Part shown: one piece after another, positions 1-64,000 of the stretch
Numbering within the stretch: position 1 is the stretch's first letter
Layout of the letters: the number at the start of each line of letters is the position of its first letter
Origin: Thermoplasmata archaeon
Lineage (GTDB): Archaea; Thermoplasmatota; JASEFT01; JBBABA01
Reading direction: 5' to 3'
NCBI GenBank assembly: GCA_041657955.1
Contig: JBBABA010000006.1
Coordinates: forward strand, 64,566 to 128,565
DNA: 64,000 nucleotides
The notes under the pieces: model-generated
Databases searched by the model: none
Told to the model about the DNA's origin: nothing
What the model saw: the letters and a program-made list of their open reading frames with translations, nothing else
Translations under genes and position numbers: made by a program

Positions 1-845
1 ACATTTACCTTGGAATAATTCGAGTTGAACGCGCTGTTGTTTAGATTTATTTCCATCGGCAGAATGATGTACCTAGTGCCAGAGACAGTGTGCTGCTTGG
101 CTATGCTGTCATATATGAAAAGGTAGTCGATCTCTCCGACTTCAAGGGCGCTCGTCAGGTCCACCTCGGCGCTGCGTACCATGACTTTGTTCGTGTTCGT
201 TACCTGGATATTGGAAGGTGCATTGATCATCGTTATGTTTGTCGTAACGTTCGTGGTGGCGTTCGTTGTGGTATTATATGTGATACATAGGTTTGTATTG
301 TTCGCGACAAGGTCGCGGTATATGTACGAATCATTGTAGTATCTCTCAGCCAGTTTTATTACCATATTGGCACGGTATCCGCACGGGTCGTCATTTGGAT
401 TCGAGAAACCGAATTTCACATCCGATCGCCGCAGTATCTGATACCAGTTGGTGGAGTTTACTTCGTCCTTGTATTTACTGTGGCTCGTGTATGCTATTAT
501 TATGCTGTTTCTTGCGAACTGGATGGAATAGTTAGCGGTCTTGGTGGCTGAATTTATCATCATGTTGTCGATAAGCGAGTAATCCGCAACCGCCAAAACA
601 TCGCAATCCTGTTTCAGGTCGGTAATCTTTCTTATCATGTCAGCGCTGCCGCCGCTTTGCACTTGAACATCCACATCGGAGTGTGCCGCTTCAAATCTTC
701 TTTCGAACTCGCCAAACATCGTTGCCAGGCTGCCTGCGGCATATACTTTCAGAACTGTTTTGCTGGATCCGCCAAGGCATCCGCTGAATGGTACAGCTAT
801 CATGATAACAATTGCGAGAATCGCTACTACTTTTTCGTGATTCAT
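1..845 (-). CDS. ABC transporter substrate-binding lipoprotein, ModA/WtpA-like (molybdate/tungstate family). The 3' end is truncated by the window edge.
   Basis: Manual reverse-strand translation from the ATG at 845 is open to position 1 (MNHEKVVAILAIVIMIAVPFSGCLGGSSKTVLKVYAAGSL...). It has a lipobox-like SGC and a VYAAGSL motif typical of ModA/WtpA periplasmic binding proteins. It is absent from the ORF track only because its stop lies outside the window. The plus-strand ORFs listed here are shadows of this gene. Confidence 0.6.
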   Translation of the reverse strand, partial: MNHEKVVAILAIVIMIAVPFSGCLGGSSKTVLKVYAAGSLATMFGEFERRFEAAHSDVDVQVQSGGSADMIRKITDLKQDCDVLAVADYSLIDNMMINSATKTANYSIQFARNSIIIAYTSHSKYKDEVNSTNWYQILRRSDVKFGFSNPNDDPCGYRANMVIKLAERYYNDSYIYRDLVANNTNLCITYNTTTNATTNVTTNITMINAPSNIQVTNTNKVMVRSAEVDLTSALEVGEIDYLFIYDSIAKQHTVSGTRYIILPMEINLNNSAFNSNYSKVN

Positions 846-1030
846 TTTTCTACCGCCTACCGTTATGTTTAATCGAGCATAATGAAAATATACATTATAA
901 ATTTTGTGTAGATTTTGGTGATTGTATTGTCGACATAAAATCGCAAATAATTTAAAATCTAGCTAAAAAATAGTTTATGAGTTTGTTAAAGCCGTTTCCA
1001 CATATCGTTATAGATTACCCGGCCGTATTC

Positions 1031-1049
1031 ACGAAAGTTTATTAATATA
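1031..1049 (+). promoter_or_regulatory. Candidate archaeal BRE/TATA promoter for the 1079 ORF.
   Basis: A purine-rich cgaaag is followed by tttattaatata about 30 nt upstream of the ATG. A GGTGA SD-like motif sits at 1070-1074, 4 nt before the ATG. Confidence 0.35.
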
Positions 1050-1078
1050 CACTACCATTAAAGAAACACGGTGATATT

Positions 1079-1333
1079 ATGGATAAGATACAAGTAAGTG
1101 CCTGTGGTTATTTGTGCACTATGTGCAGACTGAAAGAGACAAAAGATTGCAGTGGTTGTTCTGTGGATTCAAAAATCGACTGCAAAATAATTAAATGCGC
1201 AGTGAAAAACAAATTAAAGACGTGCCTCCAGTGCGGTTCAAGACTAAGATGCCGCCTATATGGGGAAGGCATCAGATACTGCCCGCTTCGGATGGAAATG
1301 TTCGAGAAACAGGAATGGAAAGAATACTGCTGA
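1079..1333 (+). CDS. Small cysteine-rich protein (84 aa, many CxxC pairs), probably a metal-binding protein.
   Basis: ORF with GGTGA SD and a TATA-like box upstream. About 14 Cys arranged as CxxC/CxxxC pairs. Confidence 0.45.
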   Translation: MDKIQVSACGYLCTMCRLKETKDCSGCSVDSKIDCKIIKCAVKNKLKTCLQCGSRLRCRLYGEGIRYCPLRMEMFEKQEWKEYC

Positions 1334-1497
1334 CGATTTTGTTTCTCGGCGTTGCGAGTCACTTAAAATGGTTCTATATCGAGAATAGGTAGTATACCAA
1401 ATAAATGATATACCCTGTAAATAGATGAAATGGACGATAACAGAGATAGATAATGAAAATAACAGACAACAATGATAGTTTACAAAAAGGTGGCAAT

Positions 1498-2016
1498 ATG
1501 GTGAAATTATGGAGATGCGAAATTTGCGGGGATCCATACATCGGAGAAAACCCGCCTGACAACTGCCCGTTTTGCGGTGCGCATAGAAAATATATAAAAG
1601 AAGCGAAGAAAGCAAAGGCCGATTTTAATGTGGAGCTTGGCGAGAAAGACAGAAAAAATTCCGAGCACGCTTTGCAGGTGGAGATAAGCAATTCTTCGTT
1701 TTATTTCTGTGCTGCCGAGAAAACAGACGACACAGAGGGCGAATTATTGTTCAAAGCACTGGGAAAGGTTGAGACGGAACATGCTGCCATCTGGCGAAAA
1801 ATATTGAAGCTCGCCAGCGTGCCGAAGGGCAGCGAACCCTGCCATATAAAAAATAAGGAAAATCTAGAAGAGTCCCATGCGAGGGAGACGAGGGCTATCG
1901 ACTTTTACAAAAAAGCGGCTTCTGAATCCGAAAACGGCAGGGTAAAACAGATATTTGAGGCGCTTGTCGAGGTGGAAACAGATCACCTAAAACTCTCGGA
2001 ACAAAGATTGAAATAA
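1498..2016 (+). CDS. Rubrerythrin-like protein with an N-terminal rubredoxin-like zinc ribbon (reverse rubrerythrin arrangement).
   Basis: N-terminal CEICG...CPFCG Cys4 ribbon, then a ferritin-like region with E..H motifs (VETEHAA, VEVETDHL). The AGGTGG SD at 1488-1493 favours the ATG at 1498 over the tracker start at 1453. Confidence 0.7.
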   Translation: MVKLWRCEICGDPYIGENPPDNCPFCGAHRKYIKEAKKAKADFNVELGEKDRKNSEHALQVEISNSSFYFCAAEKTDDTEGELLFKALGKVETEHAAIWRKILKLASVPKGSEPCHIKNKENLEESHARETRAIDFYKKAASESENGRVKQIFEALVEVETDHLKLSEQRLK

Positions 2017-2108
2017 AATCGTTTATTTAACATAATACCCGGCCTTCTTTTTTCGATAGTTATTAATAATAAAGACCAGTATTCCTATTTTTACCAAAGA
2101 GGTGAATT

Positions 2109-2849
2109 TTGAATATTACACAGAGACTTGCGATAGTCGAACGCATTTTGAATTTGGATTTAGATGCGGACGGCACGTACAAAATACTGAAACTCGTCGG
2201 AGCAAGCAGCTTCCCGCAGGATATCCTGGCTGAATTGAAACTCTATAGCGAGTGCCTGCCGATGGCTGACGAAACCAGCTATACCGATAAACAAAGATAC
2301 ATGCACTTTTTGTGGGACGTACTTGATAAACTGCCAATTAGCGTTGTGGTGTCATTTTCCATTCCTTTTAGGCGGATGCTTGCCAAGAGATTGTTCAAAA
2401 AATGCGGCCGCAATTTTATTGCTGAGGAAAACGTACGATTTAATTTTCCGCAAAACCTGGAGATAGGGGATGACGTGTTCATAAACCGCGGTACATTTTT
2501 GGACTCCAAGGGCGGCATCGTAGTGGGCAACTTCGTGGGGATTACCGAGGATGTTCAGATATTCACGCACAATCATTCAGAATCCAACCATGCTGCCCGT
2601 ACATACGAAAAGGTCGTGATTAAGGATTATGCCAAGATTTCTTCCGGTGCAGTTATTCTGCCTGGCGTGACTATAGGCGAACAGGCGATCGTTGCCGCAA
2701 GGGCGCTTGTCACAAAAGACGTGCCCCCCAATGTCCTTGTGGCTGGAATACCTGCAAAAGTTATCCGCGAAAGGCTGACAGAGGGAAAGAAGGCAAAAGA
2801 GTTAAACCACATCTGGATGCACAATGCTACTTTCCAGAATGAAAAATAA
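2109..2849 (+). CDS. Hexapeptide-repeat (left-handed beta-helix) acetyltransferase.
   Basis: Isoleucine-patch hexapeptide repeats in the C-terminal half (IGDDVFINRG..., IGEQAIVAARALV, VLVAGIPAKVI). TTG start with AGGTGA SD. Confidence 0.7.
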   Translation: MNITQRLAIVERILNLDLDADGTYKILKLVGASSFPQDILAELKLYSECLPMADETSYTDKQRYMHFLWDVLDKLPISVVVSFSIPFRRMLAKRLFKKCGRNFIAEENVRFNFPQNLEIGDDVFINRGTFLDSKGGIVVGNFVGITEDVQIFTHNHSESNHAARTYEKVVIKDYAKISSGAVILPGVTIGEQAIVAARALVTKDVPPNVLVAGIPAKVIRERLTEGKKAKELNHIWMHNATFQNEK

Positions 2850-3056
2850 AAAGTCAACCTAAAGAAAACCGCCGGCGCATTCACCGAACGCCGCGCCGAT
2901 AGCATACAGGATAAACATTCGATCGGTTATGCACGCAACTGCGACATGTGGATATACAAGTGTAGGATTGAGTCGCCCTTCTAATGGATATATCTGGGGT
3001 CGGCGCGGGCGATGGGAACGTCGGTGGGGCGTTGAATAATACCGATGGTTATGTCG

Positions 3057-3953
3057 TCAATATTTCTTTAAAGTTGGCGGCGATTTACTGAATTTCTGTG
3101 TATGTAGTCTTTCCCTATTCTTGCGTTTGACACGGATCCAGATTAAGAATACAATGAGTATCAAAAAAGGTACCCAGCACGGGCTGGCGACTTCGCAAAC
3201 AAACAACATGCCGCCCCAGTCAAAAACATACTCTGACTTGTTGCTGGAGACCCCAACAGTCAGTGAATCCATTGAAAAATTGTTCCAATTGAAAGTGATT
3301 ACTTTTTGTCCGTTTTCGTTCACGGTTGTGTTATCTGGTACACGGTAGGTGGTCGCGTCGTCAAATTCTGTGCAATTTGAAACGAATCGTATTGTGACAC
3401 TTTCTATATGACTGCCCCACGCTTCAGTGCCGATAATCTTGTATGAACATCTCCAGTGTTTTATCGATGAAGTGTATGGAATCCATGCACCATAATCTCG
3501 TTCATAATAACAACTGTCAATCGCCCAGTTGACCGATATGTTCTGATGTTGCAATGCGGGAATTTGGGTATCAAATACAATCACATTTGTGTTGTTTATC
3601 GTTTCATCGGATAAAGAAACGGGCGTGCCTTCTACGGCGATACAGGCCGTTCCGCTTTTTGGATGGTAACCAGGATCAAACGCCAATCTAAAAGAATTAG
3701 TTGAGTTCTTCAGATTAATCAAAGTGAAGTTTGCAATTCCGAACGAGATATCTCTCTCCATATAGACGGTAACATTTACTGTTTTTAGTGAAACATTTAC
3801 AGATCTTTCGGGCCATATTGAACTTATGTCTCTTGAAGCTATGCGTACATCCGCAACAGCATTCGATGGTATGAAAGTCGCGATAATTGCCGAGAGTAAT
3901 AGCAAAAACACAATTAATGACAACCTCCCGAATATTGAATTGTTCATCCTCAT
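3057..3953 (-). CDS. Secreted, membrane-anchored surface protein with many N-glycosylation sequons.
   Basis: N-terminal signal peptide, a C-terminal TM helix plus basic tail (LILIVFLIWIRVKRKNRE), and numerous N-x-S/T sites. Confidence 0.5.
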   Translation of the reverse strand: MRMNNSIFGRLSLIVFLLLLSAIIATFIPSNAVADVRIASRDISSIWPERSVNVSLKTVNVTVYMERDISFGIANFTLINLKNSTNSFRLAFDPGYHPKSGTACIAVEGTPVSLSDETINNTNVIVFDTQIPALQHQNISVNWAIDSCYYERDYGAWIPYTSSIKHWRCSYKIIGTEAWGSHIESVTIRFVSNCTEFDDATTYRVPDNTTVNENGQKVITFNWNNFSMDSLTVGVSSNKSEYVFDWGGMLFVCEVASPCWVPFLILIVFLIWIRVKRKNRERLHTQKFSKSPPTLKKY

Positions 3954-4073
3954 TCGCCACCGAAATTAGTATGTCGTTACAATATAAAAGGTTTCAGTTG
4001 TTTTCGTCACGCCAGGAGGTCGGCAAATTTGGAGATTAGGCCAGACAATTAATGGGATAATTTCAGCGGAAGT

Positions 4074-5393
4074 TTACGTCCTATTCTCGCCTGCGGCCTT
4101 GCGCACCAGGAACAGGTACAAAACGAATATCACTACCAGATACGCAAGAGTCCTGACGACGATCAGGGTGTTTGTCACTAATTCGGTTTGGTTGGAAATC
4201 GTAAGCGTTGCGAGGTGCGAGATTCCAAACAGGCCGAACGCGGCGCCTATGAAAACTGGCATTATGTCCTTCTTTTTGATATAGCCCCACAAGCCAAGAG
4301 CCACTATCGCTGCACAGAGCACCAGATTAACTGCGATTGTCGTATTCCATGTGAACTTGAAGCTCATCTCGCTGCTTTTTACGGCCGTTACTGTTGTACT
4401 CTTTTGGACGAGCCCTGCAGTGATCGGTTTGTTGTCTTTGCAGTTGCCGCCAGGGATACTATATGCAACATCCCCTACTCCGCTTACATCCTTGCCCGTG
4501 TAGTCGTCCCACATATTGCCCTTTGCGCCATCATCCCAATTGTTCGCGCCGTTGTCATATGCTTGTATTGTGTTGTTCGTGAAAGTGTTATAATAAATGT
4601 TGTTGTTGGATGCGGAATATATGTCAATACCGTATGAATTATTTGAGAATGTGGAGTTCCTGAGCGTAACGCCGGTTGAGGCAGCTATGCCGATCCCTAG
4701 ATTAGATTTTGTAACCGAGGAATGCGAGATATAACTGTTCGAGCAGAAAGCGAGGTATATCCCTTCTGCACATCTGGTGAGGCTCGCATTCGTTATTGTC
4801 GTGCTCGGGCTAAATGAAGCATATATACCATCATACGAGCAGTCCGTTATCGTTACCCTGGATATGGTATTGCCTGAACTCTCGACAATACAGATGCCCT
4901 CAGTTGTGCAATCCGTCATTACAACATCAGATACTATATTGCCAGTGCTCGAAAACAGGCCGATGCACGAATCGCATTCTGTAATAGAAATGTTAGACAT
5001 GCTATTGTTTGTGCCTGCCAAAACATGAATGCCGTACCCGAATTTTTCCAATTTCAGATTACTAATGCTAACGTTACTCGCGGTTACGGCGATGCCTTTT
5101 GAACCTGCAACATTCGCACCGCGTATTATCGCCTGGGTGCTCTCGCCTGCGATAGATATGCTCTTATTGACCGCAACGGATTCGCTGTATACTCCGTTGT
5201 AAATATACACTGTATCGCTTGCGTTTGAGGCGTTCACTGCTGCCTGTATTGTTGTATAGTCCATTCCGCCGCTGTCGTCTACCGTGATTGTTCTGGCGCT
5301 TGAATTCACCGCGATCATTGTTATTATAAAAAATATGGCCGCAAACAGTATAATTCCAAATAGTCTTTTGTTGTTCATGCAACGCACCTTCAT
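4074..5393 (-). CDS. Cell-surface protein with a right-handed parallel beta-helix (NosD/pectate-lyase-like) repeat domain and a C-terminal membrane anchor.
   Basis: Signal peptide. Repeated short turns (ISITECD, VTITDCS, ASLTRCAEGIY, ...) typical of PbH1 repeats. Three predicted C-terminal TM helices. Confidence 0.6.
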   Translation of the reverse strand: MKVRCMNNKRLFGIILFAAIFFIITMIAVNSSARTITVDDSGGMDYTTIQAAVNASNASDTVYIYNGVYSESVAVNKSISIAGESTQAIIRGANVAGSKGIAVTASNVSISNLKLEKFGYGIHVLAGTNNSMSNISITECDSCIGLFSSTGNIVSDVVMTDCTTEGICIVESSGNTISRVTITDCSYDGIYASFSPSTTITNASLTRCAEGIYLAFCSNSYISHSSVTKSNLGIGIAASTGVTLRNSTFSNNSYGIDIYSASNNNIYYNTFTNNTIQAYDNGANNWDDGAKGNMWDDYTGKDVSGVGDVAYSIPGGNCKDNKPITAGLVQKSTTVTAVKSSEMSFKFTWNTTIAVNLVLCAAIVALGLWGYIKKKDIMPVFIGAAFGLFGISHLATLTISNQTELVTNTLIVVRTLAYLVVIFVLYLFLVRKAAGENRT

Positions 5394-5567
5394 CGCCGAA
5401 AATTGGTTGTAGGTATATATAATTTGTTTAAAGCAGATTTGTAACCACCTAGATAAAAAATGTTTGATTGCGTGGATAGGAGCGTAAACTGGAGATATGG
5501 GGATTGGTAAAATAAAGGGTTAAATCAAACTAAGATTTACGGACTAAACAACTACATACATTAAATT

Positions 5568-5615
5568 GTAGTGCCTAAAAACTATAGAAATTATTATATA
5601 CAATTTAGGCACTAC
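5568..5615. repeat. 48-bp palindromic element, copy 1 (12-bp stem GTAGTGCCTAAA / TTTAGGCACTAC, 24-nt loop).
   Basis: Perfect 12-bp inverted repeat read directly from the sequence. The loop contains a TATA-like ttattatatac 25-30 nt before the Fic ATG. Confidence 0.8.
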
Positions 5616-5623
5616 ATTATATC

Positions 5624-6589
5624 ATGGCATTTATCCGCGCGAAATTCATCAATGGAGAATATTACTACTATCTTGTCGAATCACGACGCGCCGGCGGAAA
5701 AATTTTACAGGAGACCATAAAATATCTGGGTGCTCGCAGCGAGGCTGAGAAATATGCAGAAACACACAATCTCAAACTCACGGCACCGCGCAGTGCCTTT
5801 CCGATAAAAGCTGAAACATCTCTTGATAAATTAATCGAACTAAAGAAAAAACGATTGTCGAAACTCCGCAGAAACCCGACAATCGAACGTAGATTAAGGG
5901 ATGATATTGCAGTTATCTGGACATATAACTCTACCGCTATTGAGGGCAGTACCCTGAATTTGAAGGAAACCGCACTGCTTCTTCAAGATGGTGTAGCGTC
6001 CGGCAACAAGGCGTTAACCGACTATATGACGGCAGAAGGCCATCGGGATGCTGTGAATATCGTTTATAATTTTGTCGAAAGCAGGCAAACCATCGATGAA
6101 CCCTCGATACTCGCACTTCACAAGGCAGTATTGAAAGGCAATTTTGACGTTCACGTTATCGGAGAATACAGGGACGTACCTGTTTGGATAAGGGGTTCAT
6201 CTTATGTTCCCCCGCCACCAGAGCAGGTGCCTGCATTTATGAAAAAGTTAATCACTCTGGCCAATTCAAACCCAAAACGCCTTGATCCGATAACCCTATC
6301 GGCAATGGTGCACCTGGATTTTGAATCCGTTCACCCGTTTGCTGACGGGAACGGCAGGGTAGGCAGGCTCCTAAGCAACTGGATCCTTATGAAACACAAA
6401 TATCCGCCGATCATCATAGAGAACAGCGAGAAAAAGAAGTACTTCACAGCCCTGGAAAACGCGCAAACAAGGCACGACAAAACCGGTTTGCTGAGGTTTT
6501 TCAAAAAGAAGACGAATCTGGCACTGGATTTTCATCTTGAACGGTTGGATCCGGATTACAAAAAATGGATGAAGACTCTGAAAATGTAG
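5624..6589 (+). CDS. Fic-family AMP-transferase, class II (with N-terminal inhibitory helix motif).
   Basis: Canonical Fic motif HPFADGNGRVGR. Upstream STAIEG matches the [ST]xxxE[GN] inhibitory helix signature. Confidence 0.85.
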   Translation: MAFIRAKFINGEYYYYLVESRRAGGKILQETIKYLGARSEAEKYAETHNLKLTAPRSAFPIKAETSLDKLIELKKKRLSKLRRNPTIERRLRDDIAVIWTYNSTAIEGSTLNLKETALLLQDGVASGNKALTDYMTAEGHRDAVNIVYNFVESRQTIDEPSILALHKAVLKGNFDVHVIGEYRDVPVWIRGSSYVPPPPEQVPAFMKKLITLANSNPKRLDPITLSAMVHLDFESVHPFADGNGRVGRLLSNWILMKHKYPPIIIENSEKKKYFTALENAQTRHDKTGLLRFFKKKTNLALDFHLERLDPDYKKWMKTLKM

Positions 6590-6633
6590 TGCCTAAAAAG
6601 TATGGAAAGTTTTGGGTTGGATTTAGGCACTAC
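6586..6633. repeat. 48-bp palindromic element, copy 2 (same 12-bp stem and 24-nt loop). It overlaps the Fic stop codon.
   Basis: The identical GTAGTGCCTAAA ... TTTAGGCACTAC arms. The loop is partially similar to copy 1. It lies between convergent genes. Confidence 0.8.
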
Positions 6634-6660
6634 GGGGTGGGGGTTTGAGGACACACAAAT

Positions 6661-6840
6661 TCAGATTTTATACTCGGTGTGTTTTTCGCCTATTCCAGAA
6701 GTCCTATAATGCCCTTTATTACATTTGGAGCAATAGTACATCTCTTCAATCTTATATTTTATATGTTCTTTGCCTATTCCTGAACCTTTCCAATGTCCCT
6801 TGCTACATTTTGAACAATAGTAGTATTTTTCATCAGCCAT
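6661..6840 (-). CDS. 59-aa small protein with a tandem duplicated C-x2-C-x3-H ... H motif (putative metal-binding).
   Basis: Manual translation: MADEKYYYCSKCSKGHWKGSGIGKEHIKYKIEEMYYCSKCNKGHYRTSGIGEKHTEYKI. GGAGG SD about 10 nt upstream. It is below the tracker size cutoff. It is co-oriented with, and 22 nt downstream of, the 135-aa ORF. Confidence 0.5.
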   Translation of the reverse strand: MADEKYYYCSKCSKGHWKGSGIGKEHIKYKIEEMYYCSKCNKGHYRTSGIGEKHTEYKI

Positions 6841-6862
6841 AAATATTGAACCTCCTGGTTTG

Positions 6863-7270
6863 TTACAAATCTCGTTTTTCAGTTTGTTGTTCTTCGAGCT
6901 TTTTCATTACCATTCGTTCTAGGTTTCGCTTTACCCTCGGATGCATGCTAGTTGCTTCTGTGAATCTTTTTCCCTTTCCTGGAAGAGCCGCCATGCTTAC
7001 TATATATTCTTGCACTAATTCTCCCCAACTGGTCTCCTTGTGTAAATACCGGTTGCAATGTGTTCGTGATGCATACCCCACAAATACTTGCCAATCGATA
7101 TTGTGTAGTTTTAAGTCGTTTTTCCAATATTTCCATAAATGACTGGCAACTTTTTTGTCGATGTCAATTTCAGTTGCACTTTTAAGAAATTCTTCATCGG
7201 GTTCGGGTGGATTTTTTAATGTAACGTCTAACCACTTGCCCTTTACTCTCATTGTTGATTCCTCTTCCAT
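6863..7270 (-). CDS. Hypothetical protein (about 135 aa from the internal ATG).
   Basis: ORF co-oriented with the recombinase and the 59-aa ORF. No recognisable motifs. The start choice is uncertain. Confidence 0.4.
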   Translation of the reverse strand: MEEESTMRVKGKWLDVTLKNPPEPDEEFLKSATEIDIDKKVASHLWKYWKNDLKLHNIDWQVFVGYASRTHCNRYLHKETSWGELVQEYIVSMAALPGKGKRFTEATSMHPRVKRNLERMVMKKLEEQQTEKRDL

Positions 7271-7704
7271 TTTTATCGTTATGATAATAAAATAAACACC
7301 CTTTGAGATATTAAACCTTCCTAAAATCGAGAGGTTGTTACGTTCTTCCATCCAACAAGAGAGAGATCATCTCTTCGTAGGGGGATATATAATGTGGTAT
7401 TACACAAACATATAGAATGGCAAATAGCATTATCTATAATACACTCTCCTCCCCCTAAACGTGTCTGTTTCCCCGTCCTCCAATCGATATCACAGTTAAT
7501 AACTCCAAATCCTTTATTTCATAAACTTATTCTCGATAGCAACTTAACAAAATAACTATATAATAGAGTATACGACATATAGTAATATATTTTATTTAAT
7601 ATTGTTAAGTAAATATCGTTATTCTATTATCTTTTATCATATTTATCGTTATATTGTAATTTTAGGCCTATTTTGTTACATATAATGTAGTGTATTTTAT
7701 CTTG

Positions 7705-8391
7705 TTATAGTATCTTTTCAACACTTCCTATGATTTTTCCGTTTAATCTAACTTCGCCGGTTCGATAAATCGGATTTTTCAATATAGTCTGAAGCGAGCT
7801 ACGTTTAAGGTTGTACTTCTCGCTTAACTGCGTCCACGACATCCCGTTTGCCTTATCTTTGAACATCTCGCGTATCTTGTCTATCTGCTCTGGATCGGGC
7901 ACAAGTTTGTGCTCTACCATTTTATATCCAAACGGCGGCCTGCATACATAATGCCCTTTTGAAAGTGCAGTTTCCTTGCCGTGCCTAGTCCTCTCAACCG
8001 CCAAATCACGTTCATATTCCGCAGCCGCCAGCAATACGGTTGATTGGAGTTTTCCTGCAGGCGATAATCTGTCCACTGTGCCTTGGTCTGTAGAGCTGAA
8101 TAATTTTAATCCCATTCCATCGAAAGTCTTGAAAACCTGGAGCAGGTCCTCGAGCTTTCTGCCCAATCTATCAACGCGATAAACTAACACGCCGTCAAAT
8201 CCTTTGTATCTTGCGGAACGGAGCATGGCCTGAAATCCTGAACGGTCGAGCGTTTTCCCACTCTTTGCTTCATCAGCAAACTCTGTAAAAATTGTATGGC
8301 TGTGCTCTTTCGCCCATTTTATAAGATGTTCACGCTGCATGTCTACGCTTTGATCGTCTGTAGAAACCCGCAAATACAGTGCTAACTTCAT
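7705..8391 (-). CDS. Serine recombinase, resolvase/invertase family (N-terminal catalytic domain, C-terminal HTH).
   Basis: YLRVSTDDQS catalytic serine motif near the N-terminus and VYRVDRLGR. Size about 228 aa with a C-terminal HTH-like segment. Confidence 0.85.
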   Translation of the reverse strand: MKLALYLRVSTDDQSVDMQREHLIKWAKEHSHTIFTEFADEAKSGKTLDRSGFQAMLRSARYKGFDGVLVYRVDRLGRKLEDLLQVFKTFDGMGLKLFSSTDQGTVDRLSPAGKLQSTVLLAAAEYERDLAVERTRHGKETALSKGHYVCRPPFGYKMVEHKLVPDPEQIDKIREMFKDKANGMSWTQLSEKYNLKRSSLQTILKNPIYRTGEVRLNGKIIGSVEKIL

Positions 8392-8813
8392 ATCCCATCC
8401 CTAAATTCGATTTTTGGTGTGTTACACTAGTCTATGGGACTAACCGTACACCTGATTAGATATCTCGGGTAATCTTCTTCGTAAGATATAAATGTACCGT
8501 TAGTGAGCACTAACCGACTATGCTTTGACTAACTAGACGATACAGGGATTTCGAAAATAACGCAAAAAGGCAGGGTAGAACGTGTAAACATACCTATTTT
8601 GAGAGAAAATGCGTTAAAACGGCTAAAAATAGACCGGTTGTTCTAGAGAAGATGCGTAATGGAATTATTGCACTTTTTTGGGTGCCCTCGGAAAATCAGG
8701 AAATAATCGCTCCTTATTCAACGCGCGACCGAGCAGATATGTGTTATAACACATGCTATAGATGAAACACTACGGGGCATCTGCCGATATTTCCATATGC
8801 TCGTTTATACTTT

Positions 8814-9293
8814 TTACACTCTTGCGAAAATCACGGTGGTAGGGCCACCTTGCTTTTCCCAGCACTTCGGGCAATTCGCGACCCAGGTGTATATCTTTGC
8901 CGGTTTCTTCTTCTCGTTATTTTCAACGAAATTTACGAGTTCGTGTATCTCTTTCGTCAATCCCTTAAACTGACCCCGATAGTATTTTGAATAAAGAGTC
9001 GCAGGCTCCCATACTTCGATGTTGGGATCGCCTTTCGGCATTTCCTCTATAGCTATCAGCATATTTGCGGAAAATAAGCCAGTCTCATCGTCAAGCATCA
9101 TATAAGGCGGCTTGAACGTGTAGCCTTTTTCTTTGATTTCATTCATGCCTTTATTGATGGCTTTGCCTATGCCTATCGGCATGTGAAAAAATATTGAGTG
9201 CTTTGTTTTATAGAACGCTCTCGTATCCCAGTTGTGTTTCTTCAGATTCCAGTCTTCCTTGTTTAACTTTGGGCAGCAACAATCGTTTTCCAT
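8814..9293 (-). CDS. Hypothetical protein (159 aa), Cys-containing (CCC near the N-terminus, CPKC near the C-terminus).
   Basis: ORF only. No recognisable family. Confidence 0.4.
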   Translation of the reverse strand: MENDCCCPKLNKEDWNLKKHNWDTRAFYKTKHSIFFHMPIGIGKAINKGMNEIKEKGYTFKPPYMMLDDETGLFSANMLIAIEEMPKGDPNIEVWEPATLYSKYYRGQFKGLTKEIHELVNFVENNEKKKPAKIYTWVANCPKCWEKQGGPTTVIFARV

Positions 9294-9676
9294 TTTTCAT
9301 CACCACATTATACTTTATATTCTCCGCTCATGATTCGTGTGTTTAAAAGATTTTTCTTATCTAAAATCGTAAATTTTTATTATTTTTGCATATATGTTGT
9401 TTATTTTAATATATAACGTAATTAACTTAATAATATTATGCAAATGGGCGATATTACATTTTCTAGGCGATGTGCAAGCGAGTATGTTAATAGATATAGT
9501 ATAATTAGTTGATATAATGTCGTTATTAACTTAACAAAAATAAGTATAATGTATTATATAGGGAAAGATATCAGTTTTCGTCCGCTTCACGGCATTTGCG
9601 AATGGAGATGTGGTGCATATTTCACCATGTCAATTTTTGGTTATACTGTTCTAGTTGGGGAGTGGGGGTTGCAACC

Positions 9677-10192
9677 CTACAACGACCGTACATAACCTAC
9701 CTCTGTCTCACCAAGGTAATACAAACTTATCCTATCTCCTGTTTTAATGGTCCCTTTAACCCCACCACTCTTACTTATTCGTATGGTATCATTCACAGAC
9801 ACCATGTTATCGTGGTCGTTATCGAGAAAAGTAATGTTGTAGTCCGATGGTTTATCGGTTATATTTGATAATGGTCCACGGTCCAACGCTGTCCCATTAC
9901 GGAGGATGACATACTCTATATTTGACAGACGCACACAGTCTTTTGGCAACGAAAGCGGGGGAGGCGGCCATACTATTTCACGCACTGTGAGATTCCAGTA
10001 ATTGTCATCTTCTTGTTTAGTAAGCCATATGAACGGGGGGTCAACATGGGAATGTGATGGTGCCATCGGGGTGTACGAAATTACCAATATCGCAACCACA
10101 CTAACCACAATTGCGATGGCTATAATAGAAACCACCAGTAAAACTTTACCGATGGCCGTTTGTGATTTTCTAAATTTTAGAATATATGTCAC
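9677..10192 (-). CDS. Hypothetical membrane-anchored protein (N-terminal TM helix).
   Basis: Hydrophobic N-terminal segment followed by a Pro-rich extracytoplasmic region. Confidence 0.4.
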   Translation of the reverse strand: MTYILKFRKSQTAIGKVLLVVSIIAIAIVVSVVAILVISYTPMAPSHSHVDPPFIWLTKQEDDNYWNLTVREIVWPPPPLSLPKDCVRLSNIEYVILRNGTALDRGPLSNITDKPSDYNITFLDNDHDNMVSVNDTIRISKSGGVKGTIKTGDRISLYYLGETEVGYVRSL

Positions 10193-10276
10193 CTCCTAGA
10201 AATAAGTATAAGCGGCGTATGAGTTTATATCTTCTATCAAATTGATTCTAATTGAAGTGTGCTGGCCGAGAAAAAC

Positions 10277-10969
10277 TCATAACCTATTATCCGCTTCCTT
10301 CTTTTTTTCATACATGCGATCTTTTACCATGTCGACGATCTTCCAGCCCTTCTCCGACAGCAATACAGATGTGGATATTACGTTCTCCAGCTTTATATCT
10401 TGGCGGGCTAGACCCTTTTTGGACAGGTTTTCTAAAATCTTTGTAACTTCAGGCAGGTCGCTTAACTGGTCTATACCGCACATATACAGTATCTCGACTT
10501 CTTTTTGGGATAATTTGTGTTTGTCGCCTGTTTCTTTGTAGATTACGTTCATCTCGTCTTCCGTGATCTGCCTTGTGCTCTTGTCGAATGCGGCCCCCAT
10601 CTCATATTTTATTATGTTCAGTTCGTTATTTTTTTGCGATGTCTTTCCCCTGGCTGTTGCGATAAGAGCTTCCATCCTGTCCTTTACTTCTGAAGTGCAC
10701 CGTTCTAAGACTTTCCATTTTTCCACTTCGATCCATTTGTTAACGTCGCTTTCCGAGACGGTCTTGTGCTTCTCGAAGTATATGTTCTCTATGAAATAAC
10801 CGTCGGCGGCGTCTGCGATTCTGCAAAAGATTATCCTTGCCTCATAATCATTCTCGGTGTGGACTATTTTCTCTACTCTGCCAAAATATCTCTCGTACTC
10901 CAGGCGGCTGTAGATCTTCTTTTCTTTGCCGTTCCAGTCATGCACGTCTTTCCATGAAATGATCATCAT
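10277..10969 (-). CDS. Hypothetical protein (230 aa).
   Basis: Long ORF of ordinary composition. No motif recognised. Confidence 0.45.
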   Translation of the reverse strand: MMIISWKDVHDWNGKEKKIYSRLEYERYFGRVEKIVHTENDYEARIIFCRIADAADGYFIENIYFEKHKTVSESDVNKWIEVEKWKVLERCTSEVKDRMEALIATARGKTSQKNNELNIIKYEMGAAFDKSTRQITEDEMNVIYKETGDKHKLSQKEVEILYMCGIDQLSDLPEVTKILENLSKKGLARQDIKLENVISTSVLLSEKGWKIVDMVKDRMYEKKKEADNRL

Positions 10970-10998
10970 TTTACTCCTTGTTTTTTGTTTTGTGTGTT

Positions 10999-11568
10999 TT
11001 ACTTTTTATTTATTGTGCTTTGCCCCCACCGGCGGTAGATATTGTGGTCGATTTCCAGTGCGTCCAGGATTTTGCCGACCGTGAAATTTATTATATCATC
11101 TACGTTTTTCGGTTTTGGGTAGAATGCCGGCATTGCCGGCAGAATCAGCGCGCCAGCCTCGGATAACGCCGTCATGTTTTTGAGTTGAATGGTGCTCAGC
11201 GGCGTCTCTCTCGGCACTATGATCAATTTTCTCCGCTCCTTCAGGCAAACACTTGCTGTTCTGGTAATTAGGTTGTCTGAAATGCCACATGCGATTTTTG
11301 ACAGTGTAGACATCGAACAGGGAGCTATCACCATTGCATCGAATTTAACGCTTCCTGACGCAATAGGCGCGAACAAATCGTCGTTCTCATAAGAATGCTT
11401 TGCAAGTTTCTTGATTTGAATTACGTTTTTTCCAACCTCGTACCCGATTATTTTTTTAGCGTTATCTGAGAGTATGAGATATATATCTGCCATTTTTCTA
11501 AGGTAATTTAATAGCGATACCCCGTAAACAACGCCCGATGCACCAGTAATCCCGACGACAATCTTCAT
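10999..11568 (-). CDS. ubiX: UbiX/Pad1-family flavin prenyltransferase.
   Basis: MKIVVGITGASG N-terminal flavoprotein motif. Size 189 aa. Confidence 0.8.
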   Translation of the reverse strand: MKIVVGITGASGVVYGVSLLNYLRKMADIYLILSDNAKKIIGYEVGKNVIQIKKLAKHSYENDDLFAPIASGSVKFDAMVIAPCSMSTLSKIACGISDNLITRTASVCLKERRKLIIVPRETPLSTIQLKNMTALSEAGALILPAMPAFYPKPKNVDDIINFTVGKILDALEIDHNIYRRWGQSTINKK

Positions 11569-11635
11569 GCTCTCGTTATGGGTGAGGGGATTTGTGTAAT
11601 TTATACCTATCGGAGAAATTTATAAAAAAAGAAAG

Positions 11636-11682
11636 AGTTGATAAAAAAAATAAAAAAAAGAAAAAAGGAGATTATTTTCTCC
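11636..11682 (-). terminator. Hairpin plus oligo-T terminator for the giant surface protein gene.
   Basis: On the minus strand, GGAGAAAATAATCTCC overlaps the stop codon and is followed by a long T-rich run (plus-strand poly-A at 11640-11666). Confidence 0.35.
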
Positions 11683-14600
11683 TTCTTCTAGCCAGCAATG
11701 CGACCAGCACGAGAGCTACTGCGAATCCAGCAACCTCGAAGCCTGGCGCGAAACCGGACTCCTTCTTGGCGGCTTTAGCTGTTATGGTGAAGTTCAGTAT
11801 TTCCTGTTCGTTGCCTACTACGATCGTAACCGTGTAGTTGCCTTTGCTGGTATTTGTGGGTACGGAAACCTTGCCGATTATGCTTATTTCCTTACCTGGC
11901 TCAATCGAGATGTCAGTGCTCGTCTTTCCCTCTAAATCTACCCAATCAGACGTGTCTCCGAATGCGGACACTGCTATCGAACCGTTTGCTGTGCCGTTGT
12001 TTCTTATCTTAATCGATATTTCGAAGCTGTCTCCAGGCACTATTTTTGTCGGTATGCCTCCTTTGAACACAACATCAACAAGTTCGAACTTCGGGACTGG
12101 GTGGTTCAATACGATAGTTATGTTGCGATATGCATCGTTCTCTGTTATCGTGGCGTTTGCGGCATTCTTGCCGTCTATCGTAAAGTTCGCTGCGTTTATG
12201 GTTTTAATCTCCCAGCCTACTGGCGATTCTGTTCTTATGTTCATTGTTGCTGATTTTTGTTCGACATTGCCGACTATATTGTGGGTTTCTCCAGCAGGAA
12301 TGCCGGTGTAGGTCAGCTCGATCGTGATTGTTATAGTCACGGCCTTTACTGCGCTGACGTTCATACCCAGCATTGCACTGAAATCGGGGGTTTGCTTCAT
12401 CATAACAGGCAATATGCCGTCAACCATGATCGGCGTCATGTTCGCTGTATTCGTCTCTATTGTAGTCAGGTTCGCCGCAAAGTTGGTTATTTCGTCTTGT
12501 TCAATGATTTCATTTCTGTTGCCTGCCATATCCATAGCCATAGCAATTTGTTGAACGCTTGCCGCGTCCAGTGTTTGCTTTGCGACTATCTTGATGCTGG
12601 TGAAGTCTGCATTCGGGATCAGTGTGTACACCTCGTTTAATGTTTGGGCTTCTTTTTTCTCCTCTGTCGGTGGTGTGACCATCGGTGCTGTCGGGTCGTC
12701 CTTGTAGCCTGTTCCGTAACTCGTTTCATACGATTTATTGCCTTTTCCGTCATTGTATCCGGTAGCATATCCCGCATAATAGCCCTGCTCGAATCCCCGG
12801 GCATATCCGTCTTTTCTGCCTACTTCATAATCCTTAACACCTTCGTTTTTCTCCTGCACGTTCCTGTCAATTGTCATCTTTTCGAAGATGCTTACTTCTT
12901 CATTAGACAGATAGCCGTCGCCGTTGCCTGCCCATTCTACGGAATCTATAATCTTTCTGAGTTCGCTGTACGAATCCACATTAATCTCCTTGCGGATGTC
13001 TATGCCAGTTTGTATCTGTTCTATACTATATGGTGTGTGCATTATTACCGCGTAGACACTTTCAGTTACCGTCCCCAGCGTTGGACTGATAGAGCTTTCG
13101 TTTCGTATCAACATCATGTCCAATGATGACGCTGTCAACGAGTGTGCAAGTATGTCTGCCTTCGAAATTTTGATGCATCTATAATCAAAGACGTACGGCC
13201 TTATTTCCGGTTTTATGCTGTTGATGTCTATCTGCCACCCATTCGGTACAATTAGTACAAAGGTATCGAAGTTCAGGTTTTCACTTGTTGGTGGTGTATT
13301 GTCAGCGAATTGTATCTTTGGATTAGGCATCATGCCTGCTCCCGCCATAAAGTCGAAGAACACGTCGTTGCCATATGGCCCTTCGTTGCCACTCTCGTTT
13401 AATGCCACAACTCTAAAGATTATCTTTGTCTTCTTGAACGGTTCTATCAACATGAAGTTGTGCGTAGCGTTGCTGACGTTGAATACTGCAACAAGAACCC
13501 TATTGCTGACGTCCGCCGGGCTGTAATTGGACATGTATGTATTCATATTCGCATTAATTTCATATAAGTATATGCGATAGCCGCTTATGTTTTGGAACTG
13601 TGTTGGCGGTTGGTTCGGCGGTTGTTGACCGGGTGATACGTTTGTGCTCGTGCCATTTGGTGGCACCATATACGGCATGTATGGCATATCTTTCCATACA
13701 ATATCAAGTGCGTGCCCGTCGAATCTGAATTCTGTCATTTGCGGGGGCAACTGTGCCATAGAACCCGACCACACAAAGTTCACAGGACCTGTGCTTATGT
13801 TCGCCGACCAATTCTCAACAAATTTTGTCTGTATCGGCACGAATTTCTGCGGGAATTCGTATAGTATGATGCTATCAGCCGTTATTATATCGTTGCTAGT
13901 TACGCTTCCGACTGCGCCGATTAACTTGAGTTTAGACTCGACGCGCATAGGCAGACTGCCATCCACGAGCATTTTCATCCCTGGCATCTCGTTTTGGGAC
14001 GATGTGTCAGATTGTGATTGTTGAGATTCTCCCGTGGATATTCTGCGCGCTATCTCGGCACTGTATTTCTTAAGTTCTTCATAAGTTATCATGCCGTCCT
14101 TGTTGCCGAAATTGCTGTCTATCTCTCGTCTTACCTCAAGATATGTTTTAGGCACGGGTAATACAAGTGCGTTACCATTCGCCTTGAGATATACGATCCT
14201 CGTATCATTCGTCCCTTCGGAATCCATTATAATATAGAGTTTGCCTTGAACTTGTGTTATGTTCTTCACGCTTTTGTCAGTCGAACGCATTATTGCGAAC
14301 TTGACGCCTGCTGTGTTATGAGTTATCTCTAGAACTCTCTGATCCAGTGACACTGTTCCGAGTTCTGAAGGCACGGTAGTGTTGTCGATAATCCACCCTG
14401 GTGCAGTTATGACAACGATTCCAGAGAATACGGATGTTCCATCACTTTTCATACCTGGATCGAATATAGCAACTACGTATCTATCCCTGTCAGGCATCCT
14501 AAACATAGCTTTTACGCCCACATTTGCCGTAAACGATGTGTTTGAATCTACACTGCCCGATATATTCTGGAATTCGACATCTACACCCATGATCATTGGC

Positions 14601-17101
14601 ATTATTCCGTCAATCTGAATCGGTAATCCTTGGCCATTGCTTGGATTCTGTGATTCTCCAGAACTTGTTGGTTGCTGGCTTGGTTGCGTCTGCCCTGGTT
14701 GCTGTTCGGTTTTCGTTTCATTTTGGTCCTTGAACATCTGCTCTTCAATTCTTGCAACTTCGTTAGCCGTTATGGTGCCATCATTATTTCCAAATGCTAT
14801 ATCGATTATTTTCCTTATATCACTGTAGCTGGTTACACTTGCGCTGTTTGGATCGGTTGCGGCCTTTTGCCTCATCAAGGCGAGCATGTCAAACGTCAGC
14901 AACATTTCCATAGTGTTGTTTGGATATGCTATGATGTAAACTATGTCATTTTCCAGTGTTAGTTTTGGAGTTACGGAAGATTTGTCTGCAATCACCCTAA
15001 AACTAATGTCCTCTTTTGTTTCGTTTGTGTATATAGTATATACAGTATTGGAATAACTTAGCGTTCCAACACCTGGCTTTGAGGTAGAGTCAATAACCCA
15101 GCCGCTTGGTACCGCGACCACTACCGCCTTGAATTTTATATCCTTTTGCGCTTCTGGTCTGAATAGGTACAAAGAGATTTTATGTTCATCAACCGGTTCG
15201 CTGTAATATCTGCCGACGAATTTTATGCCTACCTGTATGGGATCATTGTTCGTAACAGCGGTGTTTACAGCGCCGCTAATGAACGATTTTTGTGTTGTAA
15301 GCTCCGGGAATTTACCGTCTATCATTATCGGGACGCCTTCATTAGATTTTGGTGCAGCCTTATCGCCTTTTGTCATATCAGTTGCAACGAAGTTCTCGAA
15401 ATTCTTAACCTCTACCGCGTCTACAACTCCATTGCCGTTGCCGAAACCAGGCATTGATGCCGTGCCCCTTCGGTCTATGATGCTTCTTAGGTCCGAATAT
15501 GTCTTTATTTCGCCACCAAGTGTTTTTACCGCGTCCATCCCGCTTACGCTCATGTTAAACTCATTAATTCTTATCATTGTGAAATATAGGGTTCCTGCCG
15601 CTTTGGTTATTATCGGAGCTTTGGCGCTTTCATTGTATATTATCACGAATTTGCACGGCCCTTTCAACATGTTTGTGCTGAATGAAACTGTTGTACCATC
15701 ATTTGTCGGTGTGATATTGGCGGGTAACGTTTCTGGTGAAACTCTCCAGCCGTCAGGTGTAGTGTAAACTACGTTAGCAAAAGCTGGACCTTCCCAATTT
15801 GGACCGTAAAATTCTTTCATTAATAACACTGTGTGCCTGTCCAGTGTTGTGTCGATTGGTATCTTACCCGAGAGTATAATGTCCATCGTGATAGCGTCGT
15901 TCGAGCTTATGCTTCCCTCAGCGCCCACAATGTCCACCATTGCTGAAGTCATCTCTGGGAACAAGCTATCCATCATTATTAGGGATTCTTTCTCCTCGTA
16001 ATTCTGTTCTGGGTTATAATCCGGCGTATAATCTTTTTCTTTGTTCACTTTTCCATCATTGTATCCATCTTTATATCCGGTCTTATACCCCTCATCGTAT
16101 CCCGTTCTATAGCCATCATTATAACCGGTATCATATTCGCTGGTATGTTGCTCTATCTGAGAACCTTCGTTGTTTATGAATTTCTCGACTTCTGTTGTTT
16201 CCACCATTCCGTTTTTATTGCCGAATCGCTCGTCAACGATTTTTCTGAACTCGACATCAGATTGGAATCTGCCAGGCATGAAGTTCATCAGTTCCCCTTT
16301 CAATATTAGTTTAAGAACGCCTATTTCTTTCAACGCATAAATCATGATATTGCCAGAATATTTCTCTTCATCGAATGATACAGGCACATTATTGGTTTTG
16401 ATTAGCTTAAAAGTTGGATTAACATTAATCGAAATATTCGTTGGGTCTTCTATAGTAAGGATTGTTTTCTCAGTATTTAATTTCCCAAACTGGAAGTTCA
16501 TTGATGCTGCGTCTATCGTCCAGTTCGCTGGGCAGACAAAAATGAAAGTGTCTATTTTTGGCTCAGTCGGTTGCTGGGAAGGCGGTATCACAACTGATGT
16601 ACCCATCCCTGGAGACGTGGTTGTCGTTGTTCCAGTCGGGGTAGTAGTTTTTTGTACATTCTCGTCCGTCTTCGTCCTTGTTCCCTTGTCTATGTCTACA
16701 CCAACAGTCGTTGAATAGTAAGCGTCGGTCGAAGGCGCCTGCTGTATTTCCTGTTGAACTGCCTTAAAACTTATCGTATGGTTGTTGCCTTCTTTGACAT
16801 CGTATCTTAGCACCTGGACAGAGCGCACGTACACGGGCCGCGTGCTGTTCACGCTACCTTCGGTATTTATTATCTTGAAATCTCCCTGTTCGGCTCTAAT
16901 CGGCCCCATATTGTCTATAAGCATATTTGGAGGGCCGCTCACTGTTTGAATCGTTGTGTCCGTCTGTGTCGGCGTTGTGTTAGTGTTCGATGTTCCGCTG
17001 TTCTCAGCGCCTGTTGTGCTGATGTTGATTATGCTTGCGAAGCAAGTCAAAACCATCAGCAGCCCTAAAAATAATCCCATTATTTTTTTCATAGGTACCA
17101 C
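11672..17101 (-). CDS. Giant (1809 aa) secreted surface protein or adhesin with a PGF-CTERM archaeosortase sorting signal.
   Basis: N-terminal signal peptide. C-terminus PGFEVAGFAVALVLVALLARRRRK (PGF motif, TM, basic tail). Internal repeats including GYNDGY/GYDEGY-rich segments (two copies) and several EF-hand or dockerin-like DxDxDG loops (FGNKDGMITYEEL, FGNNDGTITANEV, AGNGDGYLSNEEV). Confidence 0.8.
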   Translation of the reverse strand: MVPMKKIMGLFLGLLMVLTCFASIINISTTGAENSGTSNTNTTPTQTDTTIQTVSGPPNMLIDNMGPIRAEQGDFKIINTEGSVNSTRPVYVRSVQVLRYDVKEGNNHTISFKAVQQEIQQAPSTDAYYSTTVGVDIDKGTRTKTDENVQKTTTPTGTTTTTSPGMGTSVVIPPSQQPTEPKIDTFIFVCPANWTIDAASMNFQFGKLNTEKTILTIEDPTNISINVNPTFKLIKTNNVPVSFDEEKYSGNIMIYALKEIGVLKLILKGELMNFMPGRFQSDVEFRKIVDERFGNKNGMVETTEVEKFINNEGSQIEQHTSEYDTGYNDGYRTGYDEGYKTGYKDGYNDGKVNKEKDYTPDYNPEQNYEEKESLIMMDSLFPEMTSAMVDIVGAEGSISSNDAITMDIILSGKIPIDTTLDRHTVLLMKEFYGPNWEGPAFANVVYTTPDGWRVSPETLPANITPTNDGTTVSFSTNMLKGPCKFVIIYNESAKAPIITKAAGTLYFTMIRINEFNMSVSGMDAVKTLGGEIKTYSDLRSIIDRRGTASMPGFGNGNGVVDAVEVKNFENFVATDMTKGDKAAPKSNEGVPIMIDGKFPELTTQKSFISGAVNTAVTNNDPIQVGIKFVGRYYSEPVDEHKISLYLFRPEAQKDIKFKAVVVAVPSGWVIDSTSKPGVGTLSYSNTVYTIYTNETKEDISFRVIADKSSVTPKLTLENDIVYIIAYPNNTMEMLLTFDMLALMRQKAATDPNSASVTSYSDIRKIIDIAFGNNDGTITANEVARIEEQMFKDQNETKTEQQPGQTQPSQQPTSSGESQNPSNGQGLPIQIDGIMPMIMGVDVEFQNISGSVDSNTSFTANVGVKAMFRMPDRDRYVVAIFDPGMKSDGTSVFSGIVVITAPGWIIDNTTVPSELGTVSLDQRVLEITHNTAGVKFAIMRSTDKSVKNITQVQGKLYIIMDSEGTNDTRIVYLKANGNALVLPVPKTYLEVRREIDSNFGNKDGMITYEELKKYSAEIARRISTGESQQSQSDTSSQNEMPGMKMLVDGSLPMRVESKLKLIGAVGSVTSNDIITADSIILYEFPQKFVPIQTKFVENWSANISTGPVNFVWSGSMAQLPPQMTEFRFDGHALDIVWKDMPYMPYMVPPNGTSTNVSPGQQPPNQPPTQFQNISGYRIYLYEINANMNTYMSNYSPADVSNRVLVAVFNVSNATHNFMLIEPFKKTKIIFRVVALNESGNEGPYGNDVFFDFMAGAGMMPNPKIQFADNTPPTSENLNFDTFVLIVPNGWQIDINSIKPEIRPYVFDYRCIKISKADILAHSLTASSLDMMLIRNESSISPTLGTVTESVYAVIMHTPYSIEQIQTGIDIRKEINVDSYSELRKIIDSVEWAGNGDGYLSNEEVSIFEKMTIDRNVQEKNEGVKDYEVGRKDGYARGFEQGYYAGYATGYNDGKGNKSYETSYGTGYKDDPTAPMVTPPTEEKKEAQTLNEVYTLIPNADFTSIKIVAKQTLDAASVQQIAMAMDMAGNRNEIIEQDEITNFAANLTTIETNTANMTPIMVDGILPVMMKQTPDFSAMLGMNVSAVKAVTITITIELTYTGIPAGETHNIVGNVEQKSATMNIRTESPVGWEIKTINAANFTIDGKNAANATITENDAYRNITIVLNHPVPKFELVDVVFKGGIPTKIVPGDSFEISIKIRNNGTANGSIAVSAFGDTSDWVDLEGKTSTDISIEPGKEISIIGKVSVPTNTSKGNYTVTIVVGNEQEILNFTITAKAAKKESGFAPGFEVAGFAVALVLVALLARRRRK

Positions 17102-17222
17102 TTATGTATGTAAACAAAAGATGCTTCGCTCTATATATATTCTTTGGTAGAGATTTTGACAATCGCTCGTGAATCCAGCATACTGATATCGGATATTGCG
17201 TGTTTTTAAAAATTAAGCGCGT

Positions 17223-18179
17223 TTAATCTACCTTCCTCTCTTGTATTAATTCTAAAATCTTTTCGGGTTCCCGTATCTTTTTAAGTTCGTTTATCCCTAT
17301 AATAGGCGCACCCCCTATACTGTCGTGCTTTATTTTTTCTACGAAAAAGACGGCCTCTTTTTCGGTAATTTTGGAAATGCTTTTTATTATGTGGGCTTTT
17401 TTTATGAGATCTTTGTTATACTTGCCGATGCCCGTGATTATCACGCATTTTTCGTTTTTCGTCAATGCGTTGAACGGACATTTTGCGATTGGTATAACCA
17501 TATAGCCAAGTTGATGTAATTGTGTGAATACGCTCCTCTCTAAGCTGCAGATATTCTCGTTTTCCAATGAAGTGCCATCGTACCAGTCCTCACTGCCTTC
17601 GGCTCTGGAGAGTGGGTTGAGAGGCAGTATAACGTCCTCTCTCACCACTTCTTCGATTTTAGTTGCGACTTCTATCGTTGCTCCCATACCGTCTTCGTAT
17701 AATTGTATTGCTTTTCTGGAAACTCCTATCCTATCTGCGAATTCTCCTAACGATATGGAATTTTTTTCTCTGAACTCCCTCAAAACTTTGCTGTTAATAC
17801 GTGTACATAAACCACCGGGCGCGGCATAAATGAACGGTGGTACACCCTCGATAAAATATTCATACAATGTCTCCCTGGAGAGCATTGTGACACCGTGTCT
17901 TATGTAGAGCACTCCCCCTTCGAGTTTGCCAAAGCAGGAGCGTTCTCCGATCAAAAGTGCCGTGCCGTTCAAAAGTTTGGATAATGTTTTGATTTCTTTA
18001 GCGTTTTCCCTACTAATCGCATCCACGTTCAACAATACCTTAATTATTAAAAGCATGTCGTCCCGCCTTGCGATTACGTCAAAACTAGTAGAACGGATGT
18101 CGCATTGATCCGTACTGTAGAAACCAGACTTACCGATTATGTCCCTAATATCGTCTATAAGTCTATCCCTGTCTATCAA
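17223..18179 (-). CDS. Conserved archaeal putative HTH-type transcriptional regulator (COG1395-like).
   Basis: Domain order and size (318 aa) match the archaeal-specific putative HTH regulator family. The HTH-like segment is LGEFADRIGVSRKAIQLYE. Confidence 0.6.
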   Translation of the reverse strand: MIDRDRLIDDIRDIIGKSGFYSTDQCDIRSTSFDVIARRDDMLLIIKVLLNVDAISRENAKEIKTLSKLLNGTALLIGERSCFGKLEGGVLYIRHGVTMLSRETLYEYFIEGVPPFIYAAPGGLCTRINSKVLREFREKNSISLGEFADRIGVSRKAIQLYEDGMGATIEVATKIEEVVREDVILPLNPLSRAEGSEDWYDGTSLENENICSLERSVFTQLHQLGYMVIPIAKCPFNALTKNEKCVIITGIGKYNKDLIKKAHIIKSISKITEKEAVFFVEKIKHDSIGGAPIIGINELKKIREPEKILELIQERKVD

Positions 18180-18253
18180 AATTCCACTGTGAGATCAATC
18201 TCCTCATCTGTATATAAATTTATTGTCTGGCAACGAATAGTATTATAATAGTA

Positions 18254-18439
18254 TTATTGTTCACTAAACAACTTTCCCTTGTGCCCCCAATTCTCAGCGT
18301 TTAATTCTTCAAAGAGCACATATGTGTATTCTGGCGGTTTCCCAGCAACCTCTTCGAGTGTTTTCGTAAATCTTTTTGTGATTTCTGATTTTTGGTCTTT
18401 TGTAAGTTTTCCGATCGACTTTAACTCTACTATCGGCAT
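18254..18439 (-). CDS. 4-oxalocrotonate tautomerase family protein.
   Basis: 61 aa beginning MPIVEL, with the conserved Pro1. Confidence 0.6.
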   Translation of the reverse strand: MPIVELKSIGKLTKDQKSEITKRFTKTLEEVAGKPPEYTYVLFEELNAENWGHKGKLFSEQ

Positions 18440-18584
18440 GCTTCACCCCCTTTGAATTTTGTTTTGTAGCTAAAAGTAGAGTATATTTTAGGATATAAAA
18501 CATTGTCTGTTATAATAACTACGATTGTATATGGGGAATCGTTAAAAAGATTTATCCTGTATAAGTGATTCTCGTTATGAAAAT

Positions 18585-19316
18585 ATGGAAGGGAAAGACG
18601 AAAAAACAGTAAAAATAGATACCCCATTCCAGAAATGGAAAAAAAGAGTCGCGGATGAAGTCAGATTGAGGATTGGCCAGGAGGGTGCTAGAAACATAGC
18701 CGCAAAATTTTTTATCGCTCCGATCTTGCTTTTCGCCGCAGTGTCGATTCTGTTCATATTGCTGGACTTTTCGACGTTCGGTATTTTAACGAGCTTCATG
18801 CTGCTTTATCTCTTCGCCCCTCTCGGAAAAGAGTCGCTGATTCCGGCGGCAATAACTATTGGCATAGCCCCGCTTGCGATCGCACTCGCACTGGCGTTTA
18901 TGGACATTATTGCAGCCTTATTCCTGCTATGGAATTACGATTTTGCAAAATTGTTTCCTCTAATGGGCCCCTGGATGATGAATTCAGAGAAAAAAGGCAG
19001 AGAGATACTCGAGAAGAGGAGATGGCTTAAAGGCGCCTCTTTTGTCGGTCTAATATTTTTTGGAATATTCCCGCTGCGCGGAACCGGCGGTGTAGGTTCC
19101 ACTGTTCTCGGAAGATTGATAGGCCTGGGTCCAAAAGCGGTTTTTGCGGCAATTTTTATACGCTCGATACTCGGAGCGTTGTTGTTAGCATATTTCTTTG
19201 ATTACTTTAAGGTAGTTCTCGGCAATGACATTTTTAAAATATTCTCGATAGTTCTGATTGTATTTTTCCTTCTCTGGTGGTCGTACGATTATTACCAGAC
19301 CAGGCAAACAGTTTAG
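18585..19316 (+). CDS. Polytopic membrane protein of unknown function.
   Basis: About 6 hydrophobic helices. Confidence 0.45.
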   Translation: MEGKDEKTVKIDTPFQKWKKRVADEVRLRIGQEGARNIAAKFFIAPILLFAAVSILFILLDFSTFGILTSFMLLYLFAPLGKESLIPAAITIGIAPLAIALALAFMDIIAALFLLWNYDFAKLFPLMGPWMMNSEKKGREILEKRRWLKGASFVGLIFFGIFPLRGTGGVGSTVLGRLIGLGPKAVFAAIFIRSILGALLLAYFFDYFKVVLGNDIFKIFSIVLIVFFLLWWSYDYYQTRQTV

Positions 19317-19324
19317 TGCAGGTT

Positions 19325-19807
19325 TTAGTGCAAATACTTGCTTGCCAGTTCTTTTGCTTTTTCAATGATTACCTCGTCTTTTACGTCACCGGTTTTTATG
19401 GCAAAAGATTCCAATACCTTGCCGCCGTCTGCTTCTATTTTGTTGGTCATTGTTTTTATGGCAACAGTGTAGTTATCTCCGCCCATGGTTGCAAAAAGAA
19501 TTACGTTCCTATTGCGGAAATTAACACTTGAAATAAAAGCATTTATCGCAGGCACTTGTTTCCTGCCCCATATAGGTGTTCCTAGGTATATCGCATCATA
19601 ATCGCTAATGTCAAAATTTATCGGCTTTATTTTGCTTTTCAAACCCATAGCCGCGCTAATGCCGCCAGTAAGATAAAGAAGAGGGGCAGCGGGCCTCTTA
19701 GAAACTTCCTCGATTTGTCTTATATCTCCGCCTAGCGTCTGAGCAATTGCCTCTGCGACTAGCTTAGTCTTACCAGTTAATGAATAGTATACTATCAATA
19801 CCCTCAT
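19325..19807 (-). CDS. Flavodoxin-like FMN protein.
   Basis: MRVLIVYYSLTGKTK flavodoxin N-terminal motif. The start is moved to the internal ATG with an upstream G-rich SD. Confidence 0.65.
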   Translation of the reverse strand: MRVLIVYYSLTGKTKLVAEAIAQTLGGDIRQIEEVSKRPAAPLLYLTGGISAAMGLKSKIKPINFDISDYDAIYLGTPIWGRKQVPAINAFISSVNFRNRNVILFATMGGDNYTVAIKTMTNKIEADGGKVLESFAIKTGDVKDEVIIEKAKELASKYLH

Positions 19808-19902
19808 TTTGATACCCCGCTTCCCTGATTTATGTTCTAATATAAAGATAATATGGTAACGAACGATTTTTTCGATACATTGTCTCAACTAAATTTTTAT
19901 AA

Positions 19903-21924
19903 ATGATATACTATCTACTTTTCATGAATTCAGTAAATAAGAAAAAATTATTAGCAGCAACATTAATATTCATCATTGTTTTTGCAGCGATAGGGTACTA
20001 TTTATTGATACCGCTGCCCCCAAAAATCGTGCCTACAATAGAACTTCCGCCAAGATATATGGTACTCGTAGATGAGCCGAAAACAGAAAGTGATTTTGCA
20101 TTTGCGGCTTCATTGTCTTCCCTGATTGTTCGAAACAACACATACAATCCGTTCTTTGTACTGGAAAACGGCACCCTGGACGATCACCAATTATGGACAA
20201 TAAACAATATGAAAGCCAAAGATGTGCCCAAATTGCTGTTTACAAATTCAGTAGATACGTTAAAGAATATTAAATCTAAAGTAACCAATGTAACGCGATA
20301 TCCGACTAACAGCGACGCGCTCCGTGCCTTTAAAGGTTTTAGTGGTGAGATAACTGTGGGTTCGTATAAAGAATCACTGTGGGCCTCGCCTGTTGCACAT
20401 AAACAAAACAAGATAATTACCATCGGAAAATCCACATATTCTTCTCAGGAACAGGTATGGAGCGAGCTTAAAAATTCGGGCACAAACGCCAATTATGTCG
20501 TTGTGACAAACCCCAAAGACAGTTCGGTTTCGAATTTCAATGCTAGTGATAAAAAATATCTGATAAAATCGCTTTCGCTGATTTCTGCGGAAATCGCAGC
20601 ATATCACGATGCTTATGTTTTAACCGATATTGCGAATAGCGCACAAAGTATGCCATCAATTGATTCTAAACTTAACGGCGCGGCACTTGGAGTATGGGCC
20701 AAACTAAAGGAAATTTACACAAAATATGGACACATCGAATATATCGCTATGGTCGGAAGCGCACCTGCAGTACCTCAATTCCAGCTTCCGGACTTAGAGA
20801 GCGGGGCGGAGGCAGACGGGTTAGTCAACAGTGACTCTGTTTATGGATTGCTAGATAATGATACATATACGATAGACGCTGCGGTTGGCAGAATAATCAA
20901 CTATAATGTAGCTGGTGCCTCTAACATGATGGTAAGAACTTATGCTTACAACGACATAACTGACAAAGTAGATGTGGAGTACACATACACGGGCAAAGAA
21001 ACAGTAACATGGAAGACAGATAGTTCCTCATGGAACGGTTACGAAGTTGCTGATAAGAGAATGCAGATGACGCCCGGTTTATGTTTCAAGGAAGATGCAA
21101 ACGACGAGGGATTTACCTGCGACTACATGCGCACAACTGGTAACGGTGGCTGGATTTCTGATGATGCGAAAAGAGAGACAAATTTTAAACCGATAATGGA
21201 GTCGAGCGGGCTCGTTGCGTATAGGGGGCACGGCAGCTGGCACGCGTCGTTGTATGTATGGAAATCGTCGGAAGAGTACAGTAGGGACCGTTTGGAGGGC
21301 ACCACTGTAAGAAACTATTTCCTACCTCCGCAGATAGGAATGTTTGCCGCCTGCGAGAATGCCAAAATACAAGGCACAAACTACGGAGGTACGGAGATAG
21401 ATATGGATGCGCTTTTCTGTACCAATTATTTATATGGCGGTGCAATCGGTTTGATAGGAGCTACTGAAGTTAGTTATAGCTATGTCGGCCAGGATATATA
21501 TGTACTGACTTCACCGATTACAGGAAACCCGGATTGGGACAAGAACAACGCAATCTACGCATTCTTCTGGGATGGCATATTAAATCATGAGGACAAATAC
21601 GGCACAATAGGAAAAGCGCTTCAATGGGCACAGAACAGATATATGGCAAAGCATCCAGGTACAACACCGATAAAGGATTTCAATACAGATGATTGGAAAC
21701 AGGTTTCAATGTATGTTGTCTATGGCGACCCAGCGTTTAAACCATATCAACCAAAACCACCTGGCGCGAATAATTACGATCCGTGGCACAACGAAGGGGA
21801 GAATATTAACGTAGATGCGATTTGGGACAATTTGAAAGATACTAATCTCGCTCACCAATACATTGATTTGCGGCGGCTTGATACGGAACGTGCATTTTTA
21901 AACCAGCAAGAGAATAAATACTGA
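19903..21924 (+). CDS. Secreted protein with a clan CD (C25/gingipain-like) cysteine peptidase-like domain.
   Basis: N-terminal TM/signal. GHGS (candidate catalytic His) followed about 35 aa later by FAACEN (candidate catalytic Cys), matching gingipain His/Cys spacing. Confidence 0.5.
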   Translation: MIYYLLFMNSVNKKKLLAATLIFIIVFAAIGYYLLIPLPPKIVPTIELPPRYMVLVDEPKTESDFAFAASLSSLIVRNNTYNPFFVLENGTLDDHQLWTINNMKAKDVPKLLFTNSVDTLKNIKSKVTNVTRYPTNSDALRAFKGFSGEITVGSYKESLWASPVAHKQNKIITIGKSTYSSQEQVWSELKNSGTNANYVVVTNPKDSSVSNFNASDKKYLIKSLSLISAEIAAYHDAYVLTDIANSAQSMPSIDSKLNGAALGVWAKLKEIYTKYGHIEYIAMVGSAPAVPQFQLPDLESGAEADGLVNSDSVYGLLDNDTYTIDAAVGRIINYNVAGASNMMVRTYAYNDITDKVDVEYTYTGKETVTWKTDSSSWNGYEVADKRMQMTPGLCFKEDANDEGFTCDYMRTTGNGGWISDDAKRETNFKPIMESSGLVAYRGHGSWHASLYVWKSSEEYSRDRLEGTTVRNYFLPPQIGMFAACENAKIQGTNYGGTEIDMDALFCTNYLYGGAIGLIGATEVSYSYVGQDIYVLTSPITGNPDWDKNNAIYAFFWDGILNHEDKYGTIGKALQWAQNRYMAKHPGTTPIKDFNTDDWKQVSMYVVYGDPAFKPYQPKPPGANNYDPWHNEGENINVDAIWDNLKDTNLAHQYIDLRRLDTERAFLNQQENKY

Positions 21925-21974
21925 AAGATATTGACAAACAGATTTACCTATAACATAACTAAAGGCGTAATCAT

Positions 21975-23657
21975 ATGAAAAGAGCGAAAAACATTTGGAA
22001 ATCGAAAGAAGGAGTATCTGCTGTGCTAGGGGTGATACTCATGGTGGCCATAACCGTAATGATGGGCGCCGTGCTTTATGTTTGGCTCGGTGGACTTATA
22101 ACCAATCAAGAAGAAGTTTCAGCCAGGATAACCGTTTCGCCGGTTATAGAAAGGCAGCCACATACAGATACAATCACCACAGTAACGGCCAAAGGCTGGA
22201 TAAGACAAACACAATCTGTTGCTCCTTCTTTGAGATGCGGTCATTCGTTGGTTTCTATATATAACCGCGCCGACGTTTTACTTTTTGGAGGCAGTAAGGA
22301 TACTGCATTGTATTTATACGACGATACGTGGCTGTATAATACAAGCACTGGCACCTGGGTAAATAAGAACCCAACAACGAGTCCATCCGCGAGAAGCAAT
22401 CACTCAATGGCGAATGTTTATGGCGATGATAAGATAGTTCTTTTCGGTGGGAACATAGAGACAGAATCAAGAAACGATGAAACATGGGTTTATGACCTAA
22501 GTGATAATACATGGACCAATAAAGCACCGGCGAGTGCGCCATCTGCAAGAAGCAATCACTCAATGGCGAATGTTTATGGCGATGATAAGATAGTTCTTTT
22601 CGGTGGGGATACGGAGACAGGGCTAAACGGTGAAACCTGGGTTTATGATGTCAGCGACAATACATGGACAAACAAGGCACCAGCGAGTGCGCCATCTGCA
22701 AGAAGCAATCACTCAATGGCGAATGTTTATGGCGATGATAAGATAGTTCTTTTCGGTGGGAACACAACAGATATCGGGCCAAACGGTGAAACCTGGGTTT
22801 ATGACGTCAGCGACAACATATGGACCAATAAGTCACCAGCGAGCGCGCCGTCTGCGAGGGGTGGGCATGCGATGGCAAGCGTCTATGATTACAACCAGAT
22901 CATACTGTTCGGTGGGAGCACAGAGATCGTGATAAGTGAAAATACAGTGACGATACCAAACGGTGAAACCTGGGTTTATGAGTTCAACGACAACTTCTGG
23001 ATCAATAGAACATCGAGCGGACCATCTGTGAGGAGCAATCATTCGATGGCAGGCATATATGGTAGCGACAAACTGGTTCTTTTCGGAGGAAATATAACCA
23101 CTGGACTTAGCGGGGAAACCTGGATCAATAACGTCCTCTCCGTTACATACCATGCTAGTGTGGACTACCAATTAACAATTGCATCTGTTACCGGTGAGGC
23201 GCCGCTCGATAAACTAAAATTTATGGTAACCACGCCCCAATATGAAAAGATCACAGAGGGAACAATAATAAATGCAATTTCTATAGGCTCCGCAAACACA
23301 ACGGCAGTAAAACATGGGGATATACTATGGTATGCTATCCCCGGCGGTGCTTCTATACCATCGGAGCCGTATGCAAGCGGCAAATACTGGCATTCCGTAA
23401 ACAGCAGCACAAACATTACCCTAAATGCATCTTACATAGAAAACGCTGCTTTCATTATACTCGATAAAGATGCAGACGGCAAACTCTCGCCTTACGATAG
23501 TATTAGAATTTATGCAGATATAGACAATTCGACGATAAACAAAAATTATGGAGCAGGTGAAACAGGTTCAGGTATAGAAGTCTATGAAAATTGCGTATTC
23601 AAGATATCAGTTATCAAAAATAACAACCAGATAGTGTCGTTGACGCTGCCCGTGTAG
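21975..23657 (+). CDS. Class III (archaeal type IV pilin-like) signal-peptide protein with a Kelch-type beta-propeller.
   Basis: N-terminus KEGVSAVLGVILMVAITVMMGAVLY matches the archaeal pilin N-terminal domain. There are at least 6 Kelch-like blades (SARSNHSMANVYGDDKIVLFGG ... ETWVYD). Confidence 0.65.
   Translation: MKRAKNIWKSKEGVSAVLGVILMVAITVMMGAVLYVWLGGLITNQEEVSARITVSPVIERQPHTDTITTVTAKGWIRQTQSVAPSLRCGHSLVSIYNRADVLLFGGSKDTALYLYDDTWLYNTSTGTWVNKNPTTSPSARSNHSMANVYGDDKIVLFGGNIETESRNDETWVYDLSDNTWTNKAPASAPSARSNHSMANVYGDDKIVLFGGDTETGLNGETWVYDVSDNTWTNKAPASAPSARSNHSMANVYGDDKIVLFGGNTTDIGPNGETWVYDVSDNIWTNKSPASAPSARGGHAMASVYDYNQIILFGGSTEIVISENTVTIPNGETWVYEFNDNFWINRTSSGPSVRSNHSMAGIYGSDKLVLFGGNITTGLSGETWINNVLSVTYHASVDYQLTIASVTGEAPLDKLKFMVTTPQYEKITEGTIINAISIGSANTTAVKHGDILWYAIPGGASIPSEPYASGKYWHSVNSSTNITLNASYIENAAFIILDKDADGKLSPYDSIRIYADIDNSTINKNYGAGETGSGIEVYENCVFKISVIKNNNQIVSLTLPV
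22376..22830 (+). repeat. Three near-identical tandem 150-bp coding repeats (one Kelch blade each).
   Basis: agcaatcactcaatggcgaatgtttatggcgatgataagatagttcttttcggtggg recurs at about 22390, 22540 and 22690 with identical DNA. Confidence 0.8.
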
Positions 23658-23706
23658 AGAAAACTTTTGAATGCCTACAAAAAGATACGACCTTCAAATG
23701 CTCTGA

Positions 23707-25089
23707 TCACAACCGTCTCGGTGGGCACGGCGGTTCTGTGAGAAATCCCATAGAGACATACTTACACTCATACTGCCAATCACAATTAGAACATATTTTA
23801 CCAAGCAGTGTTCGTGAATTGAGCATTGTGTTTTCGTCTATTTGAATCAAAGAATCGCTATAAACAGAGCCGCTTTTCTTTTCCGGGAATTCGAGCAACT
23901 CAAATCCCTTTGGCACCTCATACAACTGCCCAAGTGCTGCTTCCCATGCATAAACATTTCTCAGCCCTTTCAATATCGGCCCCTGCCGGATTACCTTCGG
24001 TGCCTTGTTTAGAATGATCCCTATCAGTATTACAAAAAATACAGCACCGGCATACACCCACGTATATTTGCCCATTACCTCATATTTTTTGAGAAGCATC
24101 GGCATTATTTCTACGAAGTAACCTACCATCCACATTCCACACTCTACACCAGCGACTATCAACACCCATAGTGCTCTCTGATGCTTTGGCGCCCGGTATA
24201 TGAAATCCACTACCAATACATTGTATAAGATAAGGGCGATCCAAAAGTACAGTAGGAAACCATATCTAATTATTATTGGTGCAAGGAATGGTTTTAGGGC
24301 CCCGAAATATTTGTATTGGTATGCAAAACAAGGTGTAATCTGGAAGTATAACAAAAATAGCCACGCTGTGTATTCAGCACATATTGCAAATATCGTCCAT
24401 GGGACTCTGGTTTCTTTTGGTGCCCTAGTCAATGCGATTATTACCACTATCTGATAAATGATTGCATCAAATATTATCCAAGTCCATATTCCGAGCGGCT
24501 TATACTCATACGGCTTGAGCCACATTGGCGTTAATTGGTAGTTGTATGCGAGCAACCATATTGTGTAAATGACTCCGAGGGTAAGTAAAAACCACAGCCG
24601 TCCTTTGTGTTTGGATTGTCTAGATAAAATAACTCCCAAAAAAGCGGTGGCCAGTACATAATCTGGTATTAACCACGTAGCGATACCGAGAATCTCAAAA
24701 TCTTTTAGGAAATTTAACGGTTTTATGTACCCAAAAAAGTAAATCAAGAAGAATGCAAGATACGCGACGGTTGCTATAAAAAGAGCGACGAGAGTTTGTT
24801 TCCTTTTCTTGTTCGCCAGTATCGCATCTCGAACCCTCTCCTCCCTGGTCCGTGCTCTAGTCGTAGTTGTCGATGGTCCGGTAGTTGGCGGTCTAGTTGT
24901 TGGGGTTTCCTGTTTTTGTTGAACGTTTTCATCCAGTACCGGTTTAGGTTCTTCCTCTTTAACCGATTCCGTTGTTTCTGGTGTTGGTAGCGTCGTCTCT
25001 ACTCTCCTATCCACAATAGTAAACGCCTTTGGTTTTTCCTCGCTGCTCGGGTTTGTATTATACGAAGAAGATGAAGTATTTTCAACCAC
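23707..25089 (-). CDS. Polytopic membrane protein with a disordered T/P-rich N-terminal region and a C-terminal Cys cluster.
   Basis: About 10 TM helices. The N-terminus is low complexity (TTRPPTTGPSTTTTRA). C-terminal CSNCDWQYEC. Confidence 0.5.
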   Translation of the reverse strand: MVENTSSSSYNTNPSSEEKPKAFTIVDRRVETTLPTPETTESVKEEEPKPVLDENVQQKQETPTTRPPTTGPSTTTTRARTREERVRDAILANKKRKQTLVALFIATVAYLAFFLIYFFGYIKPLNFLKDFEILGIATWLIPDYVLATAFLGVILSRQSKHKGRLWFLLTLGVIYTIWLLAYNYQLTPMWLKPYEYKPLGIWTWIIFDAIIYQIVVIIALTRAPKETRVPWTIFAICAEYTAWLFLLYFQITPCFAYQYKYFGALKPFLAPIIIRYGFLLYFWIALILYNVLVVDFIYRAPKHQRALWVLIVAGVECGMWMVGYFVEIMPMLLKKYEVMGKYTWVYAGAVFFVILIGIILNKAPKVIRQGPILKGLRNVYAWEAALGQLYEVPKGFELLEFPEKKSGSVYSDSLIQIDENTMLNSRTLLGKICSNCDWQYECKYVSMGFLTEPPCPPRRL

Positions 25090-25127
25090 TGAAACTCACA
25101 CCGAAACCACATATAAATAAAACTATA

Positions 25128-26396
25128 TCAAGGCTTCTTTTTAAAGTAACCCTCGTCATAGAGTTGTTTCGATCGCTTCAACGCCTCGACTACTGGCATC
25201 TTCTTTCCAGCAAGGAAGCTTAGACATGCTCCGCCACCAGTGCTTACATGCCCTATACCCTTCGCTAGGTTTAATTTCTCGACTATAACACCAGTATGGC
25301 CGCCGCCCATTACAGAGTATCCTTTAGAGTTCGCTACGGCCTTGAAGAGCTCGTACGTTCCTGCAGAAAACGCATCGGTTTCAAACACACCTGCCGGGCC
25401 ATTGAGAATTGTTGTGCCCGCGCGTTTTATTTCATGTATGTATTCCGAGATAGTGTTCTTGCCTAGGTCGAATATTGGTTTATCTGTCGGGAGTTTAGAT
25501 ATGGGAATTTCTTTCCTCTGCTCATTGTCGTTCAAAGCCACATCTATGGGCATCAATATCTTTTCCTTGTAGCTTCCAAGGACTTCCTTTGTCATTGCAA
25601 CTGTCTCGTCGAAATCTCCCAATTCCTTTTTCATAAATTCTACATTGGGTTTGCCAATGTCAGTTCCATTTACATACATGAACATGTTTGCTACTACACC
25701 AGTAGTCAGTATTTTGTCTGCAATTCCATTCTTCAGCATGTTCAAAGCTACATCTACGGAGTCGTCTACTTTGGCACCACCCAAGATTGCGATTGTCGGC
25801 CTCTTTGCACCTTCCACTGCCTTGCCCAACATCGTTAGTTCTCGCTCCAGAAGCACGCCGGTAAGCATGGGAATTGTTTCACTGAAACCAGTAAGTGTTG
25901 GTTGAGACCTGTGCGCTGCCGCAAATGCATCGTTGACGAAATAATCCGCCAACGGCGAGAGTTTTTTCACAATGTGTGACTTTTTTTGGGTCTCGATAGG
26001 TTTGTCTGCCAAACTGATCTCTTCCGAATAAAATCTACAGTTTTCTAGAAGTATTATGTCCCCCTTCTTCATGCTCTTTATTGCGTCCCTTGCCTTGCTT
26101 CCGAACAAATCATCCACAAACTTGACCTTCCTCTTTACATGCTTCTCCAGTATCTTGGCATGCTCCTCGAGGCTTGTAAAGTCCTTTTTGCCAGGATTGC
26201 TTTGGTGTGCGATGACTGCCAGTTTTGTGTTTGACAATTTGTTTATCGTGTTTGTGCATTCCTGTATCCTGGTCTCGTCCAGAAATTTACCGGTTGCCGG
26301 GTCAATAGGTGAATTTATATCTACTCTTATCAGGACAGTTTTGTCCTCCAAATCAAAATCGTCTAGGGTTAGGAATTTTTTGGTCATAGAGATCAC
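25128..26396 (-). CDS. pgk: Phosphoglycerate kinase.
   Basis: Length and N-terminal substrate-binding region (LIRVDINSPID) are archaeal PGK-like, with hinge and C-terminal nucleotide-binding Gly-rich segments (GGGACLSFLAGKKMP). Confidence 0.85.
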   Translation of the reverse strand: MISMTKKFLTLDDFDLEDKTVLIRVDINSPIDPATGKFLDETRIQECTNTINKLSNTKLAVIAHQSNPGKKDFTSLEEHAKILEKHVKRKVKFVDDLFGSKARDAIKSMKKGDIILLENCRFYSEEISLADKPIETQKKSHIVKKLSPLADYFVNDAFAAAHRSQPTLTGFSETIPMLTGVLLERELTMLGKAVEGAKRPTIAILGGAKVDDSVDVALNMLKNGIADKILTTGVVANMFMYVNGTDIGKPNVEFMKKELGDFDETVAMTKEVLGSYKEKILMPIDVALNDNEQRKEIPISKLPTDKPIFDLGKNTISEYIHEIKRAGTTILNGPAGVFETDAFSAGTYELFKAVANSKGYSVMGGGHTGVIVEKLNLAKGIGHVSTGGGACLSFLAGKKMPVVEALKRSKQLYDEGYFKKKP

Positions 26397-26424
26397 TTGT
26401 CTAAAGGAATACGCTCATCTATAA

Positions 26425-27255
26425 TTATGTTTTTCGATTAACTTCAGAGTTCTTCATGAACATCGGGAAGCATCTTTTATCTTTCCTTGGATCGAAACCT
26501 TCAACCTCTTCCACATCGAGAGGCAAACATATCCGTGAGACCATCCCATGAAGCGAATATGGCAATCTGATCAATCGCATGTCACCTATCGTCACCCACT
26601 CGTCTATTGCATATCTCTTTCCTTTTTCTGATGCGATCTTTTCACGTTCTTTCCTAGTAAAAATGTATGCGCCCTCGTCCAAGACGTGAACGTGAAAACC
26701 TCTGCCAGAATAAACTATACGTAACCTGGAAAACTCGTTACTCAATTCGTCATACAAACGTTTTGTTTGTTTTTTTGCTTCGTTAAATTCATACATGCAG
26801 AAACCCAATCCCTGCTTCGCCTTCATTTTTTGTCCCAGACTGCCGTGATACGGGCAGGTTATGTTTTCGGGATCTATGTCAAAGACAAGTTCTTGCCCGA
26901 TAAAATTATCGTATGGACATTTCCAACAATTTTTATATGCTATTTTGCAGCTGCCGCAAATATCTAAATCTCTGCGGACTCCCCTATCGTAGTAAACGGC
27001 TTCTGGGAGATACTGGACAAAATATTCCGCAAGGTCCTTCACATCTTTGTAATCATCTATCACGACCGTATTTTTCCTAATTCCTTTGTACTCTTTCGGA
27101 TATATATTCGTGTGTCTTCCGATGATAAGTGCGAAAACTGTGTTCTTTTTCTGTCCAAGCCAATTTCTAACACCCTCGAGGTCGAACTCTTTCTCGTAAA
27201 ATTCTTTTCTCTCGTCTAAAGTCGAATATCTCATGCCGTGCGGCAGCCGGTACAT
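26425..27255 (-). CDS. Archaeo-eukaryotic primase (AEP) catalytic subunit, PriS-like and short (276 aa).
   Basis: AEP motifs: FDIDPE (DxD), SGRGFHVHV (motif II), DMRLIRLPYSLHG (motif III). Zn knuckle CGSCK...CWKC. Confidence 0.65.
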   Translation of the reverse strand: MYRLPHGMRYSTLDERKEFYEKEFDLEGVRNWLGQKKNTVFALIIGRHTNIYPKEYKGIRKNTVVIDDYKDVKDLAEYFVQYLPEAVYYDRGVRRDLDICGSCKIAYKNCWKCPYDNFIGQELVFDIDPENITCPYHGSLGQKMKAKQGLGFCMYEFNEAKKQTKRLYDELSNEFSRLRIVYSGRGFHVHVLDEGAYIFTRKEREKIASEKGKRYAIDEWVTIGDMRLIRLPYSLHGMVSRICLPLDVEEVEGFDPRKDKRCFPMFMKNSEVNRKT

Positions 27256-27352
27256 ACTATCTCCATTTCAACAAACTGACATAATGTACCGCTTCGTTCT
27301 TTTTAAGTGTTTCTTTTCAACATAATCTTTTCAAAAAAGACAAAAAAGATAA

Positions 27353-28339
27353 ATGACACCGATGCATACTCCGTTGGATTCTATGGACCCGACATTAGTG
27401 AAATTTCTCAACAAACAGCAATACCATATCGTCGGAGAACATTCCGGTGTCAAATTGTGCCATTGGATGCGCCAGAAATTGTTATACAATAGGCCCTGCT
27501 ACAAAGAGAGATTCTACGGCATCGCATCGCACCGCTGTCTCCAGATGACACCCACGATAAACCAGTGCACCAAAAGCTGCCTCTATTGCTGGCGGTTCCA
27601 GGGGTTTTCAGAAACAACACTAAAACGGTACGATGAACCTGAATTTATTTTAGATGAATGCCTAAAAAGCCAGAAAAAACTGGTATCTGGATTCAAAGGC
27701 GATGAACGGTGCAATCAAACATTTTGGGAAGAATCCAGGGAACCAAAACATGTAGCTATCTCACTTTCCGGCGAACCGACTTTATACCCCCAACTCGGAG
27801 AGTTTATTGGATTATGTAAAAAAAGAGGACTCACCACATTCTTAGTGACGAACGGTACAAACCCAAAAGCATTAGAAAATTTAGATACATTGCCGACACA
27901 ACTGTATGTTTCAGTGGATGCACCGAATGAGAAAATATATGAAAAATTGTGCTTTCCGCAGATTCCAAAGGCCTGGGAACTATTAAAGAAAACCTTGACT
28001 TTGCTACCATCGCTCGAAACTAGAACGGTAATCAGGCATACTCTCGTAGACGGCTGGAATATCGGAAATGAGAAGGATTATGCAAAATTGGACAAATTGG
28101 CAGATCCTATGTTCATAGAGCCGAAAGCATATGTGTTCGTAGGATATAGCAGAGAAAGAATGAATCTTTCCAATATGCCATCACACGAAACTGTAAAAAA
28201 ATTTGGAGAGAAAATCGGAGATATTCTTGGTTATAAATTGGTCGCAGAGGAAAAGGGAAGCAGGGTTGTGCTTTTGGCGAGGGATGAGAGGGCGGAGAAA
28301 GGCAGGAAAATAATCGAGAAACAACATAACACAAAATAG
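27353..28339 (+). CDS. taw1: Radical SAM tRNA 4-demethylwyosine synthase (Taw1/TYW1 family).
   Basis: CTKSCLYCWR radical SAM cluster motif. The upstream VKLCHW...CYKERFYGIASHRCLQMTP segment is characteristic of Taw1. Confidence 0.8.
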   Translation: MTPMHTPLDSMDPTLVKFLNKQQYHIVGEHSGVKLCHWMRQKLLYNRPCYKERFYGIASHRCLQMTPTINQCTKSCLYCWRFQGFSETTLKRYDEPEFILDECLKSQKKLVSGFKGDERCNQTFWEESREPKHVAISLSGEPTLYPQLGEFIGLCKKRGLTTFLVTNGTNPKALENLDTLPTQLYVSVDAPNEKIYEKLCFPQIPKAWELLKKTLTLLPSLETRTVIRHTLVDGWNIGNEKDYAKLDKLADPMFIEPKAYVFVGYSRERMNLSNMPSHETVKKFGEKIGDILGYKLVAEEKGSRVVLLARDERAEKGRKIIEKQHNTK

Positions 28340-28540
28340 ATACTGTGTTTGTTTTTGTCTTAAGCATTTTAATTTCAAATAAGATTTCCTCTAATCATGA
28401 AAATGTTTATAGTGAGTAATCTATTATGGGTTCGTAGGGAGAGGAAAATAACAATTGATATCGATCTCTCTCCGAAGATATCGAAATACTGGGCACTATC
28501 ACAATGGTACCCTACAGAAATTAGAAAATTAGGTGATGAT

Positions 28541-29791
28541 ATGGCAAGAAAGGTATGTATAATCGGAGGAGCTACGACACCGTTCGATTACGGCCCTACG
28601 GGGTTCGAGAGCATAGAAGGTGGTGCTGCGGAGTGTATCAGGGAAACGATGAAAGACGTCCCTGAGTTTAGGATGAGAGATTTGGACTTGATGATATACT
28701 CTCATTTCTCTGTGCATTTCGGCCATCAATTGGCGGCCGAATGGGTGATTCATGACCATCTTGGCCTTGTGGGCCTGCCGCATTTTAGAATCGAGAACGG
28801 CGGTAATACTGGTGGCTCAGCGCTCTATGGTGCGGCCTTGGCAGTTAAATCCGGAATGCACGACGTAGTCGGCATAGTTGGCTGGGAAACCATGGACTCT
28901 GTAGGCCAGTCCCAGGGAAGCGAATTTATTGCGTTGGCATCAGATATTAGATACGAGTTGCTGGTGGGCGGAATATATCCTATCTACTATGCAGCCATGG
29001 CTAACAAATGGATGAGAGACAACAAGGTTACAGAGGAAGATGTAGCCAGCATTGCAGCAAAGAACAGAAACAACGCGATGGACAATCCCAAAGCCCAATG
29101 GTATAGAAATGAGCATAAATATATCACGGTCGACGATGTGATGAAATCTCGATTAATATCATACCCAATAAAGAAATACGACTGCTGCCTCATGACAAGA
29201 GGCGTGGCATTCATGCTAGTTACGACCGAGGAATATGCCAAGAAAATTAATCCTGACTATTACTGCACGGTTGACGGTTTGGGTCTATCGAGCTGCACGA
29301 TAAGGGCAGGCGACAGACTGAACTTCCCAGGTTGGACTGAGCGATACGGCCCGAATTATCCCGAGATGACAGAGTTTGGTGCCTGCAGGGCATCGGCTGA
29401 GACTGCTTACAAACAGGCAAAAATTAAAAATCCAAGAAAAGAAATAGATTTTGGCGAGATACATGATGCTTTCAGCACGTCTGAGGCACAGATATACAAA
29501 GCGCTGGGACTTGCCAATAAGGACAATATGGCACAATTCCTGAGGGATAAAGAAACACACATGGAAGGAAGCATACCGATGAACCCAGGTGGCGGTTTGA
29601 TGGGTTACGGCCATCCAGTAGGCGCGACCGGTATAATGAGTTCTATTGAAGCGTACTATCAACTTACGGACATGATTCCCAAGAAACACCTAAGCTCAAA
29701 AACCCAAGTTAAAGACGCAAACACTGGCGTAGTAAACAGCCACGCCGGAACAGGGACAAGTATATCCAACTTCATCCTAAGGAGGGTTTAA
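28541..29791 (+). CDS. Thiolase (acetyl-CoA acetyltransferase, archaeal type).
   Basis: Thiolase-fold motifs. AGGTGA SD before the ATG at 28541 (the tracker start at 28397 is probably over-extended). It is followed by a DUF35 partner. Confidence 0.75.
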   Translation: MARKVCIIGGATTPFDYGPTGFESIEGGAAECIRETMKDVPEFRMRDLDLMIYSHFSVHFGHQLAAEWVIHDHLGLVGLPHFRIENGGNTGGSALYGAALAVKSGMHDVVGIVGWETMDSVGQSQGSEFIALASDIRYELLVGGIYPIYYAAMANKWMRDNKVTEEDVASIAAKNRNNAMDNPKAQWYRNEHKYITVDDVMKSRLISYPIKKYDCCLMTRGVAFMLVTTEEYAKKINPDYYCTVDGLGLSSCTIRAGDRLNFPGWTERYGPNYPEMTEFGACRASAETAYKQAKIKNPRKEIDFGEIHDAFSTSEAQIYKALGLANKDNMAQFLRDKETHMEGSIPMNPGGGLMGYGHPVGATGIMSSIEAYYQLTDMIPKKHLSSKTQVKDANTGVVNSHAGTGTSISNFILRRV

Positions 29792-29792
29792 A

Positions 29793-30440
29793 ATGGCAAA
29801 GACAAAGAAGTTTGTAAAGGAAGTGAATTTTACTACTGTAAAGGATTTCAGGCCAAAAGGCGTCGAGGAGACAGGATTAGCTTTCGTCGGCTACGAAATA
29901 TCTGACGACAGGAAGGTAATGAACCAAAAACTCCACTATGACCAGCTCTACACGATAAGACACGGCTGGAACTCTCCGTTTTTCATCGGCCTTGTCGATG
30001 GCAAGATAATGGGAACAAAATGTCCTAAATGCGGCGACGCATGGGTGCCTGCGAGAACACACTGCTGGAATCTTGATTGCAACCTCGAACACACAAAATG
30101 GATCGAGATGCCTCTGAAAGCAAAAGTGCACACATGGACTGTGGCAGGCTGGTCTGGCAGGTCGTCCCTGAAGAGACTGCCTATCGTGCTAGTGTACGCA
30201 GTAGTCGAAGGGTCAAAGGTAGCAATCGCCAACGAACTGCACGGCATCAAACCATGGGACGCAGAATTCGGCATGCCGCTAAAGATAGTGTTCAAACCCA
30301 AAGAGGAAAGAGTGGGTGCAGTAACAGATTTCTGGTACGAACCCGCAGAGGGTTGGAAACCATCCCCGATGACTCCGGAGAAAGAAAGGATAAAGAAATT
30401 GGTCGAACCAGTCTATGAGTGGGTCAAAACATTGCAATGA
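29793..30440 (+). CDS. DUF35 OB-fold/Zn-ribbon protein (thiolase/HMG-CoA synthase scaffold partner).
   Basis: CPKCGD...C Zn ribbon plus an OB-fold region. It is translationally coupled 1 nt after the thiolase stop. Confidence 0.75.
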   Translation: MAKTKKFVKEVNFTTVKDFRPKGVEETGLAFVGYEISDDRKVMNQKLHYDQLYTIRHGWNSPFFIGLVDGKIMGTKCPKCGDAWVPARTHCWNLDCNLEHTKWIEMPLKAKVHTWTVAGWSGRSSLKRLPIVLVYAVVEGSKVAIANELHGIKPWDAEFGMPLKIVFKPKEERVGAVTDFWYEPAEGWKPSPMTPEKERIKKLVEPVYEWVKTLQ

Positions 30441-30464
30441 AAGAACCCTGAAGTGAAAGAAATT

Positions 30465-30496
30465 GCCCCGATGTTTCGGGGCTTTCCATTTTTTAT
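30465..30496 (+). terminator. Stem-loop plus T-run terminator after the thiolase-DUF35 operon.
   Basis: GCCCCGatgtttCGGGGC followed by tttccattttttat. Confidence 0.5.
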
Positions 30497-30625
30497 ATTT
30501 GAAAAAGATTCGAGATGTTTATTTTTGAAAAGTACGCCAGGAAATTAGATTATTAGATAGATATTTATTTGATATATTGTTATTTTGATACATTATAAAT
30601 ATTAAATATCTTATTGTGAGGTCGT

Positions 30626-31060
30626 ATGCGAATTAAACTTATCTGCGTCGGGCGGGTAAAAGAGCAGTTCATAGCCCAAGGGTGCAGCCTGTACTTAGAG
30701 CGATTGGAAAGACTGCAGAGACTGGAGGTTATAGAGGTTACAGACCTGGACACAGACAAGGAGGGAAAGCTCATACTCGCAAAATGTAAGGAGCTTCCGA
30801 TCTACGCCTTCTCTGAAGAGGGCGAGGAGTTCACGTCTATCAAGTTCGCGGATTTAATCCGTAATCTTACGAGTGCTACAGGCGATGTTGCATTCGTTAT
30901 CGGCGGTCCAGACGGCCTGTCCGACGAAGTAAAGAAAAAGGCGAAAAAGATCATCTCACTCTCCAAGATGACCTTCACGCATGAGATGGCGCGGCTGATA
31001 CTTCTGGAACAGATATACAGAGCCGTGGCTATACTGAAAGGGATGCCGTATCACAAATAA
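30626..31060 (+). CDS. rlmH: 23S rRNA (pseudouridine-N3)-methyltransferase RlmH (SPOUT).
   Basis: 144 aa. The C-terminal LLEQIYRAVAILKGMPYHK matches the RlmH C-terminal signature. VIGGPDGL SPOUT motif. Confidence 0.8.
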   Translation: MRIKLICVGRVKEQFIAQGCSLYLERLERLQRLEVIEVTDLDTDKEGKLILAKCKELPIYAFSEEGEEFTSIKFADLIRNLTSATGDVAFVIGGPDGLSDEVKKKAKKIISLSKMTFTHEMARLILLEQIYRAVAILKGMPYHK

Positions 31061-31098
31061 ATTTTCTAAAAATAAAATTATTAAAAATTGGTCGGTTA
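31037..31098. repeat. Direct repeat A (rlmH 3' end plus about 40 bp downstream).
   Basis: About 58/62 identity with 33226-33286. Confidence 0.8.
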
Positions 31099-31176
31099 AA
31101 TGGTGGATATACACCATTGAAACATAATTGGAATATTACTTGAATTTTAACACGCCAATTTTGTTTATACCGTTTC

Positions 31177-32322
31177 TCACACCAAGAACCCCCAACTATG
31201 CTCGCAGTTGCCGTATCCTCCGTCCATCGAATCCAGCCGTATTACGCGCTCCTTGTTCTTGTGGTAGAACTGCTTTACTATTGAGGGGTATTCGTTGTAG
31301 TACAATATTGTATTCTTGAGCGGGAACGGTTGTTCGAATCTCCAATATGCGTGCGCGTACGCCTCGCACTCGACGTATATCTCTTCCTCTTCTTTCTTGT
31401 TCTTCGCGCCTACGCTGAACGTTGGAAGGTGGGATGATGCTGGATTGTGCTTCTTGCCGATCCAGATATTTTTCATCTCATATGTCTTGTCCTCTTTCGC
31501 GCAGTAGAACTCGACCTTGTTCGAAAGATATATGCGTCCTCTTGCCTCGAACGTCCTGTGCGGTTCAAGGCCGCGCATGAGCATTGGAAGCCCGGCGTGG
31601 AACGCCGAATACTGCAGGTACGAGCCGTCACCGAAATGTATCGCGCTCCAGTACCAGGGCACCGCAGGGGAGTTTACTGTGACCTTCTGAAAATAGGCGG
31701 TGCCAGTGATGTGTTCCTTTTCCCCAGTGCCGCCTTCTCCAGGTTCGGTGCGCATAGTGCCCGCAAGGTCCATCTTTCTTATCTTCATTATGTTGTAGCC
31801 GTATTTCTTTCTGAACATGCGCTCGCTGTAATCGTGCTGGGAAAGCGGACCGCTTACACAAGGCGTCATCGTGAAATCAAAATCGATGCCGGGTTTTTTT
31901 ATGAACAGCTTATATTCTTTCTTGTTGCCCTCGAACCTGCATCCGTCCTTCTTTTTTGTCACGGAGAAAAGCGCGCCGCTCTCCGAGTCGTCGCCGTAGT
32001 CCAGCACTGCGTACTCGTCGCGCTCGAGAATGAATTCGTCTGTCATCTTTTTTCCGTCAAAATACCATGCCGCTGCCATGCCGTCGAACTCAAGGCCGGA
32101 CTGCGTTTTCTTCAGCCCCTTCTTCCTTTGCCAGGGCATCTGGTCGACCAATATATTTTTGCAATTTTTCGTTGACCAAAGTATCATGAATTGCTTGGGG
32201 TGAAGCGGGTCGTCTTTATTGTCGATATAGAGAAGCCAGAACCACCACCACCACGTCAGGCGTGGGATCTTTATGCCGGGGTCCATGAACCACATACTAT
32301 CTCTTTGGTGCCGCATTGCCAT
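31177..32322 (-). CDS. Hypothetical protein (381 aa), Trp-rich N-terminus. No recognisable family.
   Basis: Long ORF lying between the rlmH-derived repeats. Confidence 0.5.
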   Translation of the reverse strand: MAMRHQRDSMWFMDPGIKIPRLTWWWWFWLLYIDNKDDPLHPKQFMILWSTKNCKNILVDQMPWQRKKGLKKTQSGLEFDGMAAAWYFDGKKMTDEFILERDEYAVLDYGDDSESGALFSVTKKKDGCRFEGNKKEYKLFIKKPGIDFDFTMTPCVSGPLSQHDYSERMFRKKYGYNIMKIRKMDLAGTMRTEPGEGGTGEKEHITGTAYFQKVTVNSPAVPWYWSAIHFGDGSYLQYSAFHAGLPMLMRGLEPHRTFEARGRIYLSNKVEFYCAKEDKTYEMKNIWIGKKHNPASSHLPTFSVGAKNKKEEEEIYVECEAYAHAYWRFEQPFPLKNTILYYNEYPSIVKQFYHKNKERVIRLDSMDGGYGNCEHSWGFLV

Positions 32323-32400
32323 CCCGTATCTACCTCTTGGCGATATAAATGTTCAACAATAAACATTTATCAGTGTATTAATATCTTTGGTGTTGGGTTT

Positions 32401-32454
32401 CTGGAACAAACATACAGAGCCGCAACTATACTGAAAGGGATGCTGCATCATAGG
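32401..32454. repeat. Diverged partial copy of the rlmH 3' coding end (repeat C).
   Basis: ctggaacaaacatacagagccgcaactatactgaaagggatgctgcatca aligns at about 85% with 31006-31055 and encodes LEQTYRAATILKGMLHHR. Confidence 0.7.
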
Positions 32455-32589
32455 TGAAAAATGAGTCTTTCGACCTAAGGGCGGGTTGTACACCCAAAAC
32501 ACACATTGCCTCCCGCCCATGCACAACTATAATTTTATAAAACAATAACTTTATAAAGTTATAATTACATACATATTATTGGTGATACT

Positions 32590-32787
32590 ATGAGCACAAT
32601 AGCACTTCCGCAAGACACACTGAAGGAGCTCAAGCTCCTGCAGATAGAAAAAGGCTACAGAAGCATGAAAGACGTGGTAGAGGATCTGCTCCTCGAATAT
32701 AAGAGGTCCAAGTTTCTGGCAGCGAGCGAGAATTTCAAGCAGAGGATGAAGAAACGCGGCATAAAAATCGAGGAACTGGTAAAATAA
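32590..32787 (+). CDS. Ribbon-helix-helix (CopG/VapB-like) antitoxin.
   Basis: 65 aa. N-terminal beta-strand TIALPQDT then a helix. GGTGA SD. It lies 24 nt upstream of a PIN gene. Confidence 0.6.
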   Translation: MSTIALPQDTLKELKLLQIEKGYRSMKDVVEDLLLEYKRSKFLAASENFKQRMKKRGIKIEELVK

Positions 32788-32810
32788 ACGTAGTTCGGGA
32801 AACTGATAAA

Positions 32811-33218
32811 ATGAACATAGTAGTCGACACCAACATCCTCTTCTCGGCGTTATACGATCCAGACTCGAACGCTGGCCTGCTTATCATGGCCGCAATAGAC
32901 GGTGTTATCGACTTATACGCACCGGATACAGTAAAAGAGGAAATAACCCGCACAGTTAAAAATAAGCTGTCGTACACAGAAGAAGAGGCGGAAGAACTCA
33001 TCACATCGTTGCCTGTGAAATGGATCGAAAGCGAAGCATACGCATCTTCCATGCCTTACGCCAAAACACAACTTAGCCACGAAAACGACGTCCCGATACT
33101 CGCATGCGCCCTAATGCTCGGATACGACATCGTAAGCGGCGACAAGCACCTGTTGAATATCAAGCCGGAAATCGTAAAGGTGTGGGCGCTATGCGAACTT
33201 GTGAAAAAACTAGCATGA
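32811..33218 (+). CDS. PIN-domain toxin (VapC-like).
   Basis: N-terminal VVDTNIL with a conserved Asp. About 135 aa with acidic residues positioned as in PIN. Confidence 0.75.
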   Translation: MNIVVDTNILFSALYDPDSNAGLLIMAAIDGVIDLYAPDTVKEEITRTVKNKLSYTEEEAEELITSLPVKWIESEAYASSMPYAKTQLSHENDVPILACALMLGYDIVSGDKHLLNIKPEIVKVWALCELVKKLA

Positions 33219-33225
33219 AAGGGAT

Positions 33226-33286
33226 GCGTATCACAAATAAACTTTCTAAAAATAAAATTGTTAAAAATTGGTCGGTTGGACAATTT
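33226..33286. repeat. Direct repeat B (copy of the rlmH 3' end plus downstream sequence).
   Basis: gaaagggatgcgtatcacaaataaactttctaaaaataaaattgttaaaaattggtcggtt. It is near-identical to repeat A with a 1-nt deletion and starts immediately after the vapC stop. Confidence 0.8.
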
Positions 33287-33388
33287 TTGCAAAGGATAGT
33301 TTGTTGATGCACATTTCATCTAACCATTGATAGTAGCATGAACTTGGTTGATATATCACTTTCCCAACTCTATGTATACCAATTTAAT

Positions 33389-33619
33389 TTATTTACTCCT
33401 TCTCATTTTCTTTTTAGTTGTGAAAAACAAAAAAAGAGTCGTCCCTCCAATAAACAGAAGTAAGAGAATTATTACACTTTGAAAAACCGAAGAAATCGCA
33501 TCGCCAGATACCAAATTAGAATCAATAATCAAAATAACTACCATAGCGATGAAAATACAAAGCATTATTTTGGCAGAAACTCTCGCAACTATCTTCATGC
33601 CTAATTTCTCCATATCCAC
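33389..33619 (-). CDS. Small membrane protein (two TM helices).
   Basis: 76-aa hydrophobic ORF. Weak support. Confidence 0.3.
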   Translation of the reverse strand: MDMEKLGMKIVARVSAKIMLCIFIAMVVILIIDSNLVSGDAISSVFQSVIILLLLFIGGTTLFLFFTTKKKMRRSK

Positions 33620-33682
33620 AATCCTCCTCTTAGGATGGTGGTGAAACTCTCTTTACCAAAATCAGTACAACCCCACATTATC

Positions 33683-34801
<1,119 letters not shown>

Positions 34802-34989
34802 TTATAACTTTAAAAAAGTTGTGCATGTAAAGCTGAAATTTAGTGCATATCGTGACTGCCAGATTAATACGATCCATGTACTCCACCAGCACGATTAGAT
34901 GTTCGCGCATCTTGACGGCCACGCAAATCTAACCCAAAAATTATTAAAGCAAATATCCTCTACTCCCATACTGAGAACGGTGATGTGTT

Positions 34990-35298
34990 ATGGACATAAT
35001 GTTAGGAAACATCAAACTTACGAATTGCGCGATAGACAAGGTAGTGGAAAGAAGCGTCGAGCGGACGATAGAACCCGGTAAAGACGGCGACGACTTAGTC
35101 GATACTGGGGCTAGATCCGCCGAGTTCACGATCAAAGGAAAACTCTCCATGGAAGCATTTAAAGCGTTAGAGACGGAGATCAAAAAAGGACAACCGATGT
35201 TCAAGTCGGATTTTGGCATATATAAAGTTGCAGTCAAACGCATAGAATACAAATCCACAGGAGAGTACACCCTTCTCATATTGGAGGATATTTTATAA
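34990..35298 (+). CDS. Hypothetical protein (102 aa).
   Basis: ORF with GGTGA SD 10 nt upstream. No motif recognised. Confidence 0.4.
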   Translation: MDIMLGNIKLTNCAIDKVVERSVERTIEPGKDGDDLVDTGARSAEFTIKGKLSMEAFKALETEIKKGQPMFKSDFGIYKVAVKRIEYKSTGEYTLLILEDIL

Positions 35299-35344
35299 TA
35301 TTACGTCTCCAACTGATAAAAAAACATAACGATTGTGGACGCAC

Positions 35345-36751
35345 TCATTTATACAAATCCAAACTCTTCTGGAATCTAACTCTTTCTCCGGAGATTTCGA
35401 TCGGGTATTCTTTTGTCAGGCATCCCAGGCACAAGTCGTCGTAAGGTTTTCCTATTGACTCGACGAGTTCTTTGACTGTTAAAAATTCAAGGGAATCCGC
35501 GGCAATCTCTTTTGCTATCTCGTCCACTGTTTTGGCACTGGCGATAAGTTCCCCGCGATTTGTCATGTCTATCCCAAAATAGCATGGTGCAACTATCGGA
35601 GGGAAACCGATTCGGATATGAATTTCTTTTGCATTTGCATTTCTGATGAATTGAACGATCTTTTTTATTGTAGAACCCCTGACAATGCTGTCGTCTACCA
35701 ATACGATTCTTTTTCCCTCGATAAGCGGCCTCACTGTGTTCAACTTCATTTTTATGCTGAGGTCCCTCATCTCCTGATGCGGCATTATAAACGTTCTGCC
35801 GATGTACCTATTCTTCATCAAGCCTTCCGAGTATGGTATCTTGGACTCCATCGAGTATCCCAAAGCATGTGTTCTACCAGAGTCGGGGATAGGGCAGACG
35901 AGATCGGCCTTGACTGGATACTCTCGCGCCAATCTTTTGCCTATCTCGATTCTAACCTCATATCCATACCGTCCATCCATCAAAGAATCCGGCCTTGCGA
36001 AATACACCCACTCAAATACGCAGTGGGCTGTGTTTTTTGGGCTTGCAATCATTGTAGACTCTATACTCGTGGATTTAAGTTCTACAATCTCCCCAGGCGA
36101 TACATCCCTGACGAGTTTAGCATCTATTGCGTCGAGCGCTACACTTTCAGAGGCAACTACATAGCCATTATCGAGTTTTCCGATGCACAAGGGTTTTATT
36201 CCGTACTCATCCCTGAGTGCAAAAATTCTTCCGTTTATTATGAAAACTAGCGAGTATGACCCTATCAATTTTTTAGTCATATTTTTTAACGCACGAACGA
36301 CATTTCCTGTAGACGACAACTCGTCTGCCAGAATGTATATCATAGCTTCTTCTTCGGTATCCGTGACGAATGCGTGGCCTTTTGCCTTTAATTCTTCCCT
36401 GAGAATTTTGGAGTTTATGATGATTCCGTTGTGTCCGACTGCGATATCGCCAACAGATGTGTTCACGACTACGGGCTGAAAATTCTCATATTTGGATAAT
36501 TTAATGGAATAAAGTACGTGTCCGATGCCGCAAGTGCCTTTTAGAGACGATATCTCTTCGGGCCCGAATACCTCGTGCACTAGTCCTCTTTTTTTTATGC
36601 AGTTTATTCCGTTATCGAATGTGGCAATGCCGGCAATTTCCTGTCCTCTGTGTTGAAGAGCCCAAAGAGAGTAATAAATATATGGCGCTGCATCACCAGA
36701 AACAGCGGCGGCTACTACACCGCACTTTTCTATGGGTTTGTCATTGTCCAT
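35345..36751 (-). CDS. purF: Amidophosphoribosyltransferase (glutamine-PRPP amidotransferase).
   Basis: N-terminal Ntn Cys (KCGVVAA), the PRTase motif region and a size of 468 aa. Confidence 0.85.
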   Translation of the reverse strand: MDNDKPIEKCGVVAAAVSGDAAPYIYYSLWALQHRGQEIAGIATFDNGINCIKKRGLVHEVFGPEEISSLKGTCGIGHVLYSIKLSKYENFQPVVVNTSVGDIAVGHNGIIINSKILREELKAKGHAFVTDTEEEAMIYILADELSSTGNVVRALKNMTKKLIGSYSLVFIINGRIFALRDEYGIKPLCIGKLDNGYVVASESVALDAIDAKLVRDVSPGEIVELKSTSIESTMIASPKNTAHCVFEWVYFARPDSLMDGRYGYEVRIEIGKRLAREYPVKADLVCPIPDSGRTHALGYSMESKIPYSEGLMKNRYIGRTFIMPHQEMRDLSIKMKLNTVRPLIEGKRIVLVDDSIVRGSTIKKIVQFIRNANAKEIHIRIGFPPIVAPCYFGIDMTNRGELIASAKTVDEIAKEIAADSLEFLTVKELVESIGKPYDDLCLGCLTKEYPIEISGERVRFQKSLDLYK

Positions 36752-36873
36752 TATTTGATAGCTCCCCCGGCTTTTTCTCTCATAAAAACGTTATTTGTTT
36801 TCACACGTCCATAAATATTTCTCGGACTATGAATCGTAGATAGCACAACTTTAACAGCATTCTAAACTGCTGC

Positions 36874-37041
36874 CTAATGGCGTTTTGCCCACGAATAATT
36901 TCTAAGCCTGCTATTAGCACCAAATCCACAGGAAGCACATACTTTATGTTGAACATGGTAGGCATGCCTCCCGCAACGGCGGCAACGTATGTGCGTCTTC
37001 TTCGATTGCATTTTCCCCATCGATGGCGTACCTTTTGACAT
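36874..37041 (-). CDS. rpl37e: 50S ribosomal protein L37e.
   Basis: Manual translation: [55 protein letters not shown] (C4 zinc ribbon). GGGGGAGGT SD upstream. It is missed by the tracker (<60 aa) and sits immediately downstream of the Sm gene, as in the conserved archaeal operon. Confidence 0.8.
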
Positions 37042-37061
37042 TCCGCTCTACCTCCCCCGAT

Positions 37062-37277
37062 TTATATGGATATATAAATTACATTATCTCCCCTAATTAT
37101 TGCAGTATTTAGTGTACCTTTCGTTACTTCTCCAACAACTTCTTCAACGTTTTTCAGCACCAGATTCATGTGCGGATCATAACCGTCCAGCACGCCCCTA
37201 TATTCGATCTTTCCTCTTAATGCGACAATGACGCGATTGTTGAGGTTTTGATTCAGCAATGTTAGGGGTTTGTTCAT
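37062..37277 (-). CDS. Sm-like archaeal protein (SmAP/LSm).
   Basis: Sm1/Sm2 motifs (VIVALRGKIEYRGVLDGYDPHMNLVL...IRGDNV). A TATA-like box about 25 nt upstream of the internal ATG used here. Confidence 0.75.
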   Translation of the reverse strand: MNKPLTLLNQNLNNRVIVALRGKIEYRGVLDGYDPHMNLVLKNVEEVVGEVTKGTLNTAIIRGDNVIYISI

Positions 37278-37456
37278 AGAAATACCTATTACTACCACAT
37301 ATATAGAGAATACTTAAAGTTGTCGAAGAATTTAACATTATTTTGTCTATAAACTCTATGTTACGTTATTATATTGATATGTGAGTGGTCATAGTCAACT
37401 CTAGAGTCTAGAAACATTTATCAACGATATTATATATCAAGGCAGTTGGTGGGGAA

Positions 37457-38788
37457 ATGACAGAAAAAACAAAAGCTAACGTTTTGAGGCTGGTCGAAGA
37501 GCATAAGGTAAAATTTATCCGTTTCTGTTTTACTGATGTTTTAGGATTCTTGAAGGGATTCGCCATTACTCCGGATGAGTTAGAAAGCGCCTTGGAGGAA
37601 GGTATGGGTTTTGACGGCTCTTCTATCGAGGGGTTTGTCAGGATAGAAGAATCTGATATGATTGCACGACCCGACCCCGATACTTTTGCTCTGCTTCCTT
37701 TGCGCTCGGGAGAAGACTGCTGTACTGCCAGAATGTTTTGCGATATTTATGAGCCGAACGGGAAACCTTTTGAAGGCGACCCCAGATACGTATTAAAACG
37801 TAATTTAGCCAGGGCGAAAGCTAAAGGGTTTACTTATTACGTAGGGCCCGAATTAGAGTATTTTTATTTTAGTAATGCTCAAACCCCGCAACCGCTAGAC
37901 CAGGGCGGTTATTTTGATTTAGTGCCCTTAGATGTGTCTCAGGATTTAAGGCGGGACACCATACTAACCATGCAAGCGTTAGGGATTGCAGTCGAATACA
38001 GCCATCACGAAGTTGCACCAAGCCAGCATGAGATTGATTTACGGTACAAAGACGCGCTGACTATGGCAGACAATGTGATGACTTATCGTTTGGTGGTTAA
38101 AGAAGTTGCCCGTAAACACGGCGCATATGCCAGTTTCATGCCTAAACCAATATTTGGCATTAATGGTTCGGGTATGCACGTACACCAGTCACTGTTCCAT
38201 GGTGAGAAGAACGCTTTTTTTGATCCGAAAGAAAAATATCATCTTTCCGAGATTGGAAAACAATTCACCGCAGGGTTATTAAAACACGCTCCGGAGCTCA
38301 CCTCGATAACTAACCAATGGATTAACTCCTATAAGCGCCTGGTGCCGGGATATGAAGCCCCGGTGTATATTTGCTGGGCCCAGATGAATCGGTCTGCTCT
38401 TATACGTGTGCCGATGTACAAACCAGGGAAGGAAAAGGCAACCCGTATCGAATATCGCTCGCCTGATCCTGCCTGCAATCCATACTTGGCTTTTTCGGTT
38501 ATGTTAGCCGCTGGCTTGGAAGGAATTGAAAAGAATTATAAATTGGGTGAACCCGCAAACGATAACATTTACCACATGAGTGCAGAAGAAAGAAATAACT
38601 TAGGTATAAAATCACTGCCAGAAGATTTACTTGAGGCGACTAAGATTACTGAGAACAGTAAGCTGATTAAAGATTGCTTAGGGGACAAGGTCTTTAGATA
38701 TTTTATCCGCAACAAAAAGATGGAATGGGATGAATACAAAGCACAGGTAACCCAATATGAAATAAACAAATATTTGCCTATACTGTAA
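37457..38788 (+). CDS. glnA: Glutamine synthetase type I.
   Basis: GS signature regions (GFDGSSI, the ATP-binding KPIFGINGSGMHVHQS, NPYLAF). 443 aa. Confidence 0.85.
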   Translation: MTEKTKANVLRLVEEHKVKFIRFCFTDVLGFLKGFAITPDELESALEEGMGFDGSSIEGFVRIEESDMIARPDPDTFALLPLRSGEDCCTARMFCDIYEPNGKPFEGDPRYVLKRNLARAKAKGFTYYVGPELEYFYFSNAQTPQPLDQGGYFDLVPLDVSQDLRRDTILTMQALGIAVEYSHHEVAPSQHEIDLRYKDALTMADNVMTYRLVVKEVARKHGAYASFMPKPIFGINGSGMHVHQSLFHGEKNAFFDPKEKYHLSEIGKQFTAGLLKHAPELTSITNQWINSYKRLVPGYEAPVYICWAQMNRSALIRVPMYKPGKEKATRIEYRSPDPACNPYLAFSVMLAAGLEGIEKNYKLGEPANDNIYHMSAEERNNLGIKSLPEDLLEATKITENSKLIKDCLGDKVFRYFIRNKKMEWDEYKAQVTQYEINKYLPIL

Positions 38789-38810
38789 CAAACCGTTTCT
38801 TTGCTCTTAC

Positions 38811-39989
38811 CTACCCTCTTCTTTTCAACAATAACACGCTTGCCCCGAGCGTTAATAACGCAAACACTACCAATATTGTTATTTCGAACCAGATTTGACC
38901 GATTCCCCAACCGCGCAACATGATAGAGCGCTCCGCATCAATGCCATATTTTAATGGGATGATGTAACCTATCGGCCGGAGCAACGCAGGAACCGATTCT
39001 ATCGGCCAGAACAATCCGGCAAGCAGGACGGATGGGAATATTATCAGAGGTATGAACTGTATTGCCTGAAGCTCGTTCTTGGCCCATGACGAAAGCAATA
39101 TCCCTAGGCCCTGGTGGCCGACTGCCAAAAGCATCACGACGAACAATGCCAAGAGGATGTTCCCAGCTATCGTTATATTGAATACCAAGATCGCAGCGGA
39201 GAGTATTACTATACTTTGTATCATTCCGATGACTCCGAAAGCGAGTGCGTAGCCGAGTACTATCTCGACCTCGCTTGCGGGCGATGCCAAAAGCCGCTGG
39301 AGCGTACCGTTGCGCCTCTCGAACACGAATAATATTATCGTTATCATCGTCGTGACCATCATTATCGCAAACGATATGACTCCGGGTGCGAAGTAGTCGA
39401 TGAATTTCGTGTTCTCGCCGCCGTACGCATAATTGGCTGTGACGTTTATCGGAATCTCAGAAGCGGAGCGGTTCATCTCACGCGCAATGTCATTTATCGT
39501 GTTGATGATCGCCGTATTCACTGCTTTCATCACTGCTCCCGCCATGTTCGGGTTTGAACCGTCCAGGTAAATCTCGACGGCGGGGCGTATCGGAGCAATT
39601 GTATTTGTGACGTTTGTGCTGTTCGCCGCGTTAGTCGCACTCGCATTGAACGTCATGTACTTGACAAGATTACTCGTGAAGTTTGCAGGGAATATTATCG
39701 CGGCCCACGTCTTTCCATCGTCAACCAGTTTCTTCGAGGTAACCGTATCCGTTGACATTGTTATTGTCAAGGTATCGTGGTTCGTGTTGTTTATCACGCG
39801 GTCAGCAACATAGCCGACGTCCTGATTGATTACCTCAACCTTTACATTACTTACCTCCCCTCCGAAAGTGTAACCGAAAATCAGTATCATAAGAAGCGGC
39901 ATTACAAGCACGAACGCAAACGTACGCCTGTCATGCCTGAACTGCATAAGCGTTCTGCGGGTAAAGGCGAGTGTGCGGCGGGCGTTCAT
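38811..39989 (-). CDS. ABC-2 family transporter permease with a large extracytoplasmic loop.
   Basis: N-terminal TM, a long soluble loop with N-x-S/T sites, and 5 C-terminal TM helices. There is a 4-nt overlap with the upstream ATPase gene. Confidence 0.6.
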   Translation of the reverse strand: MNARRTLAFTRRTLMQFRHDRRTFAFVLVMPLLMILIFGYTFGGEVSNVKVEVINQDVGYVADRVINNTNHDTLTITMSTDTVTSKKLVDDGKTWAAIIFPANFTSNLVKYMTFNASATNAANSTNVTNTIAPIRPAVEIYLDGSNPNMAGAVMKAVNTAIINTINDIAREMNRSASEIPINVTANYAYGGENTKFIDYFAPGVISFAIMMVTTMITIILFVFERRNGTLQRLLASPASEVEIVLGYALAFGVIGMIQSIVILSAAILVFNITIAGNILLALFVVMLLAVGHQGLGILLSSWAKNELQAIQFIPLIIFPSVLLAGLFWPIESVPALLRPIGYIIPLKYGIDAERSIMLRGWGIGQIWFEITILVVFALLTLGASVLLLKRRG

Positions 39990-40708
39990 TTCGCATCCCC
40001 CCTTGCCAAAGCCAAAAACGCATCCTCCAAAGACTTGGTGTCTGTCTTATTCATTATTTCATTGGGTTTCCCTTCGGCGATCAATTTTCCTTGCCGAAGA
40101 AGGCCCACTTTAGAGCAGTGACTGGCTTCGTCCATGTAGTGCGTCGTTATTATCACGGTGATGCCTTTCGCGGACATCGTATCAAAATATTTCCAGAATG
40201 TTGCTCTCAATTCCGGATCTACACCTACAGTCGGTTCGTCGAGGAAAAGCAAATGCGGTTCGTGAATTAGCGCACAAGCAAGGCTTACACGGTGTTTCAT
40301 ACCGCCGCTGAGAGTAGATACCAATGCATCGCGCCAATCCAAGAGATCCACGAATTTCAACATTTCCGCTTCCCGTTTTTCAATACGCTCGGCAGGCATG
40401 CAATAGATTCTCCCAAAGAGAAGGAGATTCTCGTGCACTGTGTTGTCCAAGTATATTGCGGTTTCCTGTGGCATATATCCGATTTCGTTCTTAACGACCG
40501 TAGATGGCAATAACTTTCCCAGCACCTTTACACTACCAGATGTCGGGCGGAGTAAATCGCAAAGTATTTTGATTGTCGTAGTCTTGCCTGAACCATTAGG
40601 CCCAAGCAATCCATATGTTTCGCCTTCGTTGACTTTTAGACTCAGAGCGTTTAAAGCAGTAAAATTCCCGAATTTTTTAGTTAGTTTTTCTGTTTCTATA
40701 GCTAACAT
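39986..40708 (-). CDS. ABC transporter ATP-binding protein.
   Basis: Walker A GPNGSGKTT, signature LSGGMKHRV, Walker B LLFLDEPT. Confidence 0.8.
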   Translation of the reverse strand: MLAIETEKLTKKFGNFTALNALSLKVNEGETYGLLGPNGSGKTTTIKILCDLLRPTSGSVKVLGKLLPSTVVKNEIGYMPQETAIYLDNTVHENLLLFGRIYCMPAERIEKREAEMLKFVDLLDWRDALVSTLSGGMKHRVSLACALIHEPHLLFLDEPTVGVDPELRATFWKYFDTMSAKGITVIITTHYMDEASHCSKVGLLRQGKLIAEGKPNEIMNKTDTKSLEDAFLALARGDAK

Positions 40709-40773
40709 TGTGTTGCCTCGAATGCGGGTGTGTTTTTGGACTATTTTTGTTTGATATCTGCTTGATGTTAATA

Positions 40774-42234
40774 TTATATATCAAAATACTGGTAATGTTC
40801 CCAAGGTGAAACATATACGCAGTAGTCGTTCCATTCCTTCCATTTTAGTTTTAAAAATTGTTCGAAAGAGTGTTTTCCAAGCGATTTTCGAACTACATCG
40901 TCTGTTTCCAGTTTAGAGAGTGCATCTCCGAGAGATGATGGTAATTGCTTAACGTTCAGTTCTCTTCTTCTTTCTTTGGATAACTGATATATGTTCTCGT
41001 TTATCGGCGGACCCGGTTCTATCTTCTTTTTTATTCCGTCTAGACCACACTGTAAAAGAACCGCAAACGTCAAATATGGATTGGCGGAAGGGTCCGGGTG
41101 CCTAACTTCGCAATTTATCTTGCTTGGATTGTCTATGTGCGCTGGGATTCGTATTAATGAACTTCTGTTTCTAACCGACCACGTGATATATACCGGTGCC
41201 TCTGAATCCGGAACAAGCCTTCTGTAGGAGTTTATCGTTGGGTTTGTAATGGCAGTCATCCCTTCAGCGTGCTCCAGAATGCCACCCATGAAGTATCTTG
41301 CAGTCTGACTTAAATTATATTCGTCGTCCTTGTCGTAAAATACGGGTTTACCTTTACTTTCCAAAAACATGTGTGCGTGCATACCGGAACCGCTGTCTGC
41401 AAATATCGGTTTTGGCATGTATGTGGCAAGCAATCCGTATTTCTTGGCGATTGCCTTTGAAACGAATTTGTACAGCATTGAAAAATCCGCAGCAATCACA
41501 GGCGAGGGGACTGCCTTAAATTCTATCTCAACCTGGCCGCTTCCTCCTTCATGATGATGGTATTTCACTGGAACGCCAAGTTTCATAAGTGTGCTCGCAA
41601 ATTCATTCCTGTATTCGTTTGTTTGATCGACAGGCGGTGCTGCGAAATATCCTCTTTTTGGTTTTATAAAATAATCGCTCGCCGAGTAATGCTCCAGCAA
41701 TTCCGGAATTACTTTTATGCTTCCCGAGCCGGCCTGACTGTCTGTGCTCCAGATATCGTTTTCGAGTATTGCCGCGTTCATAGATTTAAAAACATAGAAT
41801 TCTAACTCTGGTGAAATCCATGCTTTGTCGTATCCCATCTTCTGGGCGGCTTCCATTGCTTTTTTGGAAATATATCTTGGGTCACCCTCAAACGGCTTGA
41901 AGTCGGAACTCTCGTAAGCATCTGTGATTACCCTTGCTGTCTTCTGTTCCGGTTCGCCCCATGGTAAAACTACAAGTGTTTCTGGGTCAGGCACAGCAAG
42001 CATATCGGAATCGTCAACAGCTCTGAACCCTCTGACCGAAGAGCCGTCGAAGCCCATGCCGTGCTGCCATACTTTTCCGTTCAAGAAATCTTCTACGGGA
42101 CATGTGAATGAGCGCAGATGCCCGAGCAGATCTGTAAAATGGCCCTGCACCCACACAACCTTGTTATCTCTCAGATTTTTATTTTTTTGCGCGATTATGT
42201 CTCTTGAAGTTTCTTTTTTTGCCACGAATATCAC
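40774..42234 (-). CDS. Glutamine synthetase family paralogue (486 aa).
   Basis: GS beta-grasp and catalytic motifs (GFDGSSV, KPIFADSGSGMHAHM, NPYLTF). It is divergent from the glnA at 37457. Confidence 0.7.
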   Translation of the reverse strand: MIFVAKKETSRDIIAQKNKNLRDNKVVWVQGHFTDLLGHLRSFTCPVEDFLNGKVWQHGMGFDGSSVRGFRAVDDSDMLAVPDPETLVVLPWGEPEQKTARVITDAYESSDFKPFEGDPRYISKKAMEAAQKMGYDKAWISPELEFYVFKSMNAAILENDIWSTDSQAGSGSIKVIPELLEHYSASDYFIKPKRGYFAAPPVDQTNEYRNEFASTLMKLGVPVKYHHHEGGSGQVEIEFKAVPSPVIAADFSMLYKFVSKAIAKKYGLLATYMPKPIFADSGSGMHAHMFLESKGKPVFYDKDDEYNLSQTARYFMGGILEHAEGMTAITNPTINSYRRLVPDSEAPVYITWSVRNRSSLIRIPAHIDNPSKINCEVRHPDPSANPYLTFAVLLQCGLDGIKKKIEPGPPINENIYQLSKERRRELNVKQLPSSLGDALSKLETDDVVRKSLGKHSFEQFLKLKWKEWNDYCVYVSPWEHYQYFDI

Positions 42235-42332
42235 CCAGGCAATATTTCATTGTTGTTTCCGTTACATTGTTTTCATTAGATAAAGTTTTTTATGAGTTTG
42301 AAATGAACTCGACCGCACTTAATTATTCAAAT

Positions 42333-43463
42333 TCATCTTTGTAAAATCGGCAATCTGCTTTTCAACGCGATAGCCTTATTCGGACACATTTCATGACAGC
42401 AATAGCAGAGAACGCATTTTCTCCTGTCAATTTTCGAGATTTTACCTTTTTCGCCTATTAATATCGCCTGTACTGGACATGCCTTTTCGCATGCATGGCA
42501 TTTTATGCATTTGTCCTCCAAAATAAACGGCATTCTTTTTGGAATAATTACTTTTGCCGTACAGGCAACGCTTTGCGGTATGTAATTAATTATTTTATAA
42601 TACCCTGCGGGTTTTTTGAATCTTATTTTTACATTTTTTATGCTTTCTCCGACTATTTCGATGTTTTCCAATCTCCCTTCTCCCAATCCACGCGATGATG
42701 CTATTCTCGTCGTATGGATTTTGAGCGGTTCAAATTCAATTATAGCCGAACAGACGGCATCGACGGAAACACAATCATAACCCGCGGCTATTAGGTTGCT
42801 TTTTATCGGTTTGCCTGCAGATGGCCCCGAGCCTTCCATTCCCAATATTCCGTCCATAATCGCCATGTCCGGTTTAATCATTGAATAAATATCTACGACT
42901 GCTTCGCTGAACTTCTCAGATGAAGTAGCAGTGTAATGCGTATGCCGCTTCATTGTAGAGGGGATCGCACCGTAAAAATTCTTGACCGCGCCAGTATAGA
43001 TAGTAAGCATATGCGTCTTTAACTTTGGAAGAGAGATAATCACATCCGCATCAATTACGGGTTTTGCGACTATAACTGATTTCAAAATTTCTCCGTTTGG
43101 ATTATCAAGTTTATACATTCCACTTTTCTCGAAATTAATCAACTCTACACCGTTTTCGTTAGCGATTTCTTCTATACCGGATGCTTTAAACGCTGTTGAT
43201 GTTGAATAGGCGGAGCCGCAACCATCGCCTATAACCGGAATCCCGCCCGCTTCTTTAACCAAATTTATCATGGTGCGTATAATTTCTGGATGCGTGGTTA
43301 CCGCCGCTTCCGGGGGTTTCGGCATAAGAACGTTCGGTTTTAACAAAACAGTATCGTCTTTTTTTACTATTTTCTTCATGCCGCCGATTAATTCGGCTGC
43401 TTTTCTGACAGCAGCATCTGCCTTGGCATAATCTTCGCATTTTACGATAGAAACGATGCTCAT
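42333..43463 (-). CDS. DUF362-domain protein fused to a 2x[4Fe-4S] ferredoxin domain.
   Basis: The N-terminal region has the DUF362-like architecture. C-terminal CIKCHACEKACP and CVLCYCCHEMCP. Confidence 0.6.
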   Translation of the reverse strand: MSIVSIVKCEDYAKADAAVRKAAELIGGMKKIVKKDDTVLLKPNVLMPKPPEAAVTTHPEIIRTMINLVKEAGGIPVIGDGCGSAYSTSTAFKASGIEEIANENGVELINFEKSGMYKLDNPNGEILKSVIVAKPVIDADVIISLPKLKTHMLTIYTGAVKNFYGAIPSTMKRHTHYTATSSEKFSEAVVDIYSMIKPDMAIMDGILGMEGSGPSAGKPIKSNLIAAGYDCVSVDAVCSAIIEFEPLKIHTTRIASSRGLGEGRLENIEIVGESIKNVKIRFKKPAGYYKIINYIPQSVACTAKVIIPKRMPFILEDKCIKCHACEKACPVQAILIGEKGKISKIDRRKCVLCYCCHEMCPNKAIALKSRLPILQR

Positions 43464-43533
43464 CGTTTAGTGATAAGGCGTTGGTATTTATAAAAGTATA
43501 ACGCAAAATGAATTGTAATTATAAGTAAAGCTT

Positions 43534-44316
43534 TCATTGATTCCTGAACGAACCAATCTTATTTTTCCTTTTGTTCATGTCGTCCAATATCTCTTTGATT
43601 CTTTGATTTATCTCGGCGATAACCACATTCTTTTCATCGATAGTTTTAACAGCGAATACAAGAGCGAGTTCCGTGGTTTTCTCACCCCTTTGCGTTACAT
43701 CCAATCTCGGCTCGAAATATTGGTCCAAATATTTTTTTACTTTGTGGCAGCTTTTTAGGACTTCATTTTCAAATTCCGGTAAATCGATTTTGTTGTCCAC
43801 TACAATGGAGACGGCGACTTCTTTTCCTACGTTTGATGTTTTATTTACAAATATTTCTGTGAGTAGCAATCTGTTTGGAATACTGATAAGTTCTTCTTTT
43901 TCTGTAATAATTATCGTATTCATGATGTTGATTTCTATAACTTTACCCGAGTATCCTTTTACTTCGATAACGTCACCAATTTTATACGGCGAATATACCT
44001 TTGAAAATGAGGCGATGGAAGCGCTTTGAAGGATGTCCTTTGTTGCAACAATGAAGCCAGCGCCGAGTAAGCCTATGAAGATAAGTAGCGTATTTATCTG
44101 AAAGTTAAATTGCGTGACTGCCACGACCAATCCGACAAACCATATCGCCCATATTACGTATTGGCTAACTACTGTTGCTAAATATGGAGATGTTGTTACA
44201 AGGGCTCGTCTGGCAATTCTTTTGAATATTAGGGTTATTATATACGTTGCAATTATTACGAGCGCGAAATTTATTATTTGGAAAATAAATGGATCTAATT
44301 CGTTCGATAGAATCAT
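43534..44316 (-). CDS. Small-conductance mechanosensitive channel (MscS family).
   Basis: Three N-terminal TM helices followed by an MscS beta-domain (GDVIEVKGYSGKVIEINIMNT). Confidence 0.65.
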   Translation of the reverse strand: MILSNELDPFIFQIINFALVIIATYIITLIFKRIARRALVTTSPYLATVVSQYVIWAIWFVGLVVAVTQFNFQINTLLIFIGLLGAGFIVATKDILQSASIASFSKVYSPYKIGDVIEVKGYSGKVIEINIMNTIIITEKEELISIPNRLLLTEIFVNKTSNVGKEVAVSIVVDNKIDLPEFENEVLKSCHKVKKYLDQYFEPRLDVTQRGEKTTELALVFAVKTIDEKNVVIAEINQRIKEILDDMNKRKNKIGSFRNQ

Positions 44317-44423
44317 ATTTTACGATATGTATTTTTACATAATAAAGTTTTATAAGTTTTGACAGTTCTTCAATTTAACGAGTCAGTATAGCAAAATTAA
44401 TATTATATACACACATATAGCAA

Positions 44424-45101
44424 TTGTCAGGGGATGGGGGTTTGTCGACAAAAACTGTCAAAAACAACGTATTTGTCTTTTATACAAGCGTATATCAAAA
44501 TGAATTAACTGGAGAAACGGCAAAAAACCTAAAAGAGTTTGTTGGTTGCATAAAGAAAATCGACGACACGTCTCTTTTTTACCATTTATATAGTTCACTT
44601 CTTAGCCATCATTTTGTACCTCCGGAATACCCCAACGATTTTGCATACTGGACTGCAGACACTTTGCAAGAGTTCGACCTTGCAGAACGCCTTTCTAGTT
44701 TGGATCTCGGCAAAACTACAGAAATTGCCATTCTTAGAAGAAAAATTGTAAACATAATTGAAAAACACATAAAATCCAATGGTTCCAGAACTGTTCCCGA
44801 AGGGGTCGAGTTCCACTTTCTTAAACGTGTAATAGTGATCCTTCCCACGGCATATACCGCCAAAAATTTAAAAGAGTTTACCGGTGTCCTGGAGAATATA
44901 GATACAAAATCTATTTTTTATCATTTGTTCGTTTCGAAACTTCTCCTTAAACGCCGAGTAAATGATTTTTCATTGTGGTTGGAACGAAACGGTAACAAAA
45001 AAGCAGCCGAAGCGATTTCTAAGATAGACCCGTATGATTATAGAGATCTGAATGATGTTAGGAAGAAGATGGTCAGTGCTTTGAAAGAACATAAACGATA
45101 A
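44424..45101 (+). CDS. Hypothetical protein with two internal sequence repeats, translationally coupled to treT.
   Basis: Repeat 1 AKNLKEFVGCIKKIDDTSLFYHLY and repeat 2 AKNLKEFTGVLENIDTKSIFYHLF. The stop overlaps the treT start (TAATG). Confidence 0.5.
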   Translation: MSGDGGLSTKTVKNNVFVFYTSVYQNELTGETAKNLKEFVGCIKKIDDTSLFYHLYSSLLSHHFVPPEYPNDFAYWTADTLQEFDLAERLSSLDLGKTTEIAILRRKIVNIIEKHIKSNGSRTVPEGVEFHFLKRVIVILPTAYTAKNLKEFTGVLENIDTKSIFYHLFVSKLLLKRRVNDFSLWLERNGNKKAAEAISKIDPYDYRDLNDVRKKMVSALKEHKR

Positions 45102-46339
45102 TGGTGGCGTGCATGGTTCTCCCTTTGCGGAAATATGAAAAAGTTGTCGGAAAAGAAGAAATAGACGATATCCTCGCGCTTTCAGAAAAACTTCGTGGGA
45201 AAAGGATACAACATATAAATTCCACTGCGGTCGGCGGGGGCGTAGCAGAAATATTGGCGCGCATGGTTCCGCTCCTAAACGAGGTTGGAATTAGAACTAC
45301 GTGGGACATTATCAAAGGTGGCGGGGATTTTTTCAAAGTTACAAAAGCGTTTCACAATGCACTTCATGGAAAGAGCGAGAAAATTGACAAAAATATGTTT
45401 GACATATATCTCAGAAACAATGAAATCAACGCAGAAAATATGAATATCGGTGCCGATTTTGTCTTCATACATGATCCGCAACCAGCGGCATTAATTGACA
45501 CTGTAAAAAGAAAACGAGGCAAGTGGATATGGAGATGTCATATCGATGTTTCTAGGCCTCAATTGGACGTGTGGCAATTTTTGAAGAAGTTCATAAAGAG
45601 ATACGACGCGGCGATATTTTCCACTCCTTTCTTTGCGAGAAAGGATTTGAGTATCAGGCAGTTTATGGTGCCGCCTTCAATAGACCCGTTCAGTGAAAAA
45701 AACAGAGAAATATCTGAAAAAGAGATTCAAACAGTTTTAGAGAAATACGATATCAATCCAAACAAACCGATAATCACACAGATATCCAGATTCGACAGGT
45801 TAAAAGATCCTTCTGGTGTAATAAAAGCATACAGGATTGTTAAACAACATATGGATTGTCAATTAGTTTTGACTGGGAGTTTTGCCACAGACGACCCCGA
45901 AGGTCTAGAGGTATACCGGGAAATCCATAAAATGAAGAGAAACGATAAGGACATTCATATACTCGTGCTGCCGCCCTTTAGCGATTTAGAAATTAACGCG
46001 CTTCAGCGAGCATCCACTGTCATTGTACAAAAATCCATAAAAGAGGGTTTTGGCTTAACGGTTGCAGAAGCACTTTGGAAAAAGAAACCAGTTGTTGCGA
46101 CTGCTACTGGTGGCATTACACTTCAGGTAAAGAACGGTTTAACAGGATGCCTTGTGTACTCAATAGAAGGCGCAGCATACAAAATAAAATACCTATTAAA
46201 TAATCCAGAATTTGCGAAGAAACTTGGAACACGTGGAAGAGAGTATGTCCGACAAAATTTTCTTCTTACGAGACACTTGAGAAACTATTTAACAGTAATA
46301 CACGCGATCGAAAATGAATCGAATATCATTAACCTATAA
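45101..46339 (+). CDS. treT: Trehalose glycosyltransferring synthase (TreT, GT4).
   Basis: Strong similarity, recalled from memory, to Thermococcales TreT over the full length (NSTAVGGGVAEIL, HDPQPAAL, WRCHID, PPSIDPFSEKN, EGFGLTV). Confidence 0.8.
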   Translation: MVACMVLPLRKYEKVVGKEEIDDILALSEKLRGKRIQHINSTAVGGGVAEILARMVPLLNEVGIRTTWDIIKGGGDFFKVTKAFHNALHGKSEKIDKNMFDIYLRNNEINAENMNIGADFVFIHDPQPAALIDTVKRKRGKWIWRCHIDVSRPQLDVWQFLKKFIKRYDAAIFSTPFFARKDLSIRQFMVPPSIDPFSEKNREISEKEIQTVLEKYDINPNKPIITQISRFDRLKDPSGVIKAYRIVKQHMDCQLVLTGSFATDDPEGLEVYREIHKMKRNDKDIHILVLPPFSDLEINALQRASTVIVQKSIKEGFGLTVAEALWKKKPVVATATGGITLQVKNGLTGCLVYSIEGAAYKIKYLLNNPEFAKKLGTRGREYVRQNFLLTRHLRNYLTVIHAIENESNIINL

Positions 46340-46408
46340 TCGTTGGCAATTGTCCATATAATCCCTACAACAATAAAAAATGGAGCAATATCGTATGGAG
46401 TAAAAATT

Positions 46409-47803
46409 ATGAAAACATCGTTCGATATTTGTGTGAGTTCGCAAACACCGTTAGTAACGTTCAAATTGACCTCCGAAGAACTGACTAAAAAATACGGCAA
46501 ATTCTCGGAGCCAATCGACATAAAAAATCTCAGGGAATCCGTAGATTATGATTTCACGCCTGGCGGCGTACCTAAGATGGTTCACCCATCATTAAGAGAG
46601 ATGAAAGCACGTGGGATTGTGAACAAAGCATTTTGGGTGGCACTAAATCAAATCGGACCTAGTCAAATTCTGGTGGATAATATTGTCGGCGTCCACGTAA
46701 AATTAAGAACCGAGATACGGGGCGGGTATGGCGCAGCTAAAGAAACCTTGTGGAAAATTATTCACGGGATAGGCGAAGTTATTAAAGATCCGTCCACAGT
46801 CACATGGGGTGAAGATTATCTGTCATACCAGTATTACAACCGCCTGTGCAGCGAAAAAATGCTCGCGCTTCACAAAAAAGAAGATTTCGACATGTTCTAT
46901 GTCCACGATTTTCAAAATCTTCTTGTCGCTTCTATCCTAAGAAGTGTTGTAACGCCCAAGGTATTTAGGTGGCACATACCATTTAACGAAAAATCGATAC
47001 CGCCAAAATGGTACAGATACCTCTCCAAATATTTCGGATATTACGACAGCATAATAGTGAGTTGCAGAAGATATGTGGACATCTTAAAGAACGTTGGCTT
47101 TAAGGGAAAAATGTACCAGGTGTATCCCCATTTGGACGAGAAGGCGTATTGCAGACCGTCACAAAATGCGGTAGAACAGCTTTGTTATAAGTATGGGATA
47201 GAAAGTGACGATAAGGTTATCCTAACTGTTGCCAGAATGGATCCGATGAAGGGGCAAGATATAGCGATAAAGGCGATGTCACAGGTTGTAAAACGTATTC
47301 CGAGCGCTAAATTATTGCTGATAGGCAACGGAAGTTTTTCAAGTTCTAAAAAAAGCGGTGTCGGCCTATCTAAAGCAGACAGCTGGCGCGAAAAACTTTT
47401 AAAATTAACTCAAGAACTGCATATCGATCAAAATGTGATATTCGTCGGGCATGCGGAGCACAAAGAATTAGAATGTGCATACGCAAGATGTGATGCTACA
47501 TTATTACCGTCTACAATGGAAGGATTCGGTTTGGTGGTGATCGAAGGCTGGTTGTATGAGAAACCCGCAATAGTCAGCTCAGAGGCGGGCGTGGCTGAAC
47601 TTGTTAAAGATGAAAATAGCGGGTTAATCTTTAATTCCGGGAACGATTCGGAACTCGCCGAAAAAATTACTGATTTGCTCTCGAAATCAGAGGTTGCAAA
47701 CGATCTGGGCGAGCGCGGATTTGAATGCGCAAAGAAATGTTATCTTGAAAATGGAGTAAAATCTGTTTCTGAAGTATTACAAAATACAATCGAAGGCCGG
47801 TAA
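46409..47803 (+). CDS. TreT-like GT4 glycosyltransferase paralogue.
   Basis: Same architecture as TreT (VHDFQNLL, RWHIPF, EGFGLVVIEG). GGAG SD before the ATG at 46409 (the tracker start at 46343 is a TTG). Confidence 0.6.
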   Translation: MKTSFDICVSSQTPLVTFKLTSEELTKKYGKFSEPIDIKNLRESVDYDFTPGGVPKMVHPSLREMKARGIVNKAFWVALNQIGPSQILVDNIVGVHVKLRTEIRGGYGAAKETLWKIIHGIGEVIKDPSTVTWGEDYLSYQYYNRLCSEKMLALHKKEDFDMFYVHDFQNLLVASILRSVVTPKVFRWHIPFNEKSIPPKWYRYLSKYFGYYDSIIVSCRRYVDILKNVGFKGKMYQVYPHLDEKAYCRPSQNAVEQLCYKYGIESDDKVILTVARMDPMKGQDIAIKAMSQVVKRIPSAKLLLIGNGSFSSSKKSGVGLSKADSWREKLLKLTQELHIDQNVIFVGHAEHKELECAYARCDATLLPSTMEGFGLVVIEGWLYEKPAIVSSEAGVAELVKDENSGLIFNSGNDSELAEKITDLLSKSEVANDLGERGFECAKKCYLENGVKSVSEVLQNTIEGR

Positions 47804-47817
47804 TTTAAATCATAAAT

Positions 47818-48495
47818 TTAAGCCTTAACTTTTTTATTTTTTAATGCCATATCTATAAACTCGGCTACACCCGCGCCGTACGAATTCTTGCATATAATAT
47901 CGGCGTTTCTTTTCAAAAGTTCTACTGCATTCGCTACAGCAACTCGCGTTCCCGCTACAGAAAACATCTCCAAGTCGTTCTCGCCGTCGCCAATAACCGC
48001 AAGATTTCTTTTGTTTATTTCGAGAATCTTTAGTGCTTTTAGAAGTCCGATGCCTTTATCGACGTCGGGTGGCAGAAGCATCATTGAATCTATGTTGCGA
48101 ATTAACTTCACGTTTATATTTTTAGTTTCAATAATTTTCAGTAACTTTTTCTCGTATTCCACTTTAGTCGAAGCTATAACCTCGCCGAACTCTATCGGAA
48201 AATCTGCATTGTCCAATAGGGTTCTGAGATCTAGATCGATGTTGGACGTTAGAATTTTTTTGTTTCCTTTTTGGAAAAACAGCACCGCACCGTTCTCTGC
48301 CACCAATATGTCAGCAATACCGTATTTTCTGTTTAATTTCGTCAAAAAATCCGTAGTTCTTCCAGAAACAACTATCGTTGTTATTCCATGTTTTCTTGCA
48401 AGTCTTAATGATTTAATGCCTTCTTTGGAAATTTCTAAAAAGTTATCCGTTAGTGTCCTGTCGTAATCACAACCAACGGCGAGTATGCGATTCAT
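47818..48495 (-). CDS. HAD-IIB (Cof-type) sugar-phosphate phosphatase.
   Basis: Motif I DYDRTLT, a cap region, and motif IV GDGENDLEM. Confidence 0.65.
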   Translation of the reverse strand: MNRILAVGCDYDRTLTDNFLEISKEGIKSLRLARKHGITTIVVSGRTTDFLTKLNRKYGIADILVAENGAVLFFQKGNKKILTSNIDLDLRTLLDNADFPIEFGEVIASTKVEYEKKLLKIIETKNINVKLIRNIDSMMLLPPDVDKGIGLLKALKILEINKRNLAVIGDGENDLEMFSVAGTRVAVANAVELLKRNADIICKNSYGAGVAEFIDMALKNKKVKA

Positions 48496-48513
48496 GGTCT
48501 TTCCGCCTCTCGT

Positions 48514-48981
48514 TTAATCTACAAAAAACTTCTTTGCCTCTTTTATTATCTCCAAACTGTTAAGTTCGCCCACTAAATGCCCTTCGTCGTCTATAACCGG
48601 CAGATCGTTCAGGTGATTTTCAACCATTAACTTGGTTGCATCGACTAGCGCATCCTCTTTTGTCACTGTAATCGGTGTTTTGTTCATAAAATCGTCCACA
48701 TCTTCCTTAAAAATTTCACCTAGAAACTTAAAAAAAGAAGTCAATCCCTCTTTTCGTGCCCCGGTTCTATATCCTACCTGTCGCAAGAGTGTTTCTATTG
48801 TTATTGTGCCGACCAATTTATTCTCTTTGTCTACAATATATACCTTACGTGTTATCGGCCTGTCCACTAGCGCATCCAGTGCCTCCCTCAATTTTGAACC
48901 TTTTTTAGCAACAGCGGGCTTAGTTACCAGAAGGTTATATACATCCCCCACTAGCAAGTCCTTGAAATCCTTTTCGATCAT
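48514..48981 (-). CDS. CBS-domain pair protein.
   Basis: Two CBS motifs (VYIVDKENKLVGTIT, LPVIDDEGHLVGEL). Confidence 0.7.
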   Translation of the reverse strand: MIEKDFKDLLVGDVYNLLVTKPAVAKKGSKLREALDALVDRPITRKVYIVDKENKLVGTITIETLLRQVGYRTGARKEGLTSFFKFLGEIFKEDVDDFMNKTPITVTKEDALVDATKLMVENHLNDLPVIDDEGHLVGELNSLEIIKEAKKFFVD

Positions 48982-50537
48982 TTACATTTACCTCCTTTTT
49001 CTTCACGCAGATGAACAACTTGTTGTGGGTATGGTATCTCGATGCCTTCTTCGTTGAATCTATGATAGATGTTCGTATTTAGATAATCCTTAACGTCAAA
49101 CCTGTATTTTCTGTCGGTTAGCCAGACCATAACAAAAAAGTTTATGCTGTATTCTGCCATCTCCTCGAATCGGATTATCGGCTTCATGTCAGGGTTATTT
49201 CTGATTATATACTCGCATCCATTTATCACCTCGCGGATGATTTTTTTGACCTTTTCTAAATCGCTGCCGTAAGCCACGCCAAATGTCATCATTACTCTGC
49301 CTTTGTCTTCCGGGCCAGAAAAGTTTGCTATCTTTTCGTTTGCAAGTTTATTATTCGGTATAGATACGATGCTTGCATCCGAAAATCTGAACAGCTTTGT
49401 TGACCTCAATCCTATTTTGCGGACTTCGCACCAGTCACCGTCAGCCAAAACAATGGTATCCATTTCTTTGAATGGCCTGTCTGTCAGCAAGAAAATGCCG
49501 CTGAAAAAGTTGGATAATGTTTCTTGCGCCGCAAATGCCAGCACCATGCTGACGACTACGCCGCCCGCTATGAACATTGTCAAATCCAGCCCTATGTACC
49601 CCAAAATATAGCCAAGCGCCAGAAGCCCTATGGCAACCGTTCCGATTTTCTCGACCACAGGTATGAGGAAGTCGTCAATTTGCGATGCTGTCTTTTTAGC
49701 AATTATTTTTCCGTAATACAATAAAACGTCTTTGAATATTCTATATGCAACATAAAACACAACAAGTGTGGCGCCTACGCGGTATATCTGATATATGTAA
49801 TTTAAGGCAACTTCTGGTATATACTGATCTAACGCGCTAAGGGACGCGATAAAGCCATACAAGAATATCAAGATAAGGACCGGGATGCGTATTATTGATA
49901 ATACAATATTGTCAACCCTATTTTTACTTTTTTTAGTCAGCCTTCTTGCCAGCGGGTCCACTATGCAGATTACAAGTGCGGATATGCCGAGCCACGCCAA
50001 TATGTCAACGAGGAAAACGCCGAACTCGTTGTTTAAAGGTGCGGGCAGCGGGTTTTTAAAGCGGTCGAAAATCTTTTTTTCCTCAGGTTGAGGCGGCGAT
50101 TCGGATGTCTGCGCCTCTGCGTGTTTAGTTTCTATCATTATGGCGCTGTTATTTTGAAGGACTGTGAATACCACAGTTATGTTTGCATAGCTGTCATAAT
50201 CCGCGGGAGAGAGCGTGGTAATTGTTGCAGTGATTATTCCATTTGGTGTCAATACGGCGATGGGTGGATTAGCGCTCGCAATCCATTTTTGGTTAGAAGC
50301 CGTTGTGTTTATGTAAACAGTGTATGTAAAATTATATATGTCTACGTCCCGCATCGTCCAATTGAAGGTTGCGTTTTCTCCGGGATTTACTATTTTCGTA
50401 TAATTGTCGATTTCGAACATTTCGATTGGCTGTTGCGCCGCGAAAACAGCTTTGGCAGAGAAAATCTGTGTGATTATGATCAGTGAAAATAAAACTACCC
50501 AGTACCTTTTTTGGTATCCAAACATACGATTTTTCAT
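48978..50537 (-). CDS. MscS-family mechanosensitive channel with an N-terminal extracytoplasmic domain.
   Basis: Signal/TM, a periplasmic domain, a TM bundle and an MscS core (FLLTDRPFKEMDTIVLADGDWCEVRKIGLRSTKL). It overlaps the CBS gene by 4 nt. Confidence 0.7.
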   Translation of the reverse strand: MKNRMFGYQKRYWVVLFSLIIITQIFSAKAVFAAQQPIEMFEIDNYTKIVNPGENATFNWTMRDVDIYNFTYTVYINTTASNQKWIASANPPIAVLTPNGIITATITTLSPADYDSYANITVVFTVLQNNSAIMIETKHAEAQTSESPPQPEEKKIFDRFKNPLPAPLNNEFGVFLVDILAWLGISALVICIVDPLARRLTKKSKNRVDNIVLSIIRIPVLILIFLYGFIASLSALDQYIPEVALNYIYQIYRVGATLVVFYVAYRIFKDVLLYYGKIIAKKTASQIDDFLIPVVEKIGTVAIGLLALGYILGYIGLDLTMFIAGGVVVSMVLAFAAQETLSNFFSGIFLLTDRPFKEMDTIVLADGDWCEVRKIGLRSTKLFRFSDASIVSIPNNKLANEKIANFSGPEDKGRVMMTFGVAYGSDLEKVKKIIREVINGCEYIIRNNPDMKPIIRFEEMAEYSINFFVMVWLTDRKYRFDVKDYLNTNIYHRFNEEGIEIPYPQQVVHLREEKGGKCK

Positions 50538-50621
50538 ATATTTCCCACCTTGATTTATATAATCTAGATTGTGTGAAGATTGGCTATTCCCCTATATAAA
50601 ATCACGTATGCACGATTTCAT

Positions 50622-52034
50622 CTACCCCGGCGTCCGGTCTGTGCTTCCATTCAAATCCAAGTTACGCATCGCAATAAGCCCGATCATCAAGAATACTGCT
50701 GCACATAAAAATGCAATTTTATAATCGAACATATAAGCAACCGCACCGCCGATGAATGCGCCACATACCGAGCCTATGCCGGTTACTGCGTTATACGCAC
50801 CCAATGCCTCTCCCTCGGCAGTCTCTGGTGCAAGATGGGAGGTGGCAGTTACACCGCAAATAGTAATAATCGCCCAACAAAAAGCAGAAAGCGTGTTCAA
50901 AATTCCCACTGCCAAAATCGCCAGTTCTCTGTTAGACAAAAAGGGAACGGCCCTTCCGGTGTAGCCCATAACCAGAAAGTAACCGACAAATGCAACGACT
51001 GGAAATATCACCATTCTTGCGCCTACAGCTCCCATCTGTAACTTTTTTGTGCCGAAACGCTCAGCCAACTTTCCCGCTTTGACGTACATCATTGCGCCCA
51101 TAGCTGAATTGGCGATATATATCAGAAAAATTTCAGTGTCGGACGCTCCGAGTACCTGCTTAAGAAATATAGGGAAAGGCGCGTAAAAAATCGTAAATCC
51201 TATAAAAAATATAAGCACGGCTACAAGATATGTGACCAGCTCATGCCCGATGTGTACGCCGTGGCGTTCGCGAAGATATTTTAGGTTTCTAATCCCCGGA
51301 AGATGGTGAAGCAACGGCGGAGAATACCGCGCCCGTTCTGTCAGCGTTCTGCCTTCTTTATCCGCCTCTTCGTGGTACTTTCTCTCGGTTTTAGTTTTCG
51401 GCTCTTTTATTAATATGAGCGCGAGAATTACGGCCAAAAATGCACTTGCCGAGCAGATTAATATGAGAAATCTTAGGCTTTCCTTTGGATCGAACAATAT
51501 AGCGATATAGCCTAGCCATATTGTGCCCAGCACCAACCCCGCCACATGACCGAAGCCGTTTATCTTGTTCAAAGCACCTATTTTCTCGGGCCATACTTTC
51601 TTGTCAGATGACTCCATTACCAGTATGTTGCTTACAGGTGCGCTTGCCGCGCCTATAAAACCCAAAAACATAACAAGAAGGATGAATGCTTCTATAGTAT
51701 TTGCCCTGCTCATCAAGAAAAGAGAAACGGCTACGCCGAGAAAGCCCAGTATTATGAAAAATTTTCGGTGTTTCCACCTGTCGGAAAGCTCACCCCATAA
51801 CACATACGCAGGTATGGAAGCCAACGATGATAGCGATACTGCTGTACCAACCTGTGCGACAGTGCCGCCGAGTGTATCAGTGATAAACAAAGGTATTACT
51901 GGTGAAGTCACACCGCTTGCTGCAGCGTTTGGAAAAAACGAATATTCCCATTTATCCGATTTCTTGCCCCCATCCTCGTTCAAATAATTCACCTCAATCC
52001 TACACCCAAACCCTGAGGTGGATTTTCCATCCAA
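50622..52034 (-). CDS. MFS transporter.
   Basis: 12-TM topology with a central cytoplasmic loop. Confidence 0.65.
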   Translation of the reverse strand: MDGKSTSGFGCRIEVNYLNEDGGKKSDKWEYSFFPNAAASGVTSPVIPLFITDTLGGTVAQVGTAVSLSSLASIPAYVLWGELSDRWKHRKFFIILGFLGVAVSLFLMSRANTIEAFILLVMFLGFIGAASAPVSNILVMESSDKKVWPEKIGALNKINGFGHVAGLVLGTIWLGYIAILFDPKESLRFLILICSASAFLAVILALILIKEPKTKTERKYHEEADKEGRTLTERARYSPPLLHHLPGIRNLKYLRERHGVHIGHELVTYLVAVLIFFIGFTIFYAPFPIFLKQVLGASDTEIFLIYIANSAMGAMMYVKAGKLAERFGTKKLQMGAVGARMVIFPVVAFVGYFLVMGYTGRAVPFLSNRELAILAVGILNTLSAFCWAIITICGVTATSHLAPETAEGEALGAYNAVTGIGSVCGAFIGGAVAYMFDYKIAFLCAAVFLMIGLIAMRNLDLNGSTDRTPG

Positions 52035-52170
52035 TATTATCGTATTATCGATGTAATGTTAGTTATTATATATAATCCTTATCGGGTTGCTAGGATTGTG
52101 GTATACAACCATATTTTTGAAATATTTTTGAGTAAAAAGATTATATCATTGAACTGCTATCAATTATCTA

Positions 52171-53709
52171 ATGACTGAAACAGAGGATTGCCTGAGAAAG
52201 AACTTCAGAATAAGCGATATAGAGACCACAAAAGACGTAATCTTGCCGAAAGAACCGTTGGAAAGAGTTATTGGTCAAGATGAAGCGGTTACATTGGCAA
52301 GAGTCGCGACGATGCAGAGAAGGCATTTGCTTTTAGTCGGCCCTCCTGGAACTGGCAAGTCCATGATCGCTCAGGCAATGTCGTTTCACATCCCCAGACC
52401 AAGTGAAGAGGTTCAAATAGTTCACAACCCAGAAAATCCGGAAAGGCCTTTTGTAGAAGTGAAAAACAGAGTTGATGTAAGCAGAGAGAATGATGAGAAG
52501 GGATCCGCGGAAGGGGAGATTATCAAGCCCGAAGACACGCCGTCGAAGGTAGCGGAAGAACTTGGATACAGGTGCACCAAATGCGGAGTGTACTCTCCGC
52601 CAAATGAGAATACGTGCCCTTCCTGCGGCGTTTCCAAACTCGCGGGCATGGGAAAAATAACGCCCGGCAATCCCTTCGCAGATATAATGGGCATTGTGGA
52701 AATCACTATAAACAAAATGGCTGGCGGGAAAGAGAGAGTAACAACTACTAGAAGGAATTATGCAGGAAAAGAAGAAGTGGTCGTCTACGAACGCGCGGGG
52801 GATAAGATAAGGTTTTTAGATCAAAAAGCGCTCGAAAAGCGGAGAGCGTTCGAAAAAATCCGCCCCAGAAAAGTATTGATTAAACTAGAGAGGAATCCTT
52901 TTGTTCTTGCAACCGGTGCGAGCGAGACAGAATTATTAGGCGATGTCAGGCACGACCCCTACGGCGGGCACCCCCAACTGGGAACACTTCCCTATGATAG
53001 GGTTGTTGCGGGATGCATCCATGAAGCCCACGAAGGAGTGCTTTTTATTGATGAGATTCCTCATTTAGGAAATCTTCAAAGATATATTCTAACTGCGATG
53101 CAGGAAAAGAAGTTCCCGATATCGGGCAGAAATCCACAGAGCGCGGGTGCGAGCGTAAAAGTGGACGCTGTTCCTTGTGATTTTATTTTTGTAGGTGCAT
53201 GCAACATCCAGGATTTGCCGAGCATACTTTCGCCGCTTAGGTCCAGAATAGCTGGTGCAGGTTACGAAGTCCTGTTAGAAACGACTATGAAAGATACAGA
53301 GGAAAATCAGGCTAAATTAGCACAATTTATTGCACAAGAGATAGTGATAGACAAAAAGATTCCTCAAGCTGCAAGGGGCGCCGTAGAGGCAGTAATAAAC
53401 GTAGCAAAAAAAAGAGCGAAAGAAATCGATAATGTCGACAACGCCCTTACCTTGAGATTAAGGGAATTAGGCGGACTCGTTAGAGCGGCGGGCGACATCT
53501 GTGTTACAACTGGCGAGGATTTGATTAGGGTAATTCACGTAGAGAAGGCGGTTAAACGTGCAAAAGTCGCTGAGGAGCAGATAAAAGAAAAGTACGGCTC
53601 CTATTACAGCGGACTTGCCATGGATATCAGCCACTCGCAAAAAGAAGGCACGTCGCCGTATAATTATTGGCACAAACATATACACGACGATAAAAGAGGG
53701 TATGAATAG
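52171..53709 (+). CDS. LonB-like AAA+ ATPase lacking the S16 protease domain and membrane hairpin, with an inserted Zn ribbon.
   Basis: Walker A GPPGTGKSM. The LonB-type sensor region GVLFIDEIPHL...LTAMQEKKFPISG...VPCDFIFVGACN. A CTKCG...CPSCG insert. The ORF ends about 200 aa short of where a Lon protease domain would be. Confidence 0.6.
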   Translation: MTETEDCLRKNFRISDIETTKDVILPKEPLERVIGQDEAVTLARVATMQRRHLLLVGPPGTGKSMIAQAMSFHIPRPSEEVQIVHNPENPERPFVEVKNRVDVSRENDEKGSAEGEIIKPEDTPSKVAEELGYRCTKCGVYSPPNENTCPSCGVSKLAGMGKITPGNPFADIMGIVEITINKMAGGKERVTTTRRNYAGKEEVVVYERAGDKIRFLDQKALEKRRAFEKIRPRKVLIKLERNPFVLATGASETELLGDVRHDPYGGHPQLGTLPYDRVVAGCIHEAHEGVLFIDEIPHLGNLQRYILTAMQEKKFPISGRNPQSAGASVKVDAVPCDFIFVGACNIQDLPSILSPLRSRIAGAGYEVLLETTMKDTEENQAKLAQFIAQEIVIDKKIPQAARGAVEAVINVAKKRAKEIDNVDNALTLRLRELGGLVRAAGDICVTTGEDLIRVIHVEKAVKRAKVAEEQIKEKYGSYYSGLAMDISHSQKEGTSPYNYWHKHIHDDKRGYE

Positions 53710-53839
53710 GTTGGGATGTGTTTATTATGCAACAAACCATCCTAATTCAAACAATACTCAACGTTATCCTCTAAGATGCAGAAGATAGAAAGATTTATAT
53801 GATATCAAAAAGATATCTATTTGGTGAAATGGTGATATA

Positions 53840-54085
53840 ATGACAGAAACGCAAGTCATACTTAGAATAGAAAAAGGCATCCTAGAAGAGCTCGATAGGT
53901 ATCTTCCGACCTATGGTTTCAAAACGAGAAACGAGTGGTTCAGAACCAAAGTACGAGAATTTATCGAGGAGTCGAAAAAACGGAGAATGCTTGAAAAACT
54001 CGATAAGCTTACGGTGGACGACATAACCGAAGAAGAGATAGCCCAGATGGTCAGGGACTGGCGTAAGCGAAAGGCGAAATATTGA
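53840..54085 (+). CDS. Ribbon-helix-helix antitoxin (VapB/CopG-like).
   Basis: 81 aa. An N-terminal beta-strand then helices. 4-nt overlap with the PIN gene. Confidence 0.55.
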   Translation: MTETQVILRIEKGILEELDRYLPTYGFKTRNEWFRTKVREFIEESKKRRMLEKLDKLTVDDITEEEIAQMVRDWRKRKAKY

Positions 54086-54507
54086 CTGTAATCGTCGATA
54101 CGAACGTGGTAATAGCCGCCCTGATTAAAGACGGCGTTGTACGAAGGATACTTGTCGGGAACCCAGGTGCATGGGTAATGCCAGACACATGCTTCGAGGA
54201 AATATGGCGGCATAGGGGCCGATGGAATAGACATAATGTTGGAGATAACGAATTAAAAACGATATTAGATGAATTTGTCGAGGATTATGTTTTCCTGTTG
54301 TCGTCCGAAGTTTACAATGAGAAAATGAGCGCCGCCGAGAAATTATCGATCGACCAGGATGATGCGCCAGTGATCGCCCTCGCATTGTCTGTTGAGAATG
54401 AAGGCATCTGGACATTTAACACAAAGCATTTCAAGAATGTTCAGTCTGCTGGTATAAACTTACTTACCACTGAGGAAATCGCAAAGACGTATAAACCAAT
54501 GAAGTAG
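54082..54507 (+). CDS. PIN-domain toxin (VapC-like).
   Basis: TVIVDTNVVIAAL N-terminus. TTG start overlapping the upstream stop. Confidence 0.7.
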   Translation: MTVIVDTNVVIAALIKDGVVRRILVGNPGAWVMPDTCFEEIWRHRGRWNRHNVGDNELKTILDEFVEDYVFLLSSEVYNEKMSAAEKLSIDQDDAPVIALALSVENEGIWTFNTKHFKNVQSAGINLLTTEEIAKTYKPMK

Positions 54508-54520
54508 TGCAGAGAGGCAA

Positions 54521-55204
54521 ATGATGAACTGCCAGCAAATATTACTCTACGAACAAACAGAAAAACCCAAAATTTTCATCCCCTGCCCGACCGAGCACCC
54601 GACAATCGCCCACCCAACCGAAACCGACTACAGGGGGGCGATGTTCAACGAAATTTTATTTGATTATTTTTCAGAATATAAAAACAAGATAACAATAAAC
54701 CCGATTTTTAACGACATAATAAATCAGAGCCAAATCGAAGCCCAGTTCAACCCCTACTCGGTCGAGAACATCCCGCCGAGGATCGAAAACGTAAACATAC
54801 ACTACACCCACCTAAAGGTGGGTGCGCTTCCAAATCTATGGAATTCCAGCGATATAGACAAGAATTCCATACGATCGTACAAAATTCCACCAATGAATTT
54901 TGTAGATTTCACTTATGAGGCGGTTGTTCCCGTGAAATTTGTAAACAGCGACGTAAAGTACAGCTGGGAAGAGATCCATGTCTCCATGGACGTAGTAAGC
55001 AGTATATGGAGCTTATTCAACTGGATCGTAAAGACAATAACACAGGTAGTCACGCAGAAGGTGGAGATCGTAGAGCACTGCTGGGCTGTCGTAAGCTGCG
55101 ACGTCTACGACGTCAGCAAGATAAGCTACGTGCAGATCAGGGTCATAGACACTGACAAGTCGAAGACGTTCTACCCGCAGGCAACGCAGGCACACTTATT
55201 CTAA
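54521..55204 (+). CDS. Hypothetical protein (227 aa).
   Basis: ORF only. Confidence 0.4.
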   Translation: MMNCQQILLYEQTEKPKIFIPCPTEHPTIAHPTETDYRGAMFNEILFDYFSEYKNKITINPIFNDIINQSQIEAQFNPYSVENIPPRIENVNIHYTHLKVGALPNLWNSSDIDKNSIRSYKIPPMNFVDFTYEAVVPVKFVNSDVKYSWEEIHVSMDVVSSIWSLFNWIVKTITQVVTQKVEIVEHCWAVVSCDVYDVSKISYVQIRVIDTDKSKTFYPQATQAHLF

Positions 55205-55239
55205 CAATCTTTTAATATCGCAAATCCATACACTTTTCG

Positions 55240-56529
55240 GTGCAAATTATGAATGAAGAAATCAAATCGGTAATCGGCCTTGTAGACCAACACCACGCAT
55301 GGTTTGAAAACTCGCTTTGTATGATAGCGTCCGAGAATCTGATAAGCCCGTTGGCAAGGGAAATGCTTGTCAGCGATTTCGGAGACAGGTATGCGGAAGG
55401 CTTGCCAGGCAAGAGATATTACAATGGATTGGTCTATTTCGACCAGGTGGAAACCAAGTGCATGGAACTTGCAAGAAAGGTGTTTGACGCAAAATATGCA
55501 GATGTCAGGCCGACGTCCGCAACCGTAGCAAATATAGGCGTTCTTTTTGCCCTTACAAAACCGGGAGACATAATATCAGTCCCAAACCTGGCAGACGGGG
55601 CGCACATCAGCACCGCAAAATTCGGTGCAGTCGGCGTGAGAGGGCTGAATCCGGTCACATATCCTTTTGATATAAAAAACATGAACATAGACATTGACGC
55701 CACGATAAAGGTGCTCAAGGCCGCAAGGCCTAAGGTCTGCCTTTTCGGCATGTCAGTATTTCTTTTCCCGACGCCCATCAAAGAGCTGATGCCTACAATA
55801 CAAGAAATAGGTGCGAAAACGTGGTATGACGGGGCTCATGTCCTGGGCCTTATTGCAGGCGGGGAATTCCAGGATCCACTGCGGGAAGGCATAGACGTTC
55901 TGACAGGCAGCACCCACAAGACACTGCCAGGACCTCAGCATGGAATTGTAGTAAGCAATGTGGGAGATGAAGAATTCCAGAAGAAACTCGCATCGGGAAT
56001 TTTCCCGGGCGTTGTGAGCAATCATCATCTTCACTGTGTGGCCTCGCTTGCAATTACTCTGGCGGAAACTTTGGAGTTCGGAAAAGTGTATGCAAAACAG
56101 GTAATAAAGAATGCCCAGGCACTCGGACAGGCGATGTACGAAGAAGGGCTGGACGTGCTCTGCCCGCACCTCGGATTTACGAAATCTCACGCGCTAGCCG
56201 TAAACGTCTCGAAGCACGGCGGAGGCAAGCTTGTATCTGACAATTTAGAAAGGGCAAACATCATCGCCAACAAGAATATGCTGCACGGAGACACAAAACC
56301 GATGACGCCAAGCGGCATAAGACTTGGCACGCAAGAATTGACAAGGATAGGCTTGAAAGAAAAGGACATGAAGGACGTTGCAAAACTATTGAAAAAGGTA
56401 ATCATAGATCAAAAAGACCCTAACGTGGTAAAGAAAGAAGTCACAGAGTTTAGAAAAGGGTTCAAAAAAATACATTACTGTTTCGACAAGGGCGTCGATC
56501 CTTACAAGAGATTTAAGCTGGTGCAGTAA
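55240..56529 (+). CDS. glyA: Serine hydroxymethyltransferase.
   Basis: The PLP-lysine region TGSTHKTLPGPQ and an SHMT-type N-terminus. Confidence 0.85.
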   Translation: MQIMNEEIKSVIGLVDQHHAWFENSLCMIASENLISPLAREMLVSDFGDRYAEGLPGKRYYNGLVYFDQVETKCMELARKVFDAKYADVRPTSATVANIGVLFALTKPGDIISVPNLADGAHISTAKFGAVGVRGLNPVTYPFDIKNMNIDIDATIKVLKAARPKVCLFGMSVFLFPTPIKELMPTIQEIGAKTWYDGAHVLGLIAGGEFQDPLREGIDVLTGSTHKTLPGPQHGIVVSNVGDEEFQKKLASGIFPGVVSNHHLHCVASLAITLAETLEFGKVYAKQVIKNAQALGQAMYEEGLDVLCPHLGFTKSHALAVNVSKHGGGKLVSDNLERANIIANKNMLHGDTKPMTPSGIRLGTQELTRIGLKEKDMKDVAKLLKKVIIDQKDPNVVKKEVTEFRKGFKKIHYCFDKGVDPYKRFKLVQ

Positions 56530-56656
56530 GGCTTGATGCGGCCTACTGGTTTCATGTTGTTTTAGGCGCATGTTCAACGGTAGTCGGGCCCTGCCCGACC
56601 CCAATATTTATAGATATAGAAATCATATCTCCTTTATTCATATGGAGGATTTGACA

Positions 56657-56845
56657 ATGGCGACTAAAGATGTAAAAAACATTATGAATGAGAAGAGCCT
56701 CGAGTTGAAGAACTGGTTCAAGGACATAAGCGCTGTGCTGGAACAGTGGAAGTTTTCCGTCGAAGAGACGAAAGAAGGCACACGTGTGGAGCTGCATGCA
56801 GTGGCCCTTATCAAGCATCCCAAGGAAGGGCAAAAAAGAAAATAA
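56657..56845 (+). CDS. Small protein (62 aa), paralogue of the 58621..58818 product.
   Basis: GGAGG SD 9 nt upstream. Shares the W-K-F-S-[VI]-E-E ... G-T-R core with the other copy. Confidence 0.45.
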   Translation: MATKDVKNIMNEKSLELKNWFKDISAVLEQWKFSVEETKEGTRVELHAVALIKHPKEGQKRK

Positions 56846-56883
56846 GTAACCGCACTCTCCTTTTTCGGAACTGTGTTTTTCAA

Positions 56884-57723
56884 TCAACTTCTCAAGAGAT
56901 GCAACAACTTGTTCTTCGTTTGGTCGGTGAAGCGAATATCCGGACGCCTCTGGACCAGTTTGACATAATCCGCGGCGGCCCGGAGGTGCTGACGAGAGTA
57001 GTGTTTCCTGGCTATCTTCACTATCTCTTCGACTGGCAGGCACTCAAGGAAAGAGCATATCAGACAGGCAATATCATAGGCCTGTTTCTTGGCTGCAGGC
57101 ACACCCTCGCGGAAGCGACCGACGTCGAGGATGTAGATGTTTTTCCCCACCATTATGTTGTCGGGTTTTAGGTCACCATGGAAAATCTTCATTCTGTGCA
57201 TCTTCTTCAGATAACGGAAAACCATGTCGATCTGCCTCGGGTCGACCTCCTTGAATGCAGAAACTGGCTTCACATCGAGGAATTCAGCCACGAGAAGCCA
57301 CAGTATGCCGTGTATCCAATGATAACCATGGGGCTTGGCTGTCGGTATTCCGCTGTTATAGATAGCCTGCAACATCTCGTACTGTTCCCTCGCCATGTCC
57401 TCTGCAGTCTCGGAGTTCCCGAATATAGGGTCCTGCGCGTTCATTCGCAGATAGACGTTCTTGAAGAACTGCATAGAACGGGCAGAAAATATGTCGCTGC
57501 CACCAAGTATTTTGCCGAAGTAGTGAACCTTCTCGCCTTTTTCATTTAGGCCAGTAATTTTTATCGGAATAGAAAGTCGGGAAGTGTTCGAGCTGATGGG
57601 GCGGATGGAGACTTCCTTCATGCCGTAATTTTCGGCCATTATCCGGCGGATATTCTGTAAAACTTCGCGAAAGAAGGTGCGGTAAGTCTCGTCGTGATTT
57701 GTCTCAGTCATTTTAGCTGTCAT
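56884..57723 (-). CDS. Small ePK-like protein kinase (Bud32/RIO/Kdo-kinase-like size).
   Basis: Catalytic loop HGDLKPDNIMV, a DFG-equivalent ILDVG, and N-lobe beta-strands with Lys. Confidence 0.6.
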   Translation of the reverse strand: MTAKMTETNHDETYRTFFREVLQNIRRIMAENYGMKEVSIRPISSNTSRLSIPIKITGLNEKGEKVHYFGKILGGSDIFSARSMQFFKNVYLRMNAQDPIFGNSETAEDMAREQYEMLQAIYNSGIPTAKPHGYHWIHGILWLLVAEFLDVKPVSAFKEVDPRQIDMVFRYLKKMHRMKIFHGDLKPDNIMVGKNIYILDVGRFREGVPAAKKQAYDIACLICSFLECLPVEEIVKIARKHYSRQHLRAAADYVKLVQRRPDIRFTDQTKNKLLHLLRS

Positions 57724-57734
57724 CGGTTATCTAC

Positions 57735-58610
57735 CTACACCTTTCCTTTCGTTTGTTCAGCCTTTGTATGCAGCTCACGAGCTTTCGCTTGAGCATTTCT
57801 CTTCTTCCGACCCACCCACCACATCGCCAGCAGGAGGCAGAACATGCGATAATAGTAAATCTTGATGCGGTGCTTTACTCCACGTCCGTATTCAAGCACG
57901 GGTTTGCCCTTGTAGGCGAAGATGAAACGCCAGACAGCCAGCTCCGGCACCTCGAACAGGAACTCGTTGGTATTCAGAAGGACATCTTTATCATTCACTA
58001 CAATATCCATATCTATGAAGCCTTCACGTTTCAATGGCACTCGGACGCCGCGGCCGAAGATGACGCGGAATATGGCGAGAGCCAACACTTCGACAGTAGC
58101 GACATCAATGACGCGTTCGATGTGCGGCTGTCGCGCCTGCGAGTCTGCCACTTTGTTCGTGTCCGGCGCGCTATTCTCTTCATCTTTACTGTCATCCTTT
58201 CCACTATCCTTCCCGCTCTCCCTTTCGGCCGCATTTTCGGCTGCCTTCTCCGTTGTTTTATCCGCGATTTCCCCCGCACGAGACATGTTATCGTCCGGCT
58301 CCTGCGATCTCTCCACATAGGGTGCGCCCTCTTTGTGGTACTCGCTGCGCATTTTACTTTTGCCTTTGGCCTTCCAATATTGTTCAAAAGAATCTAAATC
58401 GGACTCGCTACCAACCGCGTTCTCGAGAAGGCCGTCCTTATGATATTCCCCAATGACCTTTCGTCCGGCCGGTTCCTTCCATTCCTCAGGATTTAGGAGG
58501 ATACGTGCATCCTTGCCGGCCCCGGTCGGGGTGCTTTCACGTTTCCGCGTCTCATCGGGCTTCTCGCCATCAGGTTTCTTCGTATTATCAGACAATTTGT
58601 CAGGGTTCAA
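57735..58610 (-). CDS. Hypothetical protein with a long acidic, disordered N-terminal half.
   Basis: D/E/K/S-rich low complexity, then a structured C-terminal region. 11-nt gap to the kinase gene. Confidence 0.45.
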   Translation of the reverse strand: MNPDKLSDNTKKPDGEKPDETRKRESTPTGAGKDARILLNPEEWKEPAGRKVIGEYHKDGLLENAVGSESDLDSFEQYWKAKGKSKMRSEYHKEGAPYVERSQEPDDNMSRAGEIADKTTEKAAENAAERESGKDSGKDDSKDEENSAPDTNKVADSQARQPHIERVIDVATVEVLALAIFRVIFGRGVRVPLKREGFIDMDIVVNDKDVLLNTNEFLFEVPELAVWRFIFAYKGKPVLEYGRGVKHRIKIYYYRMFCLLLAMWWVGRKKRNAQAKARELHTKAEQTKGKV

Positions 58611-58620
58611 GCAGGACCAC

Positions 58621-58818
58621 CTATTTTTTTATAAGTATCTGGAATCGGGCGAAGATGCGCGTGCCATCACGGAATTCTTCTATTGAGAATTTCCAGTCCT
58701 CAATCTCAGCGTTGAGGTTTTCGAAGAACTTGTCTATCTCCTCCACTATCTTCTCCACATTTTCCTTATTCCCCCCGACGAGTTGGAGGACTGAACTTAT
58801 CCTCTCTTTCTTGCCCAT
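58621..58818 (-). CDS. Small protein (65 aa), paralogue of the 56657..56845 product.
   Basis: GGAGGGG SD upstream of the internal ATG. 10-nt gap to the downstream acidic-protein gene. Confidence 0.45.
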   Translation of the reverse strand: MGKKERISSVLQLVGGNKENVEKIVEEIDKFFENLNAEIEDWKFSIEEFRDGTRIFARFQILIKK

Positions 58819-59115
58819 TCTAAACCCCTCCGAATAAACACACATTATCTATCGCACAATACATTTCGTTCGAATGGTTCCTATTTAGCTCATTCGCTAT
58901 CATAGCATTTCAATTTAGCAATGAGACACTTATAGATATATATTTTTATTCTCAGTTCGATCTCTAAATTGAACCGATACAATATTAATAATTTGAAATA
59001 AAAAAAATAGAGTGGCGAGAGAAAAAATATTCTACTTGTGATGTTGCAAATCGCCATCCGTTTTAAATTGATATCCGTTTAAACTGGTATTCTTTTTGAT
59101 CGCTGCGTTTATCGT

Positions 59116-59331
59116 TTACCCGCCGATTCTGAAAACATTTGTGCCGCATTTCGGGCATGTGCCTTTCGTAGCGATTCTTTTGTTCAACATTTTTATTTTC
59201 TTCGGGTTTTTGATCGTTATTTTCTTTCTGCACTTCACACAATACGCTGTGTCCTTTCCACTAGACGGTTTCTTTGCAACTGCTTTCTTTGCAACCGTCT
59301 TCTTCTTAGCTGCCTTCTTTGCTTTTGCCAA
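59116..59331 (-). CDS. Lysine-rich small zinc-ribbon protein (about 71 aa).
   Basis: AKAKKAAKKKTVAKK...CVKCRKK...CPKCG. AGGTGA SD 5 nt before a TTG start. The tracker's longer N-terminus is hydrophobic and AT-driven. Confidence 0.5.
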   Translation of the reverse strand: MAKAKKAAKKKTVAKKAVAKKPSSGKDTAYCVKCRKKITIKNPKKIKMLNKRIATKGTCPKCGTNVFRIGG

Positions 59332-59452
59332 AATAATCACCTGAATCGGGATATTGTTATGCGTATATATAGCTATTCGTTCTAGAATGACGATGCGAAA
59401 TGACAAAAGTGTTGATTCGCATAAATGAGGTTCAAATGTTTATGTAGATAAT

Positions 59453-60754
59453 TTACGGATAATATCGTCTCATCGTCCTCGGGAACGGCACGACATGTTT
59501 TATGTGCTCCGCACCTGCGATCCAGGCAACAGTCCTGTCGAGGCCAAGTCCGAAACCCGAGTGCGGGACTGTTCCGTATTTTCTCAGGTCGACATACCAT
59601 GCATAGTCAGCCTCGTTCATGTTCTCCTCTTTCATGCGCTGCAGTAATATGTCTAATTCATAGATGCGCTCTCCCCCGCCTATGATTTCTCCGTAGCCCT
59701 CGGGCGCCAGCAGGTCGTGGTTTAAAACAACTTTTGGGTTAGATGGATCAGGCCTGTGATAGAACGCTTTTGTCTCTTTTGGATAATGCGTAATAAATAC
59801 TGGTTTGTCGAAATCCTTTGTTATTGCTTTTTCCTCTTCGTACCCGAAATCTGCACCCCATGACAAATTCAGGCCGTTCTTGTTCCCGATTTCGAGTGCT
59901 CTTTCATATGTTATCTTTGGGAACGGGGCTTTTATTTGTTCTAATTTTTTTATGTCCCTTTTTAGTAAATCCAGCTCATTTTTATTTCTCTCAAGCACAG
60001 ACCGGCATATGAACTCTATCATCTTTTCCTCTTCATTCATCATGTCTTCGTTATGAAACCATGCAGTCTCTCCTTCCGCGTGCCAGAATTCTGTCAAATG
60101 CCGCCTCGTTCTTGATTCTTCAGCCCGAAAACTTGGGGCGATAGTATATACCTTCTCAAGGCTTGTCATCACTGCCTCTAAATACATTTGGGAGCTTTGG
60201 GTAAGATTAAGTACTGTTTTCTCGAAATACGGTACTTTGAACAATGTTGCCCCGCCTTCGCACGCGCCGCTCACGAACATTGGCCCCTGGGTTTCATAAT
60301 AGCCCTGGCCGTTCAGATATTCTCTAAATGCATTGAATACAGTAGAACGGATTTTTAGGTATGCGGTCGTTTCCCTGCTTCTCAACCATAAATGCCTTAC
60401 GTCAGAAAGAAACTCGTCGCTCTGGTCTTTGGTTATCGGGAATACGTCTGATTTTCCTACAACATTAACGTCGTTTGCCTGGACTTCGTACCCGCCTGGC
60501 GCCCTGCTGTCTTTTTTCACAAGCCCTTTTATTTCCATAGAGGATTCGATTAAGGCGTTCTTGGCATGAGTGAATTTTTCATCACCCACGGACTCCCTTG
60601 ATATGGGCACCTGTATTATGCCCGCAGAATCCCGCAGAACCATGAAAACTATCTTTCCACTGCTCCTTGTTCTGTAAATCCAGCCCCGCAGTTTTACTTC
60701 CTTTCCCTCGCTGATCTTGCCGTCCAGTATGTCTGAGATTTTTGTGAATGTCAT
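59453..60754 (-). CDS. Class IIb aminoacyl-tRNA synthetase (AsnRS/AspRS type, archaeal), probably asparaginyl-tRNA synthetase.
   Basis: N-terminal OB anticodon-binding domain. Class II motifs (FRAEESRTRRHLTEFW, GLGLDR). HLTEFW resembles AsnRS more than AspRS. Confidence 0.75.
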   Translation of the reverse strand: MTFTKISDILDGKISEGKEVKLRGWIYRTRSSGKIVFMVLRDSAGIIQVPISRESVGDEKFTHAKNALIESSMEIKGLVKKDSRAPGGYEVQANDVNVVGKSDVFPITKDQSDEFLSDVRHLWLRSRETTAYLKIRSTVFNAFREYLNGQGYYETQGPMFVSGACEGGATLFKVPYFEKTVLNLTQSSQMYLEAVMTSLEKVYTIAPSFRAEESRTRRHLTEFWHAEGETAWFHNEDMMNEEEKMIEFICRSVLERNKNELDLLKRDIKKLEQIKAPFPKITYERALEIGNKNGLNLSWGADFGYEEEKAITKDFDKPVFITHYPKETKAFYHRPDPSNPKVVLNHDLLAPEGYGEIIGGGERIYELDILLQRMKEENMNEADYAWYVDLRKYGTVPHSGFGLGLDRTVAWIAGAEHIKHVVPFPRTMRRYYP

Positions 60755-60892
60755 CACTATCACCAAGCACAATAGACCGTATTATAAATAAGATTTTGTG
60801 TTTATGCTGCTTGTTGTGTTATTCGCGTAACACGTCGCATATCGAAAACGAAAGCGGCGGCAAATACAAAAAAAGTTTCGAATTCCATAACG

Positions 60893-63800
60893 CTACTTAT
60901 ATTCTCCGTGCGAATCCAATTTAATATCGTCCTTCTCGGATTGCTGGTAGGGTGATTGCGGAAGCTCGGCAACTTTTTCGATGTCCGGATGCTTCTTCTC
61001 CAGCACGTTCTTATAATCCCGTATTTTATTATCCAATATCATGTAATTGTTTTCCGAAATCTTTCCATACTGAAGCAGTTTCGAGGATGCTTTTTGAATG
61101 TTACATAATCGCCTATACCTTTCGACCGGGTTTTGCAACTTCATAGCGCTATCCACTAGTGCCATTTGTCTGCCCAGCACGCTTCTTTTCTTTCTAAGAA
61201 CCAAATAACCACCGGCAACGCTAGCGAGAGCTATAAGAAGGCCCATAAGATTTGCGTAGAGGTCGAGATAGTTAGTTATGTCCATTTCCCCGCTACCAGG
61301 AGGAGGTTTTGCTTGTCCTATTATTTCTATTGCTTCGTTATCCGTATCCGTGTCGCCGCCGTCATCCGTGACTGTTAACGATACGTTGTAGCTTCCAATC
61401 CTTTTGTACGTATGTTTCGGATTAATCTCGACAGATGTTGTGCCGTCGTCAAAGTCCCAACGGTAAGAGACAATCGCGCCGTGTGTATCGTAACTGCCGT
61501 TTCCAAAAAATTGTGTTTCTTCGTCTACGTAAACGTACTTGGGCCTCACGATATCAGCAACAGGCAGTATGTTTACCACTGTTACCGTGATAAAAGCTAC
61601 GGCGGATTCCCCGCCGTTATTATCAACTACGGTCAAAGTTGCATCGTATTTGCCGGCATGCATGTATGTGTGTTTTATAACGCTGTTGTCTACCCAATCG
61701 GTTGAATTTTTGTCCCCGAAATCCCATTTATATTTTATTACAGTACCGTCGCTGTCTGTAGCGTTGACAGTAAACGTGAGTTCTTCCGCCGGCTTCTTAT
61801 CCAGTGATGCCGTGAACGAACATGTTGGGAGGCGGTTGATGATTATCGCATACATCGTTCTTATTGTCGTTCCGCCGTCGTTATCCTCGACTGCGAGTGT
61901 AACCGTATAATTACCGGGTGTGGCATACGTGTAAAAAGCGGTTGCATCGTATGCAGTATTGTTAATTGAAAGCGTGTCGCCGAAATTCCAAGTGTAATTT
62001 ACGATGGTGCCATCAATGTCGCTTGCACCCGCAATAAATTTCACTGGAATCAATGTTTGTGATGTTATATTGTCTGGAAGGCTGAACACTGGCGGAGTGT
62101 TGACTACATCCACCGACAAAATGCTTACACCGAATCCATAGTCATTATCATAAACCCTCAATGTTACGTTATATGTTCCTTTGGATGTATAGGTATGATT
62201 TGTCGATGTTTTGTTGCTACCGGCGATGTTCGTTATATTTCCATCCCCGAAATCGTAAGAATGTAACGTAACCAGTCCATCTGCGTCCACGGGGTCGTCC
62301 GGTTCGTAAAACATTATCGGCGTGTATGTTTGTGCGTGAGTGGTATTTGCGCTTAATGTTGCAATCGGTGCCGCGTTTGTAATGGATATTGTTCGCACTT
62401 TGGAGTTTACGCCTCCGAGGTCGTCTGTTACAGTCAAATTAATAATGAACGTACCTTTCGATGTCCATGTGTGGGTCGGGTTTTGTTCGTACGAGTAACT
62501 CCCGTCCCCGAAAGTCCAGATGTAATTGGTTATGCTTCCGTCTTCATCGGAAGCGTTTGCGAATAATTGCAAAGGAGAAAATGCTGACCAATCCGAAGAA
62601 ACTACAAAATCGGCATTTGGCAAAATGTTCGGAATCACATGGATAACGTATGTTTTGTTGCTTTCAGCGCCAATTTTGTCTGTTGCAGAAACTTTAATAG
62701 TGTAATTATCGGGAGAAGCATATTGCCAATTCACAATACAGTATTCTTTATTCGTTTCAGTTAGTATATAGGAACCGTCTCCGTAAAGGTCGATACTGAT
62801 GCTCCCGATACCATCCTTATCGATGGCGGATATGTTTATCGTAAAATTTCTTCTCTCTGTGATTATAAAATTGTCCTCGTTCGTGATTGAGATAAGGCTA
62901 TACAAATCGGTGAACGCTGCAGTCAGTTGCGGGCCGAAATTCGGCATTACCCTGAAACCGAACGACCAGATAGCCTGTGTACCGTTACCGTCCGTAACGC
63001 GCACGGATATCGTCGTATTGCCCGGAGATGTAAACTCTATGCTGGTGTTTCCGGTTATATTGCTGTTGTGCTCGTATACACCATCCCCGTCCGCATCCCA
63101 TTCGTAAAATTTTATTCCACTGCCCGAGTATGCATCGACACTTGCGTTAAAAGGTATGTGCACTTCTGCGATCAACGAGATATTGTCAACAGCGCCGCTG
63201 AACGTAACGTTTACTATGATTGGATTTCGCGGCAATACGGTAATATTCACGACTGTGCTTCCGGTGTAACCCCTCGAATCCCTTACTGTGAGATTTATAC
63301 TGTGCGTTCCTGCGGCCAGATTGCGTAAGGTGATGTTTCCGGTTCCGAGATTTCCAGAGACATTCGAAAACCATGCTATTGACGAGTTTGTTAGAAAAAC
63401 GCTTTCTGCATCAATGCCGTAACCCATGAAATCGATGGATGCGTTGCCGTCGAATGTCTGCCCTTCAGAGGGTGTAGTAATATACGCCGTGGGGGGAGCT
63501 TGTATAACCCTGATTGTGGCAGTATCTGTAGCCGTGGCTCCATAGTTATCCGTTACTCTGAGTTTGGCATTATAGACACCCGCTGCACTGTATTTATACG
63601 TAGTCGAGCCTGTTGCCGTACTGCTCCAGTCATAAATGCCATCGCCGTTGAAGTCCCATTCGTATTTTTTTATAGTGCCGTCATTGTCAATTCCCGTGCC
63701 GGTAAACGAAACGTCCGCATTTGCGAAAACTGTCTTGTCTGGACCCGCGTTTGCTGTTGGGGGGTTGTCGTTGACAATAATCGACACCGTATCCTTTTGA

Positions 63801-63982
63801 GAGTCGTCGGCCTGCACGCCTATCACATATATCCCCGGCGACCATGAGTTTACGACATATTGGATGGTGAATGTTGAGTGGGTTATAGGGATTTGCCCGG
63901 CATATTTATAATTTATATAAATCGTAAGCCAATTTGCTTTACCGGTAACCACTACGGTCAAGTAGAATGAACCTTTGACCAT
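60893..63982 (-). CDS. Large cell-surface protein with multiple PKD domains, a C-terminal TM helix and a cytoplasmic tail. It may extend 5' beyond the window.
   Basis: At least 8 PKD-like repeats (WDFGDG/YEWDFNGDG, ...Y.V.L.V.D). A TM segment near the C-terminus (LMGLLIALASVAGGYLVL). No signal peptide at the first in-window Met. Confidence 0.7.
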   Translation of the reverse strand: MVKGSFYLTVVVTGKANWLTIYINYKYAGQIPITHSTFTIQYVVNSWSPGIYVIGVQADDSQKDTVSIIVNDNPPTANAGPDKTVFANADVSFTGTGIDNDGTIKKYEWDFNGDGIYDWSSTATGSTTYKYSAAGVYNAKLRVTDNYGATATDTATIRVIQAPPTAYITTPSEGQTFDGNASIDFMGYGIDAESVFLTNSSIAWFSNVSGNLGTGNITLRNLAAGTHSINLTVRDSRGYTGSTVVNITVLPRNPIIVNVTFSGAVDNISLIAEVHIPFNASVDAYSGSGIKFYEWDADGDGVYEHNSNITGNTSIEFTSPGNTTISVRVTDGNGTQAIWSFGFRVMPNFGPQLTAAFTDLYSLISITNEDNFIITERRNFTINISAIDKDGIGSISIDLYGDGSYILTETNKEYCIVNWQYASPDNYTIKVSATDKIGAESNKTYVIHVIPNILPNADFVVSSDWSAFSPLQLFANASDEDGSITNYIWTFGDGSYSYEQNPTHTWTSKGTFIINLTVTDDLGGVNSKVRTISITNAAPIATLSANTTHAQTYTPIMFYEPDDPVDADGLVTLHSYDFGDGNITNIAGSNKTSTNHTYTSKGTYNVTLRVYDNDYGFGVSILSVDVVNTPPVFSLPDNITSQTLIPVKFIAGASDIDGTIVNYTWNFGDTLSINNTAYDATAFYTYATPGNYTVTLAVEDNDGGTTIRTMYAIIINRLPTCSFTASLDKKPAEELTFTVNATDSDGTVIKYKWDFGDKNSTDWVDNSVIKHTYMHAGKYDATLTVVDNNGGESAVAFITVTVVNILPVADIVRPKYVYVDEETQFFGNGSYDTHGAIVSYRWDFDDGTTSVEINPKHTYKRIGSYNVSLTVTDDGGDTDTDNEAIEIIGQAKPPPGSGEMDITNYLDLYANLMGLLIALASVAGGYLVLRKKRSVLGRQMALVDSAMKLQNPVERYRRLCNIQKASSKLLQYGKISENNYMILDNKIRDYKNVLEKKHPDIEKVAELPQSPYQQSEKDDIKLDSHGEYK

Positions 63983-64000
63983 TGCTCCATCGCTGGGCGA

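Follow-up and report, generated by a model that had tools for sequence, protein, structure and literature searches.

Autorepression is the usual logic by which a toxin-like or defence effector is held at a low, buffered level. In autoregulated toxin/antitoxin and defence systems of the Phd/Doc and AbiEi types, the effector is controlled by a DNA-binding module of the same locus, and inverted repeats overlap the core promoter in more than one operator copy; AbiEi binds inverted repeats (PMC7319586). The Fic gene described here, located in a 64-kb stretch of DNA (the window) of a Thermoplasmata MAG, has the same layout, although its DNA-binding module is putative, is fused to the N terminus of the effector instead of forming a separate antitoxin, and belongs to no annotated family. 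The candidate half-sites differ from those systems in their separation of 24-26 bp with the TATA box between them, and the second candidate operator lies at the stop codon. As in SoFic-type single-gene Fic defence proteins and class II Fic AMP-transferases, the encoded protein combines an HPFx[D/E]GNGR core with an intramolecular inhibitory motif. Unlike the SoFic-type proteins, it carries an extra N-terminal sheet domain of 50 residues and its gene is flanked by candidate operator pairs.

Mobile units of similar outline are also known. In insertion sequences and mobile insertion cassettes, part of the promoter lies in the left inverted repeat, the stop codon falls within or beside the right one, and the encoded protein binds both ends. 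The Fic unit likewise has identical, inverted 12-bp outer edges, its left element carries the promoter and its right element the stop codon, and its protein probably also binds both ends. However, it shows no transposase domain, no target-site duplication and a low copy number, each of its ends is a complete palindrome, and in many relatives both elements lie on the same flank of the gene. Integron gene cassettes with attC sites likewise hold a single accessory gene between inverted-repeat elements and undergo allele replacement, as seen here between loci L055 and L026. The attC sites are conserved in structure, not in sequence, whereas the arms of the present elements are perfect and conserved in sequence, with no extrahelical bases and no GTTRRRY or RYYYAAC cores at the edges. 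The Fic unit is also single and not part of an array, has its own TATA promoter and is accompanied by no IntI (the ORFs scanned between 3 and 10 kb include no tyrosine recombinase), and an attC assignment was rejected on these grounds. The two elements are better interpreted, with moderate confidence, as duplex operators through which the Fic protein would regulate its own synthesis, the downstream copy being an auxiliary site.

Organization of the Fic unit

The Fic gene (5624-6589, forward strand) encodes a SoFic-like protein of 321 residues that matches the Pfam family Fic (PF02661) with an E value of 2.6e-21 and 76.7 bits against a cut-off of 24. The catalytic motif HPFADGNGR was located in the translated sequence at residues 237-245 (6332-6358, forward strand), and HPFADGNGRVGR at residues 237-248 follows the full HxFx[D/E]GNGRxxR pattern. 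In the class II arrangement, the Fic core is preceded in its own chain by an inhibitory motif [S/T]xxxE[G/N]. The STAIEG motif at residues 103-108 (5930-5947, forward strand) fits this arrangement, supporting the predicted class II assignment made in the sequence-only reading. The protein matches SoFic (2e-33) and PDC-S04 (1e-35) in PADLOC and is far below the cut-off of the NCBIfam SoFic equivalog (36.8 vs. 550 bits).

The gene is bracketed by two 48-nt inverted repeats, hairpin 1 upstream (5568-5615) and hairpin 2 downstream (6586-6633, both forward strand), each composed of 12-nt arms GTAGTGCCTAAA and TTTAGGCACTAC and a 24-nt loop. The inverted half-sites are located at 5568-5579 and 5604-5615 in hairpin 1 and at 6586-6597 and 6622-6633 in hairpin 2. 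The 12-bp stems are perfect and without bulges, and their outer edges read GTAGTG and CACTAC. The hairpins had been described as identical, which holds for the arms, whereas the loops match at only 14 of 24 positions and only loop 1 contains a TATA box. The remaining geometry stands as it was first described: 8 nt separate hairpin 1 from the ATG at 5624, hairpin 2 begins at the final base of the last sense codon with the stop codon TAG (6587-6589, forward strand) within its 5' arm, and the unit spans 1066 bp between its outer edges. A stop codon inside the arm is largely expected, since the ORF abuts the hairpin and two of the three reading frames entering GTAGTGCCTAAA run into a stop (TAG or TAA). 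The abutment at the gene end is kept in orthologs. The two-arm pattern occurs exactly twice in the window and has no match in 100 dinucleotide-preserving shuffles, and single arms (up to two mismatches) occur elsewhere in the window at chance level.

A predicted promoter inside hairpin 1

The TATA box ATTATATA (5593-5600, forward strand) is preceded by a purine-rich, BRE-like GAAAT, and its centre is ~27 nt upstream of the ATG; thus, a leaderless transcript starting at ~5623-5624 is predicted. No Shine-Dalgarno sequence is present between the TATA box and the Fic ATG. In a comparison of related hairpins, all 18 copies located 8-10 nt ahead of a start codon have a TATA-like box where the loop ends on its 3' side, compared with 4 of the 45 others; this difference is consistent with a leaderless promoter inside the hairpin. 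These features support the earlier proposal that the loop of hairpin 1 carries the promoter. The proposal that it holds the only TATA-like sequence upstream has to be corrected, as a second such stretch lies near 5417-5430, ~190 nt away; the one in loop 1 is the only one at promoter distance from the ATG. In the bacterial-type locus L042, the loop, with TGTGTTATACT, overlaps a -10 element, and in L062 and L065 TTGACA is followed after 17 nt by TACAAT or TACACT overlapping GGCACTAC. The equivalent 3' site in bacterial relatives holds the promoter of the following gene, often an integrase.

The N-terminal domain and its candidate half-sites

The first 50 residues of the Fic protein (MAFIRAKFINGEYYYYLVESRRAGGKILQETIKYLG..., 5624-5773, forward strand) form a domain of three predicted beta strands and a helix, which is the proposed binder of the half-sites. 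The AlphaFold2 model of this N-domain (pLDDT 96) has a sheet-plus-helix topology and is rich in basic residues. Its 50-residue consensus is MAFIR..YYYLVES.R..GK.RQ..YLG, and the family comprises 4725 cluster representatives at 50% identity. No family match was obtained in Pfam, NCBIfam, PHROG or PADLOC, and no viral relatives were found. The N-domain heads Fic proteins and many small proteins, often beside integrases or serine recombinases; word-based and profile searches for its architectures returned only short proteins among the matches listed. Three antiparallel strands followed by a helix, as predicted here, are also found in the arm-type or AP2-like domains of tyrosine integrases, the basic pattern of the N-domain resembles their GRWEARY..GKRK..YGKT, and integrases are often neighbours. 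However, neither structure nor sequence gave a significant match: the best PDB match in a fold search with the model had an E value of 0.27, the arm-type integrase domains (PDB 3jtz and 3rmp) appeared only at about 0.5-0.7 with poor TM scores, and Pfam AP2 was not matched. The likeness is a lead. IS1634-type transposases presumably also start with a motif similar to the N-domain.

Unchanged arms recur among ~60 hairpins from several archaeal phyla and bacterial-type contigs, and the loops vary freely, being unrelated in sequence except for the TATA box. The arms are perfect in 47 of 60 unique hairpins, a count that is biased upward by the seeding of the collection with perfect arms. Changes in the arms are one-sided in 11 cases and symmetric in 3, with no G-U pattern, indicating no selection for pairing as such. 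The loop spacing is 24-26 nt in 45 of 47 archaeal-type hairpins, promoter-free copies included, and the gap between tandem hairpins is constant at 17-19 nt with variable sequence, which suggests a geometric constraint that a bound protein would impose.

An ORF with the N-domain is present at nearly every true-hairpin locus, usually less than 250 nt away, and this domain is the sole protein feature common to almost all of them. The C-terminal part of the ORF is Fic, a 163-residue protein (L023, L035), one of several 120-141-residue proteins (L020, L028, L042, L045, L049, L053, L058) or nothing. In the reverse test, eight N-domain genes were chosen by protein similarity alone and then searched for half-sites. 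Six of them have GGCACTAC or GTAGTGCC at the promoter (L060, L061, L062, L065, L067, L069), with a further half-site at the stop codon in L061; L064 has a half-site only ~270-370 nt downstream of the gene, and none was found at the gene of L063. In a Synechococcus plasmid, at a similarity-picked N-domain gene, TTGTAGTGCCCACA-N21-TGTGGGCACTACAA is located 7 nt before ATG-MFVRW. Single, direct-repeat and divergent arrangements of half-sites are all seen (L026, L061, L062, L064, L069), and the putative unit of recognition is the half-site GGCACTAC, not the whole hairpin. Paralogous Fic-like genes have half-sites of their own, GTAGTCAC, GTAAGATAA and TGTAGCCAT, at their own promoters. The arms are the conserved partner of Fic's own N-domain, which points to protein-binding regulation rather than a structural hairpin. 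Among the properties that count against an operator, the 12-mer is identical between N-domains with just 30-40% identity, in archaea and bacteria, which would be unusually conservative for such a site. Neither the 12-mer arm nor a description of the module was found in the literature.

Proposed autoregulation by the Fic protein

In the proposed mechanism, each hairpin would act as a bipartite duplex-DNA operator with two inverted 12-bp half-sites, whose cores are TGTAGTGCC and whose centres are 36-38 bp apart. We infer that the binder is Fic's own three-stranded-sheet N-domain, probably as a dimer or a higher oligomer. The half-sites of the upstream copy lie on both sides of the BRE/TATA of the predicted leaderless-mRNA promoter, and therefore a bound protein would obstruct TBP/TFB or RNA polymerase and thereby repress its own gene. 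In all 18 promoter-proximal copies the TATA box lies between the half-sites, and in bacterial relatives the half-sites overlap the -10 element. Half-sites and the candidate binder co-occur, and the paralog-specific half-sites track the paralogous N-domains. For the downstream copy, which abuts the stop codon and has lost the TATA box, our guess is that it most likely serves as an auxiliary operator, acting through cooperative binding or looping, or as a roadblock to transcription of the convergent gene. Together with the promoter, the regulator domain and the effector, this second site would make up a compact, self-contained module of ~1.07 kb, which in this reading has spread across archaeal lineages, often in the setting of an integrative element or a defence island.

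Genomic contexts and mobility of the unit

The compact hairpin-gene-hairpin unit proposed in the sequence-only reading persists in at least four genomic contexts, namely NosD (window, L059), GH57 (L004), AFOR (L005, L006, L018) and that of L034. Hairpin 1 is kept in L004, L005, L006, L018 and L034, and in L059 it is 100% identical including the loop, while the flanks are ~87% identical. The Fic gene is also present in the data sets SRR8449812, ERZ27249422 and JGI 3300028032. Hairpin 2 is present in L004 (shifted by a 30-nt insertion), L005, L018 and L034, and is lost in L006. A large Micrarchaeota clade has the order hpA, 17-19 nt, hpB, Fic, with no downstream hairpin of the same type, and this module occurs in at least eight genomic contexts.

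Such a spread over unrelated contexts would also be produced by a mobile cassette, with the hairpins as ends or recombination sites and the ~1.07-kb gene unit excised and inserted whole, an explanation that we regard as rather doubtful. The outermost 12-mers would then be terminal inverted repeats, or would be recognized by a recombinase acting in trans and possibly recruited by N-domain proteins. Two sequence comparisons speak for this explanation. The window and L004 share 69% identity at third codon positions, and the similarity ends at the outer edge of hairpin 2; L055 and L026 have flanks of 79% identity and different Fic alleles exactly between the main hairpin and the 3' hairpin. Both comparisons suggest that the hairpins may also mark recombination boundaries. 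However, ordinary homologous recombination between conserved sites can also swap alleles, and the bracketing, first described as base-precise, is not clearly so at the left edge, where ~65 nt upstream of hairpin 1 are perhaps shared with L004 (a weak similarity).

Recombinases are often neighbours: a serine recombinase lies 1.1 kb from the Fic unit (7705-8391), tyrosine integrases are found near the hairpins of L015, L042/L048, L046 and L061, and in L062 and L067 a small N-domain gene overlaps that of a large serine recombinase. However, L005 and L018 lack a recombinase over 5-9 kb, and to our knowledge no tyrosine or serine recombinase uses crossover sites with a 12-24-12 spacing. A role of the hairpins as determinants of mobility is not supported: target-site duplications are absent at all copies, and in the Micrarchaeota clade both hairpins lie on the 5' side and thus do not bracket the gene. 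Only one or two copies are present per locus, at one locus per genome in a species-representative scan. A search through the NosD neighbour found no empty site, as the sole related strain (L059) carries the same hairpin and Fic gene at the same insertion, and a search of viral contigs gave 0 hairpin matches. Within 20 kb there is no tRNA gene to provide an attachment site, and a search for island-boundary repeats around 3-12 kb yielded only a weak 25-nt repeat around the recombinase.

Specific classes of elements were rejected as well. A MITE, mobile insertion cassette or composite transposon would have inverted ends like the outer 12-mers, but the flanks of all copies lack a duplication. For IS200/IS605, PATE or REP/REPIN elements, no Y1/HUH transposase (TnpA or RAYT) is encoded in the eight neighbouring ORFs (3-10 kb), and instead of many dispersed copies there are two in 64 kb. 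An invertible promoter served by the nearby serine recombinase is contradicted by the 24-bp segment, which is far too short, and by orthologous loci without a recombinase; a virus-borne origin is contradicted by the viral searches for hairpins and N-domains.

Other candidate binders and folded structures

It is unlikely, in our estimate, that the hairpins are bound by a factor other than the Fic N-domain, such as the integrase or excisionase of a surrounding element or a host regulator; shared ancestry of the promoter and the 5' coding segment would then explain why the hairpins go with the N-domain. Solo hairpins without an N-domain gene in the 8 kb of sequence examined (L013, L015, L021, L038, L044, L046), which also count against the operator reading, would be accounted for in this way, among them L046, whose hairpin lies at a tyrosine-integrase stop codon and where no N-domain ORF was detected, and so would a 12-mer that is invariant over very divergent N-domains. 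However, the N-domain alone is common to almost all loci, the recombinases next to the loci come from different superfamilies or are missing altogether, and half-sites change with the paralogous N-domains. A broader idea, to which we give little credence, is that the N-domain and the TGTAGTGCC sites constitute a targeting system common to bacteria and archaea; small N-domain proteins would guide tyrosine or serine recombinases to palindromes, and the hairpin-gene-hairpin units would be mobile cassettes of a new kind that cross archaeal phyla.

A function as folded nucleic acid appears very improbable. Hairpin 2 would then be an RNA element for 3'-end formation, stability or termination and hairpin 1 would insulate against, or terminate, transcription arriving from upstream, or both would form cruciforms in DNA or hairpins in single strands, like integron attC sites and IS200/IS605 ends. 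Both hairpins do fold far better than shuffled sequence: hairpins 1 and 2 each reach about -19 kcal/mol as RNA (z of -5.3 and -3.9) and -13 and -9.9 kcal/mol as single-stranded DNA (z of -5.5 and -5.9). Stop codons lie within the 5' arms of two hairpin types (TAG in GTAGTG and TGA in GTGACTAC), and in L005 and L006 hairpin 1 directly follows the stop codon of the upstream gene. However, the predominantly one-sided arm changes break pairs, and half-sites also occur alone or repeated in direct orientation. The predicted transcription start is located downstream of hairpin 1, which would therefore be absent from the Fic mRNA. Sequence inspection found no oligo-T tract after hairpin 2, the perfect stems are unlike attC, and the hairpins match no Rfam family.

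Implications

If autoregulation by the N-domain is correct, it would identify an unannotated family of DNA-binding domains, with ~4,700 clusters, together with a cognate site that is nearly letter-for-letter constant from a cyanobacterial plasmid to Thermoplasmata and DPANN archaea. It would also explain how a gene may appear bracketed and yet be no transposon. The TGTAGTGCC palindrome with an adjacent ORF starting with MAFIR would be a signature flagging mobile or defence islands in poorly known archaea. The Fic unit would then offer a testable case of how an archaeal toxin or defence effector is restrained, by a fusion of regulator and effector with operators around a leaderless promoter.

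A conserved hairpin pair brackets a class II Fic gene

The 321-codon ORF at 5624-6589 encodes a Fic protein (Pfam E = 2.6e-21; PADLOC profiles SoFic, 2e-33, and PDC-S04, 1e-35). Its catalytic motif HPFADGNGR (residue 237) and STAIEG (residue 103) show the class II arrangement, in agreement with the sequence-only reading. Exactly two copies of GTAGTGCCTAAA-N24-TTTAGGCACTAC are present in the whole 64-kb window, at 5568-5615 (hairpin 1) and 6586-6633 (hairpin 2), and 100 dinucleotide-preserving shuffles yielded none; in the rest of the window, single arms with two mismatches allowed are no more frequent than expected by chance. Hairpin 1 ends 8 nt before the Fic ATG. Hairpin 2 has the final base of the last sense codon as its first nucleotide and includes the stop codon TAG; the unit measures 1066 bp between the outer edges. 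The bracketing by identical hairpins proposed from the sequence holds for the positions, the unit length and the arms, but not for the loops, where 14 of 24 positions agree, most of them in the 5' halves, and a TATA sequence is present in loop 1 only.

No Rfam family matches within 5000-7200, and the stretch from 1 to 20 kb contains no tRNA gene. The product of the neighbouring NosD-like gene is identical to a protein assigned to a Thermoplasmata archaeon MAG. A serine recombinase gene (7705-8391, minus strand) is located 1.1 kb downstream of Fic. Together with a Bact_hydrolase gene (8814-9293, minus strand), it is enclosed by a 25-nt direct repeat (7528-7552 and 9515-9539, 80% identical, core AACTTAACAAAA), which may mark a small recombinase-borne element. 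Convergent with Fic is a 59-aa Cys/His-rich ORF (6661-6840, minus strand) with an internal tandem duplication of 84-nt period (6665-6738 and 6749-6822, 72% identical); its Pfam matches are weak, sub-threshold and confined to small metal-binding domains.

The hairpin loop carries a probable promoter

A two-arm scan of species-representative genomes and metagenomes showed ~45 loci with full arms, in Micrarchaeota, Burarchaeum, Woesearchaeota, a Methanobacteriota MAG, a Rhodothermales MAG and several bacterial-type contigs; no viral contig was among the matches. When copies with up to two mismatches per arm are counted, 47 of the 60 unique hairpins have perfect arms. The loop sequences are unrelated between hairpins, with lengths of 24-26 nt in archaeal-type and 12-22 nt in bacterial-type copies. 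Where a start codon follows at 8-10 nt, as it does for 18 unique hairpins, the final 13 nt of the loop always include a TATA-like box with a purine-rich stretch before it; of 45 other hairpins, read in either orientation, only 4 do. The window box (ATTATATA, 5593-5600) is centred ~27 nt before the Fic ATG, with no Shine-Dalgarno sequence in between, supporting the earlier suggestion that hairpin 1 carries the promoter. Given the known archaeal promoter geometry, a leaderless Fic mRNA is therefore predicted, and hairpin 1 would thus lie outside the transcript.

In a Micrarchaeota Fic clade ~50% identical to the window protein, two tandem hairpins (hpA and hpB) lie upstream, separated by a variable 17-19-nt gap, with hpB 8-9 nt before the ATG and no main-type hairpin downstream of Fic. 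In several loci of Micrarchaeota and Burarchaeum (L055 1691-1762 and L026 3097-3137; also L025, L052, L043 and L015; L numbers denote retrieved loci or contigs), a distinct hairpin, GTTATCAC-N19-27-GTGATAAC, directly adjoins the main one. Longer perfect hairpins on the same 11-mer TAGTGCCTAAA, differing from the main type in the first base and frequently extended by ...AAAGGCAC, occur in bacterial genomes (L007, L008, L009, L012, L016 and L019, from Flavobacterium, Loktanella, Thermoflexus, Omnitrophica and Bacteroidetes contigs). By an estimate based on database size and pattern length, ~1 chance hit would be expected, fewer than were found; an N-domain ORF (see below) is absent from their vicinity.

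Orthologous loci and the question of mobility

Fic proteins 85%, 73%, 72% and 52% identical to the window protein were retrieved with their DNA. Their contexts are NosD (the window and L059, a related strain), GH57 (L004), AFOR (L005, L006 and L018, one orthologous locus) and another in L034. Hairpin 1 is kept in all orthologs, with the TATA box at an unchanged position and 8 nt between hairpin and ATG; in L059 it is identical to that of the window, loop included, while the flanks are ~87% identical. The stop codon lies in an arm of hairpin 2 in L005 and L018 and in its loop in L034; in L004 the hairpin is shifted by 28 nt through a small insertion with duplication, and in L006 it is deleted relative to the near relative L018. 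The loops of the two L018 hairpins match at 19 of 24 positions, indicating that the two copies share an origin.

In L004 (4300-4345, the 85% ortholog) the Fic stop and hairpin 2 are separated by a 17-nt insert flanked by a 13-nt duplication (TGAAATTGTAGT...), which has the appearance of a small insertion, or of slippage, at the edge of the hairpin. In the AFOR-context loci another inverted repeat, GCAGGGAGGAAT...TTCCTCCCTGC, lies 30-70 nt downstream of hairpin 2 (L005 4740-4830; L006 1700-1790; L018 about 3560-3650, minus strand). L059 lacks a 298-aa membrane-protein gene (3057-3953, minus strand), so that its counterparts of window positions ~4073 and ~2852 are directly adjacent, a strain-level indel adjoining the NosD-like gene.

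The many contexts, the several phyla and the defence or integrative surroundings (AbiEii, HEPN, a putative RelE-like protein, SLFN/AlbA_2, AAA_14-DUF4143 and integrases) clearly show that the module has been horizontally transferred. Two comparisons suggest a role of the sites as boundary marks. The window and L004 retain 69% identity at third codon positions, yet have no similarity beyond hairpin 2, and L055 and L026 share flanks and differ exactly between the main hairpin and the 3' hairpin. However, a mobile cassette recombining at the hairpins is unlikely. The hairpin copies have no target-site duplications, their copy number is low, the tandem Micrarchaeota arrangement brackets nothing, and no empty site was found, the only related strain, L059, carrying the same insertion. 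Recombinases are missing from the neighbourhood of several loci, the geometry of the site differs from that of known crossover sites, and ~65 nt upstream of hairpin 1 are possibly common to the window and L004 (z about 3.4; 1 of 200 shuffles scored higher).

An N-terminal domain accompanies the site

Proteins starting directly after a hairpin all begin with M-[AYF]-F-I-R, followed by YYYLVES.R..GK.RQ..YLG. This ~50-residue N-domain also heads a non-Fic 163-aa protein (L023, L035) and a 120-141-aa family in bacterial-type loci (L020, L027, L028, L042, L045, L049, L053, L058), where the hairpin usually lies over the stop codon of the N-domain gene and 5' of a gene for an integrase or an HTH_17 (Xis-like) protein. 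By a local profile search, nearly every true-hairpin locus has an N-domain ORF, in most cases no more than 250 nt away. Binding of the sites by a protein other than the Fic N-domain is unlikely. In L046 (4630-5941) a tyrosine integrase gene ends within a main-type hairpin whose loop, at 36 nt, is unusually long, and the 11.5 kb retrieved showed no N-domain ORF.

In Pfam, NCBIfam, PHROG and PADLOC no family matches the N-domain. Among 1.84 billion representatives, a profile search returned 4725 clusters, the best 150 of which are all 40-235 aa long, with the domain at the N terminus in most. The AlphaFold2 model (pLDDT 96) has three long strands and a helix; Foldseek gave no significant relative, and arm-type integrase domains appeared only at E about 0.5-0.7.

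N-domain genes chosen on protein similarity alone, and thus free of hairpin bias, mostly carry the site as well. A Synechococcus PCC 6312 plasmid has TTGTAGTGCCCACA-N21-TGTGGGCACTACAA 7 nt before ATG-MFVRW, with the inner four pairs altered symmetrically. L061 has TAGTGCCTAAT-N12-ATTAGGCACTAC across the stop codon, together with an upstream half-site and, close by, an integrase gene; in L062 and L065, GGCACTAC overlaps the -10 box 17 nt past TTGACA, and in L067 it precedes the likely true start. L069 shows GGCACTACAAT-N8-GTAGTGCCTAAAC-ATG, L064 has two direct half-site copies downstream of the gene, and L063 has no half-site. Large serine recombinase genes (Resolvase and Recombinase domains) overlap the ends of small N-domain ORFs of 52-64 aa in L062 (3001-4766) and L067 (2501-4320), suggesting co-translated pairs.

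The half-site is the conserved unit

Half-sites occur singly, as direct repeats and divergently. Of the arm changes, 11 affect one side, 1 affects both sides but breaks the pair, and 3 are symmetric, these last being confined to two distant relatives. The promoters of paralogous Fic-like genes on the same Micrarchaeota contigs have different half-sites: GTAGTCAC, directly repeated around the TATA, TTATCTTAC/GTAAGATAA and ATGGCTACA/TGTAGCCAT. Some of these paralogs have a second stop-codon hairpin type, GGTGACTAC-N12-13-GTAGTCACC, spanning the TGA of Fic genes in L011, L025, L026 and L055. The free arrangements, one-sided changes and paralog-specific half-sites are expected of operators diverging with their binding domains, and not of a structural hairpin. 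Hairpins 1 and 2 fold far better than shuffled sequence (about -19 kcal/mol as RNA; -13 and -9.9 kcal/mol as DNA); a function as a folded RNA or DNA element is very improbable.

The most economical account, which we favour with modest confidence, is an autoregulatory module. The Fic N-terminal domain would bind the inverted half-sites, the bound half-sites would enclose the gene's own leaderless promoter, and the second copy would act as an auxiliary operator. Autoregulated toxin or defence genes are a known kind of system. In the libraries and papers searched, no description appears to exist of the N-domain, of its site, which is nearly invariant across the two domains of life, or of the promoter-in-spacer design.

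Follow-up and report, generated by a model that had tools for sequence, protein, structure and literature searches.

The 3' end of rlmH as a probable insertion hot spot for small recombinase-less cassettes in a Thermoplasmata archaeon

Why does the 3' end of rlmH lie twice more downstream of the intact gene in the genome of a Thermoplasmata archaeon, with unrelated genes between the copies, and how did these genes come to be there? SCCmec, the island responsible for MRSA, docks at rlmH (orfX), and this use of the rlmH end has so far been treated as a staphylococcal and, more recently, an enterococcal peculiarity. An earlier note on this DNA had called rlmH an unusual target, a view that has to be given up because the 3' end of this gene is the attachment site of the staphylococcal SCC/SCCmec and the enterococcal ECC elements, tandem and recombinase-less units included (PMC6222049; bioRxiv 10.64898/2026.03.31.715619; PMC11470126). 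We analyzed the interval between rlmH and tgt in a 64,000-nt stretch of contig JBBABA010000006.1, which we refer to as the window, together with corresponding loci from related and unrelated genomes. The reading that we favor, and hold to be rather probable, is that this interval is an insertion hot spot on the rlmH 3' end in which cassettes that lack a recombinase and bring a substitute tail were inserted serially, a recombinase acting in trans founding the insertions and homologous recombination spreading them.

Three tails of rlmH and the genes between them

The insertion target is well defined. PF02590 (SPOUT_MTase) spans residues 1–143 of the 144 residues of the window RlmH (Pfam, E = 2.4e-45), and an alignment with relatives indicates that its C-terminus retains the family-invariant columns ...EQIYRA...YH. 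The NCBIfam RlmH equivalog models match below their cut-off (131.8 vs 172), and the exact substrate, as a 23S rRNA m3-pseudouridine-1915 methyltransferase, is assumed. That the end of this gene recurs twice downstream, as the earlier note had stated, was confirmed by comparison with shuffled sequence, and we refer to the working tail as copy A and to the two displaced tails as copies B and C (table 1). The 35-nt downstream arm has exactly two occurrences in the window and a 26-nt core has one at three or fewer mismatches, with zero expected in 100 shuffles in either case; a chance origin of the repeats is excluded. No further tail copies were found in the 64 kb by blastn-short.

Table 1. Features of the rlmH–tgt interval in window coordinates
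Feature	Positions	Strand	Description
rlmH, insertion target	30626..31060	+	Intact; SPOUT, 23S rRNA pseudouridine N3-methyltransferase family
Copy A, working rlmH tail	31002..31097	+	Last 19 codons, ending YHK-stop, plus 37-nt A/T-rich downstream arm ending GGTCGGTT
Cassette 1 body	31098..32398		Single gene preceded by an A/T-rich region of its own; flanked by copies A and B
381-aa cargo gene	31177..32322	-	AttH/CrtC-like double beta-barrel protein (predicted)
Copy B, displaced full-length rlmH tail	32399..32457	+	Reads ...LEQTYRAATILKGMLHHR-stop; YHR type
Cassette 2 body	32458..33215		RHH-PIN pair with its own upstream palindrome
vapB-like antitoxin candidate	32590..32787	+	65 aa, ribbon-helix-helix; Pfam RHH_1, E = 8e-4
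vapC-like PIN-domain toxin candidate	32811..33218	+	135 aa; Pfam PIN_2, E = 2.5e-11
Copy C, truncated tail	33208..33280	+	Last 8 codons, frameshifted; 37-nt arm kept
Third strain-variable segment	33281..33682	-	76-aa hydrophobic ORF (33389–33619); no bounding tail copy
tgt, conserved right flank	33683..34792	-	tRNA-guanine transglycosylase; Pfam TGT, E = 3e-145

Copy B is the more diverged copy that had been placed at 32401–32454; it is 87% identical to copy A positions 31002–31053 and is closed by its own stop codon, reading ...HHR-stop vs ...YHK-stop in rlmH. Its ending CATCATAGGTGA matches TATCATAGGTGA, the end of the working rlmH in the relative L013, and also agrees with the ...YHR consensus of the nearest RlmH relatives; judged by these endings, copy B is a former working tail of rlmH. 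The near-identical copy that the earlier note had located at 33226–33286 also exists, although its core lies at 33216–33277 with weaker similarity from 33208, and it is shorter in coding sequence than the approximately 20 rlmH codons ascribed to it: copy C has only the last 8 codons followed by the 37-nt arm, and the copy with 19 codons is B. Copy C is 95–96% identical to copy A positions 31035–31097 and differs by a 1-nt deletion (GATGC-GTATCAC), and the downstream arm of copy A recurs within it at 33243–33277. Nor does copy C begin right after the vapC stop codon, since the vapC TGA (33216–33218) is itself the first triplet of the repeat. The vapC 3' end (CTTGTGAAA) resembles the beginning of the tail, which we take to be a coincidence, since VapC homologues agree with it in the length and pattern of their C-termini. 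The 1-nt deletion of copy C is also present in the related contigs L012 and L104, which suggests that copy C had become a scar before these lineages separated, and copy C would be the oldest of the three tails. Copies B and C share only about 12–27 nt (AACTAnnnTGAAAGGGATGC), and, read end to end, they are one full tail copy that appears split by vapBC. The two units that had been suggested as nested or tandem are tandem and not nested.

Cassette 1 begins 37 nt past the rlmH stop codon, and its body is also found in L012 with about 91% identity. Its single gene had been described as an orphan, a term that no longer applies to a protein with more than 450 homologues (457 at E ≤ 1e-3), of which those with a named source are Thermoplasmatota or Euryarchaeota MAGs. 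None outside the cluster formed by the window and L012 exceeds 43% identity, and no close homologue came from the sample that yielded L013 and L104, though the proteins of that sample are present in the same protein database. The 381-aa protein matches no Pfam or NCBIfam model at E ≤ 0.01, including those for the AttH/CrtC family, and a PDB sequence search with the family profile gave no match. Its AF2 model (pLDDT 92.9), however, resembles that family in fold: in a Foldseek search against PDB the matches included AttH (2ich, E = 1.5e-10), the Diels-Alderases Fsa2, Phm7, and CghA, and kievitone hydratase, with TM scores of 0.43–0.57 (about 0.5). As modeled, the protein has the two-domain all-beta barrel fold of AttH/CrtC and is probably an enzyme or a binder of a hydrophobic substrate. 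GC3 in the window peaks in this gene (0.678, z = 2.6), whose homologues occur in unrelated gene contexts, and on this basis the cargo looks foreign and modular. We rejected the idea that this family is a habitual neighbor of rlmH, given that the homologues P0002 and P0007 are located elsewhere and without flanking repeats.

The pair in cassette 2 was recognized in the earlier note as an RHH-PIN toxin–antitoxin pair, and domain searches bear this out for the toxin candidate. The VapC candidate scores 44.4 bits against PIN_2 (cut-off 22.4) and matches PIN_3 and PIN as well, and its C-terminal length is conserved among 28 homologues; the VapB candidate scores 19.7 bits against RHH_1, just under the gathering score of 20.5. 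The vapB ORF stops 23 nt before vapC and is preceded by an 18-nt inverted repeat at 32536–32571, so that a PIN toxin gene lies directly downstream of a small putative DNA-binding antitoxin gene, the arrangement by which VapBC systems are defined. Between copy C and tgt, the third segment is occupied by unrelated genes in relatives, L104 having a 151-aa ORF and L012 one of at least 208 aa, and in GC content the 76-aa ORF found here ranks below every other ORF of the window (0.325, z = -3.1). Collinearity of the window with L104 picks up again exactly at the tgt stop codon.

Polymorphism among related strains and independent recurrences

Comparison with L012 shows what the locus looks like with one cassette fewer. 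L012 has the 381-aa gene, lacks vapBC, and carries one uninterrupted B+C tail (L012 6592–6686); it is collinear with the window at 91.5% DNA identity up to 32443 (the end of GGGATGC) and then jumps to 33216–33280, so that the presence/absence polymorphism maps exactly onto the repeat edges. By this alignment L012 carries an empty-site-like allele for vapBC, and the earlier proposal of attL/attR-like scars at the rlmH 3' end was largely right. The converse arrangement also appears to exist. L104 carries vapC (its VapC is 89% identical), then copy C, and then tgt synteny, and L013 from the same sample has an rlmH with a YHR tail whose contig ends 17 nt later; taken together, these two unjoined contigs point to a relative in which vapBC is present and the 381-aa gene absent. 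The arrangement is not fixed in all relatives, and strains that have diverged by 8–13% retain the same small modules. A gain of vapBC in the window instead of a loss in L012 was considered and set aside: it was first suggested by the low identity (71% over 35 nt) of the copy B 5' arm to that of the L012 tail, a value in keeping with the 77% of the neighboring non-coding DNA, and the 1-nt deletion common to the window, L012, and L104 favors loss of vapBC in L012. The GTDB species genomes contributed only bacterial RlmH sequences with at most 43% identity and no close relative.

The same pattern recurs independently. In L016, from another Thermoplasmata lineage, a Fic gene is located between rlmH and a displaced tail, and in the sister genome L103 rlmH runs straight into the next gene, as an empty site would. 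The tail of L103 is about 95% identical to the displaced tail of L016, and the working tail of L016 has diverged; by this comparison L016 has its native tail in the displaced position and a foreign one at the working end of rlmH. Divergence between L016 and L103 starts about 300 nt upstream of the stop codon, inside rlmH, where identity falls from 97% to 66%, and identity returns to 92–98% at the displaced tail. The bacterial contig L035 has a 50-nt tail copy with 96% identity 790 nt downstream of rlmH. Counted back from the last nucleotide of the stop codon, the displaced tails begin at 59 nt in the window, 59 nt in L012, about 57–60 nt in L016, and 56 nt in L035, all in the L-E-Q codons; the right junction of vapBC differs and is located in the L-K-G codons of the tail. 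Tail-flanked cassettes were found in only three lineages among approximately 56 informative rlmH loci. The four cases (the 381-aa gene, vapBC, Fic, and the L035 ORF) are each 0.8–1.3 kb, consist of one gene or one operon, and have their own upstream region, and none contains a recombinase or another element-gene fragment. PADLOC gave no match for the 381-aa, VapB, VapC, or 76-aa proteins, only the Fic genes matching (SoFic/PDC-S04), and a defense function for the window cargo was rejected on that ground.

Recombinases, rival explanations, and a possible order of events

The earlier observation that no integrase is present stands, as there is no recombinase inside the units or next to the rlmH–tgt cassettes. 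The sole serine recombinase in the 64 kb (228 aa, 7705–8391) is 23 kb from the island, has only a Resolvase domain at Pfam thresholds, and keeps the same neighbors in other strains, with no demonstrated link to the island; a tblastn search found none of its relatives near rlmH in any fetched locus. Among the approximately 50 window ORFs scanned with Pfam there was no tyrosine recombinase, and neither the island nor the window encodes a large serine recombinase of the CcrAB/CcrC type (Resolvase, Recombinase, and zinc-ribbon domains). A tRNA-linked island was ruled out, as the window contains no tRNA or tmRNA gene. A widespread intergenic repeat, which would have undone the link to rlmH, was also ruled out: the window has no further copies, exact-pattern scans of IMG/VR and JGI metagenome contigs were empty, and blastn found no tail repeat in phage and plasmid collections. 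These sources yielded neither a circular form nor an attP-bearing plasmid or virus, and no RlmH relatives were encoded on viral contigs.

The most serious competitor dispenses with a dedicated recombinase altogether. Circular or linear DNA bearing a tail would integrate by host homologous recombination, through a single Campbell-type crossover or a double crossover via the rlmH body and the tail, and would be lost via the direct repeats, the first duplication being one illegitimate event. The repeats are long enough to make this conceivable (57–96 nt, 37 nt of which are non-coding), no recombinase is nearby, the L016/L103 profile resembles a recombination tract starting in the gene body, and the deletion of vapBC in L012 needs just a 12–27-nt direct repeat. 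Nevertheless, three unrelated lineages share the same left boundary 56–60 nt before the gene end, and by rough arithmetic random placement in a gene of about 430 nt would put two more boundaries within about 9 nt of the first with a chance of roughly (9/430)^2, or about 4e-4; in addition, each founding event would need to acquire a substitute tail by accident. We consider this account unlikely as a whole, although it is the one that deserves most weight after our own. Less probable still is that the cassettes are remnants of larger self-mobile elements (a provirus, a plasmid, or an SCC-like island) that lost their integrase and were deleted down to one or two genes. Integrase-bearing elements at rlmH do exist in bacteria, namely SCC/ECC and the L108 provirus described below, and decay to scars is common at tRNA integration sites; yet the three to four independent cases are all 0.8–1.3 kb without a recombinase or element-gene fragments, each unit has its own upstream region, and the same small modules have been kept across the diverged strains, which together make such decay improbable.

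To suppose local rearrangement only, with the tail duplicated in place and unrelated genes landing later, leaves the repeats without a role in mobility, or preserved for termination or regulation. The arm, rich in A/T and in T, could be an archaeal terminator, and no mobile-element gene is present, but Rfam gave no match at E ≤ 1 and there is no excess of terminator-like sites, so that a known RNA or terminator element was discarded. Moreover, copy B is of the YHR allelic type vs the YHK type of copies A and C, indicating that it was not copied from the resident tail; the L016 locus combines a native displaced tail with a foreign working tail, and the polymorphism coincides with the repeat edges. 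This explanation strikes us as very improbable.

Under the reading that we favor, serial insertion of cassettes with substitute tails, each incoming piece would bring a substitute rlmH tail and recombine with the resident gene, leaving rlmH intact and pushing the previous tail downstream as a scar. At the outset, a YHK-type tail with the 37-nt arm, now copy C, would have been the working end. The vapBC module would then have arrived with a YHR-type tail, now copy B, truncating copy C at the GAAAGGGATGC core, and the 381-aa module would have followed with a YHK-type tail and arm, now copy A, displacing copy B from the L-E-Q codons on. Later, B and C would have recombined at their shared core in L012, deleting vapBC. 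The layout of the locus, the presence/absence polymorphism, and the independent recurrences are observations, and the order of events is suggested by parsimony applied to very short sequences. For the founding events we propose a site-specific recombinase acting in trans, possibly on a circular intermediate, with strand exchange in the conserved L-E-Q codons about 57–60 nt before the stop codon. Afterwards, cassettes may have spread between related genomes by ordinary homologous recombination with the rlmH body and the displaced tail as homology arms, and the divergence of L016 from inside rlmH fits such a transfer rather than exchange at L-E-Q.

Relation to known systems

SCC/SCCmec, the ccr-less islands (SCI/pseudo-SCC), and ECC share the target described here, with insertion at the rlmH 3' end and the gene left intact. 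Like the archaeal units, SCC and ECC are flanked by direct repeats derived from the rlmH end (approximately 50 bp in ECC, 57–96 nt here), occur in tandem or composite arrays, and carry accessory cargo that is often of defense or toxin type. Many SCC and ECC units lack a recombinase, as the archaeal ones do, and are mobilized in trans. The differences are the host, a Thermoplasmata archaeon rather than a Firmicute; the size, 0.8–1.3 kb with one or two genes vs approximately 20–70 kb; and the position, since three of four junctions are at L-E-Q, 56–60 nt before the stop codon, and not at the terminal GA/TATCATAA site. In SCC, strands are exchanged at a GA dinucleotide that precedes the core by 6 bp and falls in roughly the last 20 nt of rlmH. 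The sequence TATCACAA, present in copies A and C, agrees with the SCC core TATCA[TC]AA, and copy B has CATCATAG; in copy C a GA precedes TATCACAA by 6 nt, at the distance known from SCC. Such a GA is also part of ...GAAAGGGATGC, where the vapBC indel maps, and the 381-aa, Fic, and L035 junctions map to the more upstream position. The likeness of the core motifs is not evidence of a shared enzyme, because the conserved ...Y-H-K-stop codons explain the motif.

Islands at tRNA, tmRNA, and protein genes supply a replacement 3' end, so that the target survives and the old end is found at the far side, and serial integrations at tRNA sites leave a row of partial gene copies in which the left edge of the repeat marks the preferred position. 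The archaeal rlmH locus resembles these tyrosine-integrase islands in its substitute 3' ends and piled-up gene fragments and differs from them in having no tyrosine integrase among the scanned ORFs, no tRNA in the window, a protein gene as target, and far smaller units. Integron cassettes are similar in that they are about 1 kb, hold one gene or a toxin–antitoxin pair, and are arrayed in tandem at one site with no internal recombinase. Here, in contrast, direct repeats of the rlmH tail and not attC hairpins bound the cassettes, IntI and attI are lacking, the cassettes differ in orientation, and only two are present.

Cassettes at the rlmH end apparently have no earlier description in archaea. 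Two lineages of Thermoplasmata and a bacterium unrelated to them have tail-flanked cassettes, and sister genomes have empty sites, which suggests that accessory, toxin, or defense genes use the rlmH end as a landing pad far more generally. A broader reading, which we offer tentatively and think somewhat doubtful, is that the conserved rlmH tail is an attachment site in Bacteria and Archaea and that an "archaeal cassette chromosome" of minimal one-gene cassettes, each a substitute tail with toxin–antitoxin, Fic, or enzyme cargo, is moved by a trans-acting recombinase at L-E-Q rather than at the Ccr position, both in Thermoplasmata that have not been cultured and in one or more bacteria that are not Firmicutes. 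Should a dedicated enzyme do this, archaea would have a new site-specific recombination system for cargo units of very small size; otherwise, the short conserved end of a gene would serve as a portable homology arm that spreads single genes by ordinary recombination. Capture of an rlmH tail beyond SCC is also seen in the IMG/VR provirus UViG_2617271335_000005 (L108), which is probably bacterial by its RlmH tail. In this provirus an isolated RlmH tail, starting about 72 nt before the stop codon, is located at the element edge on a contig with phage lysis genes, and it differs from the archaeal islets in that a gene for a large serine recombinase abuts the tail.

rlmH tail copies and cargo genes

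In the window, rlmH stays intact and every module downstream of it is bounded by copies of the rlmH tail, which we name A, B, and C in their order along the window; cassette 1, between A and B, is a 381-aa gene, and cassette 2, between B and C, is a vapBC (RHH-PIN) pair. The tail matches were tested by a pattern search against shuffled controls, with an expected count of zero, and no further tail copy was found anywhere in the 64-kb window. The overlap between copies B and C is limited to a short stretch, AACTAnnnTGAAAGGGATGC, and the two together make up one full tail copy that the vapBC pair interrupts. Two allelic types of tail are represented, YHK in A and C and YHR in B. An earlier note had proposed an att-like duplication of the rlmH tail; its coordinates for copy C were about 10 nt off, the 20 codons that it assigned to this copy are actually 8, and rather than starting after the vapC stop, copy C has the vapC stop codon as its first triplet.

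Features of the rlmH locus and the serine recombinase of the window
Feature	Position	Strand	Description
Serine recombinase	7705-8391	minus	228 aa, Resolvase domain; sole one in the window
rlmH	30626-31060		intact; Pfam SPOUT_MTase PF02590, E=2.4e-45
Copy A	31002-31097		last 19 rlmH codons and 37 nt downstream
381-aa gene	31177-32322	minus	cassette 1
Copy B	32399-32450		matches A 31002-31053 at 87%; own stop codon at 32457
RHH-PIN pair	32590-33218		cassette 2; borderline RHH protein, then clear PIN_2/PIN_3 protein
Copy C	33216-33277		matches A 31035-31097 at 95-96%, with a 1-nt deletion

The 381-aa protein, which had been taken for an orphan, has 457 database homologs (E<=1e-3), and those outside its own cluster share at most ~43% identity with it. 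Homologs with a named source are from Thermoplasmatota or Euryarchaeota MAGs, and the homologs occur in unrelated chromosomal neighborhoods. The protein has no match in Pfam, NCBIfam, or PADLOC. Its AlphaFold model, built on a 44-sequence alignment, is confident (pLDDT 92.9), and the top structural matches of this model are AttH (2ich), the fungal Diels-Alderases Fsa2/Phm7/CghA, and kievitone hydratase. The predicted fold is an AttH/CrtC-like double beta-barrel, suggestive of an enzyme that acts on a hydrophobic substrate or of a protein that binds one. GC3 of the gene is the highest among all window ORFs. The source names of identical proteins indicate that the host is a Thermoplasmata archaeon. 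Public sequence data that contain it are the runs SRR8449812, SRR29054603, SRR29054606, and SRR22388187 and the JGI sample 3300039234.

The window RlmH scores below the cut-offs of every NCBIfam RlmH equivalog model. Its peptide patterns retrieved only bacterial relatives (<=43% identity) from the GTDB species genomes, unlike the protein database, in which archaeal RlmH relatives are numerous.

Close relatives with separable modules

The arrangement of the window recurs in three further assemblies, L007-L009, which represent essentially the same strain. In L012, a contig of a close relative, RlmH is 97% identical to that of the window and DNA identity over 6.4 kb is 91.5%. Collinearity ends at window position 32443, the last base of GGGATGC, beyond which L012 resumes with the sequence that follows this motif in copy C; L012 therefore carries rlmH, copy A, the 381-aa gene, and a single uninterrupted tail (L012 6592-6686), with vapBC absent. 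In their 5' arms, copy B of the window and the L012 copy share only 71% identity over 35 nt, which is not anomalous because the adjoining non-coding DNA is also only 77% identical. Two contigs of a more distant relative, L013 and L104, come from one JGI sample (3300039234). The gene order in L013 is thiolase, a DUF35-like gene, and rlmH, the working tail of which ends in ...TATCATAGGTGA and is of the copy-B type; the contig ends 17 nt further on. L104 begins at the vapB end and continues with vapC (89% identical) and a copy C that has the 1-nt deletion of the window; after the 37-nt arm come a further small gene, tgt, purF, and a gene for an LSM-domain (Sm-like) protein, and the contig is syntenic with the right flank of the window. 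No 381-aa homolog of more than 43% identity was found outside the window/L012 cluster, although the same search tool did return proteins of the L013/L104 sample.

Three genotypes can be distinguished, with the 381-aa gene only (L012), both modules (window), and, as we infer from two unjoined contigs, vapBC only (L013/L104), and the boundaries of module presence and absence are exact repeat edges. Because the 1-nt deletion in copy C is common to all three lineages (window, L012, and L104), the most parsimonious history would have vapBC with a truncated C as the ancestral state, followed by gain of the 381-aa module in the common ancestor of the window and L012 and then by loss of vapBC from L012 through recombination between B and C at their common core.

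A third variable slot lies between copy C and the tgt stop (window 33281-33682, L012 6690-7396, and L104 500-1125). It holds three unrelated segments with three different minus-strand ORFs of 76 aa (window), at least 208 aa (L012), and 151 aa (L104), several of which look hydrophobic, and it has no bounding rlmH tail. The 76-aa ORF has the lowest GC of any window ORF. RlmH of L013 (6417-6947) is 176 aa long through a 32-residue insertion within the SPOUT domain that consists of imperfect Gly/Ser/Thr/Val-rich repeats (...GFPSMSVKDVTGASATGVTGTSVTGAKGASVTS...). An exact-pattern scan of JGI metagenome contigs gave zero matches, though the database lists identical JGI proteins.

Displaced tails in other lineages and the mode of insertion

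A script that compared each rlmH end with its own downstream DNA in ~90 fetched loci identified two further cases of displaced tails, and the pattern is limited to only three lineages so far. One case is L016, from another Thermoplasmata-like lineage, with seven sister contigs (RlmH 54% identical to that of the window). Here, an opposite-strand Fic gene separates the rlmH stop from a 57-nt displaced tail; the related genome L103 has the same neighbors without the Fic gene and without a second tail. The L103 tail and downstream DNA are ~95% identical to the displaced tail of L016, and the working tail of L016 is diverged, which argues that the displaced tail is the native end and that the working end came with the cargo. 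The other case is the bacterial contig L035, whose RlmH shares 83% identity with one encoded on a 5.9-Mb contig; a 50-nt tail copy (96% identical) is found 790 nt downstream of rlmH, beyond a small ORF. In every case, the start of the displaced tail falls within the L-E-Q codons of the conserved LEQIYRA motif, 56-60 nt upstream of the last stop-codon base.

Taken as a whole, the locus is very probably a hot spot occupied by cassettes. Incoming DNA with a substitute tail would recombine with the resident tail and push the old tail downstream, by a Campbell-type insertion or an equivalent double crossover, and repeated insertions in series would stack tail scars. A vapBC circle would join 33215 to 32458, reading ...AACTAGCATGAAAGGGATGC followed directly by TGCATCATAGGTGA... 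at the junction. The means of spread may be plain homologous recombination, which is favored by the length of the repeats and their inclusion of non-coding sequence, and by the comparison of L016 with L103, in which identity drops from 97% to 66% at ~300 nt upstream of the stop and rises again where the displaced tail begins. The boundary common to independent lineages argues for a site-specific founding event; by our own rough arithmetic, the chance of two more random boundaries falling within ~9 nt of the first in a gene of ~430 nt is ~4e-4. That a site-specific enzyme supplied in trans made this founding event is a suggestion that we advance tentatively.

Over their whole loci, L016 and L103 are strongly mosaic in DNA identity (54%-100% in 100-nt windows, with sharp switches), which suggests frequent recombination in this lineage beyond rlmH alone.

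Recombinases, known rlmH elements, and other window loci

No recombinase was found inside the rlmH island, and no tyrosine recombinase among the ~50 window ORFs scanned. The serine recombinase lies 23 kb from rlmH, is not visibly mobile, and has the same neighbors in other strains. Its Resolvase domain is followed by PPFGY...ILKNPIYRTGE, which looks by eye like the beginning of the recombinase domain found in large serine recombinases; the zinc-ribbon part is missing, and the protein may therefore be truncated. A degenerate RlmH-tail pattern identified L108, an IMG/VR provirus (UViG_2617271335_000005), in which an isolated tail directly adjoins the gene for a large serine recombinase that combines Resolvase, Recombinase, and zinc-ribbon domains. 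At 10689-12296 of this contig, the RlmH tail overlaps the 3' end of the recombinase gene, which is apparently split into two ORFs, and the contig also carries lysis genes. L108 looks like a phage with rlmH as attachment gene.

Among known systems, the nearest are SCC/SCCmec and the ECC of enterococci, which insert in the rlmH 3' end, occur in tandem, and include many units without ccr that CcrAB/CcrC can move in trans (PMC6222049; bioRxiv 10.64898/2026.03.31.715619; PMC11470126). Their flanks are rlmH-derived direct repeats that have the core TATCATAA and, in ECC, a length of ~50 bp (PMC6222049; bioRxiv 10.64898/2026.03.31.715619). The window resembles them in that rlmH is the target and stays intact, and also in its repeats, its tandem layout, and its units without a recombinase, but the defining recombinase is absent from the 64-kb window and the main junction is located upstream of the Ccr crossover site by ~40 nt. 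The locus can therefore be described as working like an SCC-type site without being classed as a member of the SCC family. Copies A and C contain TATCACAA, which is uninformative on the enzyme because it is the Y-H-K codon string of RlmH. More distant analogues are tRNA-type integrase islands and integrons. Within a limited collection of literature, full-text searches on rlmH and integration, archaea included, gave staphylococcal, macrococcal, and enterococcal work and archaeal papers in which rlmH is not mentioned.

Elsewhere in the window, a Fic gene (5624-6589; Pfam Fic; PADLOC SoFic/PDC-S04), the product of which shares 34% identity with the Fic cargo at the L016 rlmH site, is bracketed by 53-nt direct repeats (5563-5615 and 6581-6633) that are 79% identical. 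Each contains a 12-bp inverted repeat, GTAGTGCCTAAA ... TTTAGGCACTAC, and the two could be an operator/terminator pair or a different kind of cassette boundary. At 54524-54600 (reverse strand), ~60-75 nt are 78% like the DNA that L012 and L104 have after the 37-nt arm (GGTCGG..GGGGATGAAAATTT...), and a 227-aa ORF without a Pfam match has its 5' end within this similarity. Adjoining it is a second RHH-PIN pair (53840-54507), the PIN protein of which is only 23% identical to the first.
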